In this document: positions 1 to 64,000 of the stretch, in pieces
Layout: each line of letters opens with the position of its first letter
Numbering within the stretch: position 1 is the stretch's first letter
NCBI GenBank assembly: GCA_965248195.1
Contig: CBDFIQ010000002.1
Span: 2,816,001-2,880,000 of the forward strand
Origin: Longimicrobiales bacterium
Lineage (GTDB): Bacteria; Gemmatimonadota; Gemmatimonadetes; Longimicrobiales; Gaopeijiaceae
DNA: 64,000 nt
Direction: 5' to 3'
Translations under genes and position numbers: made by a program
Notes under the pieces: generated by a model
Told to the model about the DNA's origin: nothing
The model's database searches: none
The model's input: only the letters and a program-made list of their open reading frames with translations

Positions 1-1530
1 TCCGACCTCCGGGTTGAAGTCGCTCCCGATCTGCCGGTAGCCCGCGGACATCTGCCAGTCACGCGTCACAAAACTCGAACTTCCGTTGAACCCGTATTCG
101 CCATTGTTGAATCCGGTCCGCGAGTCGGGCACACCGGCGGGGACCGGCGTCGTCGTCAGGCTCATCCAGCCGTCGAACGTCAGCGCTTGGCCGACGCCGA
201 GCCGGCCATCCAGACCGTAGGTCATGTTGTAGTCGTTGGTGTCGCTCGTATTGAGACGCGACACGAGGATCCCACCGACCTGGGTCCGATTGCCCAGCTC
301 CTGATAGAGCCGAACAACCCCGAAGTTGTTCGTCGGAGCGACCTGTTCCGGCAGTCCAGTTTCTGAGTCGAGCGCGCTGAGATCATCCGTCTGGATGTTC
401 AGCACGCCTACCTGAAGACCTCCGACCTTGCCGGAGAGCCTGGCACCGGCCTGAATAGGGACCTCTATCCCCGACGCAAGTCCGATGCGGCGGCTGAAGA
501 AGAGCTCGGCGGACCGGCTCGAACCGACAGAGAAGGTCCCGGCATTCTCCAGGAAGAACGCCCTCTTCTCGGGAAAGAAGAGCGAGAAGCGGGTGAGGTT
601 CACCTGCTGGTCATCGACCTCCACCTGCGCAAAATCGGTGTTCACCGTCAGGTCGAGTGTCAGGCTCTGGTTGATGCCCACCTTGGCGTCGCCGCCGATC
701 CGACTGCCGAAGTCCGCGTCCGGTACGGCGACGGTGTAGTCCTTGAACGCGTCTCCGAGCACGTACGGACTGACCGTCACGATCCGTTTGGTCGGAGCCT
801 GGAGGGCGAGCGTCCCCGCCATCGAAACGCGGTAGAGGTTGAACTGGCGAGGGATCGGCGCCCAGACCGACTGCTCGCTATTCCGCCGAATGTTCCTCTC
901 GAAGTTGATGCCCCACGTCTGCTCACCGCCCTCACCGTACCGGAGCGTCGAAAAGGGGATTCGCATCTCGGCGTACCAGCCACGCTCGTCAGTGGACGTG
1001 GCGACCTCCCAGCTTCCGTCCCAGTTCAGATTGAAGCCGCCGCCCGACCCCCTCTGCTGACGCCCGCCGCCACCGCGGCCGCCGCTGCCCTGGCCCTCGT
1101 TCGAGATCTGCCCGTCGTATTCGATGCCCGCTGGCGTTGTACCGAAGACGAAGCCGTTCTGACGATCGAGGTACGTGTCGATCACCATCACGAATGCGTC
1201 CGACTCATTCACCGACGCGTCGCGGAGCGTCTGGCCCACGACCAAGGACGAGGCATCGGCGTCGAACATCCACGCCCCGACGTAAAGCGCCCCGTCGTCG
1301 TATACGAGGCGCACCTCGGTCCGCTCCGAAACGGGCTGGCCTTCCATTGGCTCGCGCTGAACGAAGTTTGTCAGCACCTCAGCGCCGGCCCATGCACCGT
1401 CATCCAGACGTCCGTCGATGGTTGGAGCGACCGGAACCTGGACCGCGATCGCCTTCGGCGATTGTTGGGCTTGTAGACGGCCCCCGATCACAAGGATCGT
1501 GATCGGCACAATCCAGCGCACATGTAACAT
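1..1530 (-). CDS. DUF5916/CBM9-like outer-membrane-associated protein (3' end runs off window)
   Basis: Not in ORF track. Manual translation from ATG 1530 (GAGG upstream): MLHVRWIVPITILVIGGRLQAQQSPKAIAVQVPVAPTIDGRLDDGAWAGAEVLTNFVQREPMEGQP..., later NTDFAQVEVDDQQVNLTRFSLFFPEKRAFFLE, typical of DUF5916 proteins. Confidence 0.8.
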   Translation of the reverse strand, partial: MLHVRWIVPITILVIGGRLQAQQSPKAIAVQVPVAPTIDGRLDDGAWAGAEVLTNFVQREPMEGQPVSERTEVRLVYDDGALYVGAWMFDADASSLVVGQTLRDASVNESDAFVMVIDTYLDRQNGFVFGTTPAGIEYDGQISNEGQGSGGRGGGGRQQRGSGGGFNLNWDGSWEVATSTDERGWYAEMRIPFSTLRYGEGGEQTWGINFERNIRRNSEQSVWAPIPRQFNLYRVSMAGTLALQAPTKRIVTVSPYVLGDAFKDYTVAVPDADFGSRIGGDAKVGINQSLTLDLTVNTDFAQVEVDDQQVNLTRFSLFFPEKRAFFLENAGTFSVGSSRSAELFFSRRIGLASGIEVPIQAGARLSGKVGGLQVGVLNIQTDDLSALDSETGLPEQVAPTNNFGVVRLYQELGNRTQVGGILVSRLNTSDTNDYNMTYGLDGRLGVGQALTFDGWMSLTTTPVPAGVPDSRTGFNNGEYGFNGSSSFVTRDWQMSAGYRQIGSDFNPEVG

Positions 1531-1793
1531 GAAACCTCACGAACTGGCTGGCGAATCGCGCTGAGGAGCGCAAGGAAGGCCTAGTCTGCCTGATAACCTC
1601 CACTCCGACAAGAGCGCGACGTTCGACCGTAGCGACGCGCCGCCGAGCCCGGAGCATCGCCAACTCCGCCTCAGAGTATGCCTCCACCGAGCATTCCAAG
1701 AGCCAATCTCAGGCATTTGCCCGACCCGAGCCCCCTCCGTAGCTTGCGCTGGGGTCACGGACACGACACGCCAACGATGGGGAGGTACCCACC

Positions 1794-2510
1794 ATGAAGC
1801 TCTCTAGACGAGATGCGATTCGAGTCTCCGGGACGACGGTAGCTGGCCTGTCCATGGGGGTGGTCAGCGCAAAGGACATGCTGGGGCAAGCCCCATCCCA
1901 GCAGGCGTGGCCGGACAATCTCGTGGAGGGGACGCTGCGCCAACGGGCCGAGCTTCCGCTCAACCCGGATGGGTCCGCCCCCGAGCACCCGCCCGAGGAC
2001 GCGGGAGAGATCACGGGCGCCATCTGGCGCTACACGGGCGGAGAGGCCCCCGAGATCGACTACGATTACCGGAACCTGGAGATCAGGCTCGACTCTCGCG
2101 GGCTCGCGCGATTGGGAGGGACCCTTCGGTTCAGCGATCTCGAGGACCTGCCTCGTAATTCATATACGACCCTGCTCCAGTGTGGAGCGCCGCAACCCAC
2201 CGGGATCGTGAAGTGGACCGGCGTACGATTCAGCGACTTCGCGGAGATGATCGGCGTGCAGCGGCCCGCACACTACTGCCGGTTGATTTCGCATGACGGC
2301 TATTGGATCGACGAAGAGATGCCCACCATGATGCATCCACAGGTGATGCTGGTATGGCTGATGAACGACCAGCCGCTCGCCCCGATCAACGGTGCGCCGA
2401 TTCGGCTCGTGATCCCGTTCCGCTACGGGGCACGCAGCATCAAGGCGATCTCGGAGATCACCTTCGGCTCTCCCGGGCTTCCGATGCGAGAGCCACCCAC
2501 GAGAGGCTGA
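1794..2510 (+). CDS. Tat-exported molybdopterin-dependent oxidoreductase (sulfite oxidase/MsrP-like)
   Basis: Twin-arginine signal SRRDAI; Mo-Cys LQCG, KWTGVRF, NGAPIRLVIPFRYGARSIKAI; GGAGG RBS. Confidence 0.8.
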   Translation: MKLSRRDAIRVSGTTVAGLSMGVVSAKDMLGQAPSQQAWPDNLVEGTLRQRAELPLNPDGSAPEHPPEDAGEITGAIWRYTGGEAPEIDYDYRNLEIRLDSRGLARLGGTLRFSDLEDLPRNSYTTLLQCGAPQPTGIVKWTGVRFSDFAEMIGVQRPAHYCRLISHDGYWIDEEMPTMMHPQVMLVWLMNDQPLAPINGAPIRLVIPFRYGARSIKAISEITFGSPGLPMREPPTRG

Positions 2511-2673
2511 GCCGTCACACCTGGATAGTATTATTCATTGGAGGGGCCACAAGAGGTTCTCTTCCTTGCCGTGAGCGCACATCCTACTTAACTATCGAGA
2601 ACCGTTGAATCAGGTGCGGTCACTCCGTTCCCCCGTGGGTGGGCGCCCACCGTACCCCGCCGGAGGTCCCGAA

Positions 2674-4026
2674 ATGCGAGCCACGACCGGTCCACTTCTC
2701 CTGACTTCATTGGCGATCACGGCTCTGGCCGTCATCGGCCCATCCACAGCTGGTGCGTTGGCCGCGCAGCAAACGCTCGCTGTGACGGCGGCGGACCGGT
2801 CCCCGTCCCGAACGCACGAGACTCCGACCTTCTATGCGGACGTTCTGCCCGTCCTCCAGGAGAACTGCCAGACGTGTCACCGGGATGCCGGTGCGAACAT
2901 GGGAGGCCAGATCGCACCGTGGCCGTTGGTCACCTACGAGGACGCGCGCCGACGGGCCCCCAGGATGGCGACAGCCGTGCGGGAAGGCCGGATGCCCCCC
3001 TGGTCCGCCGCTGATTGGCACAAGGGAACGTTCAAGAACGAGCGAGTCCTCGAAGACGAGGAGAAGGCGACGATTATCGCATGGGCCGAGGGAGGCACCC
3101 TCGCAGGAGATCCAGCGGACGCGCCGCCCATGCCCGAGTTCCTGAAGGGGGCCCTGGCCAATGCAAGCGAATGGACGCTCGGAGAGCCCGATCTGATCAT
3201 GCGGTTCGATGAGCCGTACTGCGTGGACGACGACCTCAGGGATATCTACGTCGACATCCCCGTTCAGATCACCGAGGACATGCTTCCCGAAGACCGCTGG
3301 ATCAAGTCGATCGAGTATCGTAACGGACCGGCGGTTCACCACATCATTTCCGCCGTCGGGGGCCTGGTTCCCGGAGCCGCACCCCGTGTTTACGAGGATG
3401 GCTATAGCCGGCTGATGCGAGCAGGGCCGAGAGAGGTCATGTTCAACATGCATTTTAACAAGGAGCCGGGACCCGGTACCGCACTGTGCACCAACATCCA
3501 GGCGGGAATCACCTTCAAGGAGCCGGGCGAGGTGATCCGGTTCGTCACCGGCGGGAACGGTCTCTTCATACGCCCCATCTTGATCCCGGCCGGGGCCGAG
3601 AGCTACTCCGCATCCCGGGAATATGAATTCGAAGAAGACGTCGAGATCCTCAGCTTCATGCCGCATATGCACCTGCGCGGCAAGGCGGCCCAGTACGAGA
3701 TCACCTATCCGGACGGGCGACACGAGACTCTTCTCCACGTCCCCAAATACATCTTCAACTGGCAGCACACATACAAGTTCAAGGAGCCGGTCTTCGCGCC
3801 CGCGGGCTCGACGCTCAGGTTCACGCTCTGGTGGGACAACTCGGAGAATAACCCCCACAACCCCGACCCGACCGTATACGTGGAGTGGGGTCGGCCCACC
3901 CACGCAGAGATGTCTCAGGGTTACATGAGCTTCCAGACGATGGAGGAGCGCCACATCGTGGTGGGCGAGGAGATCCCGGACGATGTGAGGATAGCCGAAT
4001 CGGGAGACGACTCGAACGGCAACTAA
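2674..4026 (+). CDS. Secreted heme c + copper type II (PHM/DBM-like) monooxygenase domain protein
   Basis: Signal peptide; CQTCH heme motif; RMPPW; VHH, MHF, PHMHLRG and AEM putative Cu ligands; FNWQ; GGAGG RBS before ATG 2674. Confidence 0.75.
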   Translation: MRATTGPLLLTSLAITALAVIGPSTAGALAAQQTLAVTAADRSPSRTHETPTFYADVLPVLQENCQTCHRDAGANMGGQIAPWPLVTYEDARRRAPRMATAVREGRMPPWSAADWHKGTFKNERVLEDEEKATIIAWAEGGTLAGDPADAPPMPEFLKGALANASEWTLGEPDLIMRFDEPYCVDDDLRDIYVDIPVQITEDMLPEDRWIKSIEYRNGPAVHHIISAVGGLVPGAAPRVYEDGYSRLMRAGPREVMFNMHFNKEPGPGTALCTNIQAGITFKEPGEVIRFVTGGNGLFIRPILIPAGAESYSASREYEFEEDVEILSFMPHMHLRGKAAQYEITYPDGRHETLLHVPKYIFNWQHTYKFKEPVFAPAGSTLRFTLWWDNSENNPHNPDPTVYVEWGRPTHAEMSQGYMSFQTMEERHIVVGEEIPDDVRIAESGDDSNGN

Positions 4027-4066
4027 GCTGTAGCGGCGCGGGGCAGTTCCGCTGTCCTAGGCCTTC

Positions 4067-4930
4067 CTAGGGACTGGTCACGTAGCGTGAGAACTTCTCG
4101 CGGTCGGACTCGGCCTCTTCGCCATAGATGAACCCGCGATAGCGTTCATCCCCATCGAGATAGAGTTTCAGCCAGGCAATGCCGTAACGGCCGATGGTTG
4201 CCAGATCCGGTCCGCACGTAGAGTCCGCGATGTAGTGATCGCCGCCGTCGACCTCCATGTAGACTTTGGTCGTCGATTCGGGAATCGATAGGAAGTGTGG
4301 CCAGGCGTGATCAGCCACCGGTGTGACCCGGTCCGCCGAACCAGCCATGATCAGAGTCGGAGCGGTGATCCGGTCGAACACACCTTCCGGCTGGTAGGGA
4401 GTGAACGGGATCGCCGCCTGAATCTCGTCCCCGTGTTCGTTGGCCGCGATCAGGGTGCCGCCGCCACCCATGGAATGGCCCATGATCGCCATTTTCCCGG
4501 CGTCGACGCGACCGCGTAGGGGGCTTCCATCGCGGTTGTTCTCGGCCTTCAGGATCCTCACGGCAGCGATCAACGCGTCGGCCCTGACTTCGGGGCGATC
4601 CCTCGGCTCATTCGTATCCAGCACCAGCACCGCGTAGCCATGGGAGGCCAGGCGAGGCCCCCACCAGTCGATGTGGCGCTGTTCTTCAGTGAAGCCTGGC
4701 GCGATCGCCACGCCGCCCGTCGGTGCCGGGGCATCGAGGGGATAATAGATCGTCGCCTCCGCAAATTCCCGCGCATCCGGAAAGTCGGTGTAGGTCCTCA
4801 CTTCATAGACCCCGTCTCCGGACAGCGAAGCGATGCTCGGTGCGGGGCCTTGGGCAACTCCCGGGCCAGAGGTGGCGCAGGAGACGAGGAGTACCGCGAG
4901 GGTCGGTAGCAGACTTCTGCCCAAGCTCAC
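4067..4930 (-). CDS. Cutinase/PETase-like alpha/beta hydrolase (polyester hydrolase family), probable lipoprotein
   Basis: PGFT oxyanion loop, [19 protein letters not shown] nucleophile elbow, GSADRV (Asp), GGDHY (His), [13 protein letters not shown]; lipobox-like LLVSC. Confidence 0.85.
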
Positions 4931-6854
4931 GGACTGGTGGGTAGCGCCAGGCCGATCAATCCGGATTCTTCCCCTGCGCCGTAGGCCATCACGATGAATT
5001 GTCTGCCTTCGGCCATATAAGTCATCGGGGTCCCGCTGGGTGTCACCGGGAGTTCGATCGAGTGCACGACCTCGCCGGTCCCCTTGTCGAACGCCCGTAG
5101 GACGGGAGGCTCCCCGGTGCCGCGACCACCGCTGTGGCCCAGGAACAGCAGATTCGGAGTCAGCAGGGGACCCGTATAGCCGCCGCCACCCACGGGACCG
5201 GGATCGGGTATGCCGAGATCGATCAGCCGCTGGCGGATCCCATTGCCATGAGGAACCATCCAGGCACGTTCTCCGCTATTGAGGTCGTACGCGGTCACGC
5301 GAGCGTACGGTGGCTTGAGCAGGGGAAGACCTCGCGGGCCTGCGGCAGAGCGTTCCCCACCCCGCCTGTACCGGAAATCTGAGCTTTCGGGATCGGCCTC
5401 CACGATCTGAACCACCATGGGGCCCGTGCGCGAGGGCACGTAGAGATACCCGGTCTGGGGATCGAACGCCGCGCCTTGCCAGTTCGCCCCCCCTCCCCAC
5501 CCCGGGACGTTGATCGTCCCGCGCTCTGACGGCGGAGAAAAGAGAGGGCCGTAGTCGAGTTCGGACAGGATGGCTTCGGCCTCGGCCCTCAGCTCGGGTG
5601 TGAAGTCGATCAGGTCGTCGATCGTGACTCCCTGCCGCTCGAAGGCTGGGGGTTTCGTCGGGAACGGCTGCGTGGGGGAGACACGCTCTCCAGGAACCGT
5701 CGACGGTGGCACCGGGCGCTCCTCGATGGGCCAGACGGGCTCTCCCGTTACACGATCGAACACGTAGACGAACCCCTGCTTGGTGACCTGTGCGACGGCC
5801 TTGATGGGCTGGCCATCCACGGTGATGTCGACCAGCGTGGGCGCCGCCGGGATGTCGTAGTCCCACAATCCGTGGTGCACGAGCTGATAGTGCCAGACTC
5901 ACTCACCCGTCGCGGCATCCACAGCGACGAGGCTCTCGGCAAACAGGTTGTCCCCTAAACGATGCCCGCCGTACCAGTCGTTGGTCGGTGTGCCTATGGG
6001 CAGGTAGACGTATCCGAGCTCGAGGTCGGCGCTCATGATGGACCACACGTTCGTGTTGCCGGTGTAGGTCCAGGAATCATCCTCCCACGTCTCCATGCCG
6101 TACTCGTCCTTCTCGGGGACCGTGTTGAAGCGCCACCGTTCCTCACCGGTACGTACATCGAAAGCCCGAACGTCACCTGGGGGGGCGGTCATGTACCGTG
6201 CGCCGTCGGAGATCGATGACCCCACGACGACGACCTCACCCACCACGAGCGGGGGCGACATGACCTGGTACGATCGCCTTGGGACGGCGCGGCGCAGGCG
6301 CTCGGTCAGATCGATCCTGCCATTCGTGCCGAAGTCGCCCACCGGGCGCCCGGTCCACGCATCGAGCGCCCACAGGTGTGAGTCGCCCGTGGCGACGAAG
6401 ATGCGCTCCGCCTCACCGTCCGACCAATAAGCGACGCCCCGAGAGTTGAAGCCGAGGTTGGTTGGGCGCCCCACCTCCCAGCTCCCAGGATCGAATTCCC
6501 AGAGCTGCTCGCCGGTGGCTGCTACGATCGCCGCAACCATACTCAGGGAGGTCCGTACGTAGAGCACCCCGTGGACCATGATCGGGGTAGCCTTGAAATT
6601 CCCGACCTCCAGGTCGTGCTCGGAAGCACCGCGGCGTCCGACGTCGTCCACTGCCATACGACCCGCAACTGCTCGACGTTGTCAGCGTCAATCTGGTCGA
6701 GTGGTGCGTACTTCGTGCTGCCGGCGTCCCCTCCATAGGCCGGCCAGGCGCCTTCGGGCGCGCCCTGCTGGGCGCGGAGCACGGCCGCCGGTGCGAGAAC
6801 CGCCACTAAGACCGCCGCCACACTCATCGTCACCGCTGGTCTCACCGTTGCCAC
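4927..6854 (-). pseudogene. PQQ-dependent dehydrogenase (glucose/quinate type), interrupted
   Basis: [47 protein letters not shown]. Frameshift at ~6627 and in-frame TGA at 5899-5901 (TGE*VWHYQ). Confidence 0.8.
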
Positions 6855-7017
6855 ATATCTCCGCTGAAGTTGGGCGTCATCATAGGGCCCGCCATTCCGA
6901 ATCGGAAGATCGGGTGGCTCGCCAGGGCTTTGCTGCGGGAATGAAAAGCATTTAACCTAGGTGCCGGCGGCCCAACCCGTGGGTCGAGCTGGACTTGGCT
7001 GTACTCGGAGCGGGAAG

Positions 7018-7470
7018 ATGACGATGCGCGCATCAGCGATGGTCCTCCTAGCCGGCGCCGCACTTGCCCAAGCACTGCCGGCGCAGCAGCAGCCTCTGCC
7101 GGACTCGGTTCAGGGCCCACAGCCGGTCGGAACGATGAGTGAGCTCATGGTTCACCTCATTTACCCAACCTCGGACGCCATCTTCTATATCCTCACGCGA
7201 ACCCCGACAAGCACTGCGGAATGGGGCGAACTCGAGGGCAAAGCCCTCATGGTGGCGGAGTCGGCCAACCTGCTGATGATGCCGAGCCGAGCCCGTGGAC
7301 GCGAACAGTGGATCATGGACGCCCGGTTGCTACTCGATGTGGGTGAGGCGGCGCTCCGGGCGGCACAAGACAGGGACGTCGAGGCACTCAGCGAGTTGAA
7401 CGAACAACTCTATCAGTCGTGCATAACCTGCCACCAGCACTTCCGGCCCGGCTATGGAGCGCGACAGTGA
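7018..7470 (+). CDS. Secreted cytochrome c'-like four-helix protein
   Basis: Signal peptide; ELMVHLI...AESANLL; C-terminal CITCH. Confidence 0.7.
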   Translation: MTMRASAMVLLAGAALAQALPAQQQPLPDSVQGPQPVGTMSELMVHLIYPTSDAIFYILTRTPTSTAEWGELEGKALMVAESANLLMMPSRARGREQWIMDARLLLDVGEAALRAAQDRDVEALSELNEQLYQSCITCHQHFRPGYGARQ

Positions 7471-7539
7471 TCGTGGCGGTTCCTGTGCTGGAGTTTTGGC
7501 CTGGTGCGAAACATCGCGGAGCCAATTAGCTTGCCGCTC

Positions 7540-8019
7540 ATGAAATCAAAACGATACCAATGGCTCGTGCTGCCCATCCTCCTTTTCGGCTGCTCACCCG
7601 ACGCCGGCGGGCCGCCCTTCACACTGGTCGCAGATCTCCCGGACCTGATGACTACGGTCGTGGACCCGGCGGCCGACGTCTATTGGGACGCAGTGGGGTG
7701 GATCATCGACGCGAGCGGCACGACGGAAATCCGACCCGAGTCCCCAGAGGAGTGGGAGGCGGTGCGTAACGCCGCGTACCAGGTCGCCGAGTCCGGCAAC
7801 CTCATGATGATGGAGGGCCGCGCGGTGGACGAGCCGGAGTGGAGGGGTTTCTCGCAGGCGCTGATCACCGTTGGACGGCGAGCGATCGAGGCCGCGGAGG
7901 CCCGAGACGAACAGGGTGTCTTCGACGTGGGCGCCGAGATCTACGCCGTCTGTACGGGCTGCCACTCCATATATGCGGTCGAGACGCTGCGGCCGGGCAC
8001 CCGCACCGAGGGCGACTGA
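7540..8019 (+). CDS. Cytochrome c'-like lipoprotein
   Basis: LLFGC lipobox; DLMTTVV...AESGNLM; C-terminal CTGCH. Confidence 0.7.
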   Translation: MKSKRYQWLVLPILLFGCSPDAGGPPFTLVADLPDLMTTVVDPAADVYWDAVGWIIDASGTTEIRPESPEEWEAVRNAAYQVAESGNLMMMEGRAVDEPEWRGFSQALITVGRRAIEAAEARDEQGVFDVGAEIYAVCTGCHSIYAVETLRPGTRTEGD

Positions 8020-8022
8020 GGC

Positions 8023-8295
8023 TTAGTACGGCCAGCCATAGTACGGCCAGCCGAATCCCTCCGAGATCGTCCGCATGATCGTCCATGCGAGAAAAATGCC
8101 CGCAAAGCCCACTCCGAACACCAGAGCGAGGCGGCTGAAAGGTCTGTCTCCCACCTTCCCTGCGAGTTCGCCCTTCGCCCCCTCCCCCTCGGACTCGCTG
8201 AGGCCGCTGTCTTCCACAGATCCCTCCCGGCATGTGTTCTCCGCAACATACGCGGGTGTTGCGCCGTGAGCATCCCCGAGATCACCCCTCGTCAC
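8023..8295 (-). CDS. Small single-TM hypothetical protein
   Basis: Hydrophobic LALVFGVGFAGIFLAWTI; C-terminal GWPYYGWPY encoded by a 15-nt tandem duplication (8024-8052). Confidence 0.45.
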   Translation of the reverse strand: MTRGDLGDAHGATPAYVAENTCREGSVEDSGLSESEGEGAKGELAGKVGDRPFSRLALVFGVGFAGIFLAWTIMRTISEGFGWPYYGWPY

Positions 8296-8467
8296 GTCCC
8301 AAGATGATCAGATATGGTCACATTGATCAAGACGGAGCGCTGGTCGATTCCACTTCACCGGACCCATAAGCTCGAGTCGTCGAGCGGCTATTGACAACCA
8401 CCGACGCCGCCGGTTTGTTGGAGGCGCTCCAACGCCTGTCCACTCTGTCTTCTTCGAAAGGTGTGCT

Positions 8468-8974
8468 ATGCGATTCTTCGGCACCGCTCTTGTACTGTTG
8501 CTCGCCGCGTGCGCGGGCACGGGCACGGCCGGGGTGCCGGACCCCGAGCCGATGGGCAACCTCGCGCAGGTGATGCGCGGGATCCTGTTTCCTAATTCGA
8601 ACATCCTCTTCGACGTCCAGTCGATCGATCCCGACGATCCGCCGCCAGTGGCCGCAGGGGGAGGTGCCACGGCGACCTTCTCCGGCATCTACGCGGGGTG
8701 GCAGGTGGTCGAGAACGCGGCGATCGCCTTGGGGGAGGCGGCCAACCTCATCACGATTCCCGGACGCTTGTGCGAGAACGGTCGACCGGTGCCGTTGGGA
8801 CAGGCCGATTGGGCCGTGTTCACCGAGGGGCTGAAGGACGCGGCCGACGTCATGCTGGTCGCGGCGCGGGCCAGGGATCGAGAAGCCGCGAGCGACGCCA
8901 CCAACGACCTCGCAGAAGCGTGTTATGTCTGCCACGAGGTGTATCGCGATGCGGCACCACGCTGCACGCCTTGA
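8468..8974 (+). CDS. Cytochrome c'-like lipoprotein
   Basis: LLAAC lipobox; QVMRGIL...GEAANLI; C-terminal CYVCH. Confidence 0.7.
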   Translation: MRFFGTALVLLLAACAGTGTAGVPDPEPMGNLAQVMRGILFPNSNILFDVQSIDPDDPPPVAAGGGATATFSGIYAGWQVVENAAIALGEAANLITIPGRLCENGRPVPLGQADWAVFTEGLKDAADVMLVAARARDREAASDATNDLAEACYVCHEVYRDAAPRCTP

Positions 8975-9059
8975 CCGTTTGCCTAACGTCTGACATCAGC
9001 CTGGTAGTCGGTGCTCGAACCGGCGGCGCTGGGCCACACCTCGCCTTGTGGATGAGCCC

Positions 9060-9560
9060 ATGAGTCTGCGTAGCTGGTTCGAGTGGATGGACGCATTCCC
9101 AAGCAGCATCGCCATGCGCGAGTCGCTCTACGCCTTCCCGGTCTTGCTGACGATTCACCTCATCTCGCTGGCGATGTTTGCCGGGCTCGTCGTGATGATG
9201 GACCTACGACTCCTCGGCGTGGCGTACCGAGGCACTTCATTCTCTGAGGTCCAGGCGCGGCTCTTTCCGTGGCAGATGGTGGGTATGGTGCTAACCTCCC
9301 TCGCCGGACTTCTGCTCTTCTACGCCCAGCCGATGCGTTACTTCGGGAGGGTGCTCTACTGGATCAAGATGGCGTTGATGGTGCTGGCTGGCGTGAACGC
9401 ACTCGTCTTTCACCTGACGACCTATCGCTCGGTCGCCGAGTGGGATACCGCCGGCCCGCCTCTCGGAGCGAAGGTGGCGGGCGGGCTGTCCCTGGCCCTG
9501 TGGGCCGGTATCGTGACCTTCGGCCGATTGACGGCCTACGACTGGTGGACCTTCGAGTAG
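9060..9560 (+). CDS. DUF6644-like 4-TM membrane protein
   Basis: RES-x3-FP-x4-IH, MDLRLLG, YWIKM, SLALW-x5-GRL pattern. Confidence 0.7.
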   Translation: MSLRSWFEWMDAFPSSIAMRESLYAFPVLLTIHLISLAMFAGLVVMMDLRLLGVAYRGTSFSEVQARLFPWQMVGMVLTSLAGLLLFYAQPMRYFGRVLYWIKMALMVLAGVNALVFHLTTYRSVAEWDTAGPPLGAKVAGGLSLALWAGIVTFGRLTAYDWWTFE

Positions 9561-9572
9561 GCCTCCGATCTC

Positions 9573-10049
9573 ATGCTACTACCTCTCTTCGAGTGGTTGG
9601 ATGGCCTTCGGGTCGGCGACTGGATCAGTACTTCATCATATGCTGCGCCGCTGATCAACGTGATGCACATTCTGGCGCTGGTCATCCTGTTCGGCTCGCT
9701 GCTCATCGTCGACGTGAGGCTGCTCGGGCGCGGGATGACGCAGCAGCCGGTGGCGAGAGTCGCGAGAGATGCGCGTCCGTGGCTGATCGGAGCACTCATC
9801 TGCATGCTGCTCACCGGCATTCCGCAGGTCCTGTCCCTCCCCATCAGAGAGTATTACAGCCCGTTCTTCTGGCTGAAGATGCGGCTCCTTCTGGTCACGT
9901 TGATCTTCACTTTCACGCTCCGACACAAGGTGACCATGGCGGACGAGGCGAGGGTGGGGCCGGTCTGGGGCAAGGTCGTGGGGCTCGTGTCCATAGGCCT
10001 CTGGACGTGGATAGCCGTGGAAGGGCGCTTGATCGGACTGCTCTCGTAA
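9573..10049 (+). CDS. DUF6644-like 4-TM membrane protein (paralog)
   Basis: VMHIL, VDVRLLG, PFFWLKM, SIGLW-x6-GRLIG. Confidence 0.7.
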   Translation: MLLPLFEWLDGLRVGDWISTSSYAAPLINVMHILALVILFGSLLIVDVRLLGRGMTQQPVARVARDARPWLIGALICMLLTGIPQVLSLPIREYYSPFFWLKMRLLLVTLIFTFTLRHKVTMADEARVGPVWGKVVGLVSIGLWTWIAVEGRLIGLLS

Positions 10050-10134
10050 CGGGTGCTCGCGGTCTCGTACCTCGTCACTACTCCAGCCCGAACACAAGGC
10101 GCAGCGCCAACACACCGTTTGGGGGGAGACAGAA

Positions 10135-11910
10135 ATGACGTGGGAAATCGCGTTCGTGCTGGGCCTGACGGTCTGTGCGGTGGTTCTGTTCGTCACCGAG
10201 AAGTTCTCCACCGACATCGTGGCGATTCTCGTCATGATCGTGCTGCTCGTCTTCCGTGTGCTCACGCCTGCGGAGGGGCTGGCTGGATTCGCCAACACCG
10301 CCACCGTCACGGTCGGCGCGATGTTCGTGCTCAGCGCCGGGATGTTCCGGAGCGGCGCGGTGAACTTCGTCGGCAAAGCGCTCGAGAGATTGGCGCGGCG
10401 CAGCTCGGGGCTGATGCTGTTCGTGCTGATGGTGGGTGTCGGCGTGTTGTCGTCGTTCCTGAACAATACCGCCGCGGTGGCGATCCTGATCCCCGTCGTG
10501 ATCGTCGTCGCGCGGCGAGCGGATACCAGCCCCTCGAAGCTGCTGATGCCTCTCTCCTTCGCTTCCATGTTCGGCGGCATGTGCACGGTGCTCGGCACGT
10601 CGACCAACATCCTGGCGAGCTCGATCGCCGAGCAGGCAGGCCTCCAGGCCTTCGGCATGTTCGAGTTCACCAAGCTGGGCGTGATTTTCTTCGCCGTCGG
10701 CCTCGCCTACATGATGACCCTGGGCAGAAGGCTCGTTCCCGACCACCGCGGGCAAGGCGATTTGACGACGAGCTTCGGTTTGGGCGACTACCTGACCGAC
10801 CTCGTATTACAAACCGAATCGAAGTCGGTCGGCCATTCGCTGGCATCGGCGCCGCTGGTGAAAGAGCTCAACATCGACGTTCTCCAGATCCTACGGGGCG
10901 AGGACACTCTGCGGCCGACTCCCGAGACCATCCTTCGCGAAGGCGACGTGCTTCGCATCCAAGGCAATCTGCGCACGATCAACGAGCTGAAGGGCCGCGC
11001 CGGAGTGACCTTCGGAATGAGTATGAAGTGGCGGGACGAGCATCTTCAATCCACCGATACCAGACTGGTCGAGGCCGTGGTGGGGCCCAGCTCACCGCTG
11101 GCCGGGAAGTCCCTCGCCGAGTCGCGTCTACGAGCAAACTACGGAGCCTCGGTGCTCGCGATCCGGCAGCACGGAACGCTCAGGCATGGCCAGTTCGAGA
11201 ACATCACGCTGATGCCGGGTGACGCGCTGCTCATCGACGTGCCGAACGACCAGATCGAGCATCTCACCCAGCAGCGTGTGTTTTTGGTGGTGTCCAGAGC
11301 CGGGATCCCCCGTTTCGACTGGTCCAAGGCGAGCAAGGCGGTCGCAATCGTGGTCGCGGTCGTCGTGGTCGCGGCAACAGGGCTACTGCCGATCGTGGCT
11401 GCCGCAGCCACCGGCGCCTTGATGATGGTGCTGAGCGGCTGCGTCTCGACGGAGGAGGCCTACGGGGCGATCGAGTGGAACGTGCTCTTCCTGCTAGCGG
11501 GCATGCTTTCGCTGGGCGCCGCCATGGAAAAGACTGGGGCTTCGACGATGCTGGCGGACGGGATGATCGACGGCGTGGGAGCGCTCGGTCCACTCGCGCT
11601 GCTGGCTGCGTTCTTCGGCGCCACCATGCTGCTGACGGAAGTGATGTCGAACAACGCCACCGTGGCGCTGCTACTCCCGATCGCGATCACCACCGCGCAA
11701 GCGATCGACGTAGACCCGCGTGCCTTCATGTTCGCCGTCGTTTTTGCGGCTTCGTCGAGCTTCATGACGCCGGTCGGCTATCAGACCAACGCGATGATCT
11801 ATGGGCCGGGCCAGTACCGGTTCAAGGACTTCGCTCGTGTGGGCGCCCCGCTCAACCTCATATTCTGGGTCCTGGGCACGCTCTTGATCCCCTGGTTCTG
11901 GCCTCTCTGA
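10135..11910 (+). CDS. SLC13/DASS family permease with TrkA-C domains
   Basis: SSFLNNTA, GTSTN, EVMSNNA, FMTPVGYQTN motifs; central soluble TrkA-C repeats. Confidence 0.9.
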   Translation: MTWEIAFVLGLTVCAVVLFVTEKFSTDIVAILVMIVLLVFRVLTPAEGLAGFANTATVTVGAMFVLSAGMFRSGAVNFVGKALERLARRSSGLMLFVLMVGVGVLSSFLNNTAAVAILIPVVIVVARRADTSPSKLLMPLSFASMFGGMCTVLGTSTNILASSIAEQAGLQAFGMFEFTKLGVIFFAVGLAYMMTLGRRLVPDHRGQGDLTTSFGLGDYLTDLVLQTESKSVGHSLASAPLVKELNIDVLQILRGEDTLRPTPETILREGDVLRIQGNLRTINELKGRAGVTFGMSMKWRDEHLQSTDTRLVEAVVGPSSPLAGKSLAESRLRANYGASVLAIRQHGTLRHGQFENITLMPGDALLIDVPNDQIEHLTQQRVFLVVSRAGIPRFDWSKASKAVAIVVAVVVVAATGLLPIVAAAATGALMMVLSGCVSTEEAYGAIEWNVLFLLAGMLSLGAAMEKTGASTMLADGMIDGVGALGPLALLAAFFGATMLLTEVMSNNATVALLLPIAITTAQAIDVDPRAFMFAVVFAASSSFMTPVGYQTNAMIYGPGQYRFKDFARVGAPLNLIFWVLGTLLIPWFWPL

Positions 11911-12015
11911 GCGAAACCGCCATGCGCGACATCGCCGAGCTCCAGGAAGAGGAGGACAAGGGTTCGTTCAACTACAGCGGCTCAACCGGGCCCAGGGCCG
12001 CCAGGCTCTCTCGGT

Positions 12016-13053
12016 CTACCTCGGCTCACCCCGATTCTGCGAACCCAGACGTTCCTGATAGCGCGCACCGCTCAGTATGCCCTCGAGAGAGTAGTTCCCC
12101 TCATGACAGGCGTACTCGTAGAGCTCACCGTGAAGTGCTCTCATCGGGATCTCGCCCCCCCACGGCTCGGTGTATGTCGTCGGGTCGTCGATCGTGAACT
12201 CGTACAGGATGGTCTCCTGGTCGACCCTGGTGAACCGCTCGATAACCTTCAGATCCTTCGAGGGTCGAATTCCGCGGAACGTATGAAGGGGATACATATT
12301 GGTCGTCTCGACCACGAGCGCATCACCCTCCCACCGACCCCAAGAGTCGCCCATCCACGGCCTGATGTGATCGGGCAACCGCGGGCCTGATCCGATCCGG
12401 ATGATCCGAGCGTCGTGGACCACCTCCGCGTGGATCACCACGTACTCCGCCGTTTGGACGATCGTGTAGTTGTTGTTGTAGGCGCCGTTGGGGACCACCG
12501 GCGGGCCGACGTTCGAGCCGAACATGAGGCACCGCACCGTCAGCGAGAGATTCTCCGGGTGGTCGGCCTCGCCGAATTGGCGGCGGAACTCCGTGCGCTC
12601 CTGGCGCAGTCGCTCGGCCTCGGGCGTGAGGGGCGGCCTGCGGCCGTTCAGCGGATTCGTGATCAGCGAGCTCCTGGGCTCTCCGTTGACGACCGCCACC
12701 CGTAGACCCCGCTCGAAATAGACGCTGTTGTAACTACCGATATCGCCGCCCGCGCTCAGTGGTGGGCGGTCCGGGTCGCTCGGCTGGGCACCGCTGATGA
12801 CTCGGTCAACCGCGCGTTGTTCGCGTTGGGCGACCTCATCGGCGGTGAAGACCGGGCCTTGGCCCTCTGCACGTTCGAACGGTGTGAGCGTGCCGTTGTT
12901 CCAGTTCCCCTGGAGGTCCGGATGGCCATCGGGCGTCCGAGGCACGACCCACTCCTCCGAGGATCTGGACGCGGCCTGCGCCGCCGACAACGAGATGGGA
13001 CCGGCGACTACGGTCGCTGCACAAAGAGCTAGAAGCGAGGCACGATAACACAT
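12016..13053 (-). CDS. Secreted hypothetical protein, 'PRTPDGxPDLQG...YEYACHEGN' family
   Basis: Signal peptide; WMGDSWGRWEGDALVVETTN; YEYACHEGNY; closely paralogous to the next gene. Confidence 0.75.
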   Translation of the reverse strand: MCYRASLLALCAATVVAGPISLSAAQAASRSSEEWVVPRTPDGHPDLQGNWNNGTLTPFERAEGQGPVFTADEVAQREQRAVDRVISGAQPSDPDRPPLSAGGDIGSYNSVYFERGLRVAVVNGEPRSSLITNPLNGRRPPLTPEAERLRQERTEFRRQFGEADHPENLSLTVRCLMFGSNVGPPVVPNGAYNNNYTIVQTAEYVVIHAEVVHDARIIRIGSGPRLPDHIRPWMGDSWGRWEGDALVVETTNMYPLHTFRGIRPSKDLKVIERFTRVDQETILYEFTIDDPTTYTEPWGGEIPMRALHGELYEYACHEGNYSLEGILSGARYQERLGSQNRGEPR

Positions 13054-13095
13054 AATCACCTTCCCCCTTCGAAGAGCTCAACACTACCCCTGGGA

Positions 13096-14164
13096 ATTCA
13101 CCTCCGCTCAGACGTTGCTTCGGCCTCCAAGCGTTCTTGACGTTCTTGATAGCGCGCACCGCTCAGTATGCCGCCATTGAGTAATTCCCCTCGTGACAGG
13201 CGTACTCGTATAGCTGGTCGTGCAGCGCCTTCATCGGGACCTCGCCCCCCCAGGGCTCGGCATACGTCGTCGGGTCGTCGATCTCGAACTCGTACAGGAT
13301 GGTTTCCTGGTCGACCCGGCTGAACCGCTCTATCACTTTCAGATTGTCGGAGGAGCCTTCACGGAAGCGCTGCATGGGATTGATGTTGGTGGTCTCGACC
13401 ACGAGCACATCACCCTCCCAGTGGCCCCAGGAGTCACCCATCCAGGGACGTATGTGGGCGGGCAGCCGTGGGCCGTCGCCAATCCGAATGATCCGAGTGT
13501 CATGCACCATCTCCGACATGATCATCAGGTGGTCGGCGGTCTGCACGATCGTGTAGTTGTTGTTGTACCATCCGTTGGGGAGCATCGGGGGACCGGCGGA
13601 CACGACCCACATGAAGCACCGTTCGCCGAGCGGTCGAAGCTCCACGTGGTCGTACGGCCCGAATTGGCTCCTGAGCGCCTTGTACTCCTCGAGCCGCTGC
13701 TCGGCCTCAGGCGTCCGGGGAGGCACGCGGCCGTCCGAAGGAAACGTGATGAGCGAGCTTCTGGGCTCACCATTCACGATGGCCACCCGTTCGCCCGGGT
13801 CGATATAGACCGAGTTGTAACACGTCCTCGGTCCATCGATACAAACCGGGTCAGTCCCGCCCGCCTGCGGCGGCGCGCGGTTGGGGTCGCTCGGCTGGGT
13901 GGTCGCGAACACGTCGTCTGCCTGCCCCTGCTCGATGCTGGCGACCTCTTCCGGGGTGAGAATGAGACCCTGACCACTCGGGCGTTGGAGTGGCGTGAGC
14001 GTCACGTTGGTCCAGTTACCCTGGAGGTCTGGGCGGCCATCAGGCGTCCGGGGCAGCACCCAGTCCCCGACAGCACTGTCCTCGGTCTGCGCCGCCTGCA
14101 AGGCGACAGGGCTCGCAACCAGGGTCGCTGCGCAAATGGTCAGCAGCGAGGAACGATAACGCAT
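13096..14164 (-). CDS. Paralog of the 12016-13053 protein, with a frameshift near the 3' end
   Basis: Same motifs. After CHEGNYSM a 1-nt loss (~13172) gives AAY*, while GILSGARYQERQERLEAEATSERR* continues in the shifted frame. Confidence 0.7.
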
Positions 14165-14216
14165 AATCACCCTCCCGTTCGGATTCACCCCCGGCTCAGT
14201 CGCGGGCTCCGCTCGC

Positions 14217-14279
14217 TTACATGCGCTCCTGATAGCGCGCACCGCCCAGCACGTTGCCGAGGGCGTAGTTCCCCTCGTG
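14217..14279 (-). pseudogene. 3' remnant of a third paralog
   Basis: Translates HEGNYALGNVLGGARYQERM*, matching the C-termini of both neighbouring paralogs; no upstream gene body. Confidence 0.75.
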
Positions 14280-14303
14280 GCTTACCTCCCGCGGGTTAGC
14301 CCG

Positions 14304-14765
14304 TCAGCATCTCCCGCCGCCCGCGAGGGACCTGCTCTCGGCACCGTCCTCCGGGGCGCCGGTACCTGACGAGCCCAAGAAGAACTTCCTGCCGTCGGTG
14401 AACGTGACGTCGCGGCCATTGGCCCGAGGAAGGGAGTGATCCTTCGCCTGATACCCGTCGACGATCAGCTCGGAGCCGATCGGCAGGCACTCCCGGCGGA
14501 GTCCGCGGCGCTGAAGCACGTTCGGCGTGCCTCCCTCGACCATCCACACCTGCGTCGAACCGTCATCATTTTCTACCTCGATGTGAATCCACGAATGCGG
14601 ATTCACCCACTCGACCCTCACGATGGTGCCTTCGAGGCGAATCGGGGCATCCGCGTCGAACTCCGCCCCGAACGCGTGGTGGGCTACTGCGGGGGCCGCA
14701 TACGCCAAAAGGGCGACCGCCCCCAACGTCAAAGTCGCGTAGATCAATCTTCTTGCTCTCATCAT
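14304..14765 (-). CDS. DUF6152-like secreted protein
   Basis: Signal peptide ending AVA|HHAFGAEFD; GTIVRVEWVNPH; WMVEGGTPNVL. Confidence 0.75.
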   Translation of the reverse strand: MMRARRLIYATLTLGAVALLAYAAPAVAHHAFGAEFDADAPIRLEGTIVRVEWVNPHSWIHIEVENDDGSTQVWMVEGGTPNVLQRRGLRRECLPIGSELIVDGYQAKDHSLPRANGRDVTFTDGRKFFLGSSGTGAPEDGAESRSLAGGGRC

Positions 14766-14903
14766 TCTTCCCCTCGGTTCAGTCCGGGCTTCCTTCGGCT
14801 TCCACTCGCTCTTGATACCGCGTCCCACTCGAAAAGTTGGTCATCCATCGCCTTCATCGGAGTCTCGGCTCATCTTCTGTCCTCTTCTGAGTCGACCAAC
14901 GTC

Positions 14904-15761
14904 CTACGGTACTCTACGGTACTGCCCATACAGGAGCTCCTCGACGAACTCCACGCACTTGAATACGCCGATCCGCGCGCCCTCCTCGATATTCTTGTAC
15001 AACGGCAGCCGGATCGTCCACGGGCGCGAGAAGGTGCTGGGGTCCTCCAACGTTGCTTCGTACAGGATGTGGTAGGGGCTCGTCATCGTGTATCGTTCCA
15101 CGACCCTCAGCTGATAACTCGCGTGGTTTCCGGAACGGTCGAACCAGGCCTGACCGGTGAATCCGATCGCTTCGACCACGAACGTGTCACCCTCCCAATG
15201 GCCGACGGATTGGCCCATCCAGGAGTCCACCTGCGGGGCCCCCGGATCTTCGAGATAGATGTTGCGGTCCGCGCCCGCAAATTCATACGTGATGAAGAAT
15301 GCGCTCTCACTCTGAAAGATCTGGAACGGGAAGGGCATGTATGTGGCGCGTGGGACCCCAGGGAGGTAGCACTTGACCGCAGGGTCCCGGGTGACCCAGT
15401 CCTCCCGGTTCGCTTCCCTGATCGCGAGCGCCGCGGGTAGATAGGGAATCTCGCCGCCTTCGACGATGCCCATCCCCGGCGGCACAGCCCCAAGCGCACC
15501 AAAAGCGACCACCTCCTCAGCAGGCACGGGAACCACCGGGCCCGGGACCATCTGAAGCGCGGCACGTGCCTGGTGCGGCTCGATGTCCCAATGGGCATTA
15601 CCGAGCGCCTGCCAGATGCCGTTCAGGTCCGGCCTCCCGGACGCGGTCCTGGGGATGTCCGAACTCTGGGCCTGTGCGTAAACGGGCATGAGGGCTACCG
15701 CAAGCAGGCCGAGGACGACCGTTCCGACGGCAAACCTCAGTGATCTGACCACGCTCGACAT
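14904..15761 (-). CDS. Secreted hypothetical protein, distant member of the PDLxG family
   Basis: IPRTASGRPDLNGIW, DPAVKCYLPGVPR, WMGQSVGHWEGDTFVVE, C-terminal FKCVE. Confidence 0.75.
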   Translation of the reverse strand: MSSVVRSLRFAVGTVVLGLLAVALMPVYAQAQSSDIPRTASGRPDLNGIWQALGNAHWDIEPHQARAALQMVPGPVVPVPAEEVVAFGALGAVPPGMGIVEGGEIPYLPAALAIREANREDWVTRDPAVKCYLPGVPRATYMPFPFQIFQSESAFFITYEFAGADRNIYLEDPGAPQVDSWMGQSVGHWEGDTFVVEAIGFTGQAWFDRSGNHASYQLRVVERYTMTSPYHILYEATLEDPSTFSRPWTIRLPLYKNIEEGARIGVFKCVEFVEELLYGQYRRVP

Positions 15762-15986
15762 GGCTCAACGCTCCCGGTTCTCGTGGGACTCCAGCCCATT
15801 TGGACTGTAACCCATGATTATATCGCGCTTAACCATCACCGGCTAGTTGGAAGCGGAGCCCGCAGCGGTTGCGGCCAATCCGGCCGGAGTCATTGCACAT
15901 TGATCAGCCAACCCATACGTACATACTCAACTTCGCCTACTCATTCGACGGCCCTTCTTTTCACCCTGGTTCATGGAGTCCGGATT

Positions 15987-16406
15987 ATGAGCGAAAGAAT
16001 GAAGCCGATCCTTGGCGCACTGGTCACCGCGTACATCGTTTTCTTCCTGGGTGTCACGTACTTCTTCGGTCCCATCTCGGCGAATGACGTACCGGCCGGA
16101 CCCATGATGCCGGCCTGGGCGTCCTTGGCCGTCGGGTCCGTTTTCCTCATTTTGCTCTACGATTGGGTGAACGTTTCCGTGGGAAGTCCGATCCGCTCGG
16201 GCTTGATCGTCGCCCTTTCGCAGATTGTTCTGGTGGACGTCTTCTATGTATTGAACGGCACACGTGGGATCGCCGCAGGCGCAGCGAGCGCTGCCCTCCT
16301 GATCGTCGGATGGACAGTGGTCGGGTTCGTCTACGGTAAGCTTTCGGGAGGGGCGCCAGCTGGTGCCGGGGCAGAGACGGCTGGTGTAACGGAGGGGGGG
16401 ATGTAG
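15987..16406 (+). CDS. 4-TM hypothetical membrane protein
   Basis: GGAG RBS before ATG 15987; four hydrophobic segments. Confidence 0.6.
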   Translation: MSERMKPILGALVTAYIVFFLGVTYFFGPISANDVPAGPMMPAWASLAVGSVFLILLYDWVNVSVGSPIRSGLIVALSQIVLVDVFYVLNGTRGIAAGAASAALLIVGWTVVGFVYGKLSGGAPAGAGAETAGVTEGGM

Positions 16407-16532
16407 GAAGCTACTGATCGACGTGTGATGGGCCTCCACACCGGAGTCGGGCGAAGCTCAGAGGGGCTCCGCAGTGGTAAGATCACTGCGGGGCCCCTCT
16501 CGGGTCCGGGAGCCTTCGACGTCACCCCGCAC

Positions 16533-16562
16533 TTGACCTCACCGCGCTCCCGTACTTAACGT
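16533..16562 (+). promoter_or_regulatory. Sigma70-like promoter of the his operon
   Basis: TTGACC-N18-TAACGT, with 6 nt between the -10 box and the leader ATG. Confidence 0.55.
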
Positions 16563-16568
16563 ATTCCC

Positions 16569-16652
16569 ATGAACACTTCGATTCGACATCATCGGCACCA
16601 CCATCACCATCCGCTCCCCGAGCGGCTGGCTGGGGCTGTGCCACTGAGTTGA
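16569..16652 (+). CDS. hisL: his operon attenuator leader peptide
   Basis: MNTSIRHHRHHHHHPLPERLAGAVPLS*: 7 His in 8 codons, directly upstream of a terminator and hisG. Confidence 0.9.
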   Translation: MNTSIRHHRHHHHHPLPERLAGAVPLS

Positions 16653-16680
16653 AGATCGTCTGACGACCTGAGCGCACCTT

Positions 16681-16712
16681 ACGCCGGCCTCCGAGGTCGG
16701 CGTTTTTCGTTT
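16681..16712 (+). terminator. Attenuator terminator hairpin
   Basis: ACGCCGGCCT-ccg-AGGTCGGCGT stem followed by TTTTCGTTT. Confidence 0.85.
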
Positions 16713-16754
16713 ATGCCCTCCTCGGAGTTCCGGCGCACATTACGGAGCTCCTTC

Positions 16755-17648
16755 ATGAACCGAGACAACAAAACCCGAGACGATGCGGGCGCGGATACGC
16801 TCCGTCTCGCCCTACCCAAGGGCCGCATGCAGGATGCGGTGCTCGCGCTGCTGGCCGACGCCGGCATCCGTGTAACCCCCACGGCCCGTGGATACCGCCC
16901 CACGGTGTCCCTTCCCGACTGCGAGGCGAAGATCCTCAAGCACCAGAACATCGTCGAGATGCTGGAGCTCGGGAGCCGGGACGTGGGATTCGCCGGAGCC
17001 GATTGGGTCGAGGAGTTGGATGCCGAGGTCGTGGAAATCTTGGATACGGGGCTCGACCCCGTGAGGGTGGTGGCGGCGGCGCCCACGGGCCTCTTCGACC
17101 GACTCGACGAGCTCGGACGGCCGCTCGTGGTCGCATCCGAGTACGAAACGCTCACCAGGGCGTGGATCGCACGGCGAGGCCTCGACGCGGAATTCGTGTG
17201 TTCCTTTGGCGCGACTGAAGTTTTTCCACCCGAGGACGCCGACGTCATCGTCGACAACACGGCGACCGGCAGCACGCTCCGGGCGAACGACCTCGAGATC
17301 GTCGACACGGTGATCACTTCCTCGACGCGGCTGTACGCGAGTCCCCAGGCCATGGAGCACGATGTGAAGCGGGAGCGAATCGAGGATCTGAGCCTGCTTC
17401 TCAGGAGCGTGCTCGACGCTCGAAAGCGGGTCATGATCGAAGTGAACGCCCCCGAGGGCTGTCTCAACGAAGTCGTATCGCTACTGCCGTGTATGCGCGA
17501 GGCCACCGTTTCTCCGCTCTTCGGAAACAGTGGATACGCGGTCAAGGCAGCCGTATTGCGGGATGAGCTTCCCGAGATCATCCCTGCCGTCAAAGCCGCA
17601 GGCGCAACCGATGTGGCGGTCATGTCGATCTCGCAGATCGTCCCATGA
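16755..17648 (+). CDS. hisG: ATP phosphoribosyltransferase (long form)
   Basis: LALPKGRM, GATE, DVIVDNTATGSTLRANDL, C-terminal regulatory domain. Confidence 0.95.
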   Translation: MNRDNKTRDDAGADTLRLALPKGRMQDAVLALLADAGIRVTPTARGYRPTVSLPDCEAKILKHQNIVEMLELGSRDVGFAGADWVEELDAEVVEILDTGLDPVRVVAAAPTGLFDRLDELGRPLVVASEYETLTRAWIARRGLDAEFVCSFGATEVFPPEDADVIVDNTATGSTLRANDLEIVDTVITSSTRLYASPQAMEHDVKRERIEDLSLLLRSVLDARKRVMIEVNAPEGCLNEVVSLLPCMREATVSPLFGNSGYAVKAAVLRDELPEIIPAVKAAGATDVAVMSISQIVP

Positions 17649-19390
17649 CCGACCGACGATCACCGCTCCCTTCGACTTGGATTCCCCGGGATCTCTACAA
17701 GGGACCGGCCCGTCCGGAGCCCGGGGTGCTCAAGCTCGACGGTAACGAGGGGAATCCTCCACCACGCAGGCTCCTGGAGGATGTGGCGGCGGCGGACCTG
17801 TCGCAGGTCCGGGATTATCCGGACGCCCGTCCCCTGGAATCGGAGATCGCCGAACGCCTCGGAGTGGACCCGGAACGCGTCGTCGTGACCGCCGGTGCGG
17901 ACGAGGCGCTGGATCGCGTATTCCGGGTCTATCTAGCGCCTGGCCGGCGCCTGGTGCTTCCAGTTCCGGCCTTCGAGATGATGTACCGCTTCACCGCAGT
18001 GGTCGGCGGGGAGATCCACCCCGTGCCATGGACCGACACCTTCCCAACCGATGCCGTCATTGCCGCCCTGGGTGAGGCCGTCTCACTCGTTGTGATGATC
18101 TCGCCCAACAACCCAACGGGGTGCACGGCCACTGCAAGCGATCTCGAACGGGTCGCTGAGGCAGCGTCCAAGGTGGACTCCGGAGCGGCCTTCGGGGCGA
18201 TGGTCGTCCTGGACCACGCTTACGTGGAGTACTCGGATCAGGATCTCACGTCCGTCGCACAACGCTTCGACAACGTCGTCACGGTGCGCACGTTTTCGAA
18301 GGCCTGGGGATTGGCGGGCTGCCGCGTGGGCTACGCCGTGGCATCGCCCGAAGTCGCGACCCTCCTCCGTAACGTGGGGAGTCCCTTCCCGGTCGCGGGC
18401 CTCTCGTTGGCCGCGGTCCGTGCGCAGATGAGCACGGGCGAAGCGGCGTTGGGGGAGCACGTCGCAGCCGTTCGGGCCGGGCGGGCCCGCCTCACGGAGA
18501 CGCTCAACCGGCTGGGCATCGAAACGAATCAGGCTCAGGGCAACTTCGTCCTCGGTGACTTCGGCGCCCAGTGCGACTTCGTATGTGACGGCTTGAACGC
18601 ACTAGGGGTCCGTGTTCGGCGATTCCCGCACCGCCCCGAGATCAGAAACGCCTTGCGGATCACCGTGCCCGACCACGCGAAGCCGCTGGCACGGCTTCTG
18701 GAGGCCCTTGAAACCTGCCTCGCACCCGAGGCCCTTCTGTTCGACCTGGACGGAGTGATTGCGGACGTAGAGGAGTCCTATCGGCGGTGCGTACTCGAGA
18801 CGGCGGGAACGTTCGGGGTGGAGATCACGCGAGAGGAGCTCGCCACCATGGTCCTCGCGGGCGACGCCAACAACGACTGGGTGCTGACTCAACGCATCCT
18901 CGCGGGCCGGGGCGTCGAGGCGTCGCTCGACGCCGTCACAGAAGCGTACCAGGAGGTGTACCTCGGCACATCGACCTCACCGGGGCTCCGGGAATCCGAA
19001 CGCCTCCTGGTAGGGCGTGACGTCCTTTCGAGCCTCGCAGACCGACTGCCCCTGGCCATCGTGACCGGGCGGCCTCGCGAGGAGGCCGAATGGTTCCTCG
19101 ACAGGGAGGGGCTGACGGATCTTTTCCAAGCCGTCGTTTGCATGGAGGACGGCCCGCTCAAGCCGGACCCGGCGCCCGTTCGCACGGCCGCGTCTCGCCT
19201 CGGCGTGGAGCGCGCCTGGATGGTAGGCGACACGCCCGACGACATCCGCGCCGCATCAGGCGCTGGCGCCGTACCCATCGGCGTCGTCGCGCCCGGACCC
19301 GACCCCACCGCCAGCGCCGTCGCCCTCCGTGAAGCCGGAGCCGCCACGATACTGGCGGCAATCGATGACCTGATGGAGCTACTTCCATGA
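17645..19390 (+). CDS. hisC: Histidinol-phosphate aminotransferase fused to a HAD phosphatase
   Basis: KLDGNE, SPNNPTG, DHAYVEY, RTFSKAWGLAG; then FDLDGV, VTGRP, KPDP, GDTPDD HAD motifs. Confidence 0.9.
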   Translation: MTDRRSPLPSTWIPRDLYKGPARPEPGVLKLDGNEGNPPPRRLLEDVAAADLSQVRDYPDARPLESEIAERLGVDPERVVVTAGADEALDRVFRVYLAPGRRLVLPVPAFEMMYRFTAVVGGEIHPVPWTDTFPTDAVIAALGEAVSLVVMISPNNPTGCTATASDLERVAEAASKVDSGAAFGAMVVLDHAYVEYSDQDLTSVAQRFDNVVTVRTFSKAWGLAGCRVGYAVASPEVATLLRNVGSPFPVAGLSLAAVRAQMSTGEAALGEHVAAVRAGRARLTETLNRLGIETNQAQGNFVLGDFGAQCDFVCDGLNALGVRVRRFPHRPEIRNALRITVPDHAKPLARLLEALETCLAPEALLFDLDGVIADVEESYRRCVLETAGTFGVEITREELATMVLAGDANNDWVLTQRILAGRGVEASLDAVTEAYQEVYLGTSTSPGLRESERLLVGRDVLSSLADRLPLAIVTGRPREEAEWFLDREGLTDLFQAVVCMEDGPLKPDPAPVRTAASRLGVERAWMVGDTPDDIRAASGAGAVPIGVVAPGPDPTASAVALREAGAATILAAIDDLMELLP

Positions 19391-19418
19391 TTACAACCCT
19401 CCCTTCGGAGAAGCCGAC

Positions 19419-20021
19419 ATGACTCCCCGAAACGCCACGATCGACCGCAAGACCAACGAGACCGAAATCAGCGTCACGCTCGAGCTGGACGGAACAGGCT
19501 CGTCGGATGCCCAGACGGGCATCGGCTTTCTCGACCACCTGCTCGACGCTCTCGTCCGCCACGGCCGATTCGACCTCGAGCTTCGCTGCAAGGGGGATCT
19601 CCAGGTCGACGACCACCACACCGCGGAGGATTGCGGCCTGGCACTGGGCAGCGCCCTCCAGAAGGCCCTCGGCGACCGCGTGGGAATCGCACGTTTCGGT
19701 TACGCCTACGCGCCCCTGGACGAGGCGCTCGCGCGAGCGGTCGTGGACATCTCCGGGCGTCCCTTCGCTGCCATCGACCTGGGCCTCACGCGCGAGCGCC
19801 TGGGGGAACTGTCGTGCGAGAACATTCCACACGTGCTGAGCTCCCTGGCCGCGGCGGCGGGCATCACCCTCCACGTCGACGTGCTCAGCGGCGACAACGA
19901 CCACCACCGCGCCGAGGCGGCCTTCAAGGCCGTGGCGCTCGCGCTCCGGGCAGCCGTGCGTGCGTCGGGTTTCGACGACGTCCCATCCACCAAAGGCACG
20001 ATCGGAGGCGTCGCCCCGTGA
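19419..20021 (+). CDS. hisB: Imidazoleglycerol-phosphate dehydratase
   Basis: RKTNET, GFLDHLL, DDHHTAED, NDHHRAEAAFKA, PSTKG. Confidence 0.95.
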   Translation: MTPRNATIDRKTNETEISVTLELDGTGSSDAQTGIGFLDHLLDALVRHGRFDLELRCKGDLQVDDHHTAEDCGLALGSALQKALGDRVGIARFGYAYAPLDEALARAVVDISGRPFAAIDLGLTRERLGELSCENIPHVLSSLAAAAGITLHVDVLSGDNDHHRAEAAFKAVALALRAAVRASGFDDVPSTKGTIGGVAP

Positions 20022-21517
20022 GCGATTCGAACGCAGAGCCTGCGCCGACGCCCGCAGAGTGCCACGTGGCGATCATCGACTCTGGGGTGGCCAACCTCGC
20101 GGCCGTCGAGAGCGCCCTGACGGCTCTGGGCGTCGAGTATTCGATCACCGGGGATCCGAAGGCCGTGCTGGAAGCCAGCCACGCGGTTCTGCCCGGCGTG
20201 GGGCGGTTTTCCGCCGGCCTCGAGACCCTTTGTCGTAATGGCCTCGACGAGGCGGTGCGCGAGGTGCACGAACGAGGGACACCGCTCCTCGCCGTCTGCC
20301 TGGGCATGCAGATGCTCGGAGCCGGGAGTGACGAGAGCCCGGACACACTGGGACTCGGCATCGTCTCCGGCCGGTTCCAGCGCTTGCCCGACTCGGTACG
20401 CGTACCCCATCTGGGGTGGAATCAGGTGAGCGCCGATGAGGGCTCCGGCCTCCCGAGCGGTACGGCCGCCTTCGCCAATTCGTTCTACTTGCCGGAGGCT
20501 CCCAGCGGGTGGGACGCCGCCTGGACGACTCACGGAGCGACGTTCGTTTCGATGCTCGCCCAGGGACGGACTCTCGCGTGCCAGTTCCACCCGGAGCTCT
20601 CCGGACCATTCGGCATGGGGCTCATCCAGGACTGGCTCAGAGGAAAGCTTCCGGTGCGGGTAGATCCTGGCTCCGGCGCGGGCGCAAGCGATCCCGCCAC
20701 TACGGCCAAAATCGGCCACGGAAGCCCGGCCCCGGACGAGGGCAACGACCGCACCGTGTGGCGCGAGGTCGCGCCCCGGATCGTCCCTTGTCTCGATGTG
20801 AAGGACGGGAGGGTGGTGAAGGGCATCCGCTTCCAGAACCTCCGAGACGCGGGTGATCCGGCCGACCAGGCCGGAGAGTACGAACGCCAAGGGGCGGACG
20901 AGATCGTCATTCTCGACATCGGGGCCTCCGCCGAGGCGCGCGAAACGCAACGTGAAACGGTGCGCGCCGTGCGCCGGCGCATCCACATCCCGCTCACAGT
21001 AGGCGGCGGCGTCCGAACCGTAGACGACGCGCGGGGCCTTCTGGCTGCAGGCGCCGACAAAGTGAGTGTCAACACGGCCGCCGTCCGGGATCCGAGCCTT
21101 CTGGAGCGGTTGAGCCAGGCATTCGGCACACAGTGTGTGGTGTTGGCCATCGACGCACGCCGATTGGGCGACAGTTGGGACACCCTGGTCGTGGGCGGGA
21201 GGGAGGCGACGGGTATCGACGCGATCGAGTGGGGACGCGAGGGCACGCGCCTCGGGGCCGGCGAGATCCTGCTCACGAGTTGGGATCGGGACGGGACCCG
21301 CGCCGGCTGCGACGTGGAGTTGCTCGAAGCCATGCGCGAGGCGGTGGATGTGCCGGTCATCGCATCCGGCGGCATCGGCACGCCGGACGACGTGGCCACA
21401 GCATTCCGAGCCGGTGCCGATGCCGTCTTGGCCGCCTCGGTCTTTCATGACGGAGACCTCACGGTCGGGCAGATCAAGACTTACGTATCAGAGCAAGGAC
21501 TGGCAGTGCGCCCATGA
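20018..21517 (+). CDS. hisHF: Fused imidazole glycerol phosphate synthase HisH-HisF
   Basis: GTG overlaps hisB stop; LPGVG, VCLGMQ, PHLGWN, QFHPE; then RIVPCLDVKDG, GADKVSVNTAA, DRDGT in one frame. Confidence 0.9.
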   Translation: MSDSNAEPAPTPAECHVAIIDSGVANLAAVESALTALGVEYSITGDPKAVLEASHAVLPGVGRFSAGLETLCRNGLDEAVREVHERGTPLLAVCLGMQMLGAGSDESPDTLGLGIVSGRFQRLPDSVRVPHLGWNQVSADEGSGLPSGTAAFANSFYLPEAPSGWDAAWTTHGATFVSMLAQGRTLACQFHPELSGPFGMGLIQDWLRGKLPVRVDPGSGAGASDPATTAKIGHGSPAPDEGNDRTVWREVAPRIVPCLDVKDGRVVKGIRFQNLRDAGDPADQAGEYERQGADEIVILDIGASAEARETQRETVRAVRRRIHIPLTVGGGVRTVDDARGLLAAGADKVSVNTAAVRDPSLLERLSQAFGTQCVVLAIDARRLGDSWDTLVVGGREATGIDAIEWGREGTRLGAGEILLTSWDRDGTRAGCDVELLEAMREAVDVPVIASGGIGTPDDVATAFRAGADAVLAASVFHDGDLTVGQIKTYVSEQGLAVRP

Positions 21518-22893
21518 TCATTCCCAGCATCGACCTCATGGATGGACGCGCGGTTCAGCTGCGCCGAGGTAAGGAGTTCGTCCTCGACGGAGGCGATCCG
21601 TTCGAGCGGCTCGAGGAGTTCTCCGTGGCGGGCGAGGTCGCGGTCGTCGACTTGGATGCAGCCATGGGAAAAGGATCCAACGCCCCGATCATTCGCGAGT
21701 TGGTCCGGCAGGCGCCTTGCCGCGTCGGTGGCGGGATCCGGGATATCGACACTGCTCTGGCGTGGCTGGACGTCGGCGCGGAACACGTGGTCATCGGAAC
21801 AGCCGCGTCCGTGGAGTTCTGCTCGCTGCTGCCTCGGGATCGGGTCATCGCCGCCGTCGACGCCGAGGCTGGCAGGGTGGTCGTGGAGGGTTGGCAGACC
21901 AAGACCGAACACGGCGTGATCGATCGCATTCAAGAATTGTCACCGGTCGTGGGTGGCTTCCTGCTGACGCAGGTGGAGTATGAGGGGGGTATGTCGGGCT
22001 GGAACGAAGATCTGGTCGGCCAGGCCGTGCAGGCGGCTGGCTCGGTCCGGATCACAGCAGCGGGAGGGATCACCACGGCCGAAGATGTGGGTCGGCTGGA
22101 TCAACTCGGTGCGGACGCCCAAGTGGGGATGGCGCTCTATACGAACCGCATGAGCCTGGGTGAGGCGGTCGGCGCCCCCTTGGTCAAGGCGATCGACGGA
22201 CGACTCTGGCCCACTGTCGTGTGCGATGAAGAGGGGCACGCCCTCGGGCTGGTGTGGAGTACACGTGAGAGCCTCGAGGCGGCGGTGCGGGAACGGCGGG
22301 GAATCTACTGGTCCCGCTCCCGAGATTCGCTCTGGATCAAGGGAGAGACCTCCGGGGCAACCCAGGAGCTGCTTCGCGTGGAGTTGGACTGCGACCGCGA
22401 CGCTCTCCGCTTCGTCGTTCGCCAGCAGGGCTCCGGCTTCTGCCACACGGGAACCCCCGGGTGCTGGCCGACCCCTTTTACGCTCTCTACGCTCTCGGAC
22501 GTCATCGCACGTCGTGGCCAGGAGGCTCCGGAGGGATCAGGGACGGCCAAACTCATGGGAGATCCGGCTCTTCTCGCGTCGAAACTCCGCGAAGAGACGG
22601 AGGAACTGATCCAGGCTCTTCAGACCGACAGAACCGGAGGTGGGACCTCGGACAAGGACGACGCCAGTACCGTGGATGAGGATGGTGCTGGACCCTCGGA
22701 TAAGGACGACGCCGAAAGCGAAGGCGCGAGTGAAGTGATCCACGAGGCGGCCGACCTTCTCTACTTCACGCTCGTCGCCGCCTCGAACCATGGCGCCGGT
22801 GTCGATGCACTCCGCCGTGAACTGGCTCGACGAAACCTCCGGGTTCGGCGGCGGCCGATGACGGCGAAGCCCGACGAGGGAGGGGATCGATGA
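21514..22893 (+). CDS. hisA/hisIE: Fused HisA-HisI-HisE
   Basis: IIPSIDL, VGGGIR, AAGG (HisA); YWSRSR-x2-LWIKGETSG, DCDRD, CHTG-x3-C (HisI); KLREE, HEAADLLY (HisE). Confidence 0.9.
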   Translation: MIIPSIDLMDGRAVQLRRGKEFVLDGGDPFERLEEFSVAGEVAVVDLDAAMGKGSNAPIIRELVRQAPCRVGGGIRDIDTALAWLDVGAEHVVIGTAASVEFCSLLPRDRVIAAVDAEAGRVVVEGWQTKTEHGVIDRIQELSPVVGGFLLTQVEYEGGMSGWNEDLVGQAVQAAGSVRITAAGGITTAEDVGRLDQLGADAQVGMALYTNRMSLGEAVGAPLVKAIDGRLWPTVVCDEEGHALGLVWSTRESLEAAVRERRGIYWSRSRDSLWIKGETSGATQELLRVELDCDRDALRFVVRQQGSGFCHTGTPGCWPTPFTLSTLSDVIARRGQEAPEGSGTAKLMGDPALLASKLREETEELIQALQTDRTGGGTSDKDDASTVDEDGAGPSDKDDAESEGASEVIHEAADLLYFTLVAASNHGAGVDALRRELARRNLRVRRRPMTAKPDEGGDR

Positions 22894-24155
22894 GCCAGCC
22901 CCTTCTCCCCCGCCGCCGGGCGGAGGAGCTCCAACGCCGCAAGAAAGGCGGCGTGCCCCCCGAGATTCTCGCGGAGGCAACGGTCATCGTGGAGCATGTC
23001 CGCACCGGCGGAGAAGAGGCCTTGAGGGAATACACCACTCGCTTCGAGGACTGTGCACCGGACGCGCCCCTCTACCTGACTGGGAAGGCGCTGAAGAACC
23101 ACTTGGTTGATCTCCCCGGGGATGAGCGGAACCGCCTCGAGCGCATTGCCGATCGAATCCGAACGTTCGCCCGGTCGCAGCGAGGAGCGCTCGCGCCGGT
23201 GGACACGCCGGTACCAGGAGGGCGAGCCGGTCACCGTATCGATCCGGTCGAGGCCGCAGGGTGCTACGCGCCGGGCGGCCGCTATCCCCTGCCCTCCTCG
23301 GTGCTCATGACCGTGGTTACCGCACGAGCGGCGGGTGTGCGATCCGTATGGGTCGCGAGCCCCCGCCCAGCCCCGATCACGCTGGCGGCTGCGGCGGTAG
23401 CGGATGCCGACGGCGTCCTGGTCGCGGGCGGAGCCCATGCGATCGCGGCCCTGGCGTTCGGGGTCGGCCCCGTTGCCCCGAGCGACGTCGTGGTAGGCCC
23501 CGGAAATCTGTACGTGACCGCCGCGAAGCAACTGCTCGCCGGACAAGTCCAGATCGATATGCTCGCAGGCCCTTCGGAGCTGGTGGTCATCGCCGACGGC
23601 GACGCCAACCCCGCCTGGGTCGCGGCCGATCTCCTGGCACAGGCGGAGCATGACCCCGATGCGGTGCCGATCCTGATCTCCATCGGCGCGGGCCTCCCCG
23701 CTCTGGTCGAGCGAGAGATCGGGCGTCAGCTCGCGGATCTGCCGACGGCCTCCACGGCAAGGGAGGCGCTCTCGAACGGAGGGGTCATCGCCTGCGAAAC
23801 CGAAGAGGACGCGCGTCTAGCCTGCGACGCCATCGCACCCGAACATCTGCAACTCTCCGTGTCGAACCCCGAAGCCTGGCCGGATCGACTCCGTCACTAC
23901 GGCGCCCTCTTCATCGGTGAACGCGCGGCAGAGGTGTTCGGGGATTACGGCATGGGGCCCAACCACGTCCTGCCCACGGGCGGCACCGCTAGAGCGCGGG
24001 GTGGGCTTTCCGTCATGGACTTCCTCCGGGTGCGCACTTGGATCCGGGCCGATTCGGATCTCGATGCGGATTTGATCGAGGATGTGGCGTGGTTCGCTCG
24101 GCAAGAGGGTCTCGAGGCTCACGCCAGGGCCGCAGAGATCAGGCGGCGCACCTGA
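22890..24155 (+). CDS. hisD: Histidinol dehydrogenase
   Basis: [42 protein letters not shown]. Confidence 0.95.
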
Positions 24156-24161
24156 ACGAGA

Positions 24162-24197
24162 CATCCCCCTGCGGCCGCTCAGGGCCGCAGGGGGATG
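24162..24197. terminator. Hairpin between convergent genes
   Basis: Perfect 15-bp stem CATCCCCCTGCGGCC / GGCCGCAGGGGGATG with a 6-nt loop. Confidence 0.75.
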
Positions 24198-24223
24198 GTC
24201 GATCCTAATTGACTTCGGAAAAG

Positions 24224-25606
24224 CTAGCGATTGTCGCCCTGGTCGTCGTCGGCCGCCGGGCGTGCCTCCCTCGCCGCGACCTGCCTCTCGAACTCATCCT
24301 GTTCCAGATAGGTCACGTCCACCCAGGCGTGGGCCATTTCATCGACCGTCCGGTCCCCATATCCGACCCACTGACGCGAGTCCGGGTTGTTGGGATTCGA
24401 CTCGGTATTATCGTGCCACGCCGTGAACACGAGCGTCGTGCCCTTGGGAAGCAAAGGAGCCACGTCCTCTTCGTAGACGTAGTTCACGTGCCAATTCCAC
24501 TGGAAGTTGTCGACCGAACTCAGTAATTCTTTGCGGCCATCCGGGTAGATCGCCTCCATGGACATCGCCTTGCCGCGCATGTGCATGTGCGGCTGGAAGT
24601 TCTCCAGACGCCCAGGCGCTTGCATCACATGGAAGTTCTGCGTCACGCTCACCTGCCCCGGAGGAATGTCGAGCTCCTCACCGACCGCCTGGAATAAATT
24701 CAGAACCGTGCGGTTTTCCGGTACGTAGCCCTCGGGGTAGAAGTACACCCCGAGCTCGACCACGTTGTCCCTCACCTCTTCGCCGATCGCGTGCATGTGG
24801 ATCTCCCAACTGATCTGGGAGCCCGGCAGCATCAGCTTACCGGCGTCCGCCGGGAAGACCTCTCCGACCTTACCCACTGCCCACTCCATGAACAGCACGG
24901 CACCCACGCCCGGACCGCCTTGGATGGCGGCCGCTGTGCTCGCGAGGCCCGCCATCCCGCCCTCTTCCCGCTGAAGGAGGAAAGCGAGCGCGTGGTGCAC
25001 GATCTTCCGTCCGTCCGGATACGCCGGCTTCATCTCGATCGCACGCACCCAACGAGGCTCCGTGATCCCGCTGGGAACCGTGGGACGGAACCACTTGTCC
25101 TGAGTTACCGCCGCCAGCGTGTACGGCTCGGACCGAATGATCAGGTCCGGCTCACCGAAACGATCCGCCAGCTGCCAACGGTTCGGATCCGGGAACTCCA
25201 TAGGCGCCGGCTCGTCTGCCGCGTCACCGTACACCGCGCCCTGGTCCACCCAACCCACGATCGTCTCGATCTGTTCGTCCGTCAGGCCACGATCGTTCTT
25301 GAAGCCCTGGATTCCCACGGTACGGTTGATGTGGTACGGAGGCATTATGCGGCTCTCGACCTTGATCTTGATCAGCGGAGCGTACGTCCGCACCTGCTCA
25401 TACGTCAGCAACGACATGGGTGCCACCGAGTTCGGCTGATGACAGATCTGGCACTTCTCCTGCAGGATCGGCGCCACGTCCCGCACGTATGTGACCTGTT
25501 CGCCGGCATCCTGCGCCGGGAGTTCCGCCGCCGGCGAGGCGACCATGGCCATCACTCCGAACGTAATACCGCTCAAGAGCACTCGGCTGATTCTCGTCTC
25601 TGTCAT
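24224..25606 (-). CDS. Secreted heme c + copper type II monooxygenase-like protein (paralog of 2674-4026)
   Basis: Signal peptide; CQICH; IMPPY; VHH, EIHMH, PHMHMRG, FQWNWH, DEMAH. Confidence 0.75.
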   Translation of the reverse strand: MTETRISRVLLSGITFGVMAMVASPAAELPAQDAGEQVTYVRDVAPILQEKCQICHQPNSVAPMSLLTYEQVRTYAPLIKIKVESRIMPPYHINRTVGIQGFKNDRGLTDEQIETIVGWVDQGAVYGDAADEPAPMEFPDPNRWQLADRFGEPDLIIRSEPYTLAAVTQDKWFRPTVPSGITEPRWVRAIEMKPAYPDGRKIVHHALAFLLQREEGGMAGLASTAAAIQGGPGVGAVLFMEWAVGKVGEVFPADAGKLMLPGSQISWEIHMHAIGEEVRDNVVELGVYFYPEGYVPENRTVLNLFQAVGEELDIPPGQVSVTQNFHVMQAPGRLENFQPHMHMRGKAMSMEAIYPDGRKELLSSVDNFQWNWHVNYVYEEDVAPLLPKGTTLVFTAWHDNTESNPNNPDSRQWVGYGDRTVDEMAHAWVDVTYLEQDEFERQVAAREARPAADDDQGDNR

Positions 25607-25629
25607 GAGTCCAATCCCTATTTTCGTAT

Positions 25630-26490
25630 TCACGGGTTGACGGATACCCTCACGAAACCGTTGGACCAGCAGCACTGAGAATGCCCAGCGCCGGCGACCC
25701 CCGAGGAATCGGTGGCACGGATACGTATAACATACTGTCCCGGAGTTTCGAAGCTCACGCTGTTCACGATCGAAACCTCCGCATCGCTGACTCGATGACT
25801 TGCCTCACCGAACGTGACGTCGCCCGGTCCCTGATGCTTGAACCACGTCAGCGTCGCGAGCGTGCTTCGTGTGCCGCCGCGGGAGAACCCGCCGAGTCTC
25901 CGCCCCTTGCCGTCGTCGTTCGCGTACACCGTGATGTCCACGGGCTCGCCCACCGAGGTGCGAAGCGGACCATAGACGATGCCCGATGCTCCGGGGCCCC
26001 TCACCTCCGGGCCGCCTTGCACGAATTGAAGCACCGGGGGCGTGTTGTCATGCGCCCCTTCATGCAGCGCGTCGATCTTCCAATCAGGGTGCAGGTGGCC
26101 CGGAACCATGAAAGTCTGTCCCTTCATCTTCAGAGTCCACGTCACCTCCTGGTCCCCATAATCCCCGGGGACGCGCACAGCGAACGTGCCCCAGTGGCGA
26201 CCCTCCTCGAAGCGCGTCGGCTGATTCTGTGCCAGACCCGCAGGTTCGATCATGTTGTCGGAGCCGAGCGGAATCTCGAGGACTTCTCCCGTATTCCGGT
26301 TGTAGTAGCCGAACGAAAGGCTGTACGTCCCGTCGGCGTTCTCATACCAGCCCTCGTAAGCCGGCGTCACCGTCCGCCCGGTCGCGCTACTCGGCGGCAG
26401 CGGTATCTGTTGTATAGCTGAGATCGGGCCGCCCACCAGGAGCGCGAGCGCAAAGCCGAGACCGTACGTGATTTTTCGTCTTCCTCGCAC
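25630..26490 (-). CDS. Secreted hypothetical protein (Ig/PKD-like C-terminal part)
   Basis: Signal peptide; VTPAYEGWYENADG-x4-FGYYNRN; C-terminal QCCWSN; same strand and adjacent to the monooxygenase-like gene. Confidence 0.7.
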   Translation of the reverse strand: MRGRRKITYGLGFALALLVGGPISAIQQIPLPPSSATGRTVTPAYEGWYENADGTYSLSFGYYNRNTGEVLEIPLGSDNMIEPAGLAQNQPTRFEEGRHWGTFAVRVPGDYGDQEVTWTLKMKGQTFMVPGHLHPDWKIDALHEGAHDNTPPVLQFVQGGPEVRGPGASGIVYGPLRTSVGEPVDITVYANDDGKGRRLGGFSRGGTRSTLATLTWFKHQGPGDVTFGEASHRVSDAEVSIVNSVSFETPGQYVIRIRATDSSGVAGAGHSQCCWSNGFVRVSVNP

Positions 26491-26779
26491 GAGTCGCTCC
26501 TTGGATCACGGGCGCACGCGACATGAGGGGCGGCGGGATGGCGCGCCCTCCGTGGATCGGGCCCAAAATTTCTCATCGCCACGCCCATCGCGCAAGCGAA
26601 AGACCACGGTACTAAGCTTCTACATCCGCTTGCAGCCCTTCGACGTGCTGAAGGCTCTTCTTGGTTCGGGCAGAGAGGACCCGACGATCCTCCTCGTCCC
26701 CCCCGCCGATGATAGAACGATGATACCCACTGATTAGGGTGATCACTCACGACGCTCACTCTAACCAGGAGTCTTATTG

Positions 26780-26968
26780 ATGACGACTTTGACGCTGGAC
26801 GCGATGCGGACGCTCCACGGGGCCGTGATCCCGAGACGAAGAAGAGGGGCATACTGTGGGTTCCTGGTAGGTGCCTTGGCGATGGCCCTTCTAACGGGAA
26901 ATCTGGTCGCCGCCGCGGCTGTCTACACGTTCACACCCGTTACGTGTCTCTTCGATTACGCGATGTAA
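26780..26968 (+). CDS. Double-glycine-type precursor peptide A
   Basis: AGGAG RBS; leader MTTLTLDAMRTLHGA; hydrophobic core with C-x29-C-x6. Confidence 0.75.
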   Translation: MTTLTLDAMRTLHGAVIPRRRRGAYCGFLVGALAMALLTGNLVAAAAVYTFTPVTCLFDYAM

Positions 26969-27017
26969 CGGCCCGGAACAGACACCATGATTCACTTTCA
27001 CCATGAGGATCAGGTCC

Positions 27018-27212
27018 ATGCGAGAGCTTACGATACGTCAAATGTCCGAAGCGGATGGGGGGATAGGTTTCAGAGGCGGCTTCTTTAGGGGGTTTCTTTG
27101 CGGCGCGGCGCTCTTCGCTGCGTTCGCGATCACCCCGACTACCAGTGGGCTCGCACGAGCGGTCATCTATACCACAGCGATAGGAGTCTGTGGCAACGCC
27201 TTTGCCGTCTAG
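27018..27212 (+). CDS. Double-glycine-type precursor peptide B
   Basis: Leader MRELTIRQMSEADGG; hydrophobic core with C-x29-C-x6. Confidence 0.8.
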   Translation: MRELTIRQMSEADGGIGFRGGFFRGFLCGAALFAAFAITPTTSGLARAVIYTTAIGVCGNAFAV

Positions 27213-27218
27213 CAGGTC

Positions 27219-27249
27219 GGGGGCCGGGTCCGTCGGGCACCCGGCCCCC
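27219..27249 (+). terminator. Stem-loop after the precursor genes
   Basis: Perfect 11-bp stem GGGGGCCGGGT / ACCCGGCCCCC with a weak U tail. Confidence 0.65.
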
Positions 27250-27302
27250 TTCCCTGCGGGCTAAGCCATGAATCTTCCGACCACTTCAAGTTGCGACGTC
27301 CG

Positions 27303-28934
27303 ATGAGTACCGCATACAGCAACCTGATTCTGGTCACCCGGGTCAAGCTTCGCATCGTGTGGCGCGAATTCGTCCACAGCGTACACACAACGTTCGAGGG
27401 CAAGTTCGCCGTCGCAGCCATGGTCGCGGCTCCTTTCTTGATGAAGAGTATGTTGGTCTCGAGTGCCCTCCGGCAGGCGAACTTGAGCGAGGACGCCGGA
27501 TGGGTCGTCCTGTGGACCGCCCACCTCTCAATGATGGCAGCGGCCGTTTCGGCCGTCGCCGCCCGGACGGCACGCTCCCTCATCGTGTGCCGACGCGACG
27601 ACTCGCTCGCTCAATACCCCCACGCGAGGCGGGGTCTAGCAGCCTTTCATCTGTGGGGAGAGATCGTGGCCGCCATGGCACTCCCAATCTTCGGCTTCTT
27701 CTACGTGTTCTATGGTGCTTTGGTGAGCAAACTTACGGCGCACCCCGTCATGGGGACGCACCTCCACGTGATCGCGCACGCCGTCGTTTCCCTGGCCCTG
27801 GGAGCGGTGGCGTACCGGCTCACGCTACGCTCGCTCGAGCGGCGACCGACCTGGGGACCAGCGATTTTCCACCTAAGCACGCTCCTCGCTATGTTCGCCT
27901 TCGTCGGGATGGTGGGGGGCCCCCAGTTGCTGCTGGATTTCGCTCCCGATCGAATCGATGAGCTCCGATCGTTCTTCATGGGAGCCGGGCGGTTCTACCC
28001 GCCCGTCACAGCCCTGCTTGGGTCAGCGGTGCGGCCGGGGCCACTATTGGGCTGGTTGATCGGGGTCGGGGTGGCAGGAGCGATCGCCATCGGTGCGGCG
28101 GCGCCTCTCGTTCAGACGCCAAGCACCCTCTTGCTCGGAGAGGTCGAAGGCCCGGTAAATCGTCGTTTCAAGAGCGTTTTTGGGGGTCGGAAACGTATGT
28201 CGACCCACCGAGTGGTTCACGGTGCTCGAATGTTCTTCTTGAAGGACGTCCTCCTAGCCACGGTCCGTTCCCCTCAGGCGTTCATCAGGCGGCAGGGCCT
28301 ATTCCTCGGCACGGTGGGCTTGGCTTCCTACCTGGCCTGGGGGCTCCTTCAGGAGGGCCTCATAGGGGAAACCGAAGCCGAGGCCCTCGTTTTGGGTCTG
28401 GTGGTCTTCCTGGTCTGTGCGGCGGCATATCTCCGAGGACTCGGCTCCCTCGGATCGGAGGGCCCGGCGTTGGCGCTGCTTCGCCCCGTCGTGCGGCCCT
28501 CCGATCTGATGGGCTACAAAACGGTCGCCGCGTTGGCTTCCGTCGTGCCCGCTGGACTCGTGTACGCCGCCGCCGCCGGGGCGCTATCCCAAGCCCTGGA
28601 CATGAGACCCGGTCCAGTGGTCACGGCAGGAATCGGGGGTCTCACAGCCGTGGTTGCGGCCGCATTCGCGGTCTCATTGGCCTTTCTTTTCCCGGACTTC
28701 GAGCGGCGAAACGCTCTCGTGCCCGGCGCCTCGCGAATGGGGAGATACACCTTCATTTCGGCCGCCCTCTACGGCGCTGGAGTCGTCGCGGGTCTCCGGT
28801 GGATGACACGATCGGGGATGCTCGCATCGAGCATGTTCGTCCCGAGCCTCATGACGACGGCCGGAGTGGGGATGGCCTTGACGGTAGTCTTGATGACGTT
28901 GGCTCTTCGCCGATTCCCTCACCTGGAGTACTGA
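27303..28934 (+). CDS. Multi-TM ABC exporter permease
   Basis: About 12 hydrophobic segments in two halves; immediately upstream of an ABC ATPase. Confidence 0.65.
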   Translation: MSTAYSNLILVTRVKLRIVWREFVHSVHTTFEGKFAVAAMVAAPFLMKSMLVSSALRQANLSEDAGWVVLWTAHLSMMAAAVSAVAARTARSLIVCRRDDSLAQYPHARRGLAAFHLWGEIVAAMALPIFGFFYVFYGALVSKLTAHPVMGTHLHVIAHAVVSLALGAVAYRLTLRSLERRPTWGPAIFHLSTLLAMFAFVGMVGGPQLLLDFAPDRIDELRSFFMGAGRFYPPVTALLGSAVRPGPLLGWLIGVGVAGAIAIGAAAPLVQTPSTLLLGEVEGPVNRRFKSVFGGRKRMSTHRVVHGARMFFLKDVLLATVRSPQAFIRRQGLFLGTVGLASYLAWGLLQEGLIGETEAEALVLGLVVFLVCAAAYLRGLGSLGSEGPALALLRPVVRPSDLMGYKTVAALASVVPAGLVYAAAAGALSQALDMRPGPVVTAGIGGLTAVVAAAFAVSLAFLFPDFERRNALVPGASRMGRYTFISAALYGAGVVAGLRWMTRSGMLASSMFVPSLMTTAGVGMALTVVLMTLALRRFPHLEY

Positions 28935-28947
28935 CTGGAGTACCGAA

Positions 28948-29709
28948 ATGAGCGAGACGCCTCACATCAGCGTGGACGCGCTCACCAAGCGCTTCGGAGC
29001 GATCACTGCCGTGGCCGACCTCAGCTTGTCGCTCGAGGCGGGTCAGATCGTGGGCCTCCTCGGCCCCAATGGGGCCGGCAAGACCACGACCCTCAACACC
29101 ATCATGGGCCTGAAAACGCCCACATCAGGCGACGTGCGTATCAACCGCGTGAGCGTGCAATCGCCTGAGATCGCGTCGGTGAGGCGCGGAATCGGGTACC
29201 TGCCCGAACAACCGGTGTTGTACGACTATCTGACCGGCCGGGAGTTCGTCCAATTCCTAGGGCAGCTCTACGACGCCGCCTTGGACCTCGATGACTGGCT
29301 TACCGACAACCTCGACGCCCTCGAAATGGGCCAAGACGCTGATCGCTTGATCCGGACATACTCGTTGGGCATGCGCAAGAAGATCGCGTTCCTGGCGGCC
29401 ATGGTGCACCGGCCGAACATCCTGATCTTCGACGAGCCGACCGGCGCGCTGGATGCGGCGAGCGCCAGAGTGGTCAAAGACCAAATGCAGATCGCACGTG
29501 ATGGCGGGGCTCTCGTCCTGTTCACGACTCATGTCATGGAGATCGCGGAGCGCCTCGCCGATCGAATCGCGATCCTCAATCACGGCAGTTTGGTAGCGGA
29601 CGGAACGTTGAAAGAGATCAAGGAAGCGCACGCACGTTCCGGGCGTGATACCCTCGAGGAGATCTTCCTCAGGCTCACGGCTTCGCAGCCGGAGCACACA
29701 TCAAGATGA
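28948..29709 (+). CDS. ABC transporter ATP-binding protein
   Basis: GPNGAGKT, YSLGM, LIFDEP, TTH. Confidence 0.95.
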   Translation: MSETPHISVDALTKRFGAITAVADLSLSLEAGQIVGLLGPNGAGKTTTLNTIMGLKTPTSGDVRINRVSVQSPEIASVRRGIGYLPEQPVLYDYLTGREFVQFLGQLYDAALDLDDWLTDNLDALEMGQDADRLIRTYSLGMRKKIAFLAAMVHRPNILIFDEPTGALDAASARVVKDQMQIARDGGALVLFTTHVMEIAERLADRIAILNHGSLVADGTLKEIKEAHARSGRDTLEEIFLRLTASQPEHTSR

Positions 29710-31768
29710 GAGGACGGACCCGATCGTGGATGCGATTCCTCGGATTCGCGCCCCGCTACCCGGTGGTTCGGCAATACGACCGTGTCGACTGCGGCCCCGC
29801 CTGCCTCCTCGCCGTCCTTCGATTCCACGGCGGCGACGCCGGACTGGCACCGGTTCGCTCTGCAGCCGGGACGGATGCAAGCGGAACCAGCCTCCTCGGG
29901 CTCTACCAGGCCGCGGACACGCTCGGATTCGATGCGAGAGGCGCGACGGGAGATTACGAGTCCCTGAGGAATGTGAAGCTACCCTGCATCGCACACGTCG
30001 TCGTCGAGGACGGCCCCCACTACGTGGTGGTCTATGAGGCGGGAGAACACGAGCTCAGGGTGGCGGACCCAGCGCGCGGGCTGGTTCGGCTGACTCGTAC
30101 CGAATTCGAGCGAATCTGGGTGCAGGGCGCGGTGCTTCTCCTCGACCCCGGCCCGGAGCTTCACTCCGCGCCGCCCCCCCATTGGTTCCCATGGGTCCTG
30201 CGCCACTGCCGGGGAGCACAGGGATGGCTCGTACAATCCGTGTTCCTCGGACTGGTGTACACGGCTTTGGGGCTCGTGACGGCATTCGTGGTCCAGAGGC
30301 TCGTCGACGACTTCATTCCGGGTGGCCATGGGAACCGGATCATCGCGGCCGGAGGGATTCTGCTCGGACTACAGCTGATTCGGGCGATGGTGGGCTATCT
30401 GCGTCAACACTTCCTGGTCGGGCTCGGCAAGCGAGCGGCCACGGCCATCGCCCAGGAGTTCATCGAGCACCTCTTTTCTCTTCCATCCCGGTTCTTCGAC
30501 ACCCGGAAAAGAGGTGACATCGCGGCCCGCCTCCAGGACGCTTCCCAAGTTCAGAACGCGGTCCTCCAAATTCTGGGGAGCACAACCTATAGATGTCCTC
30601 GTCACCGTACTCTCACTCGGCGTCGTATTCCATTTCTCTGCCGAGATGGGGTGGGTCACACTTCTCCTGGTGCCGCCCTACGCCCTGGTGGCCAGTATGG
30701 TCGCCGCTCGGCTCCATCATGAACATCACGAGACGCTGGGAGCATACGGGCGGCTCCAAGGCTCCTACATCGACACGCTCGACGGTATCGAGGCGGTGCG
30801 GAGGACCGGGGCCACCGCGATCTTCTCGAAGGCCACGCTAGCCCTCTTCGGCATGTTCCAATCCAAAGTCGAGCGGCTCGGACACACGCAAGCCGCCGCC
30901 GTATCGAAGCTGGAAGCCGTGGGTGGAGTGTTCCTCACCGCTGTGCTGACTACTGGGGCCATGCTCGTGCCTCCAGCGAGTGACCGAGGGTTTCTTCACG
31001 CTTCAGGCCGGATCGGCGGCGGCCCAGCGGCTGCAGGACGTCTTGCTCACCCAGCCCGAACGGAACACCGGTACGAATAGTTTCCGGATGGAAAGGGAGT
31101 TGAGACTGGAGAACGCGACGTTCCAGTGGTCCCCCGACGAGCCTCTTCTTCAAGGCACGAATCTCACGCTCCAGCGGGGCAGGATCACCGGGCTGAGCGG
31201 GGCCAACGGCAGTGGCAAGAGTACGTTGATCCACCTCCTCAATCGCCGGTACCCACTCACCGAAGGAGTGCTCACGATAGACGGCGTGCCCGCCGAAGCG
31301 ATCGACCTTCACAGCTATCGCCGAAACGTGGCGCTCGTTCCTGAAGCGGTGAAAATCTTCAACGGCACGCTCGGAGCCAATCTCACGATGGCGGCCCCGG
31401 GCCTTCCGCACGAGGCCCTCTTGGAGCGCCTCCGTGAATTGTCCCTCGAATCGTTCCTGGGCCGTTTCAGAGCCGGCCTCGCCACCGAGGTGGGTGAAGA
31501 CGGCCGACGACTTTCCGCGGGGGAGCGTCAAATGATCGGTCTGGTTCGAGCCCTCTTCGGAAAGCCCGCGGTACTGATCGTAGACGAGGGGTTCAACGCG
31601 CTGGATCCGCAGGCCTTCGCACTTGCCGTGCGCCTGGTGAGGGCACAGGCTCGTAGCGGCGCCGTGCTGCTCGTCTCGCACGCTCAGCAGCTGATCTCCC
31701 TGGCGGACGAGCGCTTCATCCTGGAACGCGGAACCGTGCTCCCCGATACGCGCTCCAGGGCCGCATGA
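29706..31768 (+). pseudogene. C39 peptidase-containing ABC transporter (PCAT), interrupted
   Basis: QYDRVDCGPACL, HYVVVY, VADP; TMD; GANGSGKST, LSAGE, LIVDE. Frameshift at ~30590 and a second break with apparent deletion at ~30970. Confidence 0.85.
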
Positions 31769-32439
31769 ACAAGCGGCTTCCCGACCATGAGGGCACCACG
31801 CGCCTGGGTACCCAATCGGTATGGCCGATGTTAGCCATCATGACTGCGATTTGGATGGCGCTTGCTCTCTACACCAATGAACGCGTGCTCACGCCTCAGG
31901 TATTGGCACATTTGGCCAGGCAGGGAGACGGCATGGCGATGCCGGCAGCTCAATTGGACAACCTCCAGCGTCTGGAATTGCTGTCTTATGGATTGTTACC
32001 CCTCTTCCTAACCCTGCGGATCGCGTTGACTGCCTTGGTTCTCCAGCTCTTCACGATGCTCCTTTCCGCGGAGATCGCCTATCGGGAGCTCTTCCGAGCG
32101 TCGCTTTGGGGATTCGGCGCAGTGATGTACGGCATGTTCGTGCAAACGGTGAGGCTCGATCTGATGGGGCCCGATCTCACGATAGCGGATCTCACCGTGG
32201 TCCCTGACTCACTCGCCGCCCTGATCTTGAACCCGGCACCTACCCTCACGATAGGATACAATGCACTGAGCCTTCTTAATCTTCACGGTCTCCTGTGGAT
32301 CGGCATCATCTTCACGTACTTCCGCTTTGAATGCCGCTTCACCCCTCGTCGCGCCCTACTCGTCCCCCTGGCCGGTTGGGCCACGATTTCGCTCGCACAA
32401 CTGGGGCTCCAGGCCTTCACAGCCCAGATCCTGGGTTGA
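31765..32439 (+). CDS. Membrane protein, Yip1-like topology
   Basis: ATGA overlap with the PCAT stop; about 5 hydrophobic segments. Confidence 0.55.
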   Translation: MNKRLPDHEGTTRLGTQSVWPMLAIMTAIWMALALYTNERVLTPQVLAHLARQGDGMAMPAAQLDNLQRLELLSYGLLPLFLTLRIALTALVLQLFTMLLSAEIAYRELFRASLWGFGAVMYGMFVQTVRLDLMGPDLTIADLTVVPDSLAALILNPAPTLTIGYNALSLLNLHGLLWIGIIFTYFRFECRFTPRRALLVPLAGWATISLAQLGLQAFTAQILG

Positions 32440-32574
32440 GCGGAGGGTTACACTCATGATGTTGGCGGTGCGGGCCGGCCTCCACGGAGACGTGACGCCG
32501 GAGGATCTGGCGGGTCAGTTGGGCACGCCCTCCCTCAACTCCTCGCCATCCGCCCCCACTAACCCACTCACGTC

Positions 32575-34098
32575 CTACAGCGTCTTGAGATACTCAATGA
32601 GTGCCCGCCGATTCTCGTCCGTGCGGATGAGCGACCAGTAGTCATGACCAGCGCTCGAGCTGCCCGGGCGTGCTGTGTTGAACCAGTCGCGATCATTCCC
32701 GTACCGGCGAAGAAGCTCGACCTCTTCGAGCCGCCCGTCTTCCTGTCGGCGGTAAAGCGGCTGGCCGATGCGCTCGCGATCGAGCGTTCGTGCCGCCATG
32801 ACTTCGAAAATCCGTGGTCGCTCCGACATGGGTCCCAGCAGGTGATGGAGGGTGGGTACACTTCCGTTGTGCAGGTAAGGGAAGTTGGCCCACACGCCTG
32901 TGAGCGGCGTCGCCGCATACCCGCGACTTCTGCTGAGCTCGCCCTCCCTCGCCAGCGGGCTTTGCTCGAAGGCCTCGATGAACTGCCCTGAGACGAGCTC
33001 GAGTCGCGCAGGATCGGTACCCACATCCGAATGCACGCCGGGCCACAAGACATTGCCCTGCCCATCATATAAGCCGTGGCACTCCGAGCAGCCGATTTCG
33101 CGTGAGTTGAACAGCGCACGGCCCCGTTCCGCCAGAACCCGGTCGATGTCGTACGGGTAGGGCGGCGGCCTCAAATCGCCAATGACCGACTCGAACTCCT
33201 GCTTGATGCGCGGGATGACGACGTCGACCAGGGCGTCGAACCCTCGGTCCTTTTCCAACTCCATCGATGACGCCATCAACGGATAGCGACCATGGAAGCT
33301 CCCGTCGCTGTACCAGCGTTCGATCGGCATCTTCGCTGCCGTGTGCCAGAGCGGCGGCGTCTTGACGTCACCGCGGCCGACGTCGTCCACTGAAGGCATC
33401 CGGTTGCCATTGCTCCGCATGAACAGTTCGACATGCGAGGCCGAGAACGCGGTGGATCTCCCCCGGGTCTTTGAGTCGATCTTGTCGTGATGATGGCTAT
33501 TCAGGATCCTGTTGGCGTCGGCCGCGACGTCGTACTCAGGCGTGCCCCGCAGCCGCCCGCGCCACGCCCGGCTCGTCAATCGCTTCAGTGACTCGCCCAA
33601 CCACAAGTCGTCGAATGTCTTTGCGCCTGCCCCAAAATAGGCAACGCCATCGATTTCAGCGGTGTGACACACCAAGCAGTTCACCGTCCACATGAGGGGC
33701 TGGCCGGATCCGGCGTTTGGCGCCATGCCGAACGCCGGCACGAGCGGGTTGTCGGGCCAAAGCACAAGACCGACGTTGTCGCGGATGATGGCGTCGACAT
33801 CGCCCACCACGGCCTGTGTGATCACGTTGCTGTCGAATAGCGACTGGGGGATCCAGGCCGTTGCGTCGTACGTCTCATACATAAAGCTGGAGAGTAACTT
33901 CAGACGCTCCTCCTTCGGGCGAGGATCGGTCGGGTCCCAGTTGATTACGAGGTTGCGGATCGCGCTTTCGAAGGTCATGGAAAGCGCCTCTTCGGACATG
34001 GCCGTGGCTGCCTTCTCGTCCTGCGGCGCACAAAACGCGATGACCACGAGCGAAGTTACGGCGGCGAAACACAACGATTGATGAGCCACCTTGGTCAT
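32575..34098 (-). CDS. Secreted diheme c protein, RoxA/bCcP-MauG superfamily-like
   Basis: CLVCH and CSECH; VGTDP; YAATPLTGVWANFPYLHNGSVPTL; GHDY...IEYLKTL; GGAGGAG RBS. Confidence 0.8.
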   Translation of the reverse strand: MTKVAHQSLCFAAVTSLVVIAFCAPQDEKAATAMSEEALSMTFESAIRNLVINWDPTDPRPKEERLKLLSSFMYETYDATAWIPQSLFDSNVITQAVVGDVDAIIRDNVGLVLWPDNPLVPAFGMAPNAGSGQPLMWTVNCLVCHTAEIDGVAYFGAGAKTFDDLWLGESLKRLTSRAWRGRLRGTPEYDVAADANRILNSHHHDKIDSKTRGRSTAFSASHVELFMRSNGNRMPSVDDVGRGDVKTPPLWHTAAKMPIERWYSDGSFHGRYPLMASSMELEKDRGFDALVDVVIPRIKQEFESVIGDLRPPPYPYDIDRVLAERGRALFNSREIGCSECHGLYDGQGNVLWPGVHSDVGTDPARLELVSGQFIEAFEQSPLAREGELSRSRGYAATPLTGVWANFPYLHNGSVPTLHHLLGPMSERPRIFEVMAARTLDRERIGQPLYRRQEDGRLEEVELLRRYGNDRDWFNTARPGSSSAGHDYWSLIRTDENRRALIEYLKTL

Positions 34099-34157
34099 TT
34101 GATCTCCTCCCAGGACAGTGTGGGTGTCGACTGGAAAGATGCGCTTCCTCAAATCAC

Positions 34158-34204
34158 GGCAGCATACGTCGAATTACGTAGTAGATGATTGAAGAATACG
34201 TAGC
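34158..34204. promoter_or_regulatory. Conserved triple-TACGTA element, copy 1
   Basis: TACGTC/TACGTA at 34165, 34175 and 34197; 37/47 nt identical to copy 2. Confidence 0.7.
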
Positions 34205-34226
34205 CGGCGGCCGTGTAAGAGAGCAG

Positions 34227-34853
34227 TCACAGGGTGGCGCGAAGCGCCAGAGCGAGCGCCACGAGGACACTCATGAGCACCGAGCCCGACCACAGCGCGC
34301 TCACCGGCCCACGCGGCGCCGCGGCCGGCCTGCCTCGCCTGCGTTCGAGCTCGAGCTCGAGACTCTCGAGTCCGCGCGCCATCGCCCAGCGATGGTTCAG
34401 TGCGAACACGGGCTTCAAGAGGATGGAGAGATACCGCAACAGCGGCTTATGGGCGTGGATCGTCCACTCGTACTTCACCTCGGTCGTGTTGCCGTCCTGC
34501 GCGAACGTCCACACGCCGGTCCCCACGAAGTCTCCGCTCGCTTCGATGGACAGGCGCGAGGGCGCTTCGTACTCGACGACAAGCAACTCCCAGCGCAGGC
34601 GGTAGGGCAGCCAGCCTTGTGTGTGAAGCAACGCCCTCTTGCCGACGCCACCCGGCCCAGGCGGCGGCGTGATCTCCTGCACGTCGCGGTAGACGGACGG
34701 CCACCAACGCGTCAGGCTCTTGGAGTCCGTGAGCACTTCGAAGACCTCTTCACACGGGGCTTCCACCCGCCAATACGTCACGAAGTGATACTCGTGGCTA
34801 GGTCGGCGGACGCCTCTCATTCGCAAACGACGTGGCGCCGCGGCGGCGCGCAT
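34227..34853 (-). CDS. SRPBCC/polyketide cyclase family protein with C-terminal TM
   Basis: YHFVTYWRVEAP, RWWP, GWLPYRL, ASGDFVGTGVW, NHRWAM; TGATG overlap with the upstream gene. Confidence 0.75.
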   Translation of the reverse strand: MRAAAAPRRLRMRGVRRPSHEYHFVTYWRVEAPCEEVFEVLTDSKSLTRWWPSVYRDVQEITPPPGPGGVGKRALLHTQGWLPYRLRWELLVVEYEAPSRLSIEASGDFVGTGVWTFAQDGNTTEVKYEWTIHAHKPLLRYLSILLKPVFALNHRWAMARGLESLELELERRRGRPAAAPRGPVSALWSGSVLMSVLVALALALRATL

Positions 34854-35272
34854 CAGATCAGACCTCGATGGTACGCCGCGAACACCCACTGAAAGGCGGC
34901 CACGACGCAATGAAAGACGATCGGAATGGTCCCGCCCAGCCACCGTTGGTCCGGTCGGCGCGTCATGCGTACGACGTAACGGACAACCATAGCGCCGAAG
35001 TAGAGGTAGCTCCACCAGAGAACCACCAACCCCAACCCCGGGTGCGGTTGAATCCAGAACCCGGCGCCGCGGGAGAAGTCTAGGGAGATCGAGGCCATCA
35101 GCCCCAGCACGACTGCCTGCGCGGCGACGAGCAGGGGATACGGCACGAGGCCGGACTGCCATTGCCCCATCGGCGGCAAGAACCTCGGCGCGTAGAAGAA
35201 GACGATCAGCTGACCGACGACCCGACCAAACAACAACACGGTGAGCGCCCACAAGATTGGTCCGTAGGTCAC
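34853..35272 (-). CDS. 4-TM hypothetical membrane protein
   Basis: RVVGQ, WQSGLVPYP, GTIPIVFH; hydrophobic. Confidence 0.65.
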   Translation of the reverse strand: MTYGPILWALTVLLFGRVVGQLIVFFYAPRFLPPMGQWQSGLVPYPLLVAAQAVVLGLMASISLDFSRGAGFWIQPHPGLGLVVLWWSYLYFGAMVVRYVVRMTRRPDQRWLGGTIPIVFHCVVAAFQWVFAAYHRGLI

Positions 35273-35350
35273 GAGGGTGCCTCCTCCCTTGTCGTCAACG
35301 TGCAGTTGCCGCTAAACGACGATCCGGAATGCAAAAACGGCGGATGCGGG

Positions 35351-36208
35351 TCATTCGCAAGCGGCGTGGCGCCGAGGCCTTCGAGGCCCGACCCTTCGGC
35401 AGCCCAGCCCCCCCGCCGCCTCCCTCTCGAGCCTCTGCTCCAATTCCTCCTTCACCTCGAGCGCCTCGTCCCACACACCTTGCTCCATAGGAGATACGAC
35501 CGGCAGTCGAAAGACGTGCTCCAGCTCTTGCAGAGCGAGCCCATCCCGGTCGGTATCTGCATATAGGGCAGCGAGTTGGAGGTGGTGGCCCGAGACTTCC
35601 GGGGCCTGCTGTTCCGCGAAGCCAAGATGTTCTTCCGCCGCCTCCCACGTCGCCTTCTTGAGCTCCCCTCCGCCCAGAAGATTTTGGGCTATCCACCGGG
35701 TGAACCAGCTCGACCGGCGCACGCCCGCGTAGAGTCGTCCCAGCAAGTGTCGGCCTCGCGCGTGTTGGGGATCGAGCTCGAGAATCACCTCGACCTCTCG
35801 CTGGAATTCCACGGCCGTGTGCACTTTGGTCCGACCGCCCTCGATGTCGGCTCGGCTCGCGAGTACAACGGCAAGCGCGAACCGCCGTCCGACATCGTCC
35901 GCGTGGCCTTCGCTAGCCGCACGAGCATGGCCCTCGGCCCGTTTGAGGAACTCTTTCCTTCGATCCTCCTCATTTGTTGTCTGAGACGCCTCGACGAGCA
36001 TCCATACAGAGTCGGGCACGCCGTCGACCACCCATGTGGGGCGCTCATCTGGACTGATTGGGACCGTTTCTTGAGCAGAGAGCGGTCTACAGGCGGGAAC
36101 CAACATGAGGATCGCACCGAGTGCGGTCCTATTCAATCGCCCTATCGTTCCGCCCAATCGCACACCCGCTCGTGGTACGGGTTCGAGAAAAGGTTGTCCG
36201 GATCGCAT
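35351..36208 (-). CDS. Secreted TPR-like helical protein
   Basis: GGAG RBS; ELDPQHARGRHLLGRLY and helical repeats. Confidence 0.6.
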   Translation of the reverse strand: MRSGQPFLEPVPRAGVRLGGTIGRLNRTALGAILMLVPACRPLSAQETVPISPDERPTWVVDGVPDSVWMLVEASQTTNEEDRRKEFLKRAEGHARAASEGHADDVGRRFALAVVLASRADIEGGRTKVHTAVEFQREVEVILELDPQHARGRHLLGRLYAGVRRSSWFTRWIAQNLLGGGELKKATWEAAEEHLGFAEQQAPEVSGHHLQLAALYADTDRDGLALQELEHVFRLPVVSPMEQGVWDEALEVKEELEQRLEREAAGGLGCRRVGPRRPRRHAACE

Positions 36209-36269
36209 TTTGGTCTCCCCTCTCCATTACGGCTCGAGTGTACGGGGAAGATGCGTTCGGTCCGGTTTT

Positions 36270-36316
36270 GGCAGGATACGTAGGATTACGTAGCAGAGGA
36301 GCGCAAAGTACGTAGC
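36270..36316. promoter_or_regulatory. Conserved triple-TACGTA element, copy 2
   Basis: TACGTA at 36277, 36287 and 36309; same 10 and 22 nt spacing as copy 1. Confidence 0.7.
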
Positions 36317-36401
36317 GGGATCAGTGACTCATCGCGTAGACGACCATGTTTGTAGGCGTCATTTAGCTCGACATCCGTGGCAAGCTTGCACACATTACCG
36401 G

Positions 36402-38048
36402 ATGTTGGGGAAGCCACTAATTAGATCCAGCACGCCGATCGGCTCGTGGACTGGGCCGCGGGAGCGCCTTCTCACGACCCCCCAAGAGTTTGCGCAGGGG
36501 CTCCGTCGTGTCGGAAAGCCCCTGTACGCCGTGGACCATGGAGACGCGTTCGCGCTCGCGGACAGCGGATCCGTTGAGCTGGGTGCAGATCCTCAGGTTC
36601 ACGGACTTTCCCTCCTCGCGCTGAGCCCCCCCTGCAGACCCCAGAATTTTGGATCCGCCAGCTTCGCCAGAGACCATGGCGTCCGTTTCTGTTATCTGGC
36701 CGGAGCCATGGCAAACGGCGTCGGCTCCGCGGAACTCGTCGAGGCGATGGGCCGTGCCGGCATGCTCGCCTTCTTTGGAGCCGCGGGTTTGGGGCCGGAT
36801 ACAGTCGAAGACGCCATCGACCGGATCTCCACTCGTTTGGGCGATCTCCCCTGGGGATTCAACCTGATTCACAGCCCATACGAGCCGCTGCTCGAGGACG
36901 CCGTCGCCGACCTTTACGTGCGCCGCGGAGTGACTCGGGTTTCGGCTTCCGCCTACATGGATCTGACGCTCCCGCTCGTGCGTTACCGGCTGCACGGCAT
37001 TCGTTCCGACGCCTCGGGGCGGGTCGTGACTCCGAATCGACTCGTCGCCAAGGTCTCCCGCGTCGAAGTTGCGCGTAGGTTTCTCGCCCCGGCTCCAGTC
37101 AAGATGTTGGCCGAGCTCGTGACCCGAGGAGACCTGTCGGAGGAGCAGGCGCGGATGGCCGAAGCCATCCCCGTCGCCCAGGATCTGACCGTCGAGGCGG
37201 ATTCCGGAGGCCATACGGACAATCGTCCCGCCATCGCCCTGCTTCCCACCATGCTGGCGCTGCGCGATCGAATCCAGGCCAAGTACGACTATTCGGTCCC
37301 CCTCCGGGTGGGGTGCGCTGGCGGAATATCGACGCCACATTCGGTGGCCGCAGCCTTCGCCATGGGAGCGGACTACGTCATGACCGGGTCGGTCAACCAG
37401 GCGTGCCGGGAGGCCGGAACGTCCGACGCGGTACGCCAGATGCTGGCTCAGGCGGAGCAAGCCGATGTCGCGATGGCCCCGGCAGCCGACATGTTCGAAA
37501 TGGGCGTACGGTTGCAGGTGCTCAAGCGTGGAACGATGTTTCCTATGCGGGCCCATCGTTTGTATGATTTATACCGGGCCCATAGCGGGCTTGAAGACAT
37601 ATCCGACGACGACCGGAAGAACCTCGAAGACACGATTTTCCGTAGGCCGTTGGAGGAGATCTGGAACGAGACACGACGTTTTTGGGAGCAGCGCGACGTC
37701 ACCCAGACGGAGAGGGCCGAGCGTGATCCGAAGCATCGGATGGCGCTGGTCTTTCGGTGGTACCTCGGGATGTCGTCCCGATGGGCCAACCGTGGCGAGC
37801 CGGGGCGGGAAATGGACTACCAAGTATGGTGTGGCCCGGCCATGGGAGCGTTCAACGAATGGGTTCGGGATAGTGATCTCGATCCCTGGGAGAATCGGCG
37901 TGCGGTCACAGTGGCGCACAACATGTTACATGGAGCTGCGGTCATCACTCGGGCCGCCGTTCTACGTAGCCAGGGGGTGGACCTTCCCGCCACATGCGTG
38001 GATGTCCTGCCCCGTGGTCCAGGCGAACTTGAGGAACTGCTGACTTGA
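36402..38048 (+). CDS. pfaD: PfaD-family enoyl reductase
   Basis: GAMANG, NLIHSP, AKVSRVEVA, EADSGGHTDNRP, APAADMFEMG, YQVWCGPAMG; start codon uncertain. Confidence 0.92.
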   Translation: MLGKPLIRSSTPIGSWTGPRERLLTTPQEFAQGLRRVGKPLYAVDHGDAFALADSGSVELGADPQVHGLSLLALSPPCRPQNFGSASFARDHGVRFCYLAGAMANGVGSAELVEAMGRAGMLAFFGAAGLGPDTVEDAIDRISTRLGDLPWGFNLIHSPYEPLLEDAVADLYVRRGVTRVSASAYMDLTLPLVRYRLHGIRSDASGRVVTPNRLVAKVSRVEVARRFLAPAPVKMLAELVTRGDLSEEQARMAEAIPVAQDLTVEADSGGHTDNRPAIALLPTMLALRDRIQAKYDYSVPLRVGCAGGISTPHSVAAAFAMGADYVMTGSVNQACREAGTSDAVRQMLAQAEQADVAMAPAADMFEMGVRLQVLKRGTMFPMRAHRLYDLYRAHSGLEDISDDDRKNLEDTIFRRPLEEIWNETRRFWEQRDVTQTERAERDPKHRMALVFRWYLGMSSRWANRGEPGREMDYQVWCGPAMGAFNEWVRDSDLDPWENRRAVTVAHNMLHGAAVITRAAVLRSQGVDLPATCVDVLPRGPGELEELLT

Positions 38049-41000
38049 GCGATCGGAATGAAGATCGGGCTGCGGCCCAGTCACCCATAGCCATCGTCGG
38101 CATGTCCTGCCTGTTCCCGGGTGCGAGTGGCCTGCGGGAGTACTGGGCTAACGTGCGGGACGGTTTCGACGCGATCACGGACGTTCCCGCGAGCCATTGG
38201 AGCGTGGGCGACTATTTCGACGCCGACCCCAGCGCCCCAGATATGACGTACGGGCGTCGCGGCGGGTTCCTCGACGCGGTCGACTTCGACCCGATGGGCT
38301 TCGGGATCTCACCGCGGGACCTCGAGGCCACCGACTCCACGCAGTTGCTCGGCATGCACGTCGCCCGAGAAGCGCTGAGGGATGCCGGCTACGGGGCCGA
38401 CGGCCTGGTTTTCGACCGTGAGCGCACGAGCGTGATCCTCGGTGTGAGCGGAACGCTTCCTCTGGTGATCCCTTTGGGGGCCCGCCTCGGCCACCCGATT
38501 TGGCGACGGGCTCTGGCTGAGGCAGGCGTCGATCCGGAGACCGGCGAGGACGTGATCGCTCGGATCGCAGACGGTTATGTGCCATGGCAGGAGAACTCCT
38601 TCCCCGGACTTCTGGCCAACGTGGTGGCCGGCCGAATCGCCAACACGCTCGATTTGCACGGAACCAACTGCATCGTCGACTCGGCGTGCGCCTCGTCATT
38701 GAGTGCCATCCATCTGGCATCCCTCGAGCTCGAAGCGGGTCGGGCCGACATGGTCCTGAGCGGTGGCTTGGACACCTTCAACGACATCTTCATGTACATG
38801 TGCTTCTCGAAGACGCCCGCGCTTTCGGCGTCGGGGAACGCACAGCCGTTCAGCCAGCAGGCGGACGGTACGATTCTCGGCGAAGGTGTGGGCGTCGTGG
38901 CGCTCAAGCGATTGGCGGACGCCGAGCGGGACGGTGATCGCATCTACGCGGTCATCAAGGGCCTCGGGTCGTCGAGCGACGGGAAGGGTCAGGCGGTCTA
39001 CGCGCCCTCTCCCGAAGGCCAAGCACGGGCGCTACGCGAGGCGTATCGAAATGCGGGCGTGACGCCGGACACGGTCGGGCTCGTCGAGGCCCACGGTACG
39101 GGCACCGTCGTGGGAGACGCCACCGAGGCACGGGGCCTTACCAGCGTCTATGGAGATACCAGCCGGGAGGGAGCGTGGTGCGCGTTGGGCTCGGTCAAGT
39201 CGATGATCGGACATACCAAAGCGGCCGCAGGAGCGGCCGGACTGATCAAGGCCGTGATGGCGCTCCACCACAAGATTCTCCCGCCCACGATCAAGGTCGA
39301 GATACCCAACAAAGCTGTGACGCCCGGGGAGACGCCCTTCTACGTCAATACCGAAAAGCGTCCATGGGTGCCCGAGGGCGGTCATCCTCGCCGGGCCGGA
39401 GTGAGTGCATTCGGCTTCGGCGGTAGCAACTTCCACTGCGTGGTCGAAGAGTACGAGTCGCGGGCAGCCGCTGTGGATTGGGACGGCCGGGATCAGATCT
39501 TCGCCTTCTCGGCCGAAAGCCGCGAGGCACTGGCGTCGAAACTGAAGGACTTCGATGCAGGATCGGAGTGGGCGGAGATCCGGGGGCGGGCGGCCGAAAC
39601 GAGGGAAGGCTTCGATGCTTCGCACGAAGCCCGGTTGCTCATTGTGGCCGAGCGGGACGGGAAGTCCCCGGCAGACCTCATCGCCCTGGCGCTGGTCCGG
39701 CTGGAGGAATCCCCGTCCGCGTGGAGTTTACCGCAGGGAATCTTTTTCGGGTCGGGTTCGTCCAAGGGCGGATGGGCCGCCTGTTTCCCCGGCCAGGGGG
39801 CCCAATACGTCGGCATGCTACGCGAGGTCGTGTGCCGTTTCCCCGTTGCCGCCGACGCCCTCGCCGCCGCAACCGAAGCCACGCCGGGGTTGGCCGACAA
39901 GATTTATCCACACCCCGCGTTCGACGATGATGGCAGAGCCGAACAGGAGGCCGATCTCAGGGCCACCCAGAGCGCGCAACCAGCCCTCGGCGCGGTGAGT
40001 CTGGGTGCTTTCCGCGTGCTCGAGCAGTTCGGAATCGCCCCCGATGCCACGTGCGGGCACAGCTACGGCGAATTGGTCGCGTTGTGCGCCGCGGGGCGCA
40101 TGAGCCCCTCGGAGCTGCACGGGCTTTCGAGCCTCCGGGGTCACCTCATGACCGTGGGCGACGGCGATCGCGGCTCGATGCTGGCCGTTTCTGCCGAGTG
40201 CGATCGAGTCCAAGCCCTCATCCGGAAGCACGAGCTCGATTTGGTGGTAGCGAATCATAACGCCCCGCGTCAGGTGGTCCTGTCGGGTGTGACCGACGAG
40301 ATTCATCGGGCAGCGGACATTCTGTCCGACGAGGGGATTCGGACCAAGAAGCTGGCCGTTTCGGCCGCCTTTCACAGCCCCTTGGTGGCCGAAGCCGCCG
40401 AACCGTTCACCGAACACGTCAAAGGCGTCAAGTTGACGAGAAGTGCGGTGCCGGTGTACGCGAACACGACCGGCACGAGGTACCCGGCCACTCCCGCTGG
40501 AGCACGGAAGGTGCTCTCCAGGCAGTTGGCCTCACCCGTGGACTTCGTGCGGTGCGTGAAGGCCATGTTCGACGACGGCGTCCGCACCTTCATCGAGGTC
40601 GGACCCAGCGGCCGGCTCTCCGGGCTCATCCGGGAGATCCTGGCCGACGAGGAGATCACGGTCGCGGCGGTGGACGCCTCGAGCGGACAGCGCCCGGGCC
40701 TGGTAGATCTGGCCCGCATGCTCGCTCAACTCGCCGCGGCCGGTCATGCGGTCGCCCTCGACCGGTGGGACGAAGGTGCCCTCGAGGCCTGGCGGCGCGA
40801 AGCAGCGCGAGAAAAACCCGCCCTGACGGTGAAGATCAGCGGAGCGAATCACGTGACTGAGCGCCCCAAGCGTCCCCCGAGGGCCGCGGCACCGACAGCC
40901 GTACCGACTGCGGCCGCGCCGGTTGCCTCCGCGCCTCCCGCTTTCGAGCCAGCTACCACGGTGACTTCCGACCCCGAGGTCCTTGCCGAAGCGATGCGAG

Positions 41001-44000
41001 CGAGCCAAGCGAGCTTGGCCGCACTCGTACGGCTCCAGGAACAGACCGTCGAGGTACATCGACAGTTCCTGGAATCGCAGGAGCGGACGATCCAAGCCAT
41101 CATCCAGCATCAGGGTCTGGCCGCTCCCGGTGAGGCCGCTACGACAGCCATACCCGCCACTGCACCGGCCGAAACATCGGTCGCCGCACTGGATGACGCA
41201 GGGGTGGAGGCGATCCCCGGCGTGGCGGCAGCGCTGCTCTCGGTGGTTTCGGAAAAGACGGGTTACCCAGAGGAGATGCTCGACCTCTCGATGGGGTTGG
41301 ACGCCGACCTCGGCATCGATTCGATCAAGCGGGTCGAGATCCTTTCAGCTTTGCAGGAGCGCCTTCCTGAGGCCCCCGCCATCACCCCGGAGCACCTGGG
41401 TGAAATCCAGACCCTCGGCCAGATCGTCGATTTCTTGGGTGGATCCCCGGAGGCCGCTAAGCCCGAAGCGCCGGCGCCCGAAGCACCGGCGCCCGAGGCT
41501 CCGACGGTGGACCCTGTGGCGCCAGAGCCACACGAAGCGAGCGGATCAACCACGAATGGTGTCGTCGCGGATACGGCAAACGGGGCTCGCGGCTCCGCGG
41601 ATATTGCGGAGATTCTCTTGGGCGTCGTTGCCGAAAAGACAGGCTACCCCGTGGATATGCTCGATGTCTCGATGAACCTCGACGCCGACCTCGGCATCGA
41701 TTCCATCAAGCGGGTCGAGATCCTGTCCGCCCTTCAGCAGGTCCTTCCAGAGGCCCCCGTCGTGGCCCCGGATCAGTTGGGGGAGTTGCGAACGCTAAGC
41801 CAGATCGTCGACCTCCTGTCGAACGAGGCGGAATCCGTCCCTGCGACTTCTTCGCCCGAACCAGCGGAGCACGTTGCGGAGGGCGCGGCTGATGAAATCC
41901 CGACCAGGGCCGACGATCGGTCCACGTCAGCCGGCATAGAGCGTTTCGTTCCCACGCTCCACCCCGTTCAGGGTACGGGTGACCCCATCGGGCTCCCGGC
42001 AGGCTCCAAGATCTGGGTGACCAAGAGTGGCGATGTCCTATCGGGCCAGATTGTGGAGGAGCTGAGCGCACAGGGGTTCGCAGCGGAAGAGATCGAGTTG
42101 AGCCAAGATGGACATGACCCACCGGACGAACTGGCCGGACTCATCGTCGTCGTGCCCCCTCAGGTCACAGACGAGGACATCCTCTTCGGCTTTGGACGAA
42201 TGCGAGCGATGGCGCCCGTTCTTCGGCGGGCGGCGCTTCAGGGTGGTGCGCTCCTGTGCAGCGTCACCGCCCTCGGCGGTGGTTTCGCCCTCGACGCTCC
42301 ACCGCCCGAAGACGTCGATCCAACCGGTGGCGCCTGGGGGGGGATGCTGAAGACGGCGGCCGCCGAATGGACCGACGTCAATTGCCGGACGATCGACGTC
42401 GATCCCTCCCGGGAGGGTCTCGCCGCGGAGATCGTGCGCCATGCGCTGTCCCAAGGGCCCGTGGAGATCGGCCTGGGTCCCGACGGTCCCCAAACGGTGG
42501 TCCTCGAACCCCAATCGGTTCAGCCTGTGGAGGCGTCGTTCCCCGGCTCGGACGACACGGTGTTGATTACCGGAGGGGCCCGTGGTGTGACCGCCGAGGT
42601 CGCGGTAGCGATGGCGGAGGCCGGGCAGCCGCGTCTCATCCTCATGGGGCGTAGTCCGGAGCCCGAGAAGGAGCCCGATTGGCTGATCGGCCTCAACGGC
42701 GAGGCCGAGATCAAACGGGCGATCCTGACTCACGTGGGACCGAGTATCACCCCCCAGGAGGTTCAGGCCGAATTCAACCGCATCCGCGCTGGTAGGGAGA
42801 TCCGCCGCACCATCGAGCGTATCTCCAAGGCCGGTTCGGAGGTCGCATACCGGTCGGCCGATGTGCGAGACGCCGACGCGGTCCGTCGCACGCTCGCTCC
42901 ACTCATCGAGGAATACGGACCCGTCACGGGGCTTGTACACGGAGCCGGCGTCCTGGCGGACCGAAGTATCGAGGACAAGAGCGACGATGATTTCGCCCGC
43001 GTCTACGGGACCAAGGTCGGGGGGCTCCGCTCGGTGCTGAAGGCCATAGGGGACGGCCCTCTCAAAGCGATGGTGTTTTTCTCGTCCTCGACCGCGCGCT
43101 TCGGACGCCGCGGGCAGGTCGACTACGCGGCGGCAAACGAGGTCCTCAACAAAGTGGCCCGGACGGAAGCAGCAAAGCGGGACGGGTGCCGCGTCGTGTC
43201 GGTCAACTGGGGACCGTGGGACGGAGGAATGGTGACTCCCGGCCTGAGAAGCGTTTTCGCCGACGAAGGGATCGAGGTGATCGGCATGCGTAGGGGTGCG
43301 GCCTACCTCCTCGACGAGATCGCCACAGCCGACGGGCCCGCCGAGGTGCTCATTCTGGGGAGCGGATCGCAGGTCCCTGAGGTCGGATTGCTCCCAGTCC
43401 CGGGAGGGAATGGCGTACACACGGCCGCGAGCGGCGCGGGCACCGGGAGGAACGGGACCGGAGCCGCCGAAAACGGAGTCACGGCTCCCGAAAACGGGGC
43501 CGCAGCTGGGCCTTTCGCGGAGTTACCTACGGTGTTCGAGCGCACCATCACCACGGACACGCATGAATTCATGACGTCGCACGTGCTCGACGGCCGTGCG
43601 GTGCTACCGGCCGCGATGACGCTCGAGTGGCTGGCCCACGCCGCCCTCCATGGAAACCCCGGATTACGCTTCGTTGGCGTCGACGACCTACGTGTATTCA
43701 GGGGAGTCCTGGTTCAACCCAACGAGTCCTTGCGGGTCCGTGTTTGCGCGGACAAGGCACAAAAGCGGGGCGACGAATTCCATGTCGTGGCCGAGCTCTC
43801 CAGTGGCGGCAGCAATGGGCGCCGGGTTCTGCACGCGCGAGCCGCGGTCGTGTTGGCCGCCAATCCACTAGAAGCCGGTACCGCCAAGACCTCGAGCGAC
43901 CTCCCCGCCCTGGATCAGTCGATCGAGGCGATTTACGCCGAAACGCTCTTCCATGGTCCCAAAATGCGAGGACTGGTGGAGGTCGAAAGTTGTGGGGACG

Positions 44001-44392
44001 CTGGGCTGGTGGCACGCTGCCGCGTGGCTCCACCTCCGCGGGACTGGATGGACGAGCCGGTGCGGAGCCGGTGGATCGCCGATCCGCTCGCCGTGGACAG
44101 TGGCCTCCAGGCGATGATCGTCTGGACCTCCGACCGTGTGGGCGAGTTGTCATTGCCCTCACGGTTCACGCGCTATCGCCAGTTCGTATCATCCTTCCCC
44201 AAGGAGGGGGCCCGCATCGTCATCGACGTGCACGAGCGGACGAACGGAAAGGTCGTTTCCGATATCGATTGGATCGGCGATGACGGAGCGTTGATCGCCC
44301 GCCTGGAAGGGTACGAATCCGTGGTGGACTCTTCTCTGGGCAAGGCGTTCCGTCACAACCGACTCGACGAGAGCGCACCCACGAAGGCGTAA
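38045..44392 (+). CDS. pfaA: PfaA-like iterative PKS/FAS (KS-MAT-ACP-ACP-KR-DH)
   Basis: DSACASS, EAHGTGT, GHTKAAAG; GHSYG, AFHS; two LGIDSIKRVEI ACP motifs; TGGARGVT, YAAAN; HVLDG-x3-LP. Confidence 0.92.
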   Translation: MSDRNEDRAAAQSPIAIVGMSCLFPGASGLREYWANVRDGFDAITDVPASHWSVGDYFDADPSAPDMTYGRRGGFLDAVDFDPMGFGISPRDLEATDSTQLLGMHVAREALRDAGYGADGLVFDRERTSVILGVSGTLPLVIPLGARLGHPIWRRALAEAGVDPETGEDVIARIADGYVPWQENSFPGLLANVVAGRIANTLDLHGTNCIVDSACASSLSAIHLASLELEAGRADMVLSGGLDTFNDIFMYMCFSKTPALSASGNAQPFSQQADGTILGEGVGVVALKRLADAERDGDRIYAVIKGLGSSSDGKGQAVYAPSPEGQARALREAYRNAGVTPDTVGLVEAHGTGTVVGDATEARGLTSVYGDTSREGAWCALGSVKSMIGHTKAAAGAAGLIKAVMALHHKILPPTIKVEIPNKAVTPGETPFYVNTEKRPWVPEGGHPRRAGVSAFGFGGSNFHCVVEEYESRAAAVDWDGRDQIFAFSAESREALASKLKDFDAGSEWAEIRGRAAETREGFDASHEARLLIVAERDGKSPADLIALALVRLEESPSAWSLPQGIFFGSGSSKGGWAACFPGQGAQYVGMLREVVCRFPVAADALAAATEATPGLADKIYPHPAFDDDGRAEQEADLRATQSAQPALGAVSLGAFRVLEQFGIAPDATCGHSYGELVALCAAGRMSPSELHGLSSLRGHLMTVGDGDRGSMLAVSAECDRVQALIRKHELDLVVANHNAPRQVVLSGVTDEIHRAADILSDEGIRTKKLAVSAAFHSPLVAEAAEPFTEHVKGVKLTRSAVPVYANTTGTRYPATPAGARKVLSRQLASPVDFVRCVKAMFDDGVRTFIEVGPSGRLSGLIREILADEEITVAAVDASSGQRPGLVDLARMLAQLAAAGHAVALDRWDEGALEAWRREAAREKPALTVKISGANHVTERPKRPPRAAAPTAVPTAAAPVASAPPAFEPATTVTSDPEVLAEAMRASQASLAALVRLQEQTVEVHRQFLESQERTIQAIIQHQGLAAPGEAATTAIPATAPAETSVAALDDAGVEAIPGVAAALLSVVSEKTGYPEEMLDLSMGLDADLGIDSIKRVEILSALQERLPEAPAITPEHLGEIQTLGQIVDFLGGSPEAAKPEAPAPEAPAPEAPTVDPVAPEPHEASGSTTNGVVADTANGARGSADIAEILLGVVAEKTGYPVDMLDVSMNLDADLGIDSIKRVEILSALQQVLPEAPVVAPDQLGELRTLSQIVDLLSNEAESVPATSSPEPAEHVAEGAADEIPTRADDRSTSAGIERFVPTLHPVQGTGDPIGLPAGSKIWVTKSGDVLSGQIVEELSAQGFAAEEIELSQDGHDPPDELAGLIVVVPPQVTDEDILFGFGRMRAMAPVLRRAALQGGALLCSVTALGGGFALDAPPPEDVDPTGGAWGGMLKTAAAEWTDVNCRTIDVDPSREGLAAEIVRHALSQGPVEIGLGPDGPQTVVLEPQSVQPVEASFPGSDDTVLITGGARGVTAEVAVAMAEAGQPRLILMGRSPEPEKEPDWLIGLNGEAEIKRAILTHVGPSITPQEVQAEFNRIRAGREIRRTIERISKAGSEVAYRSADVRDADAVRRTLAPLIEEYGPVTGLVHGAGVLADRSIEDKSDDDFARVYGTKVGGLRSVLKAIGDGPLKAMVFFSSSTARFGRRGQVDYAAANEVLNKVARTEAAKRDGCRVVSVNWGPWDGGMVTPGLRSVFADEGIEVIGMRRGAAYLLDEIATADGPAEVLILGSGSQVPEVGLLPVPGGNGVHTAASGAGTGRNGTGAAENGVTAPENGAAAGPFAELPTVFERTITTDTHEFMTSHVLDGRAVLPAAMTLEWLAHAALHGNPGLRFVGVDDLRVFRGVLVQPNESLRVRVCADKAQKRGDEFHVVAELSSGGSNGRRVLHARAAVVLAANPLEAGTAKTSSDLPALDQSIEAIYAETLFHGPKMRGLVEVESCGDAGLVARCRVAPPPRDWMDEPVRSRWIADPLAVDSGLQAMIVWTSDRVGELSLPSRFTRYRQFVSSFPKEGARIVIDVHERTNGKVVSDIDWIGDDGALIARLEGYESVVDSSLGKAFRHNRLDESAPTKA
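41461..41505 (+). repeat. 15-nt x3 tandem repeat (PEAPA) in the inter-ACP linker
   Basis: gcccgaagcgccggc / gcccgaagcaccggc / gcccgaggctccgac. Confidence 0.75.
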
Positions 44393-44397
44393 TCCGC

Positions 44398-47300
44398 ATG
44401 CCCGAGCCGATTGCCATCGTCGGACTCGGAGCGGTGCTTCCCGGCGCCCCGACGCTCGACGATTTCTGGAGTGTCGTTGAGGCGGGGGTGGACACGGCCT
44501 CCGATCCACCCTCCGACCGCTGGTGCCTTGATCCCGATCGTGCCTACTCGACGGACCAGGCACAACCCGATCGTGTCCACTCTCGACGTGCCTGCTTCGT
44601 CCGTGATTTCCAACTCGACATCCAAGGAATCTACCTTCCTCCGGAGTTGGTCGAATCTCTCGATCCCATGGTACACCTGGCGCTGCACGCCGGGCGGCAG
44701 GCTTGGCTCGACTCCGTAACGGATCCGGTCGATCCCGCTCGTGTGGGCGTGATGCTGGGCAACATCGTCCTCCCCACGGCGTCTGCCTCCGCGATGGCGG
44801 AATGGATTCTCGGCCGGCGCCATGAGCGAGAGCTCTTCCGGGCGGCGGGTGTGCCAACACCCCCTGAGACGCGGGCACCTGTGGCCGCGATAAACCGATG
44901 GGTCGCGGGCCTCCCAGCGGCGATGCTGGCCAAGGGGTTGGGACTCGGGGGCGATCGATTCTGCATCGACGCCGCCTGTTCGTCGTCGCTTTTTACCGTG
45001 GAGCTCGCGGTGGACGCTCTACGGCAAGGACGCCTCGACGCGGTCCTCGCCGGCGGGCTGTCGCGACCGGATTCGCTCTACACGCAGATGGGGTTTTCGC
45101 AGCTGCTCGCCGTCTCGCCTACGGGCCGGTGCTCTCCGTTCGACCGTAAGAGCGACGGCCTGGTTGTGGGCGAGGGAGCCGGCGTACTGGTGCTGAAGCG
45201 TCTGTCCGACGCACGACGGCAGGGCGATCGAGTCCGTGCGGTCATCCACTCGGTCGGGCTTTCCAACGATGTCGAGGGCAGTCTCCTCGCTCCCAGCCGA
45301 GAGGGACAGTTGCGCGCCATGCGGGGAGCCTACGAAGCGGCAGGGTGGACCCCGAGCCAGGTCGAGATGGTCGAGTGCCATGCGACGGGCACCCCGGTCG
45401 GAGATTCTGTCGAGTTCGCGAGCCTCCAGGCGCTTTGGACCGAGGAGAAGTACGAACCCGGCCAGTGTGTGATCGGGTCGGCCAAATCGAACACCGGCCA
45501 TCTACTCACCGGAGCAGGAGCCGTCGGCCTCCTTAAGACGGTGCTGGCGATGGAGAATCGGGTTCTCCCACCCACAGCAAATTTCGAAAAGCCCGGGCAC
45601 AACATCGATCTTGATGGAAGTCCGTTTCGTGTGCTCGCCGCGGCCGATCCGTGGAGGTCTCGCCCCGATCACCCGCGCCGGGCGGCGGTCAGCGGCTTCG
45701 GCTTCGGAGGGACCAACGCCCACGTGCTCCTGGAGGAGCCGACCGAACCGAGCCGAGGACGGTCGGTCGTCAGTGTCGCCGAGCAGCCTCCCGCCACGAA
45801 GGGCGCAAGTGTAGCCATCGTCGGGATGGGGGCTCGAGTCGGTCCGTGGAAGAACCTCGTCGAGGTCGGAGACCGGTTGATGGGCCGAGGCGAAAATCAT
45901 CCCGTCCGGGCCAAGGTGAACCACTGGGGTTTTCCGGACGCGCCCGTCGGATGGTTCATCGAGGAGCTCGAGATTCCGATCGGTCGATTCAAGATCCCTC
46001 CCCGGGAGGTCGAAGAGGCCCTTCCCCAACAGATGCTCATGCTTCAGATAGCGGAGCAAGCGATCGCCGACGCGGATCTCACCGAGGTCGATCGCCTTCG
46101 GACCGGCGTCTTCATCGGGGTCGAACTCGACCTCAACACGACGAACTACCACCTCCGTTGGGCGGTGCGGTCACGTGCGACCGATTGGGCGCAACGACTC
46201 GGTCGCCGCTCGAACGGTGACGCGTTCGACCGATGGGTGGACGAGCTCTGCGATTCGCTCACACCCGCGCTCAACGCAAACCGAACGATCGGCGGGCTCG
46301 GTTCGATCGCAGCCAGCCGTATCGCCCGGGAGTTCGGACTGGGCGGACCCAGCTACGTGATATCCAGCGAAGAGACCTCCGGCCTCTCCGCCCTCCACGC
46401 CGCATCCCGCACGCTCCAGCAGGGACGTATCGATTGCGCCATCGTCGGGGCGGTCGACCTGGCAGGGGATGTGCGTTCCCTGATCTCCATCGAGAGCACC
46501 GACGGCTTGGCCACGCCCGGCCCTTCAGGGCCGGCTGACGGAGCTTCGGCCGGGATCGTACCTAGCGACGGCGCCGTCGCGCTCGTATTGAAGCGCCCAG
46601 CGGACGCCGCCCGCGACGGCGACCGTGTGTATGCGCTCGTACGGGCGATCGGGACCGCCGGCGGCGACCCGAGCTCGCCCCATTCGGATTCTTACGAATC
46701 GGACTCTTCGGTCAGAGAAGCGATTCGCAGAAGCTGTGAAGACGCCGACGTTGCCGTGCGGGACATCCCGTACGTAGAGATGCACGGTTGCGGTGTCTCC
46801 GGTCGCGACCGCGCCGAAATGACCGCGCTTTCCGAGGCTTTCGGGCCGGACACAGTGCTCGGTTGTACGAAGGCCCGAGTCGGGCACACCGGGGCTTCAG
46901 CCGGCCTCCTATCCGTACTGGGCGCCACGCTCTCGCTTTACCGAAAGGTTTTGCCGGCCGCCGCGGGACATAACGGCACGGGGCTCACCCCGTTGGGCGA
47001 CCCCACACCTTGGGTTCGCGATCGCATCGACGGTCCGCGTCGAACCGGCGTCCTCGCGGTCTCGCGTGGCGAGTCGTGCTCCCATGTGATCCTGGAGGAA
47101 TCCGAGGTGGAAGCGGCGCCGAAGTCCCAGTCCGGGGCCGAGGCGCGGACGGCCGCATCGGGTGGCAGTCTTCCGCTGAGCGAAGGGCTTTTCGTCGTCG
47201 AAGGAGACGACGATGCGGAAATCGTGGCCGGTCTACGGGAGCTTCAGAACATCGGCACTGAGGCTGCGACCGACGTTGCCCCTGACGCTGCGACCGACGC

Positions 47301-50300
47301 TGCCACTAACGCTGCCCCCGACGCCCATCGGGTCGGGGCGGCGGCTATCCACCTACTCGCGAAGAGCTGGTGGAACAGCCTCCCCAGCCGCCCCGATGCC
47401 CGCCTCGCCATCACCCTGATCGCTCGAGATGCTCGCGAGCTGAGGGCACTAGGCCGGTCCGCAGCAGACCAACTCGAGCGAGGAGACGACCCATCGGACC
47501 GGAGCGCCGGCCGTGTGTTTTTCTCGCGGGACCCCCTTGGGCCGGGGGGAGAATTGGCCTTCGTCTACCCCGGATCAGGAAACCAATATGCCGGAATGGG
47601 ACGCGAACTCTGCCTACAGTGGCCTGAGATTCTTCGCGCTCAAGACCAGCGAAATGAACGGCTGAGATCGCAGCTCAAGGCCGCTGAGATCTGGGGAGTC
47701 GGATCGGACATCGGAGACGCCAGGACCGTCATTCTTGCCCAGGTCGCTTTCGGCACGATCGGCACGGATCTCATGGCCGGCTTCGGCGTTCATCCCGACG
47801 CGATCGTAGGCTACTCCCTTGGTGAGACCGCCGGACTCTTCTCGGTTGGCGCGTGGCATGAACGGGACGAGATGCTCCGACGCGTGACAGAGCGAGAGTT
47901 GTTCGTCAGCGATTTGACGGGACCCTGCAACGCCGCGCGAAGAGCCTGGGGCATCGCGGAGGACGCGGAGGTGGACTGGAGCGTCGGCGTGGTAGAGACG
48001 CCGGCCGATCGGGCCCGTAAGGTCATAGCGAAGCTCGACCGGGTGTATTTGCTCATCGTAAACACGCCAAGCGAATGCGTGATCGGAGGCGAACGCTCGG
48101 CGGTCCGGAAAGCCGTCGAGATGCTGGGGGGTGCCTTCCACGCCCTGGAGGGCGTCCCGACCGTGCATTGTGAGGTCGCCGAGGAGGTATCGGAGGCGTA
48201 CCGCGACCTGCATGTGTTGGACACACGCCCGCCGGAGGGCATGCGTTTTTACAGCGGAGCGTGGGGTAAGGCGTACGAAGTGGATCAGGATCGGGCGGCG
48301 GACTCTCTCTTGGCCCAGGCGATCCAGGGAGTGGACTTCCCCAAGACCGTAAGACAGGCCTATGACGACGGCGTGAGAATCTTCTTGGAGATGGGCCCGG
48401 GCGGATCGTGCGCCCGGATGATCCACAAGATTCTCGATGGCGTGCCGTTCCGGGCAGGCTCGATCTCCTCTGCCACGCAGGATGAGCCCTCCGCGGTCCT
48501 CCGAGCACTCGGGATGCTCATCGCGGAGCGCGTCCCGGTCGATCTGGCGCAGCTTTACCCGGGGGGCAGCCTGGTGGAGCACGAGTCGGGGCCCGTCATT
48601 CGGATTCCGGTCGGGCAGGCAAGCTTCGGGCCTTTGCCGCTCGCTTTCCCATCCCCGACCCGTTCCCCGTCCCCGATCCCTTTCCCATCCCCGATCCCTT
48701 CCCCATCCCCGATCCCTTCACCCAGGGACTGGGCGATCGTCTCGCCTGGCCTGAGCGAAGCCGTCCGAGCGGCTGAGACCACGATCCAGGCCCACGAAGC
48801 GTTCCTCCGAACCGCGCAACGGACCCAGGAGCTCGCTCAGGGCGAGTACGCCAGACAGCAAGGACTGATTCGGGCCATGGCGGGTGATGGCACTGCGCCC
48901 GCCCCGCTTCCCGCCCGTACGATGGCGATGGATCGCGACCAGCTCATGGAGTTCGCGATCGGATCGATCGGCCGCGCCCTCGGAGAGCGCTTCGCTCACG
49001 TAGACGAACACCCGACGCGGGTTCGTCTTCCGGATGAGCCGCTCATGCTCGTCGACCGTGTCACGAACATCGAGGCCGAACCACAATCGATGACGTCGGG
49101 GCGGATCGTCACCGAGCATGACGTTCTCGAGGGTGGGTGGTATCTCGACGGTGGGCGACTCCCGACGTGCGTCGCCGTTGAGGCAGGCCAAGCCGATCTT
49201 CTTCTTTCGGGCTACCTGGGGATCGACTCGGAGACCCAGGGCCTAGCCGTTTATCGGCTTCTCGACGCGGTGGTCACCTTCCACTCCGAGCTGCCGCATC
49301 CCGGACAAGTCATCCAATACGACATCCGCATTCTCCGCTTCTTCCGCCAGGGCGACACCTGGCTTTTCCGCTTCCAGTTCGACTCCACCGTGAACGGCCG
49401 GCCGCTCCTGACGATGCGCGAGGGGACGGCAGGCTTCTTCACCAAGGGCGAGCTCGACGCCGGCAAAGGGATCGTCCGTAGTGGAATCGACGAACAGGAC
49501 CTGGCTGGAAGCCGCCCCACCGACTGGCGGGACCTGGTACCGATGGGAGAGGACTCCTTCAGCGACGCACGACTGGAGGCACTTCGTGCGGGAGACCTGA
49601 TCGGCGCCTTCGGAAAGGCTTTCTCGGGTCTGCCGGTGACACGGCCGCTTACGATCCCAGGAGAACGTATGCGGCTGGTCCACCGCGTCACCGAGCTCGA
49701 TCCCGAAGGAGGGCGGTACGGGATCGGCAGTATCGTGGCGGAGGCGGACATCCAACCCGACGACTGGTTCCTCACGTGCCACTTCTCCGACGACCAGGTG
49801 ATGCCGGGCACCCTGATGTACGAATGCTGCTTGCACACGCTCCGAATTTTTCTCCTACGCATGGGTTGGATCGCCGAAGCGGACAGCGCGACGTGGCAGC
49901 CCATCGTGGATGTCAGGAGCCGACTTCGGTGCCGGGGCCAGGTGCTCCCCTCCACGAAGAAGGTCAGGTACGAGATCCATTTGCGTGAGTTGGGCTATCA
50001 GCCGGAGCCCTACACGATCGCCGATGCGCTCATGTACGCGGACGGAAAGCCGGTCGTGGAGATCCGCGACATGTCCGTCCGCCTGACCGGCACGGACCGG
50101 CGGAGGATTGAGGAGATGTGGGCGGACCGAAGGCCAGGTCGGGAGTCGGCCCCTAGGCCCATCGAGTCCTCGACGGGCGATGTCCGGCTCGCGAAGCCCG
50201 ATAGCACGCCTCTCTACGACAAGAACACCATCCTCGCGTTCGGCAGCGGCAAACCCTCCGAGGCGTTCGGAGCCGCGTACCGCGTCTTCGACGAAGGAGA

Positions 50301-51336
50301 CCGCCGCATCGCGCGGCTACCCCGTCCTCCGTATCAGTTCCTGGATCGGATCTCGGCGGTCGAGGGAGACCCGTTCGTGATGCAAGCCGGTGCGAGCGTC
50401 ACCGCCCACTTCGACGTGCGTGCGGATCACTGGTATTTCGGGAGCAATCGCCAACCCGAAATGCCGTTTGCGGTCCTCCTCGAAGTGGCCCTTCAGCCGT
50501 GCGGATGGCTGGCAGCCTACGTGGGATCGGCCTTGACGTCCGCCGAAAACCTTCGATTCCGCAATCTCGGTGGAGAGGCGATCCAGCTGGCGCGCCTGAA
50601 GGCCTCCGAGGATGTGATCACGACGCGGGTCGATCTGACAAGCGTGTCTACGTCGGGCGGTATGATCATACAGCACTACACCATGGCCCTTGAGAGCGAG
50701 CGGCTCGGGGCTCTTTATGAGGGCACGACCTACTTCGGCTTCTTCTCCGACCAGGCCCTGGCGGACCAGGTCGGCATTCGTGACGTGCCCATCCACGAGC
50801 CCACGCCGGCCGAGAGGGAAAGAGGCCATAGCCTGGTAATGCCGCACACCCCGCCCTTCCCCGAACCAAGGTTTCGCATGATCGATCAGATCGACCTCCT
50901 CGTGGCCGACGGCGGCGCCGACGGACTCGGGTGGGTGCACGGTTCGATCACCGTCGATCCCAGCGCTTGGTTTTTCGAGGCTCACTTCTACCAGGATCCG
51001 GTTTGGCCCGGCTCGCTGGGCCTCGAGGCCTTCATTCAGTTGCTCAAGGTGTACGCCGTGGACCGGTGGGACCTGGGGGAGCGCGCGGAGTTCGCGACGA
51101 TGACCCGTGGAGAGAACGCCGGTGCAGAAACGGCCAAGCCAGAGAACACTGGCGGACTCCGGCATCGCTGGACGTACCGCGGACAGATCATCCCGGGTTG
51201 CGAGCGGGTAGAGGTTTTCGCCAGCATCACGGAGGTGGACGACGTACGGAAGCGCGTGCGCGCCGACGGATTTCTCACGGTAGACGGCCGAACGATCTAC
51301 ACGATGAACGATTTTGGCTTGGATGTGATGGCTTGA
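44398..51336 (+). CDS. pfaBC: PfaBC-like protein (KS-CLF-AT-FabA-type DH domains)
   Basis: DAACSSS, ECHATGT; second KS with Glu in place of Cys (SSEETS); GYSLG; CHFSDDQVMPG and AHFYQDPVWPG. Confidence 0.9.
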   Translation: MPEPIAIVGLGAVLPGAPTLDDFWSVVEAGVDTASDPPSDRWCLDPDRAYSTDQAQPDRVHSRRACFVRDFQLDIQGIYLPPELVESLDPMVHLALHAGRQAWLDSVTDPVDPARVGVMLGNIVLPTASASAMAEWILGRRHERELFRAAGVPTPPETRAPVAAINRWVAGLPAAMLAKGLGLGGDRFCIDAACSSSLFTVELAVDALRQGRLDAVLAGGLSRPDSLYTQMGFSQLLAVSPTGRCSPFDRKSDGLVVGEGAGVLVLKRLSDARRQGDRVRAVIHSVGLSNDVEGSLLAPSREGQLRAMRGAYEAAGWTPSQVEMVECHATGTPVGDSVEFASLQALWTEEKYEPGQCVIGSAKSNTGHLLTGAGAVGLLKTVLAMENRVLPPTANFEKPGHNIDLDGSPFRVLAAADPWRSRPDHPRRAAVSGFGFGGTNAHVLLEEPTEPSRGRSVVSVAEQPPATKGASVAIVGMGARVGPWKNLVEVGDRLMGRGENHPVRAKVNHWGFPDAPVGWFIEELEIPIGRFKIPPREVEEALPQQMLMLQIAEQAIADADLTEVDRLRTGVFIGVELDLNTTNYHLRWAVRSRATDWAQRLGRRSNGDAFDRWVDELCDSLTPALNANRTIGGLGSIAASRIAREFGLGGPSYVISSEETSGLSALHAASRTLQQGRIDCAIVGAVDLAGDVRSLISIESTDGLATPGPSGPADGASAGIVPSDGAVALVLKRPADAARDGDRVYALVRAIGTAGGDPSSPHSDSYESDSSVREAIRRSCEDADVAVRDIPYVEMHGCGVSGRDRAEMTALSEAFGPDTVLGCTKARVGHTGASAGLLSVLGATLSLYRKVLPAAAGHNGTGLTPLGDPTPWVRDRIDGPRRTGVLAVSRGESCSHVILEESEVEAAPKSQSGAEARTAASGGSLPLSEGLFVVEGDDDAEIVAGLRELQNIGTEAATDVAPDAATDAATNAAPDAHRVGAAAIHLLAKSWWNSLPSRPDARLAITLIARDARELRALGRSAADQLERGDDPSDRSAGRVFFSRDPLGPGGELAFVYPGSGNQYAGMGRELCLQWPEILRAQDQRNERLRSQLKAAEIWGVGSDIGDARTVILAQVAFGTIGTDLMAGFGVHPDAIVGYSLGETAGLFSVGAWHERDEMLRRVTERELFVSDLTGPCNAARRAWGIAEDAEVDWSVGVVETPADRARKVIAKLDRVYLLIVNTPSECVIGGERSAVRKAVEMLGGAFHALEGVPTVHCEVAEEVSEAYRDLHVLDTRPPEGMRFYSGAWGKAYEVDQDRAADSLLAQAIQGVDFPKTVRQAYDDGVRIFLEMGPGGSCARMIHKILDGVPFRAGSISSATQDEPSAVLRALGMLIAERVPVDLAQLYPGGSLVEHESGPVIRIPVGQASFGPLPLAFPSPTRSPSPIPFPSPIPSPSPIPSPRDWAIVSPGLSEAVRAAETTIQAHEAFLRTAQRTQELAQGEYARQQGLIRAMAGDGTAPAPLPARTMAMDRDQLMEFAIGSIGRALGERFAHVDEHPTRVRLPDEPLMLVDRVTNIEAEPQSMTSGRIVTEHDVLEGGWYLDGGRLPTCVAVEAGQADLLLSGYLGIDSETQGLAVYRLLDAVVTFHSELPHPGQVIQYDIRILRFFRQGDTWLFRFQFDSTVNGRPLLTMREGTAGFFTKGELDAGKGIVRSGIDEQDLAGSRPTDWRDLVPMGEDSFSDARLEALRAGDLIGAFGKAFSGLPVTRPLTIPGERMRLVHRVTELDPEGGRYGIGSIVAEADIQPDDWFLTCHFSDDQVMPGTLMYECCLHTLRIFLLRMGWIAEADSATWQPIVDVRSRLRCRGQVLPSTKKVRYEIHLRELGYQPEPYTIADALMYADGKPVVEIRDMSVRLTGTDRRRIEEMWADRRPGRESAPRPIESSTGDVRLAKPDSTPLYDKNTILAFGSGKPSEAFGAAYRVFDEGDRRIARLPRPPYQFLDRISAVEGDPFVMQAGASVTAHFDVRADHWYFGSNRQPEMPFAVLLEVALQPCGWLAAYVGSALTSAENLRFRNLGGEAIQLARLKASEDVITTRVDLTSVSTSGGMIIQHYTMALESERLGALYEGTTYFGFFSDQALADQVGIRDVPIHEPTPAERERGHSLVMPHTPPFPEPRFRMIDQIDLLVADGGADGLGWVHGSITVDPSAWFFEAHFYQDPVWPGSLGLEAFIQLLKVYAVDRWDLGERAEFATMTRGENAGAETAKPENTGGLRHRWTYRGQIIPGCERVEVFASITEVDDVRKRVRADGFLTVDGRTIYTMNDFGLDVMA
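47263..47322 (+). repeat. 12-nt x5 degenerate repeat (AATD/AAPD) in PfaBC
   Basis: gctgcgaccgac-type units. Confidence 0.7.
48646..48717 (+). repeat. 18-nt x4 tandem repeat (F/S-PSPIP) in the PfaBC linker
   Basis: ttcccatccccgatccct-type units. Confidence 0.8.
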
Positions 51337-52412
51337 GATATACCCGTGTTGTCATCGAGAGCTTCGGATACGAGCTCGCCCCGTGCGTGGTCACGTCCGA
51401 CGAATTGGAGACCCGGCTCGCTCAGGTCTACGAAACCCTTCATGTCCAACCGGGACAGCTCTTCCAGATGACCGGCATTCAGGAGCGCCGCTACTGGGAG
51501 CCGGGTTATTCGGTGTCCCAGGGCGCAACCGCGGCGGCCGAGAACGCCTTCGAAGCATCGCCCGTGCCGGCGAACGCCATCGACATGTTGATCTACGCCG
51601 GCGTGTGCCGTGAGCATTTCGAGCCGGCCACAGCCTGCCACGTCGCGGCCGGACTCCAACGAGCCGGCCACGCGATCGAACCGTCGGCCCATGTCTACGA
51701 CGTCAGCAACGCGTGCCTGGGTGTCCTCAACGGCATACTCGACATCGCCAACCGAATCGAGTTGGGGCAGATCCGAGCCGGTATGGTGGTCAGTTGCGAG
51801 ACCGCGCGAGACATCGTCGATACGACGATCACCCGGTTGACCAACAATCCCGTGATGGAGGAGTTCAAGACCGCCATCGCCACGCTCACCGGCGGGTCGG
51901 CTGCGGTCGCCGTGATTCTGAGTGATGGATCTTTCGGGGAGTCCGACCGGCGGCGCCTCCGTGGGGCCGTGGTCGAAAACGCGCCCGAACATCACATGCT
52001 GTGCCGCTGGGGCCTGGAAGCCCATCCCGATGGTCGAGCGAACGGACCCGAAGCGAGCTTGAGGGAGTTCGCCAGCACCGACGCTGCCGCCGTCCTCGAG
52101 CACGGCGTCGCCCTGGGGGCGCGTACGTGGGACAAGTTCCTTGCGGAGATGGAGTGGCCGGTGGAAGACGTGGACCGCACGGTCTGCCACCAGGTCGGTT
52201 CTGCCCATCGGGACGTCATGCTGCGGACCATGGGCCTGTCTCCTCAACGGGACTTCGTGACCTACGAGTACCTCGGAAACACCGGGACCGCCGCCCTCCC
52301 CGTGGCCACCGCGCTGGCCCAGGAACGCGGGTTCTTGGAGCCCGGCCACCGGGTGGGACTCCTCGGCATCGGCAGCGGTCTCAACTGCATGATGCTTGGA
52401 GTCGACTGGTGA
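51333..52412 (+). CDS. oleA: OleA head-to-head condensing thiolase
   Basis: TTG overlapping the pfaBC stop; EPATA, DVSNACLG, CHQVG, GNTG, GIGSGLN. Confidence 0.88.
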   Translation: MRYTRVVIESFGYELAPCVVTSDELETRLAQVYETLHVQPGQLFQMTGIQERRYWEPGYSVSQGATAAAENAFEASPVPANAIDMLIYAGVCREHFEPATACHVAAGLQRAGHAIEPSAHVYDVSNACLGVLNGILDIANRIELGQIRAGMVVSCETARDIVDTTITRLTNNPVMEEFKTAIATLTGGSAAVAVILSDGSFGESDRRRLRGAVVENAPEHHMLCRWGLEAHPDGRANGPEASLREFASTDAAAVLEHGVALGARTWDKFLAEMEWPVEDVDRTVCHQVGSAHRDVMLRTMGLSPQRDFVTYEYLGNTGTAALPVATALAQERGFLEPGHRVGLLGIGSGLNCMMLGVDW

Positions 52413-53368
52413 GCGGGCTCTACCCGTTCACTCCCCACTACATCGAGATCGGTGGTCGCTCCGCCGCCACTGGCGCCTCCTCCGGCGCCGGCCACCGCAT
52501 GCACTACGTGGACGAAGGCCAGGGAGACCCGGTGCTCATGGTCCATGGAAACCCGAGTTGGTCCTTCTACTATCGGGATCTCATCAGCGCGTTGCAGGCG
52601 AGCCACCGCGTGATCGCTCCGGATCACATCGGGTGCGGGCGCTCCGACAAACCGAATGACGATCGCTACGACTACACGTTGTCGACACGCGTGGCGGACC
52701 TCGGCACGCTTGTCGACTCGCTCGACCTCCGTGCCATCACGCTGGTCGTGCACGATTGGGGTGGCATGATCGGGATGGCCTGGGCGGTCCAGCACCCCGA
52801 TCGAATCGCGAGGCTGGTCGTCATGAACACGGCCGCGTTCCCTCTACCCCTCGGCAAGAGCCTCCCGGCCTCGCTCGCGCTGGCCCGGGCTCCCGGGATC
52901 GGCGCCCTGCTCGTTCGAGGGGCCAACGCCTTCTCGCGGGGCGCCGTCCGGCACTGTGTGACGCGCCGCCCGATGTCCCAGGCCGTGGCCGCCGGTTACT
53001 TGGAGCCATACGACAGTTGGGCGCATCGTATCGCGGTGCATCGGTTCGTGCAGGACATCCCGCTCGAAGAAAAGGATCGGGCCTACCCGATGGTGAAGGA
53101 AACGGCGGACGCTCTCGTTCACCTCGTCGACAAACCGATGTTGATCTGCTGGGGCCTCCGAGATTTCGTCTTCGGCCACCAATTCCTGGACGAGTGGATC
53201 CGCCGATTTCCGGGCGCCGAGGTCCATCGCTTCGAGGACTGCGGTCACTACATCTTGGAGGACGCGGGAGAGGACATCATTCCACTCGTCCGGACATTCG
53301 TCGATGGTCCTTCGGAAAATCACCCAGAGGGTCACCCCGAGACCCAGGGGACGGACAGTTCGACATGA
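52409..53368 (+). CDS. oleB: OleB beta-lactone decarboxylase (haloalkane dehalogenase-like)
   Basis: HGNPSWSFYYR, VHDWGG, RFVQDIP, CGHYILED. Confidence 0.88.
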   Translation: MSGLYPFTPHYIEIGGRSAATGASSGAGHRMHYVDEGQGDPVLMVHGNPSWSFYYRDLISALQASHRVIAPDHIGCGRSDKPNDDRYDYTLSTRVADLGTLVDSLDLRAITLVVHDWGGMIGMAWAVQHPDRIARLVVMNTAAFPLPLGKSLPASLALARAPGIGALLVRGANAFSRGAVRHCVTRRPMSQAVAAGYLEPYDSWAHRIAVHRFVQDIPLEEKDRAYPMVKETADALVHLVDKPMLICWGLRDFVFGHQFLDEWIRRFPGAEVHRFEDCGHYILEDAGEDIIPLVRTFVDGPSENHPEGHPETQGTDSST

Positions 53369-55122
53369 GCGGACAGGGGGACGGTCCGACGCCGGAATCG
53401 GGTCCACCTGCCGGAACCGACGCGGCCGGAGAGCGCTCCCCCGACCACATTAATGTCGCCGCCTTTCTGGCCGAGCTGGCCCGGAGCCAGCCGGACGCTC
53501 TCGCGGCGGCGGTCTCCGCCGGGCGAAACCCGGACGGAACGGCCTGCTATGCCGAACTGACCGCGCTCGAACTACATCGCCGCTCCGATCGCATCGCCCA
53601 TGCGCTGGTCGGGGTTGGGATCGGCTCCGGCGTTCGAACCGTGCTCATGGTGGAGCCCAGCCTGGACTTCTTCTCGTTGACCTTCGCGATGCTCAAGGTT
53701 GGGGCGATCCCGGTCATGGTGGATCCGGGCATGGGAATCAAGAATTTGGGCGAGTGTCTTGGCGAAGCGGAACCAGAGGCCTTCATCGGCATCCCCAAGG
53801 CGCAGGCGGCGAGGGTCGTTCTCGGGTGGGCGAGGCGGACCGTAAAGACCAAGGTGACCGTAGGGCGCAGGTTCTTCTGGGGGGGGCACACGCTGAGCAA
53901 GTTGGAGGCGAATGCCTCGCGCGAGCCCTTCCCGATCCTCCAGCCGGACCCCGAGCAAACCGCTGCGATCCTCTTCACGAGCGGGAGCACCGGCGTGCCC
54001 AAGGGGGTCGTGACACCCTTCCGGGTCTTCGCGGCACAGGTGACGGCGCTCAGAGAGGTGTACGGCATCCAGCCAGGGGAGCGCGACCTGGCGACCTTCC
54101 CGCTCTTCGCACTTTTCGGTCCGGCCCTCGGCATGGCCTCGGTGGTCCCCGACATGGACGCGAGCCGACCGGCGGAAGCTGATCCGCGGCGCTTATTCGA
54201 GGCATGTCGCGACTATGCGTGCACCAACCTTTTCGCCTCCCCGGCCCTCATCGACAAACTGGGGCGCTATTGTGTCGATGAGGGCCTTCAGTTGACCTCG
54301 CTTCGACGAGCCATCTCGGCAGGGGCGCCGGCATCGAATCCGGCACTCGAACGATTCCAACAGTGTCTCCCGGACGGCATCGACGTCCTTACCTCTTACG
54401 GGGCGACCGAGTCCCTCCCGGTGTCCCTTCTCGGAAGCAGAGAAATCCTGCGAGACACACGACGGCTCACGGACCAGGGACGGGGCGTGTGCGTGGGCCG
54501 TCCCATACCCGCTATGGAGGTGCGTATCGTGCCGATCCATGACGAACCGATCGAGTCATGGACGGAGAACCTCCCGCTCCCCCAGGGAGAGATCGGCGAA
54601 ATCGTGGTGCGCGGCGCAGTCGTGACGCCGTCCTACTACAAGCGGCCCCAAGCGACGAAACTCGCCAAGATTGCCACCGTGGACGGGGACGCCTGGCACC
54701 GGATGGGCGATGTAGGCTATTTCGACGAGCAGGGCCGGCTCTGGATGTGTGGCCGGAAGCGCCACCGCGTGGACACCGAGACGGGGACCATGTACACGAT
54801 CCCCTGTGAGGCCGTTTTCAACACGCACCCGGCCGTGCGACGAAGCGCCCTGGTGGGTGTCACAAGGAAGACCGAGACCGCGCATACCACACCCCTGATC
54901 TGCGTAGAGCGCGTGCCGGGAGCTACGATCGACAACGGGCGACTCACCGAAGAGTTGTTGGAGATCGCCCGAAGCCACGAGCACACCCGGGCGATCGACA
55001 CGGTGCTCTACCACCCCGCCTTTCCCGTAGACGTTCGGCACAACGCCAAGATCTTCCGGGAGAAGCTTGCGGTTTGGGCCGGCAAGGAGTTGGCATCCCG
55101 ACCGCTAGCCGAGCGCTCATGA
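53365..55122 (+). CDS. oleC: OleC beta-lactone synthetase (ANL family)
   Basis: FTSGSTGVPKG, FPLFAL, YGATESLP, HRMGD, FPVDVRHNAKI. Confidence 0.88.
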   Translation: MSGQGDGPTPESGPPAGTDAAGERSPDHINVAAFLAELARSQPDALAAAVSAGRNPDGTACYAELTALELHRRSDRIAHALVGVGIGSGVRTVLMVEPSLDFFSLTFAMLKVGAIPVMVDPGMGIKNLGECLGEAEPEAFIGIPKAQAARVVLGWARRTVKTKVTVGRRFFWGGHTLSKLEANASREPFPILQPDPEQTAAILFTSGSTGVPKGVVTPFRVFAAQVTALREVYGIQPGERDLATFPLFALFGPALGMASVVPDMDASRPAEADPRRLFEACRDYACTNLFASPALIDKLGRYCVDEGLQLTSLRRAISAGAPASNPALERFQQCLPDGIDVLTSYGATESLPVSLLGSREILRDTRRLTDQGRGVCVGRPIPAMEVRIVPIHDEPIESWTENLPLPQGEIGEIVVRGAVVTPSYYKRPQATKLAKIATVDGDAWHRMGDVGYFDEQGRLWMCGRKRHRVDTETGTMYTIPCEAVFNTHPAVRRSALVGVTRKTETAHTTPLICVERVPGATIDNGRLTEELLEIARSHEHTRAIDTVLYHPAFPVDVRHNAKIFREKLAVWAGKELASRPLAERS

Positions 55123-56138
55123 AGGCGCTCGTGACCGGGGCGGGCGGCTTCCTCGGGGGAGCCATCGCCCGGACTCTGCGTGACCGGGGGGACGAGGTTA
55201 AAAGTTTTTCCCGCGGAGCACACCCGGAGCTGGCCGCCCACGGCATCGAGCACCATCAGGGGGATGTGGCGGATCTCGGCGCCGTGATCGACGCGACCCG
55301 GGGGGTCGACGTCGTGTTCCACACCGCCGCGAGGGTCGGGGCGGGAGGCCAATACGTAGACTTCTACGATACCAACGTTACGGGCACCGCGAACGTGCTC
55401 GCGGCTTGCCGGGAAGGCCGCGTGCCGGCACTCGTCTATACCTCCACGCCGAGCGTGGTCTCCGGCGTCACGGATCTTGAGGGCGTGGATGAATCGGAGG
55501 GCTACGCCACCCATTACGAGGGGGACTATGGCCGGACCAAGGCGGAAGCCGAGCGGCTGGTTCTCTCGTCGACCTCCGACGAGTTCAATGCCGTCGCACT
55601 CCGACCTCCCCTCATCTGGGGCCCTGGGGACACGTCTCTGCTCCCCCGTGTGATCGAGAGGGGAAGAAACGGCGCGCTCCGACGGATCAAGGGACCGCCC
55701 AAGTGGCAGGATACCACGTATATCGATGATGCGGTGCAGGCCCATATGATTGCTGCGGATCTGCTCCTGGCCGGCGGCGACGGGGCCCGCCGTATCAACG
55801 GCCGCCCGTACTTCGTTAGTTCCGGCGAACCCGTGGAGATCTGGGATTTCGTCGATGGCCTCCTCGAGGCCTCCGGCGTCCCCCCGGTTCGCAAGAGTGT
55901 GTCCCTGCGGACCGCGCTAGTGGCGGGTTGGATCTTCGAGAAGGCCCATACACTGTCGGGAGCGCAAGGCGATCCACGCATGAGCCCCTGGATCGTGCGT
56001 CAACTCACGAGCTCACGTTGGTTCGACATCGGCGCCGCACGTCGGGATCTAGGGTACGAGCCGCGGGTGTCCCTGGAGGATGGGATGCGCCGCCTGAAGG
56101 CATGGATAGAGGAGCAAGAAAGGGAGCCACGTGGCTGA
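55119..56138 (+). CDS. oleD: OleD NAD(P)H-dependent reductase (3-beta-HSD-like SDR)
   Basis: TGAGGFLG, YTSTPSVV, YGRTK, LIWGPGD. Confidence 0.85.
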   Translation: MKALVTGAGGFLGGAIARTLRDRGDEVKSFSRGAHPELAAHGIEHHQGDVADLGAVIDATRGVDVVFHTAARVGAGGQYVDFYDTNVTGTANVLAACREGRVPALVYTSTPSVVSGVTDLEGVDESEGYATHYEGDYGRTKAEAERLVLSSTSDEFNAVALRPPLIWGPGDTSLLPRVIERGRNGALRRIKGPPKWQDTTYIDDAVQAHMIAADLLLAGGDGARRINGRPYFVSSGEPVEIWDFVDGLLEASGVPPVRKSVSLRTALVAGWIFEKAHTLSGAQGDPRMSPWIVRQLTSSRWFDIGAARRDLGYEPRVSLEDGMRRLKAWIEEQEREPRG

Positions 56139-56844
56139 GCGCTGGCGCCCCGCTCAAGAGTGGGACCCCGCCTCTGACGACGTCATCGACATTTGGCGCT
56201 TCGATCTCGAGGTCCGGGAGAATGACTGGGCGATCCTCAGCCCCGACGAAGCCCAGACCGCCAAACGGATCGTCGTTGAGGAAAAGCGGGACCAGAAGGC
56301 CTCCGCCCGGGCTCACCTGCGCCGTATTCTCGCTCGTTATCTGGGCACTCACCCGCAAGATGTGAAGTTCGCCTACGGCGAGCACGGGAAACCGATGCTC
56401 GCCGAGCAGAACGAACCCGGCTTCAACCTGTCCCACTCTGAGTCGAGGGGGCTCGCAGCAGTAACGTGGGGTGCGTGCGTCGGGGTCGATGTCGAGTTCG
56501 CGCGGGAGGGACGAGCGTTCACCGACATCGCGGACCGCTTCTTTTCCGGAGCCGAGAGCGCCGAGCTCCGCGCACTCCCCCCAGAGGCCCGCCCCGCCGC
56601 GTTCTACAGAGCCTGGACTCGAAAAGAAGCCTACCTGAAAGCCTGGGGCACCGGACTGAGCTTCGGCTCGGATCGCTTCACGCTCGACTACGTTGGAGAC
56701 GGTCCCGGGAGCCTTTTGGCCACAGAGATGCCGGAGGACGACTTGTCCCGTTGGCACTTCAGGGACGTCGAGCTAGGCCCGTACTACACGGGTGCGATCT
56801 GCTTCGAAGGCCCCGACCGCCCGACTCGTTGGTGGGCCATCTGA
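56131..56844 (+). CDS. pfaE: Sfp-type 4'-phosphopantetheinyl transferase
   Basis: GKP, FNLSHS, VGVDVE, WTRKEAYLKA. Confidence 0.9.
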   Translation: MAERWRPAQEWDPASDDVIDIWRFDLEVRENDWAILSPDEAQTAKRIVVEEKRDQKASARAHLRRILARYLGTHPQDVKFAYGEHGKPMLAEQNEPGFNLSHSESRGLAAVTWGACVGVDVEFAREGRAFTDIADRFFSGAESAELRALPPEARPAAFYRAWTRKEAYLKAWGTGLSFGSDRFTLDYVGDGPGSLLATEMPEDDLSRWHFRDVELGPYYTGAICFEGPDRPTRWWAI

Positions 56845-56925
56845 GACGCGATCGAGCCTCGTGAGGGTTCTCCATGCCCTAGCTTCCGGGCGAGTGGTCA
56901 TCACCCCGGTTCTTTCGGGACGGCC

Positions 56926-57558
56926 CTACCGGATCACGCCGTCCTGATTCATGTGCAGGATATTGAACTGGCCGTAACTATCGGTGAGCTCCAACTCGAT
57001 GGCGCCGGTCAACTTCGACGAACCTGAGCCCATCTCTGCAACCGTGTACTCGAATCCATTGGGCAGATTGATACGGGCACGGGAAGGCTCTCCGCTGAAC
57101 GGGTCGATCATGGGTGAGCCCGTGGACTCGACGACCCCGGGAACGTTTAATCGACCCTTGCGCTCATCGACGTCGATCTCGAGTTCGATCGGAGCATACA
57201 GCGTTTCCAAAAGTTCGGAAATCGTGCCGCTGAGCACGGCGAAAATGGTCGCCCCCGGCACGGTGTCCTCACCATTAAGAATCCTACCCAGTGCCTCGCG
57301 CTGAGCATCGTCGGCACGTTCATCGATGACAAACTGCGCCCGGCCGTTCCCCTCCGCGACCTCTCCGGGGTACCAGAACATCCACGCCCAGTCCAAACCA
57401 GCCAAGCGTGTGTCTCCGTGATAACCCTCCTCGATGTGGCCGCATACCACCCCTTCGCAGTTGCCGTGCGACGTGGGAGCATTGAATTGGCAAGGACACC
57501 CATAGTTGCAGTTGCAGTTCGCGTAATTGACCCCTCGCAGCATCCACTGAGTTGCCAT
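56926..57558 (-). CDS. DUF1326 family protein
   Basis: NCNCNYGCPCQF...CEG, IDERADDAQREAL; GGAGG RBS. Confidence 0.8.
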   Translation of the reverse strand: MATQWMLRGVNYANCNCNYGCPCQFNAPTSHGNCEGVVCGHIEEGYHGDTRLAGLDWAWMFWYPGEVAEGNGRAQFVIDERADDAQREALGRILNGEDTVPGATIFAVLSGTISELLETLYAPIELEIDVDERKGRLNVPGVVESTGSPMIDPFSGEPSRARINLPNGFEYTVAEMGSGSSKLTGAIELELTDSYGQFNILHMNQDGVIR

Positions 57559-57645
57559 CAATCGCACCTCCTGTCGTCGGGCCTCGTTCTGGCATGATCC
57601 GGCGGGACATAGGCCGTATGAGTAGCCCCGGGGCGCAACGTACGT

Positions 57646-57939
57646 CTAGGCCCTTCCGGCGGGTGGATCGTCCTCTTGTTGCCCCTTCCGGTCCGGAGAA
57701 TCCAGCAGACGCTCCGTGAAATCTTGCCGCTCCTCGAGGAGCGCCATGCGCGCGCTCACGGTTTCGATAAGATCGCCGATGCGGCGTAGCTCCCCTTCTG
57801 CCCGGCCTTGCCGGTCACGAAGCATGAGTTCGGCGATGTCGCCCAGGCGCTTGGCTATGGGTCTCAGAAGCAGCACGCCACCCACAGTCAGCGTTAGCAT
57901 GACGATCACGACCATCGGCGCGATGTTGTCCCAGTCCAT
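57646..57939 (-). CDS. Small TM + coiled-coil protein
   Basis: GGVLLLRPIAKRLG...LLEERQDFTERLL; AGGAG RBS. Confidence 0.7.
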   Translation of the reverse strand: MDWDNIAPMVVIVMLTLTVGGVLLLRPIAKRLGDIAELMLRDRQGRAEGELRRIGDLIETVSARMALLEERQDFTERLLDSPDRKGQQEDDPPAGRA

Positions 57940-58023
57940 AACCCTCTCCTGATCCAAGACCCCTGGCGGGGACACGCCAGCGGTTTAACTGACGAGATCC
58001 GGTCGCTCTGGGTTTCTGTGCGG

Positions 58024-60506
58024 CTACTCCGCCCTCAACGCATCAATCGGATCCACACGCGTAGCGCGCCGGGCCGGTATGAACGCCGCGATCAACGCGA
58101 CCGCTGCAAGGACCGCCCCCACCACCACGAACGTCACGGGGTCCGTGGGCTCGATCTCGAACAGAAGCCCGGAGAGGAATTGGGACAACATGACCGAAGC
58201 GACACCCCCGATCAGAAGTGCACCGAGCACCAACCTCGCCCCCTCCCCCATCACCATGCGAAGCACCTGTCCCTCCTCCGCCCCCAACGCGAGGCGGACG
58301 CCGAACTCCTTGGTCCGCTGGGTCACGGAGAACGCCAGCACTCCGAGTACGCCCACGGCCGCCACCATCAGAGCGAGGATCGCGAAGGTCGAGAAGAGCG
58401 TGGCGTTCAAGCGTTGAGGCGCGATGTCCTCCCTCATCAGTTCTTCCAGCGTGATGACGTTGTCTACGGGCCGCTCAGGATCCGTCTCATGGATGATGTC
58501 TGTGATCTGGCGGACGACAGGCCCCGTCTGTCCAGTCGTCCGAACCAGCATCGTCTGCGCGGGAAACCCGCCGCCGACCGTCACTCCAAAGCCCTGCCCA
58601 CGCCGGACGGCCTGACTCGTCGCCCGATAGATGACATGGATATCGGCCTGAGCGATCCCCGCATCCCGCGTGTTGGCGACCACCCCCACCACGCGCTGCC
58701 ATGGCTGCCAGTTACCGCGGGTGTTCTGCCACCGAATGCGCCTACCGACCGGATCCTCGCTCCCGAAGTAGGCGCTCGACAGCGATTCATTGATGACGAC
58801 GACGGAATCGGCCTCTGGCGTGTCGTCTCGATTGAACGAACGCCCACGAAGAAGCGTTGCTCCCACAGTCCGAAAGTAGTCCGCACTCACGGTATTGAAG
58901 ATCCCCATCGGGGTCGACGCCTGAAGCACATCCTCCCCCTCCACCCCGATCGTGAGAGCGGCGGGCGGAATGCTCTGAAGTGGAGCCCAGGTGGCGTAGG
59001 CGGCATTCTGTACACCCGGATAGGTCCGCAGCCTGCTCACGACGCCTTCGAAGAGTGTGTGCTGCTCCTCCGACGTGAGCGACGTGAAATTCGGGGACTG
59101 CAGTGTGAGCACGGTCCCCTGCTCGAAGCCCGGATCGACCCGCTGCAGCCTGAACAGGCTCCTCACCAGGAGGCCGGCACCGATCAGAAGCGTGAAGGAA
59201 AGCGCAAGCTGGCTCACGACCAATAGCCGCTGTAGCTGACGCCTGGATATTCCGCTCGAGTTCCGCCCCCCGGAGTGGTTCAACGACATGCCGATCTCGG
59301 ACGTGAACGGAAGGCTGGGTGCCCAGGCGAGCAACATCGCGATCCCGACCCCGATCACGAGCGTGAACGTCAGCACGACACCGTCCAATCCGATCTCTTC
59401 GCTCCGGACCGTGAAGCGGTTGGCGTAGGACACCAAGAGGTCCAGGCCGGCAAACGCAACGATGAGGCCCAACCCTGCGCCGGCCAACGCCAGGACGAGG
59501 TTCTCCGTGAAGAGTTGCCGACGGATCCGCTTCTTGCCGGCTCCCAACGCCGACCGGATGGCCAACTCACGTTCCCGTTGGATCAACCGGGTCAGCGTCA
59601 GGTTCGCCACGTTGGCGCAGGCTAGAAGAAGCACCATGAGCACCGTGCCCATCATGATCAAGAAAGTGGGCCGAGCGGATTCGGTAAGAACCTCCTGCCA
59701 CGGGCGGGCACTGATCTCGAAACCGAACTGCTCCGGGTAAAACTCACGAAACTCGTCCTGGAGACGTCGATTGATCTGAGTGAGCTCCGCCTGTGCCGTC
59801 TCGAACGTGGCACCGGGAGCGAGTCTCCCGAAATACGTCGGTCATGCGATGATTTCGTGCGTCCCGCATGGCCGCGCCCGTGTAATGATCGTTCGTCGTA
59901 TAATTGGTGAAGACGTCCGGCTTCCTTCGCCCGGTGTAGTGAGTACCCGGTTCGAGCACGCCCACGACTTCGACACTCTTCGTGGTGAGCTTGACCGTCT
60001 GGCCCACGATCTCGGGGTCGGCGCCGAACATGCGGGTCCAAATAGTCGTGCGTGAAGACCATCACTGGTGGAGCGCCCACGTTGTTGTCGCTGGGGAGCA
60101 ACGTACGCCCATACAGGGGGCGGATGCCGAGGACGTCGAAGTAATTGGCGGTCACCAGGCCGCCGACCACGCGATGGGGGTCCCCACGTCCGATCACGCT
60201 GAAGTCCCAGTCCCCGAACTCGACGAACTCGTCGATCGTCCGGGACGAGGCCCTGTAATCGTCGATCTCGATGAAAGAGAACGACGCGTTGAAGGCGCCG
60301 GCCCGGTTCGCCGGTTGCTGCACGAACATGATCCGGTCGGCGTCCTGATAGGGGAGCGGCTGTAGCAGCACCCCGTTGACAACGCTGAAGATCGCCGTGT
60401 TGACCCCGATACCGAGACCGAGGGTGATCACGAATGCCGCCGCGTAGGAGCGACTCTTGTATATGCTGCGAAACGCGTACCTGATTTCTGGCACGAGATT
60501 CGACAT
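58024..60506 (-). pseudogene. Duplicated MacB/FtsX-type (ADOP-like) ABC permease with two frameshifts
   Basis: LGIGVNTAIFSVV, LLLACANVANL, RExxIRSALGA, QRTKEFGVRLALGA, VDPIDALRAE; an extra T at ~60040 and another at ~59832. Confidence 0.85.
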
Positions 60507-60590
60507 CTTGTCCCCTCCCCGCTACCTATCCAACGTTCCGTTTGAGCCGGATCCCCCATGAATCTGGCCGGTGATTCGTTGTAGGGGCCA

Positions 60591-60935
60591 TTAAAGCGCA
60601 TCGGCTCCGGGTACCAGATCCAACTCCCGTGCCAAGCTCGCAAGCCTGTCTAGCCGCGCAGCCTCGGTGCGGAGCGCTTCCTGCCCCTTGGGCGTCATCT
60701 CATAAACCTTCCGACGCCCGTCCCCGGGCAGATCCGACTCACGGACGAGCCCACCATCTTCCATCCTTTGGATCGCACCGTAAACGGTACCGGGTCCCAT
60801 CCTGAGTCCAGACGCCTCCTCCGCGTGCTGCATGATCGCGTAGCCATGCCTGGCTCCCTCTTCCATCGCCAACAAGACGTGAAAGACGACATGCGTCAGG
60901 GGTTGAGAATCAGTATCGGCGTGGCCTGTGGTCAT
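60591..60935 (-). CDS. PadR family transcriptional regulator
   Basis: HVLLAM, RHGYAIM, GPGTVYGAIQRM, RRKVYEMT. Confidence 0.9.
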   Translation of the reverse strand: MTTGHADTDSQPLTHVVFHVLLAMEEGARHGYAIMQHAEEASGLRMGPGTVYGAIQRMEDGGLVRESDLPGDGRRKVYEMTPKGQEALRTEAARLDRLASLARELDLVPGADAL

Positions 60936-60971
60936 CCGGAGCTCCCGGATCAGGAGGTGAAAGCAGCGTTC

Positions 60972-61010
60972 TATTACGTGGACGGTATTACCGTTCGCGT
61001 AATATGTCAA
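60972..61010 (-). promoter_or_regulatory. Promoter with an overlapping inverted repeat (candidate PadR operator)
   Basis: Minus strand TTGACA-N17-TACCGT; arms TATTACGTGGACGGT / ACCGTTCGCGTAATA are complementary at 13/15. Confidence 0.7.
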
Positions 61011-61180
61011 CACGCCCCTCTGACGCCTTAAAATCGAATCGATGGGCCGGGTCTTGCCCGGTGACCCCTCCAGGGTCATGAGAAGGCGCGGTGGCGTGAC
61101 CTTGAAGTGCCCGACATGGATGGCATACTATCGGGGGCCTTTTCTTTTAGTCGCGAAGCCAACCAGCGGGACACCCGAAC

Positions 61181-62194
61181 ATGATCATCATCACGAGGCA
61201 CGACGTCACCGACGAAGAGCTGGACCATATCCGGGAGCGAGTGGAAGCGTTCGGGCTTCAGACCCACCTTTCCCGGGGAGAGCACCGTACGGTGGTTGGA
61301 TGTATCGGAGACGAGGAGCTCCTGGCAGGCGTCCCACTCCGTTCGATTCCGGGCGTCGAGTCCGTTCACTCGGTCATGAAACCCTACAAGTTGGCGAACC
61401 TCCAATTTGCCGCCGAGCCGACGAGAGTCCCGTTGGGCAGCACTGCCGTCGGCGATGCGTCCGTGGCGGTGGTGGCAGGCCCGTGTTCGGTGGAGGGCGC
61501 TGAGATGCTCTCCGAGACAGGCCAGCGGATCCAGAAGGCGGGAGCGGTAGGGCTTCGCGGTGGTGCGTTCAAGCCGCGCAGTTCACCCTACTCCTTCGGC
61601 GGGCTGGGCGAGGATGGGCTCAAGATGCTCGCCGACGTCCGTGCCGAGACCGGCCTCCCGGTCGTGACCGAGGTCATGGATACACGCCAGGCGGACCTGG
61701 TCGCCGAATACGCCGACGTGCTCCAGATCGGAGCCCGTAACATGCAGAACTTTTCACTCCTTACCGAGGTCGGGAGACTCCACCGGCCGATCCTGCTCAA
61801 ACGTGGAATGGCAGCCACCGTGGAGGACCTGCTCCTGGCCGCAGAGTACGTCATGAAGCAGGGGAACAAGAACGTCATCCTCTGCGAACGGGGTATCCGG
61901 ACTTTTTCCGACACTACACGTAATACCTTTGACCTGGCAGCCATCCCGGTGCTCAAAAAGGAGACGCACCTTCCGGTGGTCGCCGACCCGAGCCATGCCG
62001 CCGGCCGGAGCGATCTCGTGGCGGCCCTTTCCTACGCGGCGGTCGCCGCCGGAGCAGACGGGCTGCTGATCGAGGTGCATCCGGTGCCAGAGCAGGCGGT
62101 CTCAGATGGGGATCAGTCGCTTACGTTCGACCAGTTCGACGCTCTGATGGCGGGCCTGAAGCCCGTTGCCGCGGCAGTGGGTAGGAGCCTATAG
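61181..62194 (+). CDS. aroF: DAHP synthase class I-beta with N-terminal regulatory domain
   Basis: [43 protein letters not shown]. Confidence 0.95.
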
Positions 62195-62209
62195 CCTAGA
62201 GGCCGGCAA

Positions 62210-63457
62210 TCAATCCGGCTTGGATTCGCCGCCCGCGGTGGGTGCTTGCGTACGTAAATACCTCGTCAACGTCAGGTACTCTCGGCTGTCGATGTCCATG
62301 ATTGCGAGCGCCATCTGATAGCCCCCATCCTCTTTGTCATACACACGAACGACTCGGCCGTACGCCTTGACTTCCTGACTATGGCCCGGGAGGTCCAGGG
62401 CGAATTCGACCATCGAGTTCAATGAGAGCGACTCTTTCGCCTTGATACGCAGGCCCCGCTCACTGATGTCCAGCGTTGAAAACGGCAGGCTCTCGTCCTT
62501 CAGGGCGCGGATCTCCCCTTTCAGCTCGACTCGAACCCTCCGGAGGGCGCGGCGATTGGCGCCGTAGACTTGGGCCTGGTTTTTCCCCTTGGCCTTAGCG
62601 GTATACATGGCCCGGTCGGCACAGCGAATAAGAGCCTCGGGCGCCGCAGCGTCCACCGGGTAGGACGCGACCCCCAGACTCATGGTCACCCCGTTCTCCG
62701 ATCGTGACGGAGACAACTCCAGCTCGGCGACCGTGCGGCACACCCGATCTGCGACCCGCCCCGCGTCTTCCTTCGACGTTTCGGGCATGATGAGCACGAA
62801 CTCCTCACCCCCGTACCGCACTGCGACATCCTGGTCTCTTCCGGCCTCCTGGAGAGCTTTACTCACCGCCTGTAAGGCTTCATTACCGGCGTCGTGACCG
62901 AATCGATCGTTGTAGGATTTGAAGTTGTCGAGGTCGCCCATTGCGATTGAAAACTCTCCGGCGCTCCTCTCGCAGCGCTTCACCTCCCACCGGAGGAACT
63001 CCTGGAAGAACCTGAAGTTGTGGAGACCCGTGAGCTCGTCCTTGTACGCAGAGGCGCGAGTCTCTTCAAAGAGCTTGAGCTCGATCACCTTCGGATGCTT
63101 CAGCTTGCGGCTCACCTGGACGAAGTAGCTTACCAGCCCGACTGACAAATCCACCTCGTAGCCCACCGCATCCTCGAGTTCTTTGCGGTGGCGGATCACC
63201 GCAGTCCAGTGTTTCCGGGCCTTTTCCGGCTCGAAACGCATGTGGGTGAGCAGGTAGAGTAATTCGACATACACGACCGGGCCCTCCTGCTCCTCCAACT
63301 CCCGGAGGGCCGCCACGAGAGGCTCGACGCCGAGGTCGTCTCGATACAGAAGACCATAGATGACTTCGACGATCTCCGGCTTCCAAGGCTCGGGGCCGCT
63401 GTCCTCATACACCTGATCCCCGTTTGATCCTGCCACGGCGTCGTCGCTAGAAGACAT
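62210..63457 (-). CDS. Diguanylate cyclase with C-terminal PilZ domain
   Basis: DELTGL, DLDNFK, RDQD I-site, RYGGEEF; RRALRRV and DISERG PilZ motifs. Confidence 0.88.
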   Translation of the reverse strand: MSSSDDAVAGSNGDQVYEDSGPEPWKPEIVEVIYGLLYRDDLGVEPLVAALRELEEQEGPVVYVELLYLLTHMRFEPEKARKHWTAVIRHRKELEDAVGYEVDLSVGLVSYFVQVSRKLKHPKVIELKLFEETRASAYKDELTGLHNFRFFQEFLRWEVKRCERSAGEFSIAMGDLDNFKSYNDRFGHDAGNEALQAVSKALQEAGRDQDVAVRYGGEEFVLIMPETSKEDAGRVADRVCRTVAELELSPSRSENGVTMSLGVASYPVDAAAPEALIRCADRAMYTAKAKGKNQAQVYGANRRALRRVRVELKGEIRALKDESLPFSTLDISERGLRIKAKESLSLNSMVEFALDLPGHSQEVKAYGRVVRVYDKEDGGYQMALAIMDIDSREYLTLTRYLRTQAPTAGGESKPD

Positions 63458-63487
63458 CCATGACCCTCGGGCGGTGCTTATCCAGGA

Positions 63488-64000
63488 TCAACGCGCCGGA
63501 AGCTCGACTCGGCCCAAGGACTTGTCCTCGAGGAGCTGCACTCTGAAGTCGACGACGTAGGGCGCACGGGTCGCCGTATCCGCATCGAGCGGCCGAATTT
63601 CCAGGGTGTGAACCGGCCCGGCCGCCACCGGATAGGTCACGAGTGCGGTGGGGCCGAGCTCTTCTCCGTCCATGAAGACCCTCCCACCCGGTCTGGAATC
63701 GATGGAGATCGTTCCAAAGGGTGTCACCTCCGCCCTCAGAGTGAGTTGCTGGGCAGGAGACAGCGTCTGGCTGGCATCGAAGATACGGACGGTGCGGGGC
63801 GAGAACTCGGACGTGCCAAAAATCTCGATCCGGTGGGCAACCCCCTCCGAAACCACGCGACTCTCGATGGGCGCTGGGCCCAACGTTTCCCCATCGATGA
63901 CCACGATCGTCCGAGATGCGACTGATGCCGGGATCACCTGTATCGTCAATCGTCCAGGACCGCTGGGCACGACGGGTGGGGCTTCCACTCCCACCCGAAA
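63488..64000 (-). CDS. C-terminal part of a PEGA-like domain protein (5' end outside window)
   Basis: Two repeats of GxLxI...IDGE/MDGExLGP. Confidence 0.55.
   Translation of the reverse strand, partial: FRVGVEAPPVVPSGPGRLTIQVIPASVASRTIVVIDGETLGPAPIESRVVSEGVAHRIEIFGTSEFSPRTVRIFDASQTLSPAQQLTLRAEVTPFGTISIDSRPGGRVFMDGEELGPTALVTYPVAAGPVHTLEIRPLDADTATRAPYVVDFRVQLLEDKSLGRVELPAR

Follow-up and report, generated by a model that had tools for sequence, protein, structure and literature searches.

Two tandem genes, A and B, are read here as precursors of an unmodified two-peptide bacteriocin, in a locus whose exporter and membrane accessory protein have homologues in bacteroidetocin loci; the probability of this reading is put at about one half. 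The A/B family is real and is undescribed in the literature searched, yet it is a variant of a known system. The genes lie in a stretch of 64,000 nucleotides (the window) from a Longimicrobiales bacterium of the Gemmatimonadota, in tandem ahead of genes for a permease, an ATPase, a peptidase-containing exporter and a membrane protein.

26780..26968, plus strand: precursor A, 62 aa, with a 15-aa double-glycine-type leader (GA) and a 47-aa hydrophobic, cationic core; Cys26 and Cys56.
27018..27212, plus strand: precursor B, 64 aa, with a 15-aa leader (GG) and a 49-aa hydrophobic core; Cys28 and Cys58.
27219..27249, plus strand: perfect inverted repeat of 11 bp, G+C-rich, in the interval from B to the permease gene, no T run behind it; read by eye and absent from the terminator list.
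27306..28934, plus strand: multi-TM ABC-type permease, 542 aa, 10 segments above the hydropathy threshold.
28948..29709, plus strand: ABC ATPase, partner of the permease, 253 aa; PF00005 E 1.3e-31; dN/dS 0.14-0.18.
29706..31768, plus strand: C39 peptidase-containing ABC exporter (PCAT) in three pieces; Q23, C29, H105 and D121 present.
31765..32439, plus strand: membrane protein of about five TM segments (TM protein), 224 aa, Yip1/YknW-like, 4 segments above the threshold; homologue of the bacteroidetocin 'five-TM' protein.

A Shine-Dalgarno-like purine-rich site lies 8 nt upstream of both A and B. Among the ORFs of the 4.86 Mb genome, a leader-plus-two-Cys pattern derived from the family matched solely these two, and dN/dS against three relatives was 0.39-0.79 for A and 0.39-0.74 for B, below 1 in all six comparisons. 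The genome-wide uniqueness of the pattern and the dN/dS values rule out a frame artefact or chance ORFs, and by these sequence criteria A and B are real genes. No additional copy of either was found in the window's genome. A promoter scan at the locus returned 0 sites, and the contigs of two RNA-labelled runs gave little or no cover of A/B. The inverted repeat behind B could make the peptide mRNA more stable or lower the level of read-through.

A sequence-only reading of the window had described two precursors on one exact scaffold, and the window ORFs largely bore this out. Both leaders carry L at -12, M at -7 and GA or GG at residues 14-15; both peptides have CG, two Cys 29 residues apart and six residues past the last Cys; and identity is low, with 10 of 37 positions identical when anchored on the first Cys. 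The Arg-rich core start claimed for both applies to A, with four Arg ahead of the first Cys, but not to B, with two.

Profile searches yielded 85 B-type homologues (77 representatives) and 67 A-type homologues, the nearest named loci being from Longimicrobiales/Gemmatimonadota; elsewhere in the phylum, the B profile matched 2 of 400 genomes. Frameshifted, shortened, extended and Cys-lacking rows were omitted from the alignments (4/67 A-type and 12/85 B-type, the window's near-identical entries being counted). In the retained rows, Cys-lacking ones having thus been removed, both Cys are invariant (64/64 A-type, 75/75 B-type). Their spacing varies. The 85 B-type proteins have gaps of 31 (28 proteins), 29 (27), 34 (20) and 32 (5), and also of 36 and 28, with three lacking a pair, and gaps span 20-40 across the 77 B representatives; over the family as a whole they lie between about 21 and 36. 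The A-type gap is mostly 29, with 35 in five and with three rows scored at 39-40 owing to a Cys in the leader. A gap of 29 followed by a tail of 6 was present in 47/64 A-type and 15/75 B-type proteins. Only 4 of the 22 Gemmatimonadota pairs show exactly 29/6 in both partners (10 have a gap of 29 in both), and other clades carry A/B gaps of 29/31, 35/34, 28/32, 21/21 and 28/24; judged from these sequences, the exact common C-x29-C-x6 scaffold is therefore a local clade trait and not, as had been proposed, a defining one. Homologues with a different Cys spacing were among the refuting conditions set by the earlier reading, and this condition thus applies in part. The (V/I)YT motif likewise holds for the window pair but not family-wide ([VI]YT in 18/64 A-type and 2/75 B-type proteins), and the Arg-rich start does not extend beyond the window as a rule, at least two K/R preceding the first Cys in 34/64 A-type and 4/75 B-type proteins. 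B-type cores are mostly neutral. GxxxG motifs occur in all 64 A and all 75 B cores, a match of low specificity in Gly-rich peptides.

The two-gene pair itself is conserved, as the earlier reading had suspected. One A-type and one B-type gene were assigned in each of the 22 Gemmatimonadota two-peptide loci examined, using leave-clade-out profiles; the A/B labels had been set by similarity beforehand, which makes the assignment in part circular. Two Acidobacteriota genomes have the pair as well, and either gene can come first, depending on the clade. The two peptides are homologues of each other (hhalign 96%). Because the mean within-locus A-B alignment score (16.5) is close to the between-clade A-B score (14.9) and below those of A-A (26) and B-B (56), the sequences support, without proving, an old duplication that has long been maintained in either gene order. 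Between clades the signal for the A type is weak: for several A peptides the scores on the two profiles lie within 3 bits of each other. The pair of Tenacibaculum gallaicum gave a margin of -1.7 and no A/B call, and a poorly resolved peptide tree (59 columns) needed two label changes.

The homology of A and B, together with a second B in L029 and a damaged second A in L050, would also fit two independent single-peptide bacteroidetocin-like toxins that use one common export system and widen the target range, an explanation regarded as possible but doubtful. The bacteroidetocins tested, A, C and D, were active as single synthetic peptides (Coyne et al. 2019, PMC6671954), and when peptides were counted by pattern in the 80 best of 228 TM loci from Bacteroidota, 33 loci had one, 27 two, 7 three or more and 13 none; pairing would thus not be needed in the wider system. 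Independent toxins do not readily explain why A plus B persists in all 22 Gemmatimonadota and both Acidobacteriota loci through deep divergence and swapped order, nor why the partners lengthen jointly, with gaps of 35 and 34 in one clade and with both extended in one Acidobacteriota locus (L227). A two-peptide bacteriocin remains the preferred reading.

No Pfam or NCBIfam family matched A or B, in keeping with the possibly undescribed peptide family of the earlier reading. The helical hairpins that had been proposed are predicted for both by AlphaFold2: H24-39/H42-61 for A (pLDDT 85), with the two Cys approximately equidistant from the turn, and H21-37/H44-62 for B (pLDDT 63.5). A fold search of the A model against the PDB gave 0 matches at E <= 0.001, and in a PDB sequence search the best E values of the A and B profiles were 0.32 and 0.74, at the level of the leader only. 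Typical peptide pheromones are short, and the 47-49 aa cores, strongly hydrophobic with GRAVY values of 0.96 and 1.17, are unlike them. This speaks against A and B being PCAT-exported signals that are sensed or taken up via the permease/ATPase, an improbable alternative for which LuxR- or AraC-type regulators adjoining five of the FCB loci scanned (L053, L054, L059, L070, L084) and weak, leader-driven BlpC matches in 7/75 B-type proteins can be cited. No sensor kinase or regulator was found in the window's locus, and the homologous Bacteroides locus makes a toxin (PMC6671954).

The ATPase, PCAT and TM genes overlap start-to-stop. The permease had no Pfam or NCBIfam match; its nearest Atlas clusters were ABC_tran_2/12TM_1 permeases (0.96-0.97), and its role is likely self-protection or release. 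No small immunity gene was found in the locus; the permease/ATPase pair is the candidate for immunity. Modified RiPPs (lanthipeptide, radical SAM, glycocin) were considered and rejected: no modifying enzyme was present among the flanking ORFs scanned, and the flanking genes vary between relatives. A RoxA-like multi-haem cytochrome c gene lies beside the locus on the opposite strand (window 32575-34152, PF21419 E 2.8e-17), a position not kept in relatives. Further along is what we take to be a PfaD/PfaA-type polyunsaturated fatty acid synthase-like cluster (window 36324-44392); genes like these also flank the locus in L021-L026 and L037.

Linkage of the peptides to a C39 PCAT holds in the window and in its relatives, but the exporter is broken here, which the sequence-only reading had missed. 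Alignment with three intact 709-aa orthologues shows an additional base at 30588 and a deletion of 68 bases following 30968. Across 30588 the window is identical to a 378-nt contig of run X1, which is probably the source sample. The extra base is absent from contigs of X5, X8, X16, X18 and X2, the last of these being another run of the sample used for X1. The break is therefore strain-level, and an intact strain living alongside, or a minor allele, may be present. The X18 contig also carries extra sequence at 30968. The dN/dS of the broken pieces is low (0.14-0.25), so the damage would be recent. Because this is the sole C39 gene in the window's genome, its strain probably cannot export A and B, and this copy of the locus is ill suited as a model of the system. 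Among 17 related loci, at least 12 have an unbroken PCAT frame (691-760 codons) and at least 4 a split one, and the remaining one is probably split too. Decay of the locus is frequent in this family, with split PCATs, deletions, and insertion elements replacing peptides or the TM gene (L020, L022, L026, L027, L032, L034, L035, L036); the second Cys is lost in L031. Some of the breaks in related loci may be assembly errors.

Ahead of the double-glycine leader, six or seven of the B-type proteins have a basic N-terminus followed by hydrophobic residues, signal-peptide-like as judged by hydropathy only. Two Acidobacteriota loci with such peptides show a different gene set.

L227:5174-9055 (Acidobacteriota): C39 peptidase, extended B, extended A, permease, ATPase, in this order.
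L230:5022-8860 (Acidobacteriota): second genome of the same family, same order; frameshift-rich assembly.

The stand-alone C39 peptidase of L227 (196 aa, PF03412 E 1.8e-33) has an N-terminal hydrophobic anchor. Its permease matched at HMM E 5e-66 and its ATPase is 58% identical to that of the window. Both peptides have signal-peptide-like extensions and retain their double-glycine leaders; the extended B is 79 nt shorter than P0232 in that assembly. A full-length PCAT had no match in the L227 genome, and the two TM matches there were weak and outside the locus. No TM gene was found in 12-13 kb of the PCAT-less Acidobacteriota loci, where the permease/ATPase stays with the peptides. This arrangement, found in 2/401 and 2/16 genomes, suggests maturation in the periplasm, an ABC pair tied to the peptides and a TM protein tied to the PCAT; the two genomes are related and count as one event, not as independent proof. 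Metagenome scans with signal-bearing peptides gave no confirmed locus for P0083 and three weak, unrelated loci for P0225.

Such leaders are recognised at -12, -7 and -4 and at GG/GA/GS (PMC6363468). In the A/B family positions -12, -7, -4 and -2 are well kept, but position -1 is not G, A or S in 24 of the 75 B-type leaders (11 E, 8 R), some of them in loci with intact PCATs. Many leaders ending in GE, GR, GM, GL or GD were seen in alignment A6 and in L024-L026, L030, L032 and L037. The exporter site may be relaxed in these cases, or the peptides may remain uncut. The latter would suit membrane hairpins that stay in the envelope and act in the producer, as a self-limiting toxin or as a modulator of the envelope or of a transporter. 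Neither HlyD nor TolC genes were found near the locus, the 7 HlyD_3 and 15 OEP matches of the genome lying elsewhere, and strains that make bacteroidetocins are self-inhibited and may set the toxin free through lysis (PMC6671954). The chance of envelope-resident peptides is nonetheless considered slim: the leader positions are well kept, and the Acidobacteriota variant, which lacks a PCAT, still retains a C39 peptidase of its own.

As to the formation of the predicted disulfide, 34 of the 74 PCAT loci carry a thioredoxin-fold gene and 17 carry a MauE-like one. Dedicated oxidoreductases occur in the Gemmatimonadota loci L049, L050, L055, L068, L072 and L076, and no homologue was found in the window's locus or genome. 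That genome (91.8% complete) gave no DsbB or VKOR match and has four Thioredoxin_4 matches, possible oxidases. Ignavibacteria-type loci (L059, L065, L075, L088, L090, L092) carry a MauE-like membrane protein and a thioredoxin-fold protein between the TM gene and the peptide, likely a dedicated disulfide-forming pair by sequence; nothing relevant to this combination was present in the literature searched.

For the preferred two-peptide bacteriocin, the following course may be envisaged. As C39 biochemistry would have it, the PCAT would cut after residue 15 and move the cores across the inner membrane with help from the TM protein. Since the locus has no HlyD gene, the cores would end up in the periplasm, where each is predicted to fold into a helical hairpin with one disulfide, made in many relatives by the dedicated thioredoxin-fold protein and in the window's strain by general periplasmic oxidases, if at all. 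The two hairpins may then jointly attack a target in the envelope of related diderms, and the permease/ATPase would protect the producer or free the hydrophobic peptides from its membrane. In the window strain, with its broken PCAT, the peptides are likely no longer exported; the ABC pair is intact.

More speculatively, and with the odds put well against it, these loci could define a class of two-peptide, disulfide-closed hairpin toxins of diderms, matured in the periplasm by one of two interchangeable routes (a PCAT with the five-TM accessory, or a Sec signal with a membrane-anchored periplasmic C39 peptidase), with an own ABC transporter that pulls the hairpins from the producer's membrane. 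If so, this would be the first two-component and the first self-protected bacteroidetocin-type system, and the five-TM protein would be a PCAT subunit replacing HlyD. The Acidobacteriota variant is a natural experiment on the role of that protein. Both cores are short enough for synthesis, which makes synergy and disulfide dependence directly testable.

The export module links the locus to a described system. In the four-gene bacteroidetocin layout, a five-TM protein, a peptide with a 15-aa double-glycine leader, a thiol oxidoreductase and a peptidase ABC transporter occur together; in Bacteroides the TM protein and the oxidoreductase are required for secreted activity and neither protects (PMC6671954). 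Bacteroidetocins, proposed as class IIf, kill Bacteroidetes via BamA (Matano et al. 2021, PMC8546649). A comparable set was found in T. gallaicum DSM 18841 (L206): two tandem GG two-Cys peptides, the sole such TM match of that genome, a split thiol oxidoreductase and a PCAT. From the fit of the tag order and of the frameshifted oxidoreductase in supplement 4 of PMC6671954, we infer that L206 is the listed bacteroidetocin region of this species, whose TM protein has 42% similarity to that of bacteroidetocin A. A TM profile built solely from Gemmatimonadota proteins matched the L206 TM protein at HMM E 2.5e-14, blastp reached that protein at E 1.2e-6, and the Gemmatimonadota and Bacteroidota TM profiles matched each other (hhalign 89%). 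The N-part of the window PCAT is 35% identical to the T. gallaicum PCAT over 269 aa, and B is 40% identical to one T. gallaicum peptide over the first 35 aa, much of that leader. Given the homology of the TM protein and PCAT to bacteroidetocin loci, the idea of an undescribed kind of system is thus not supported, and by sequence the window locus represents one branch of the bacteroidetocin (class IIf) system.

A C39-domain scan returned 74 loci in Gemmatimonadota, KSB1, Calditrichota, Ignavibacteria, Bacteroidota, Marinimicrobia and others. The TM protein adjoins the PCAT in 54 of them and the window's permease family in 17, all Gemmatimonadota; other ABC permease/ATPase pairs adjoin several non-Gemmatimonadota loci. 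The TM protein was present in 17 of 200 genomes of the window's family, and its profile matched 43 of 401 Bacteroidota genomes. The best 80 of the 228 Bacteroidota TM loci include a thioredoxin-fold gene in 78 and a PCAT in 74, and 93 of the 110 peptides found there by pattern are two-Cys, 19-49 apart. In a high-GC Bacteroidota genome, a 57-aa four-Cys peptide (L138:2269-2445; 15-aa leader, 42-aa core) of the bacteroidetocin A/B size format adjoins TM, thioredoxin-fold and PCAT genes.

Bacteroidetocins have been believed to be restricted to Bacteroidetes and to lack immunity genes, with an unexplained exit route. The window locus carries their export module into Gemmatimonadota and related phyla and adds a fixed pair and a candidate self-protection transporter. 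Its leaders (15 aa, GA/GG) fall within the 15-16 aa double-glycine leaders of the class, its two-Cys cores of 47 and 49 aa compare with 42-48 aa for the closest five (PMC6671954), and PCAT and five-TM homologues are adjacent. No membrane fusion protein is among the four bacteroidetocin genes, nor is one in the window locus, and the listed T. gallaicum region likewise has two tandem two-Cys peptides. The window locus differs in its host, in the fixed A+B pair with an extra permease/ATPase, and in that the thiol oxidoreductase of most regions is absent in the window's clade. Bacteroidetocins A and B have four Cys and the window peptides two.

Class II microcins of the MccV type share a Gram-negative host, a 15-aa double-glycine leader, a PCAT and, in some members, disulfides; they are exported by a PCAT with a membrane fusion protein and TolC (PMC12219008). 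In contrast, no fusion protein lies near the window PCAT, the 7 HlyD_3 matches being elsewhere, the window cores are shorter and paired, and PF17508 matches are only faint. No paper on the Gemmatimonadota A/B family was found in the literature searched, although the supplements of a RefSeq-wide IIBacFinder survey may list such precursors (PMC12648112); in passages of a survey of marine Gemmatimonadota, the peptides named are confined to Nif11-type bacteriocins, microcins and lasso peptides (PMC11316326).

The nearest Atlas clusters of B are bacteriocins (PF10439/LafA, 0.91-0.92). PF10439 matched 16/75 B-type and 6/64 A-type proteins weakly, the best of 12 homologues tested reaching 20.9 of the 27.1 bits of its cut-off, and TIGR03949 also stayed short of its cut-off (best E 0.018). 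Several class IIb/PF10439 peptides are also closed by Cys. Besides the Atlas and weak HMM likeness, the window family has GxxxG motifs and hydrophobic, predicted helical cores in common with the class. Class IIb systems such as lactacin F, brochocin-C, thermophilin 13 and ABP-118 likewise have two adjacent double-glycine precursors and a dedicated peptidase ABC transporter, and both peptides are needed in approximately equal amounts for membrane permeabilisation (PMC2850506). The window differs in its diderm host, its bacteroidetocin-type accessory genes and the small immunity gene, which was not found. By analogy, the system would resemble a class IIb pair in its working, set on a bacteroidetocin export module, and is assigned to neither family.
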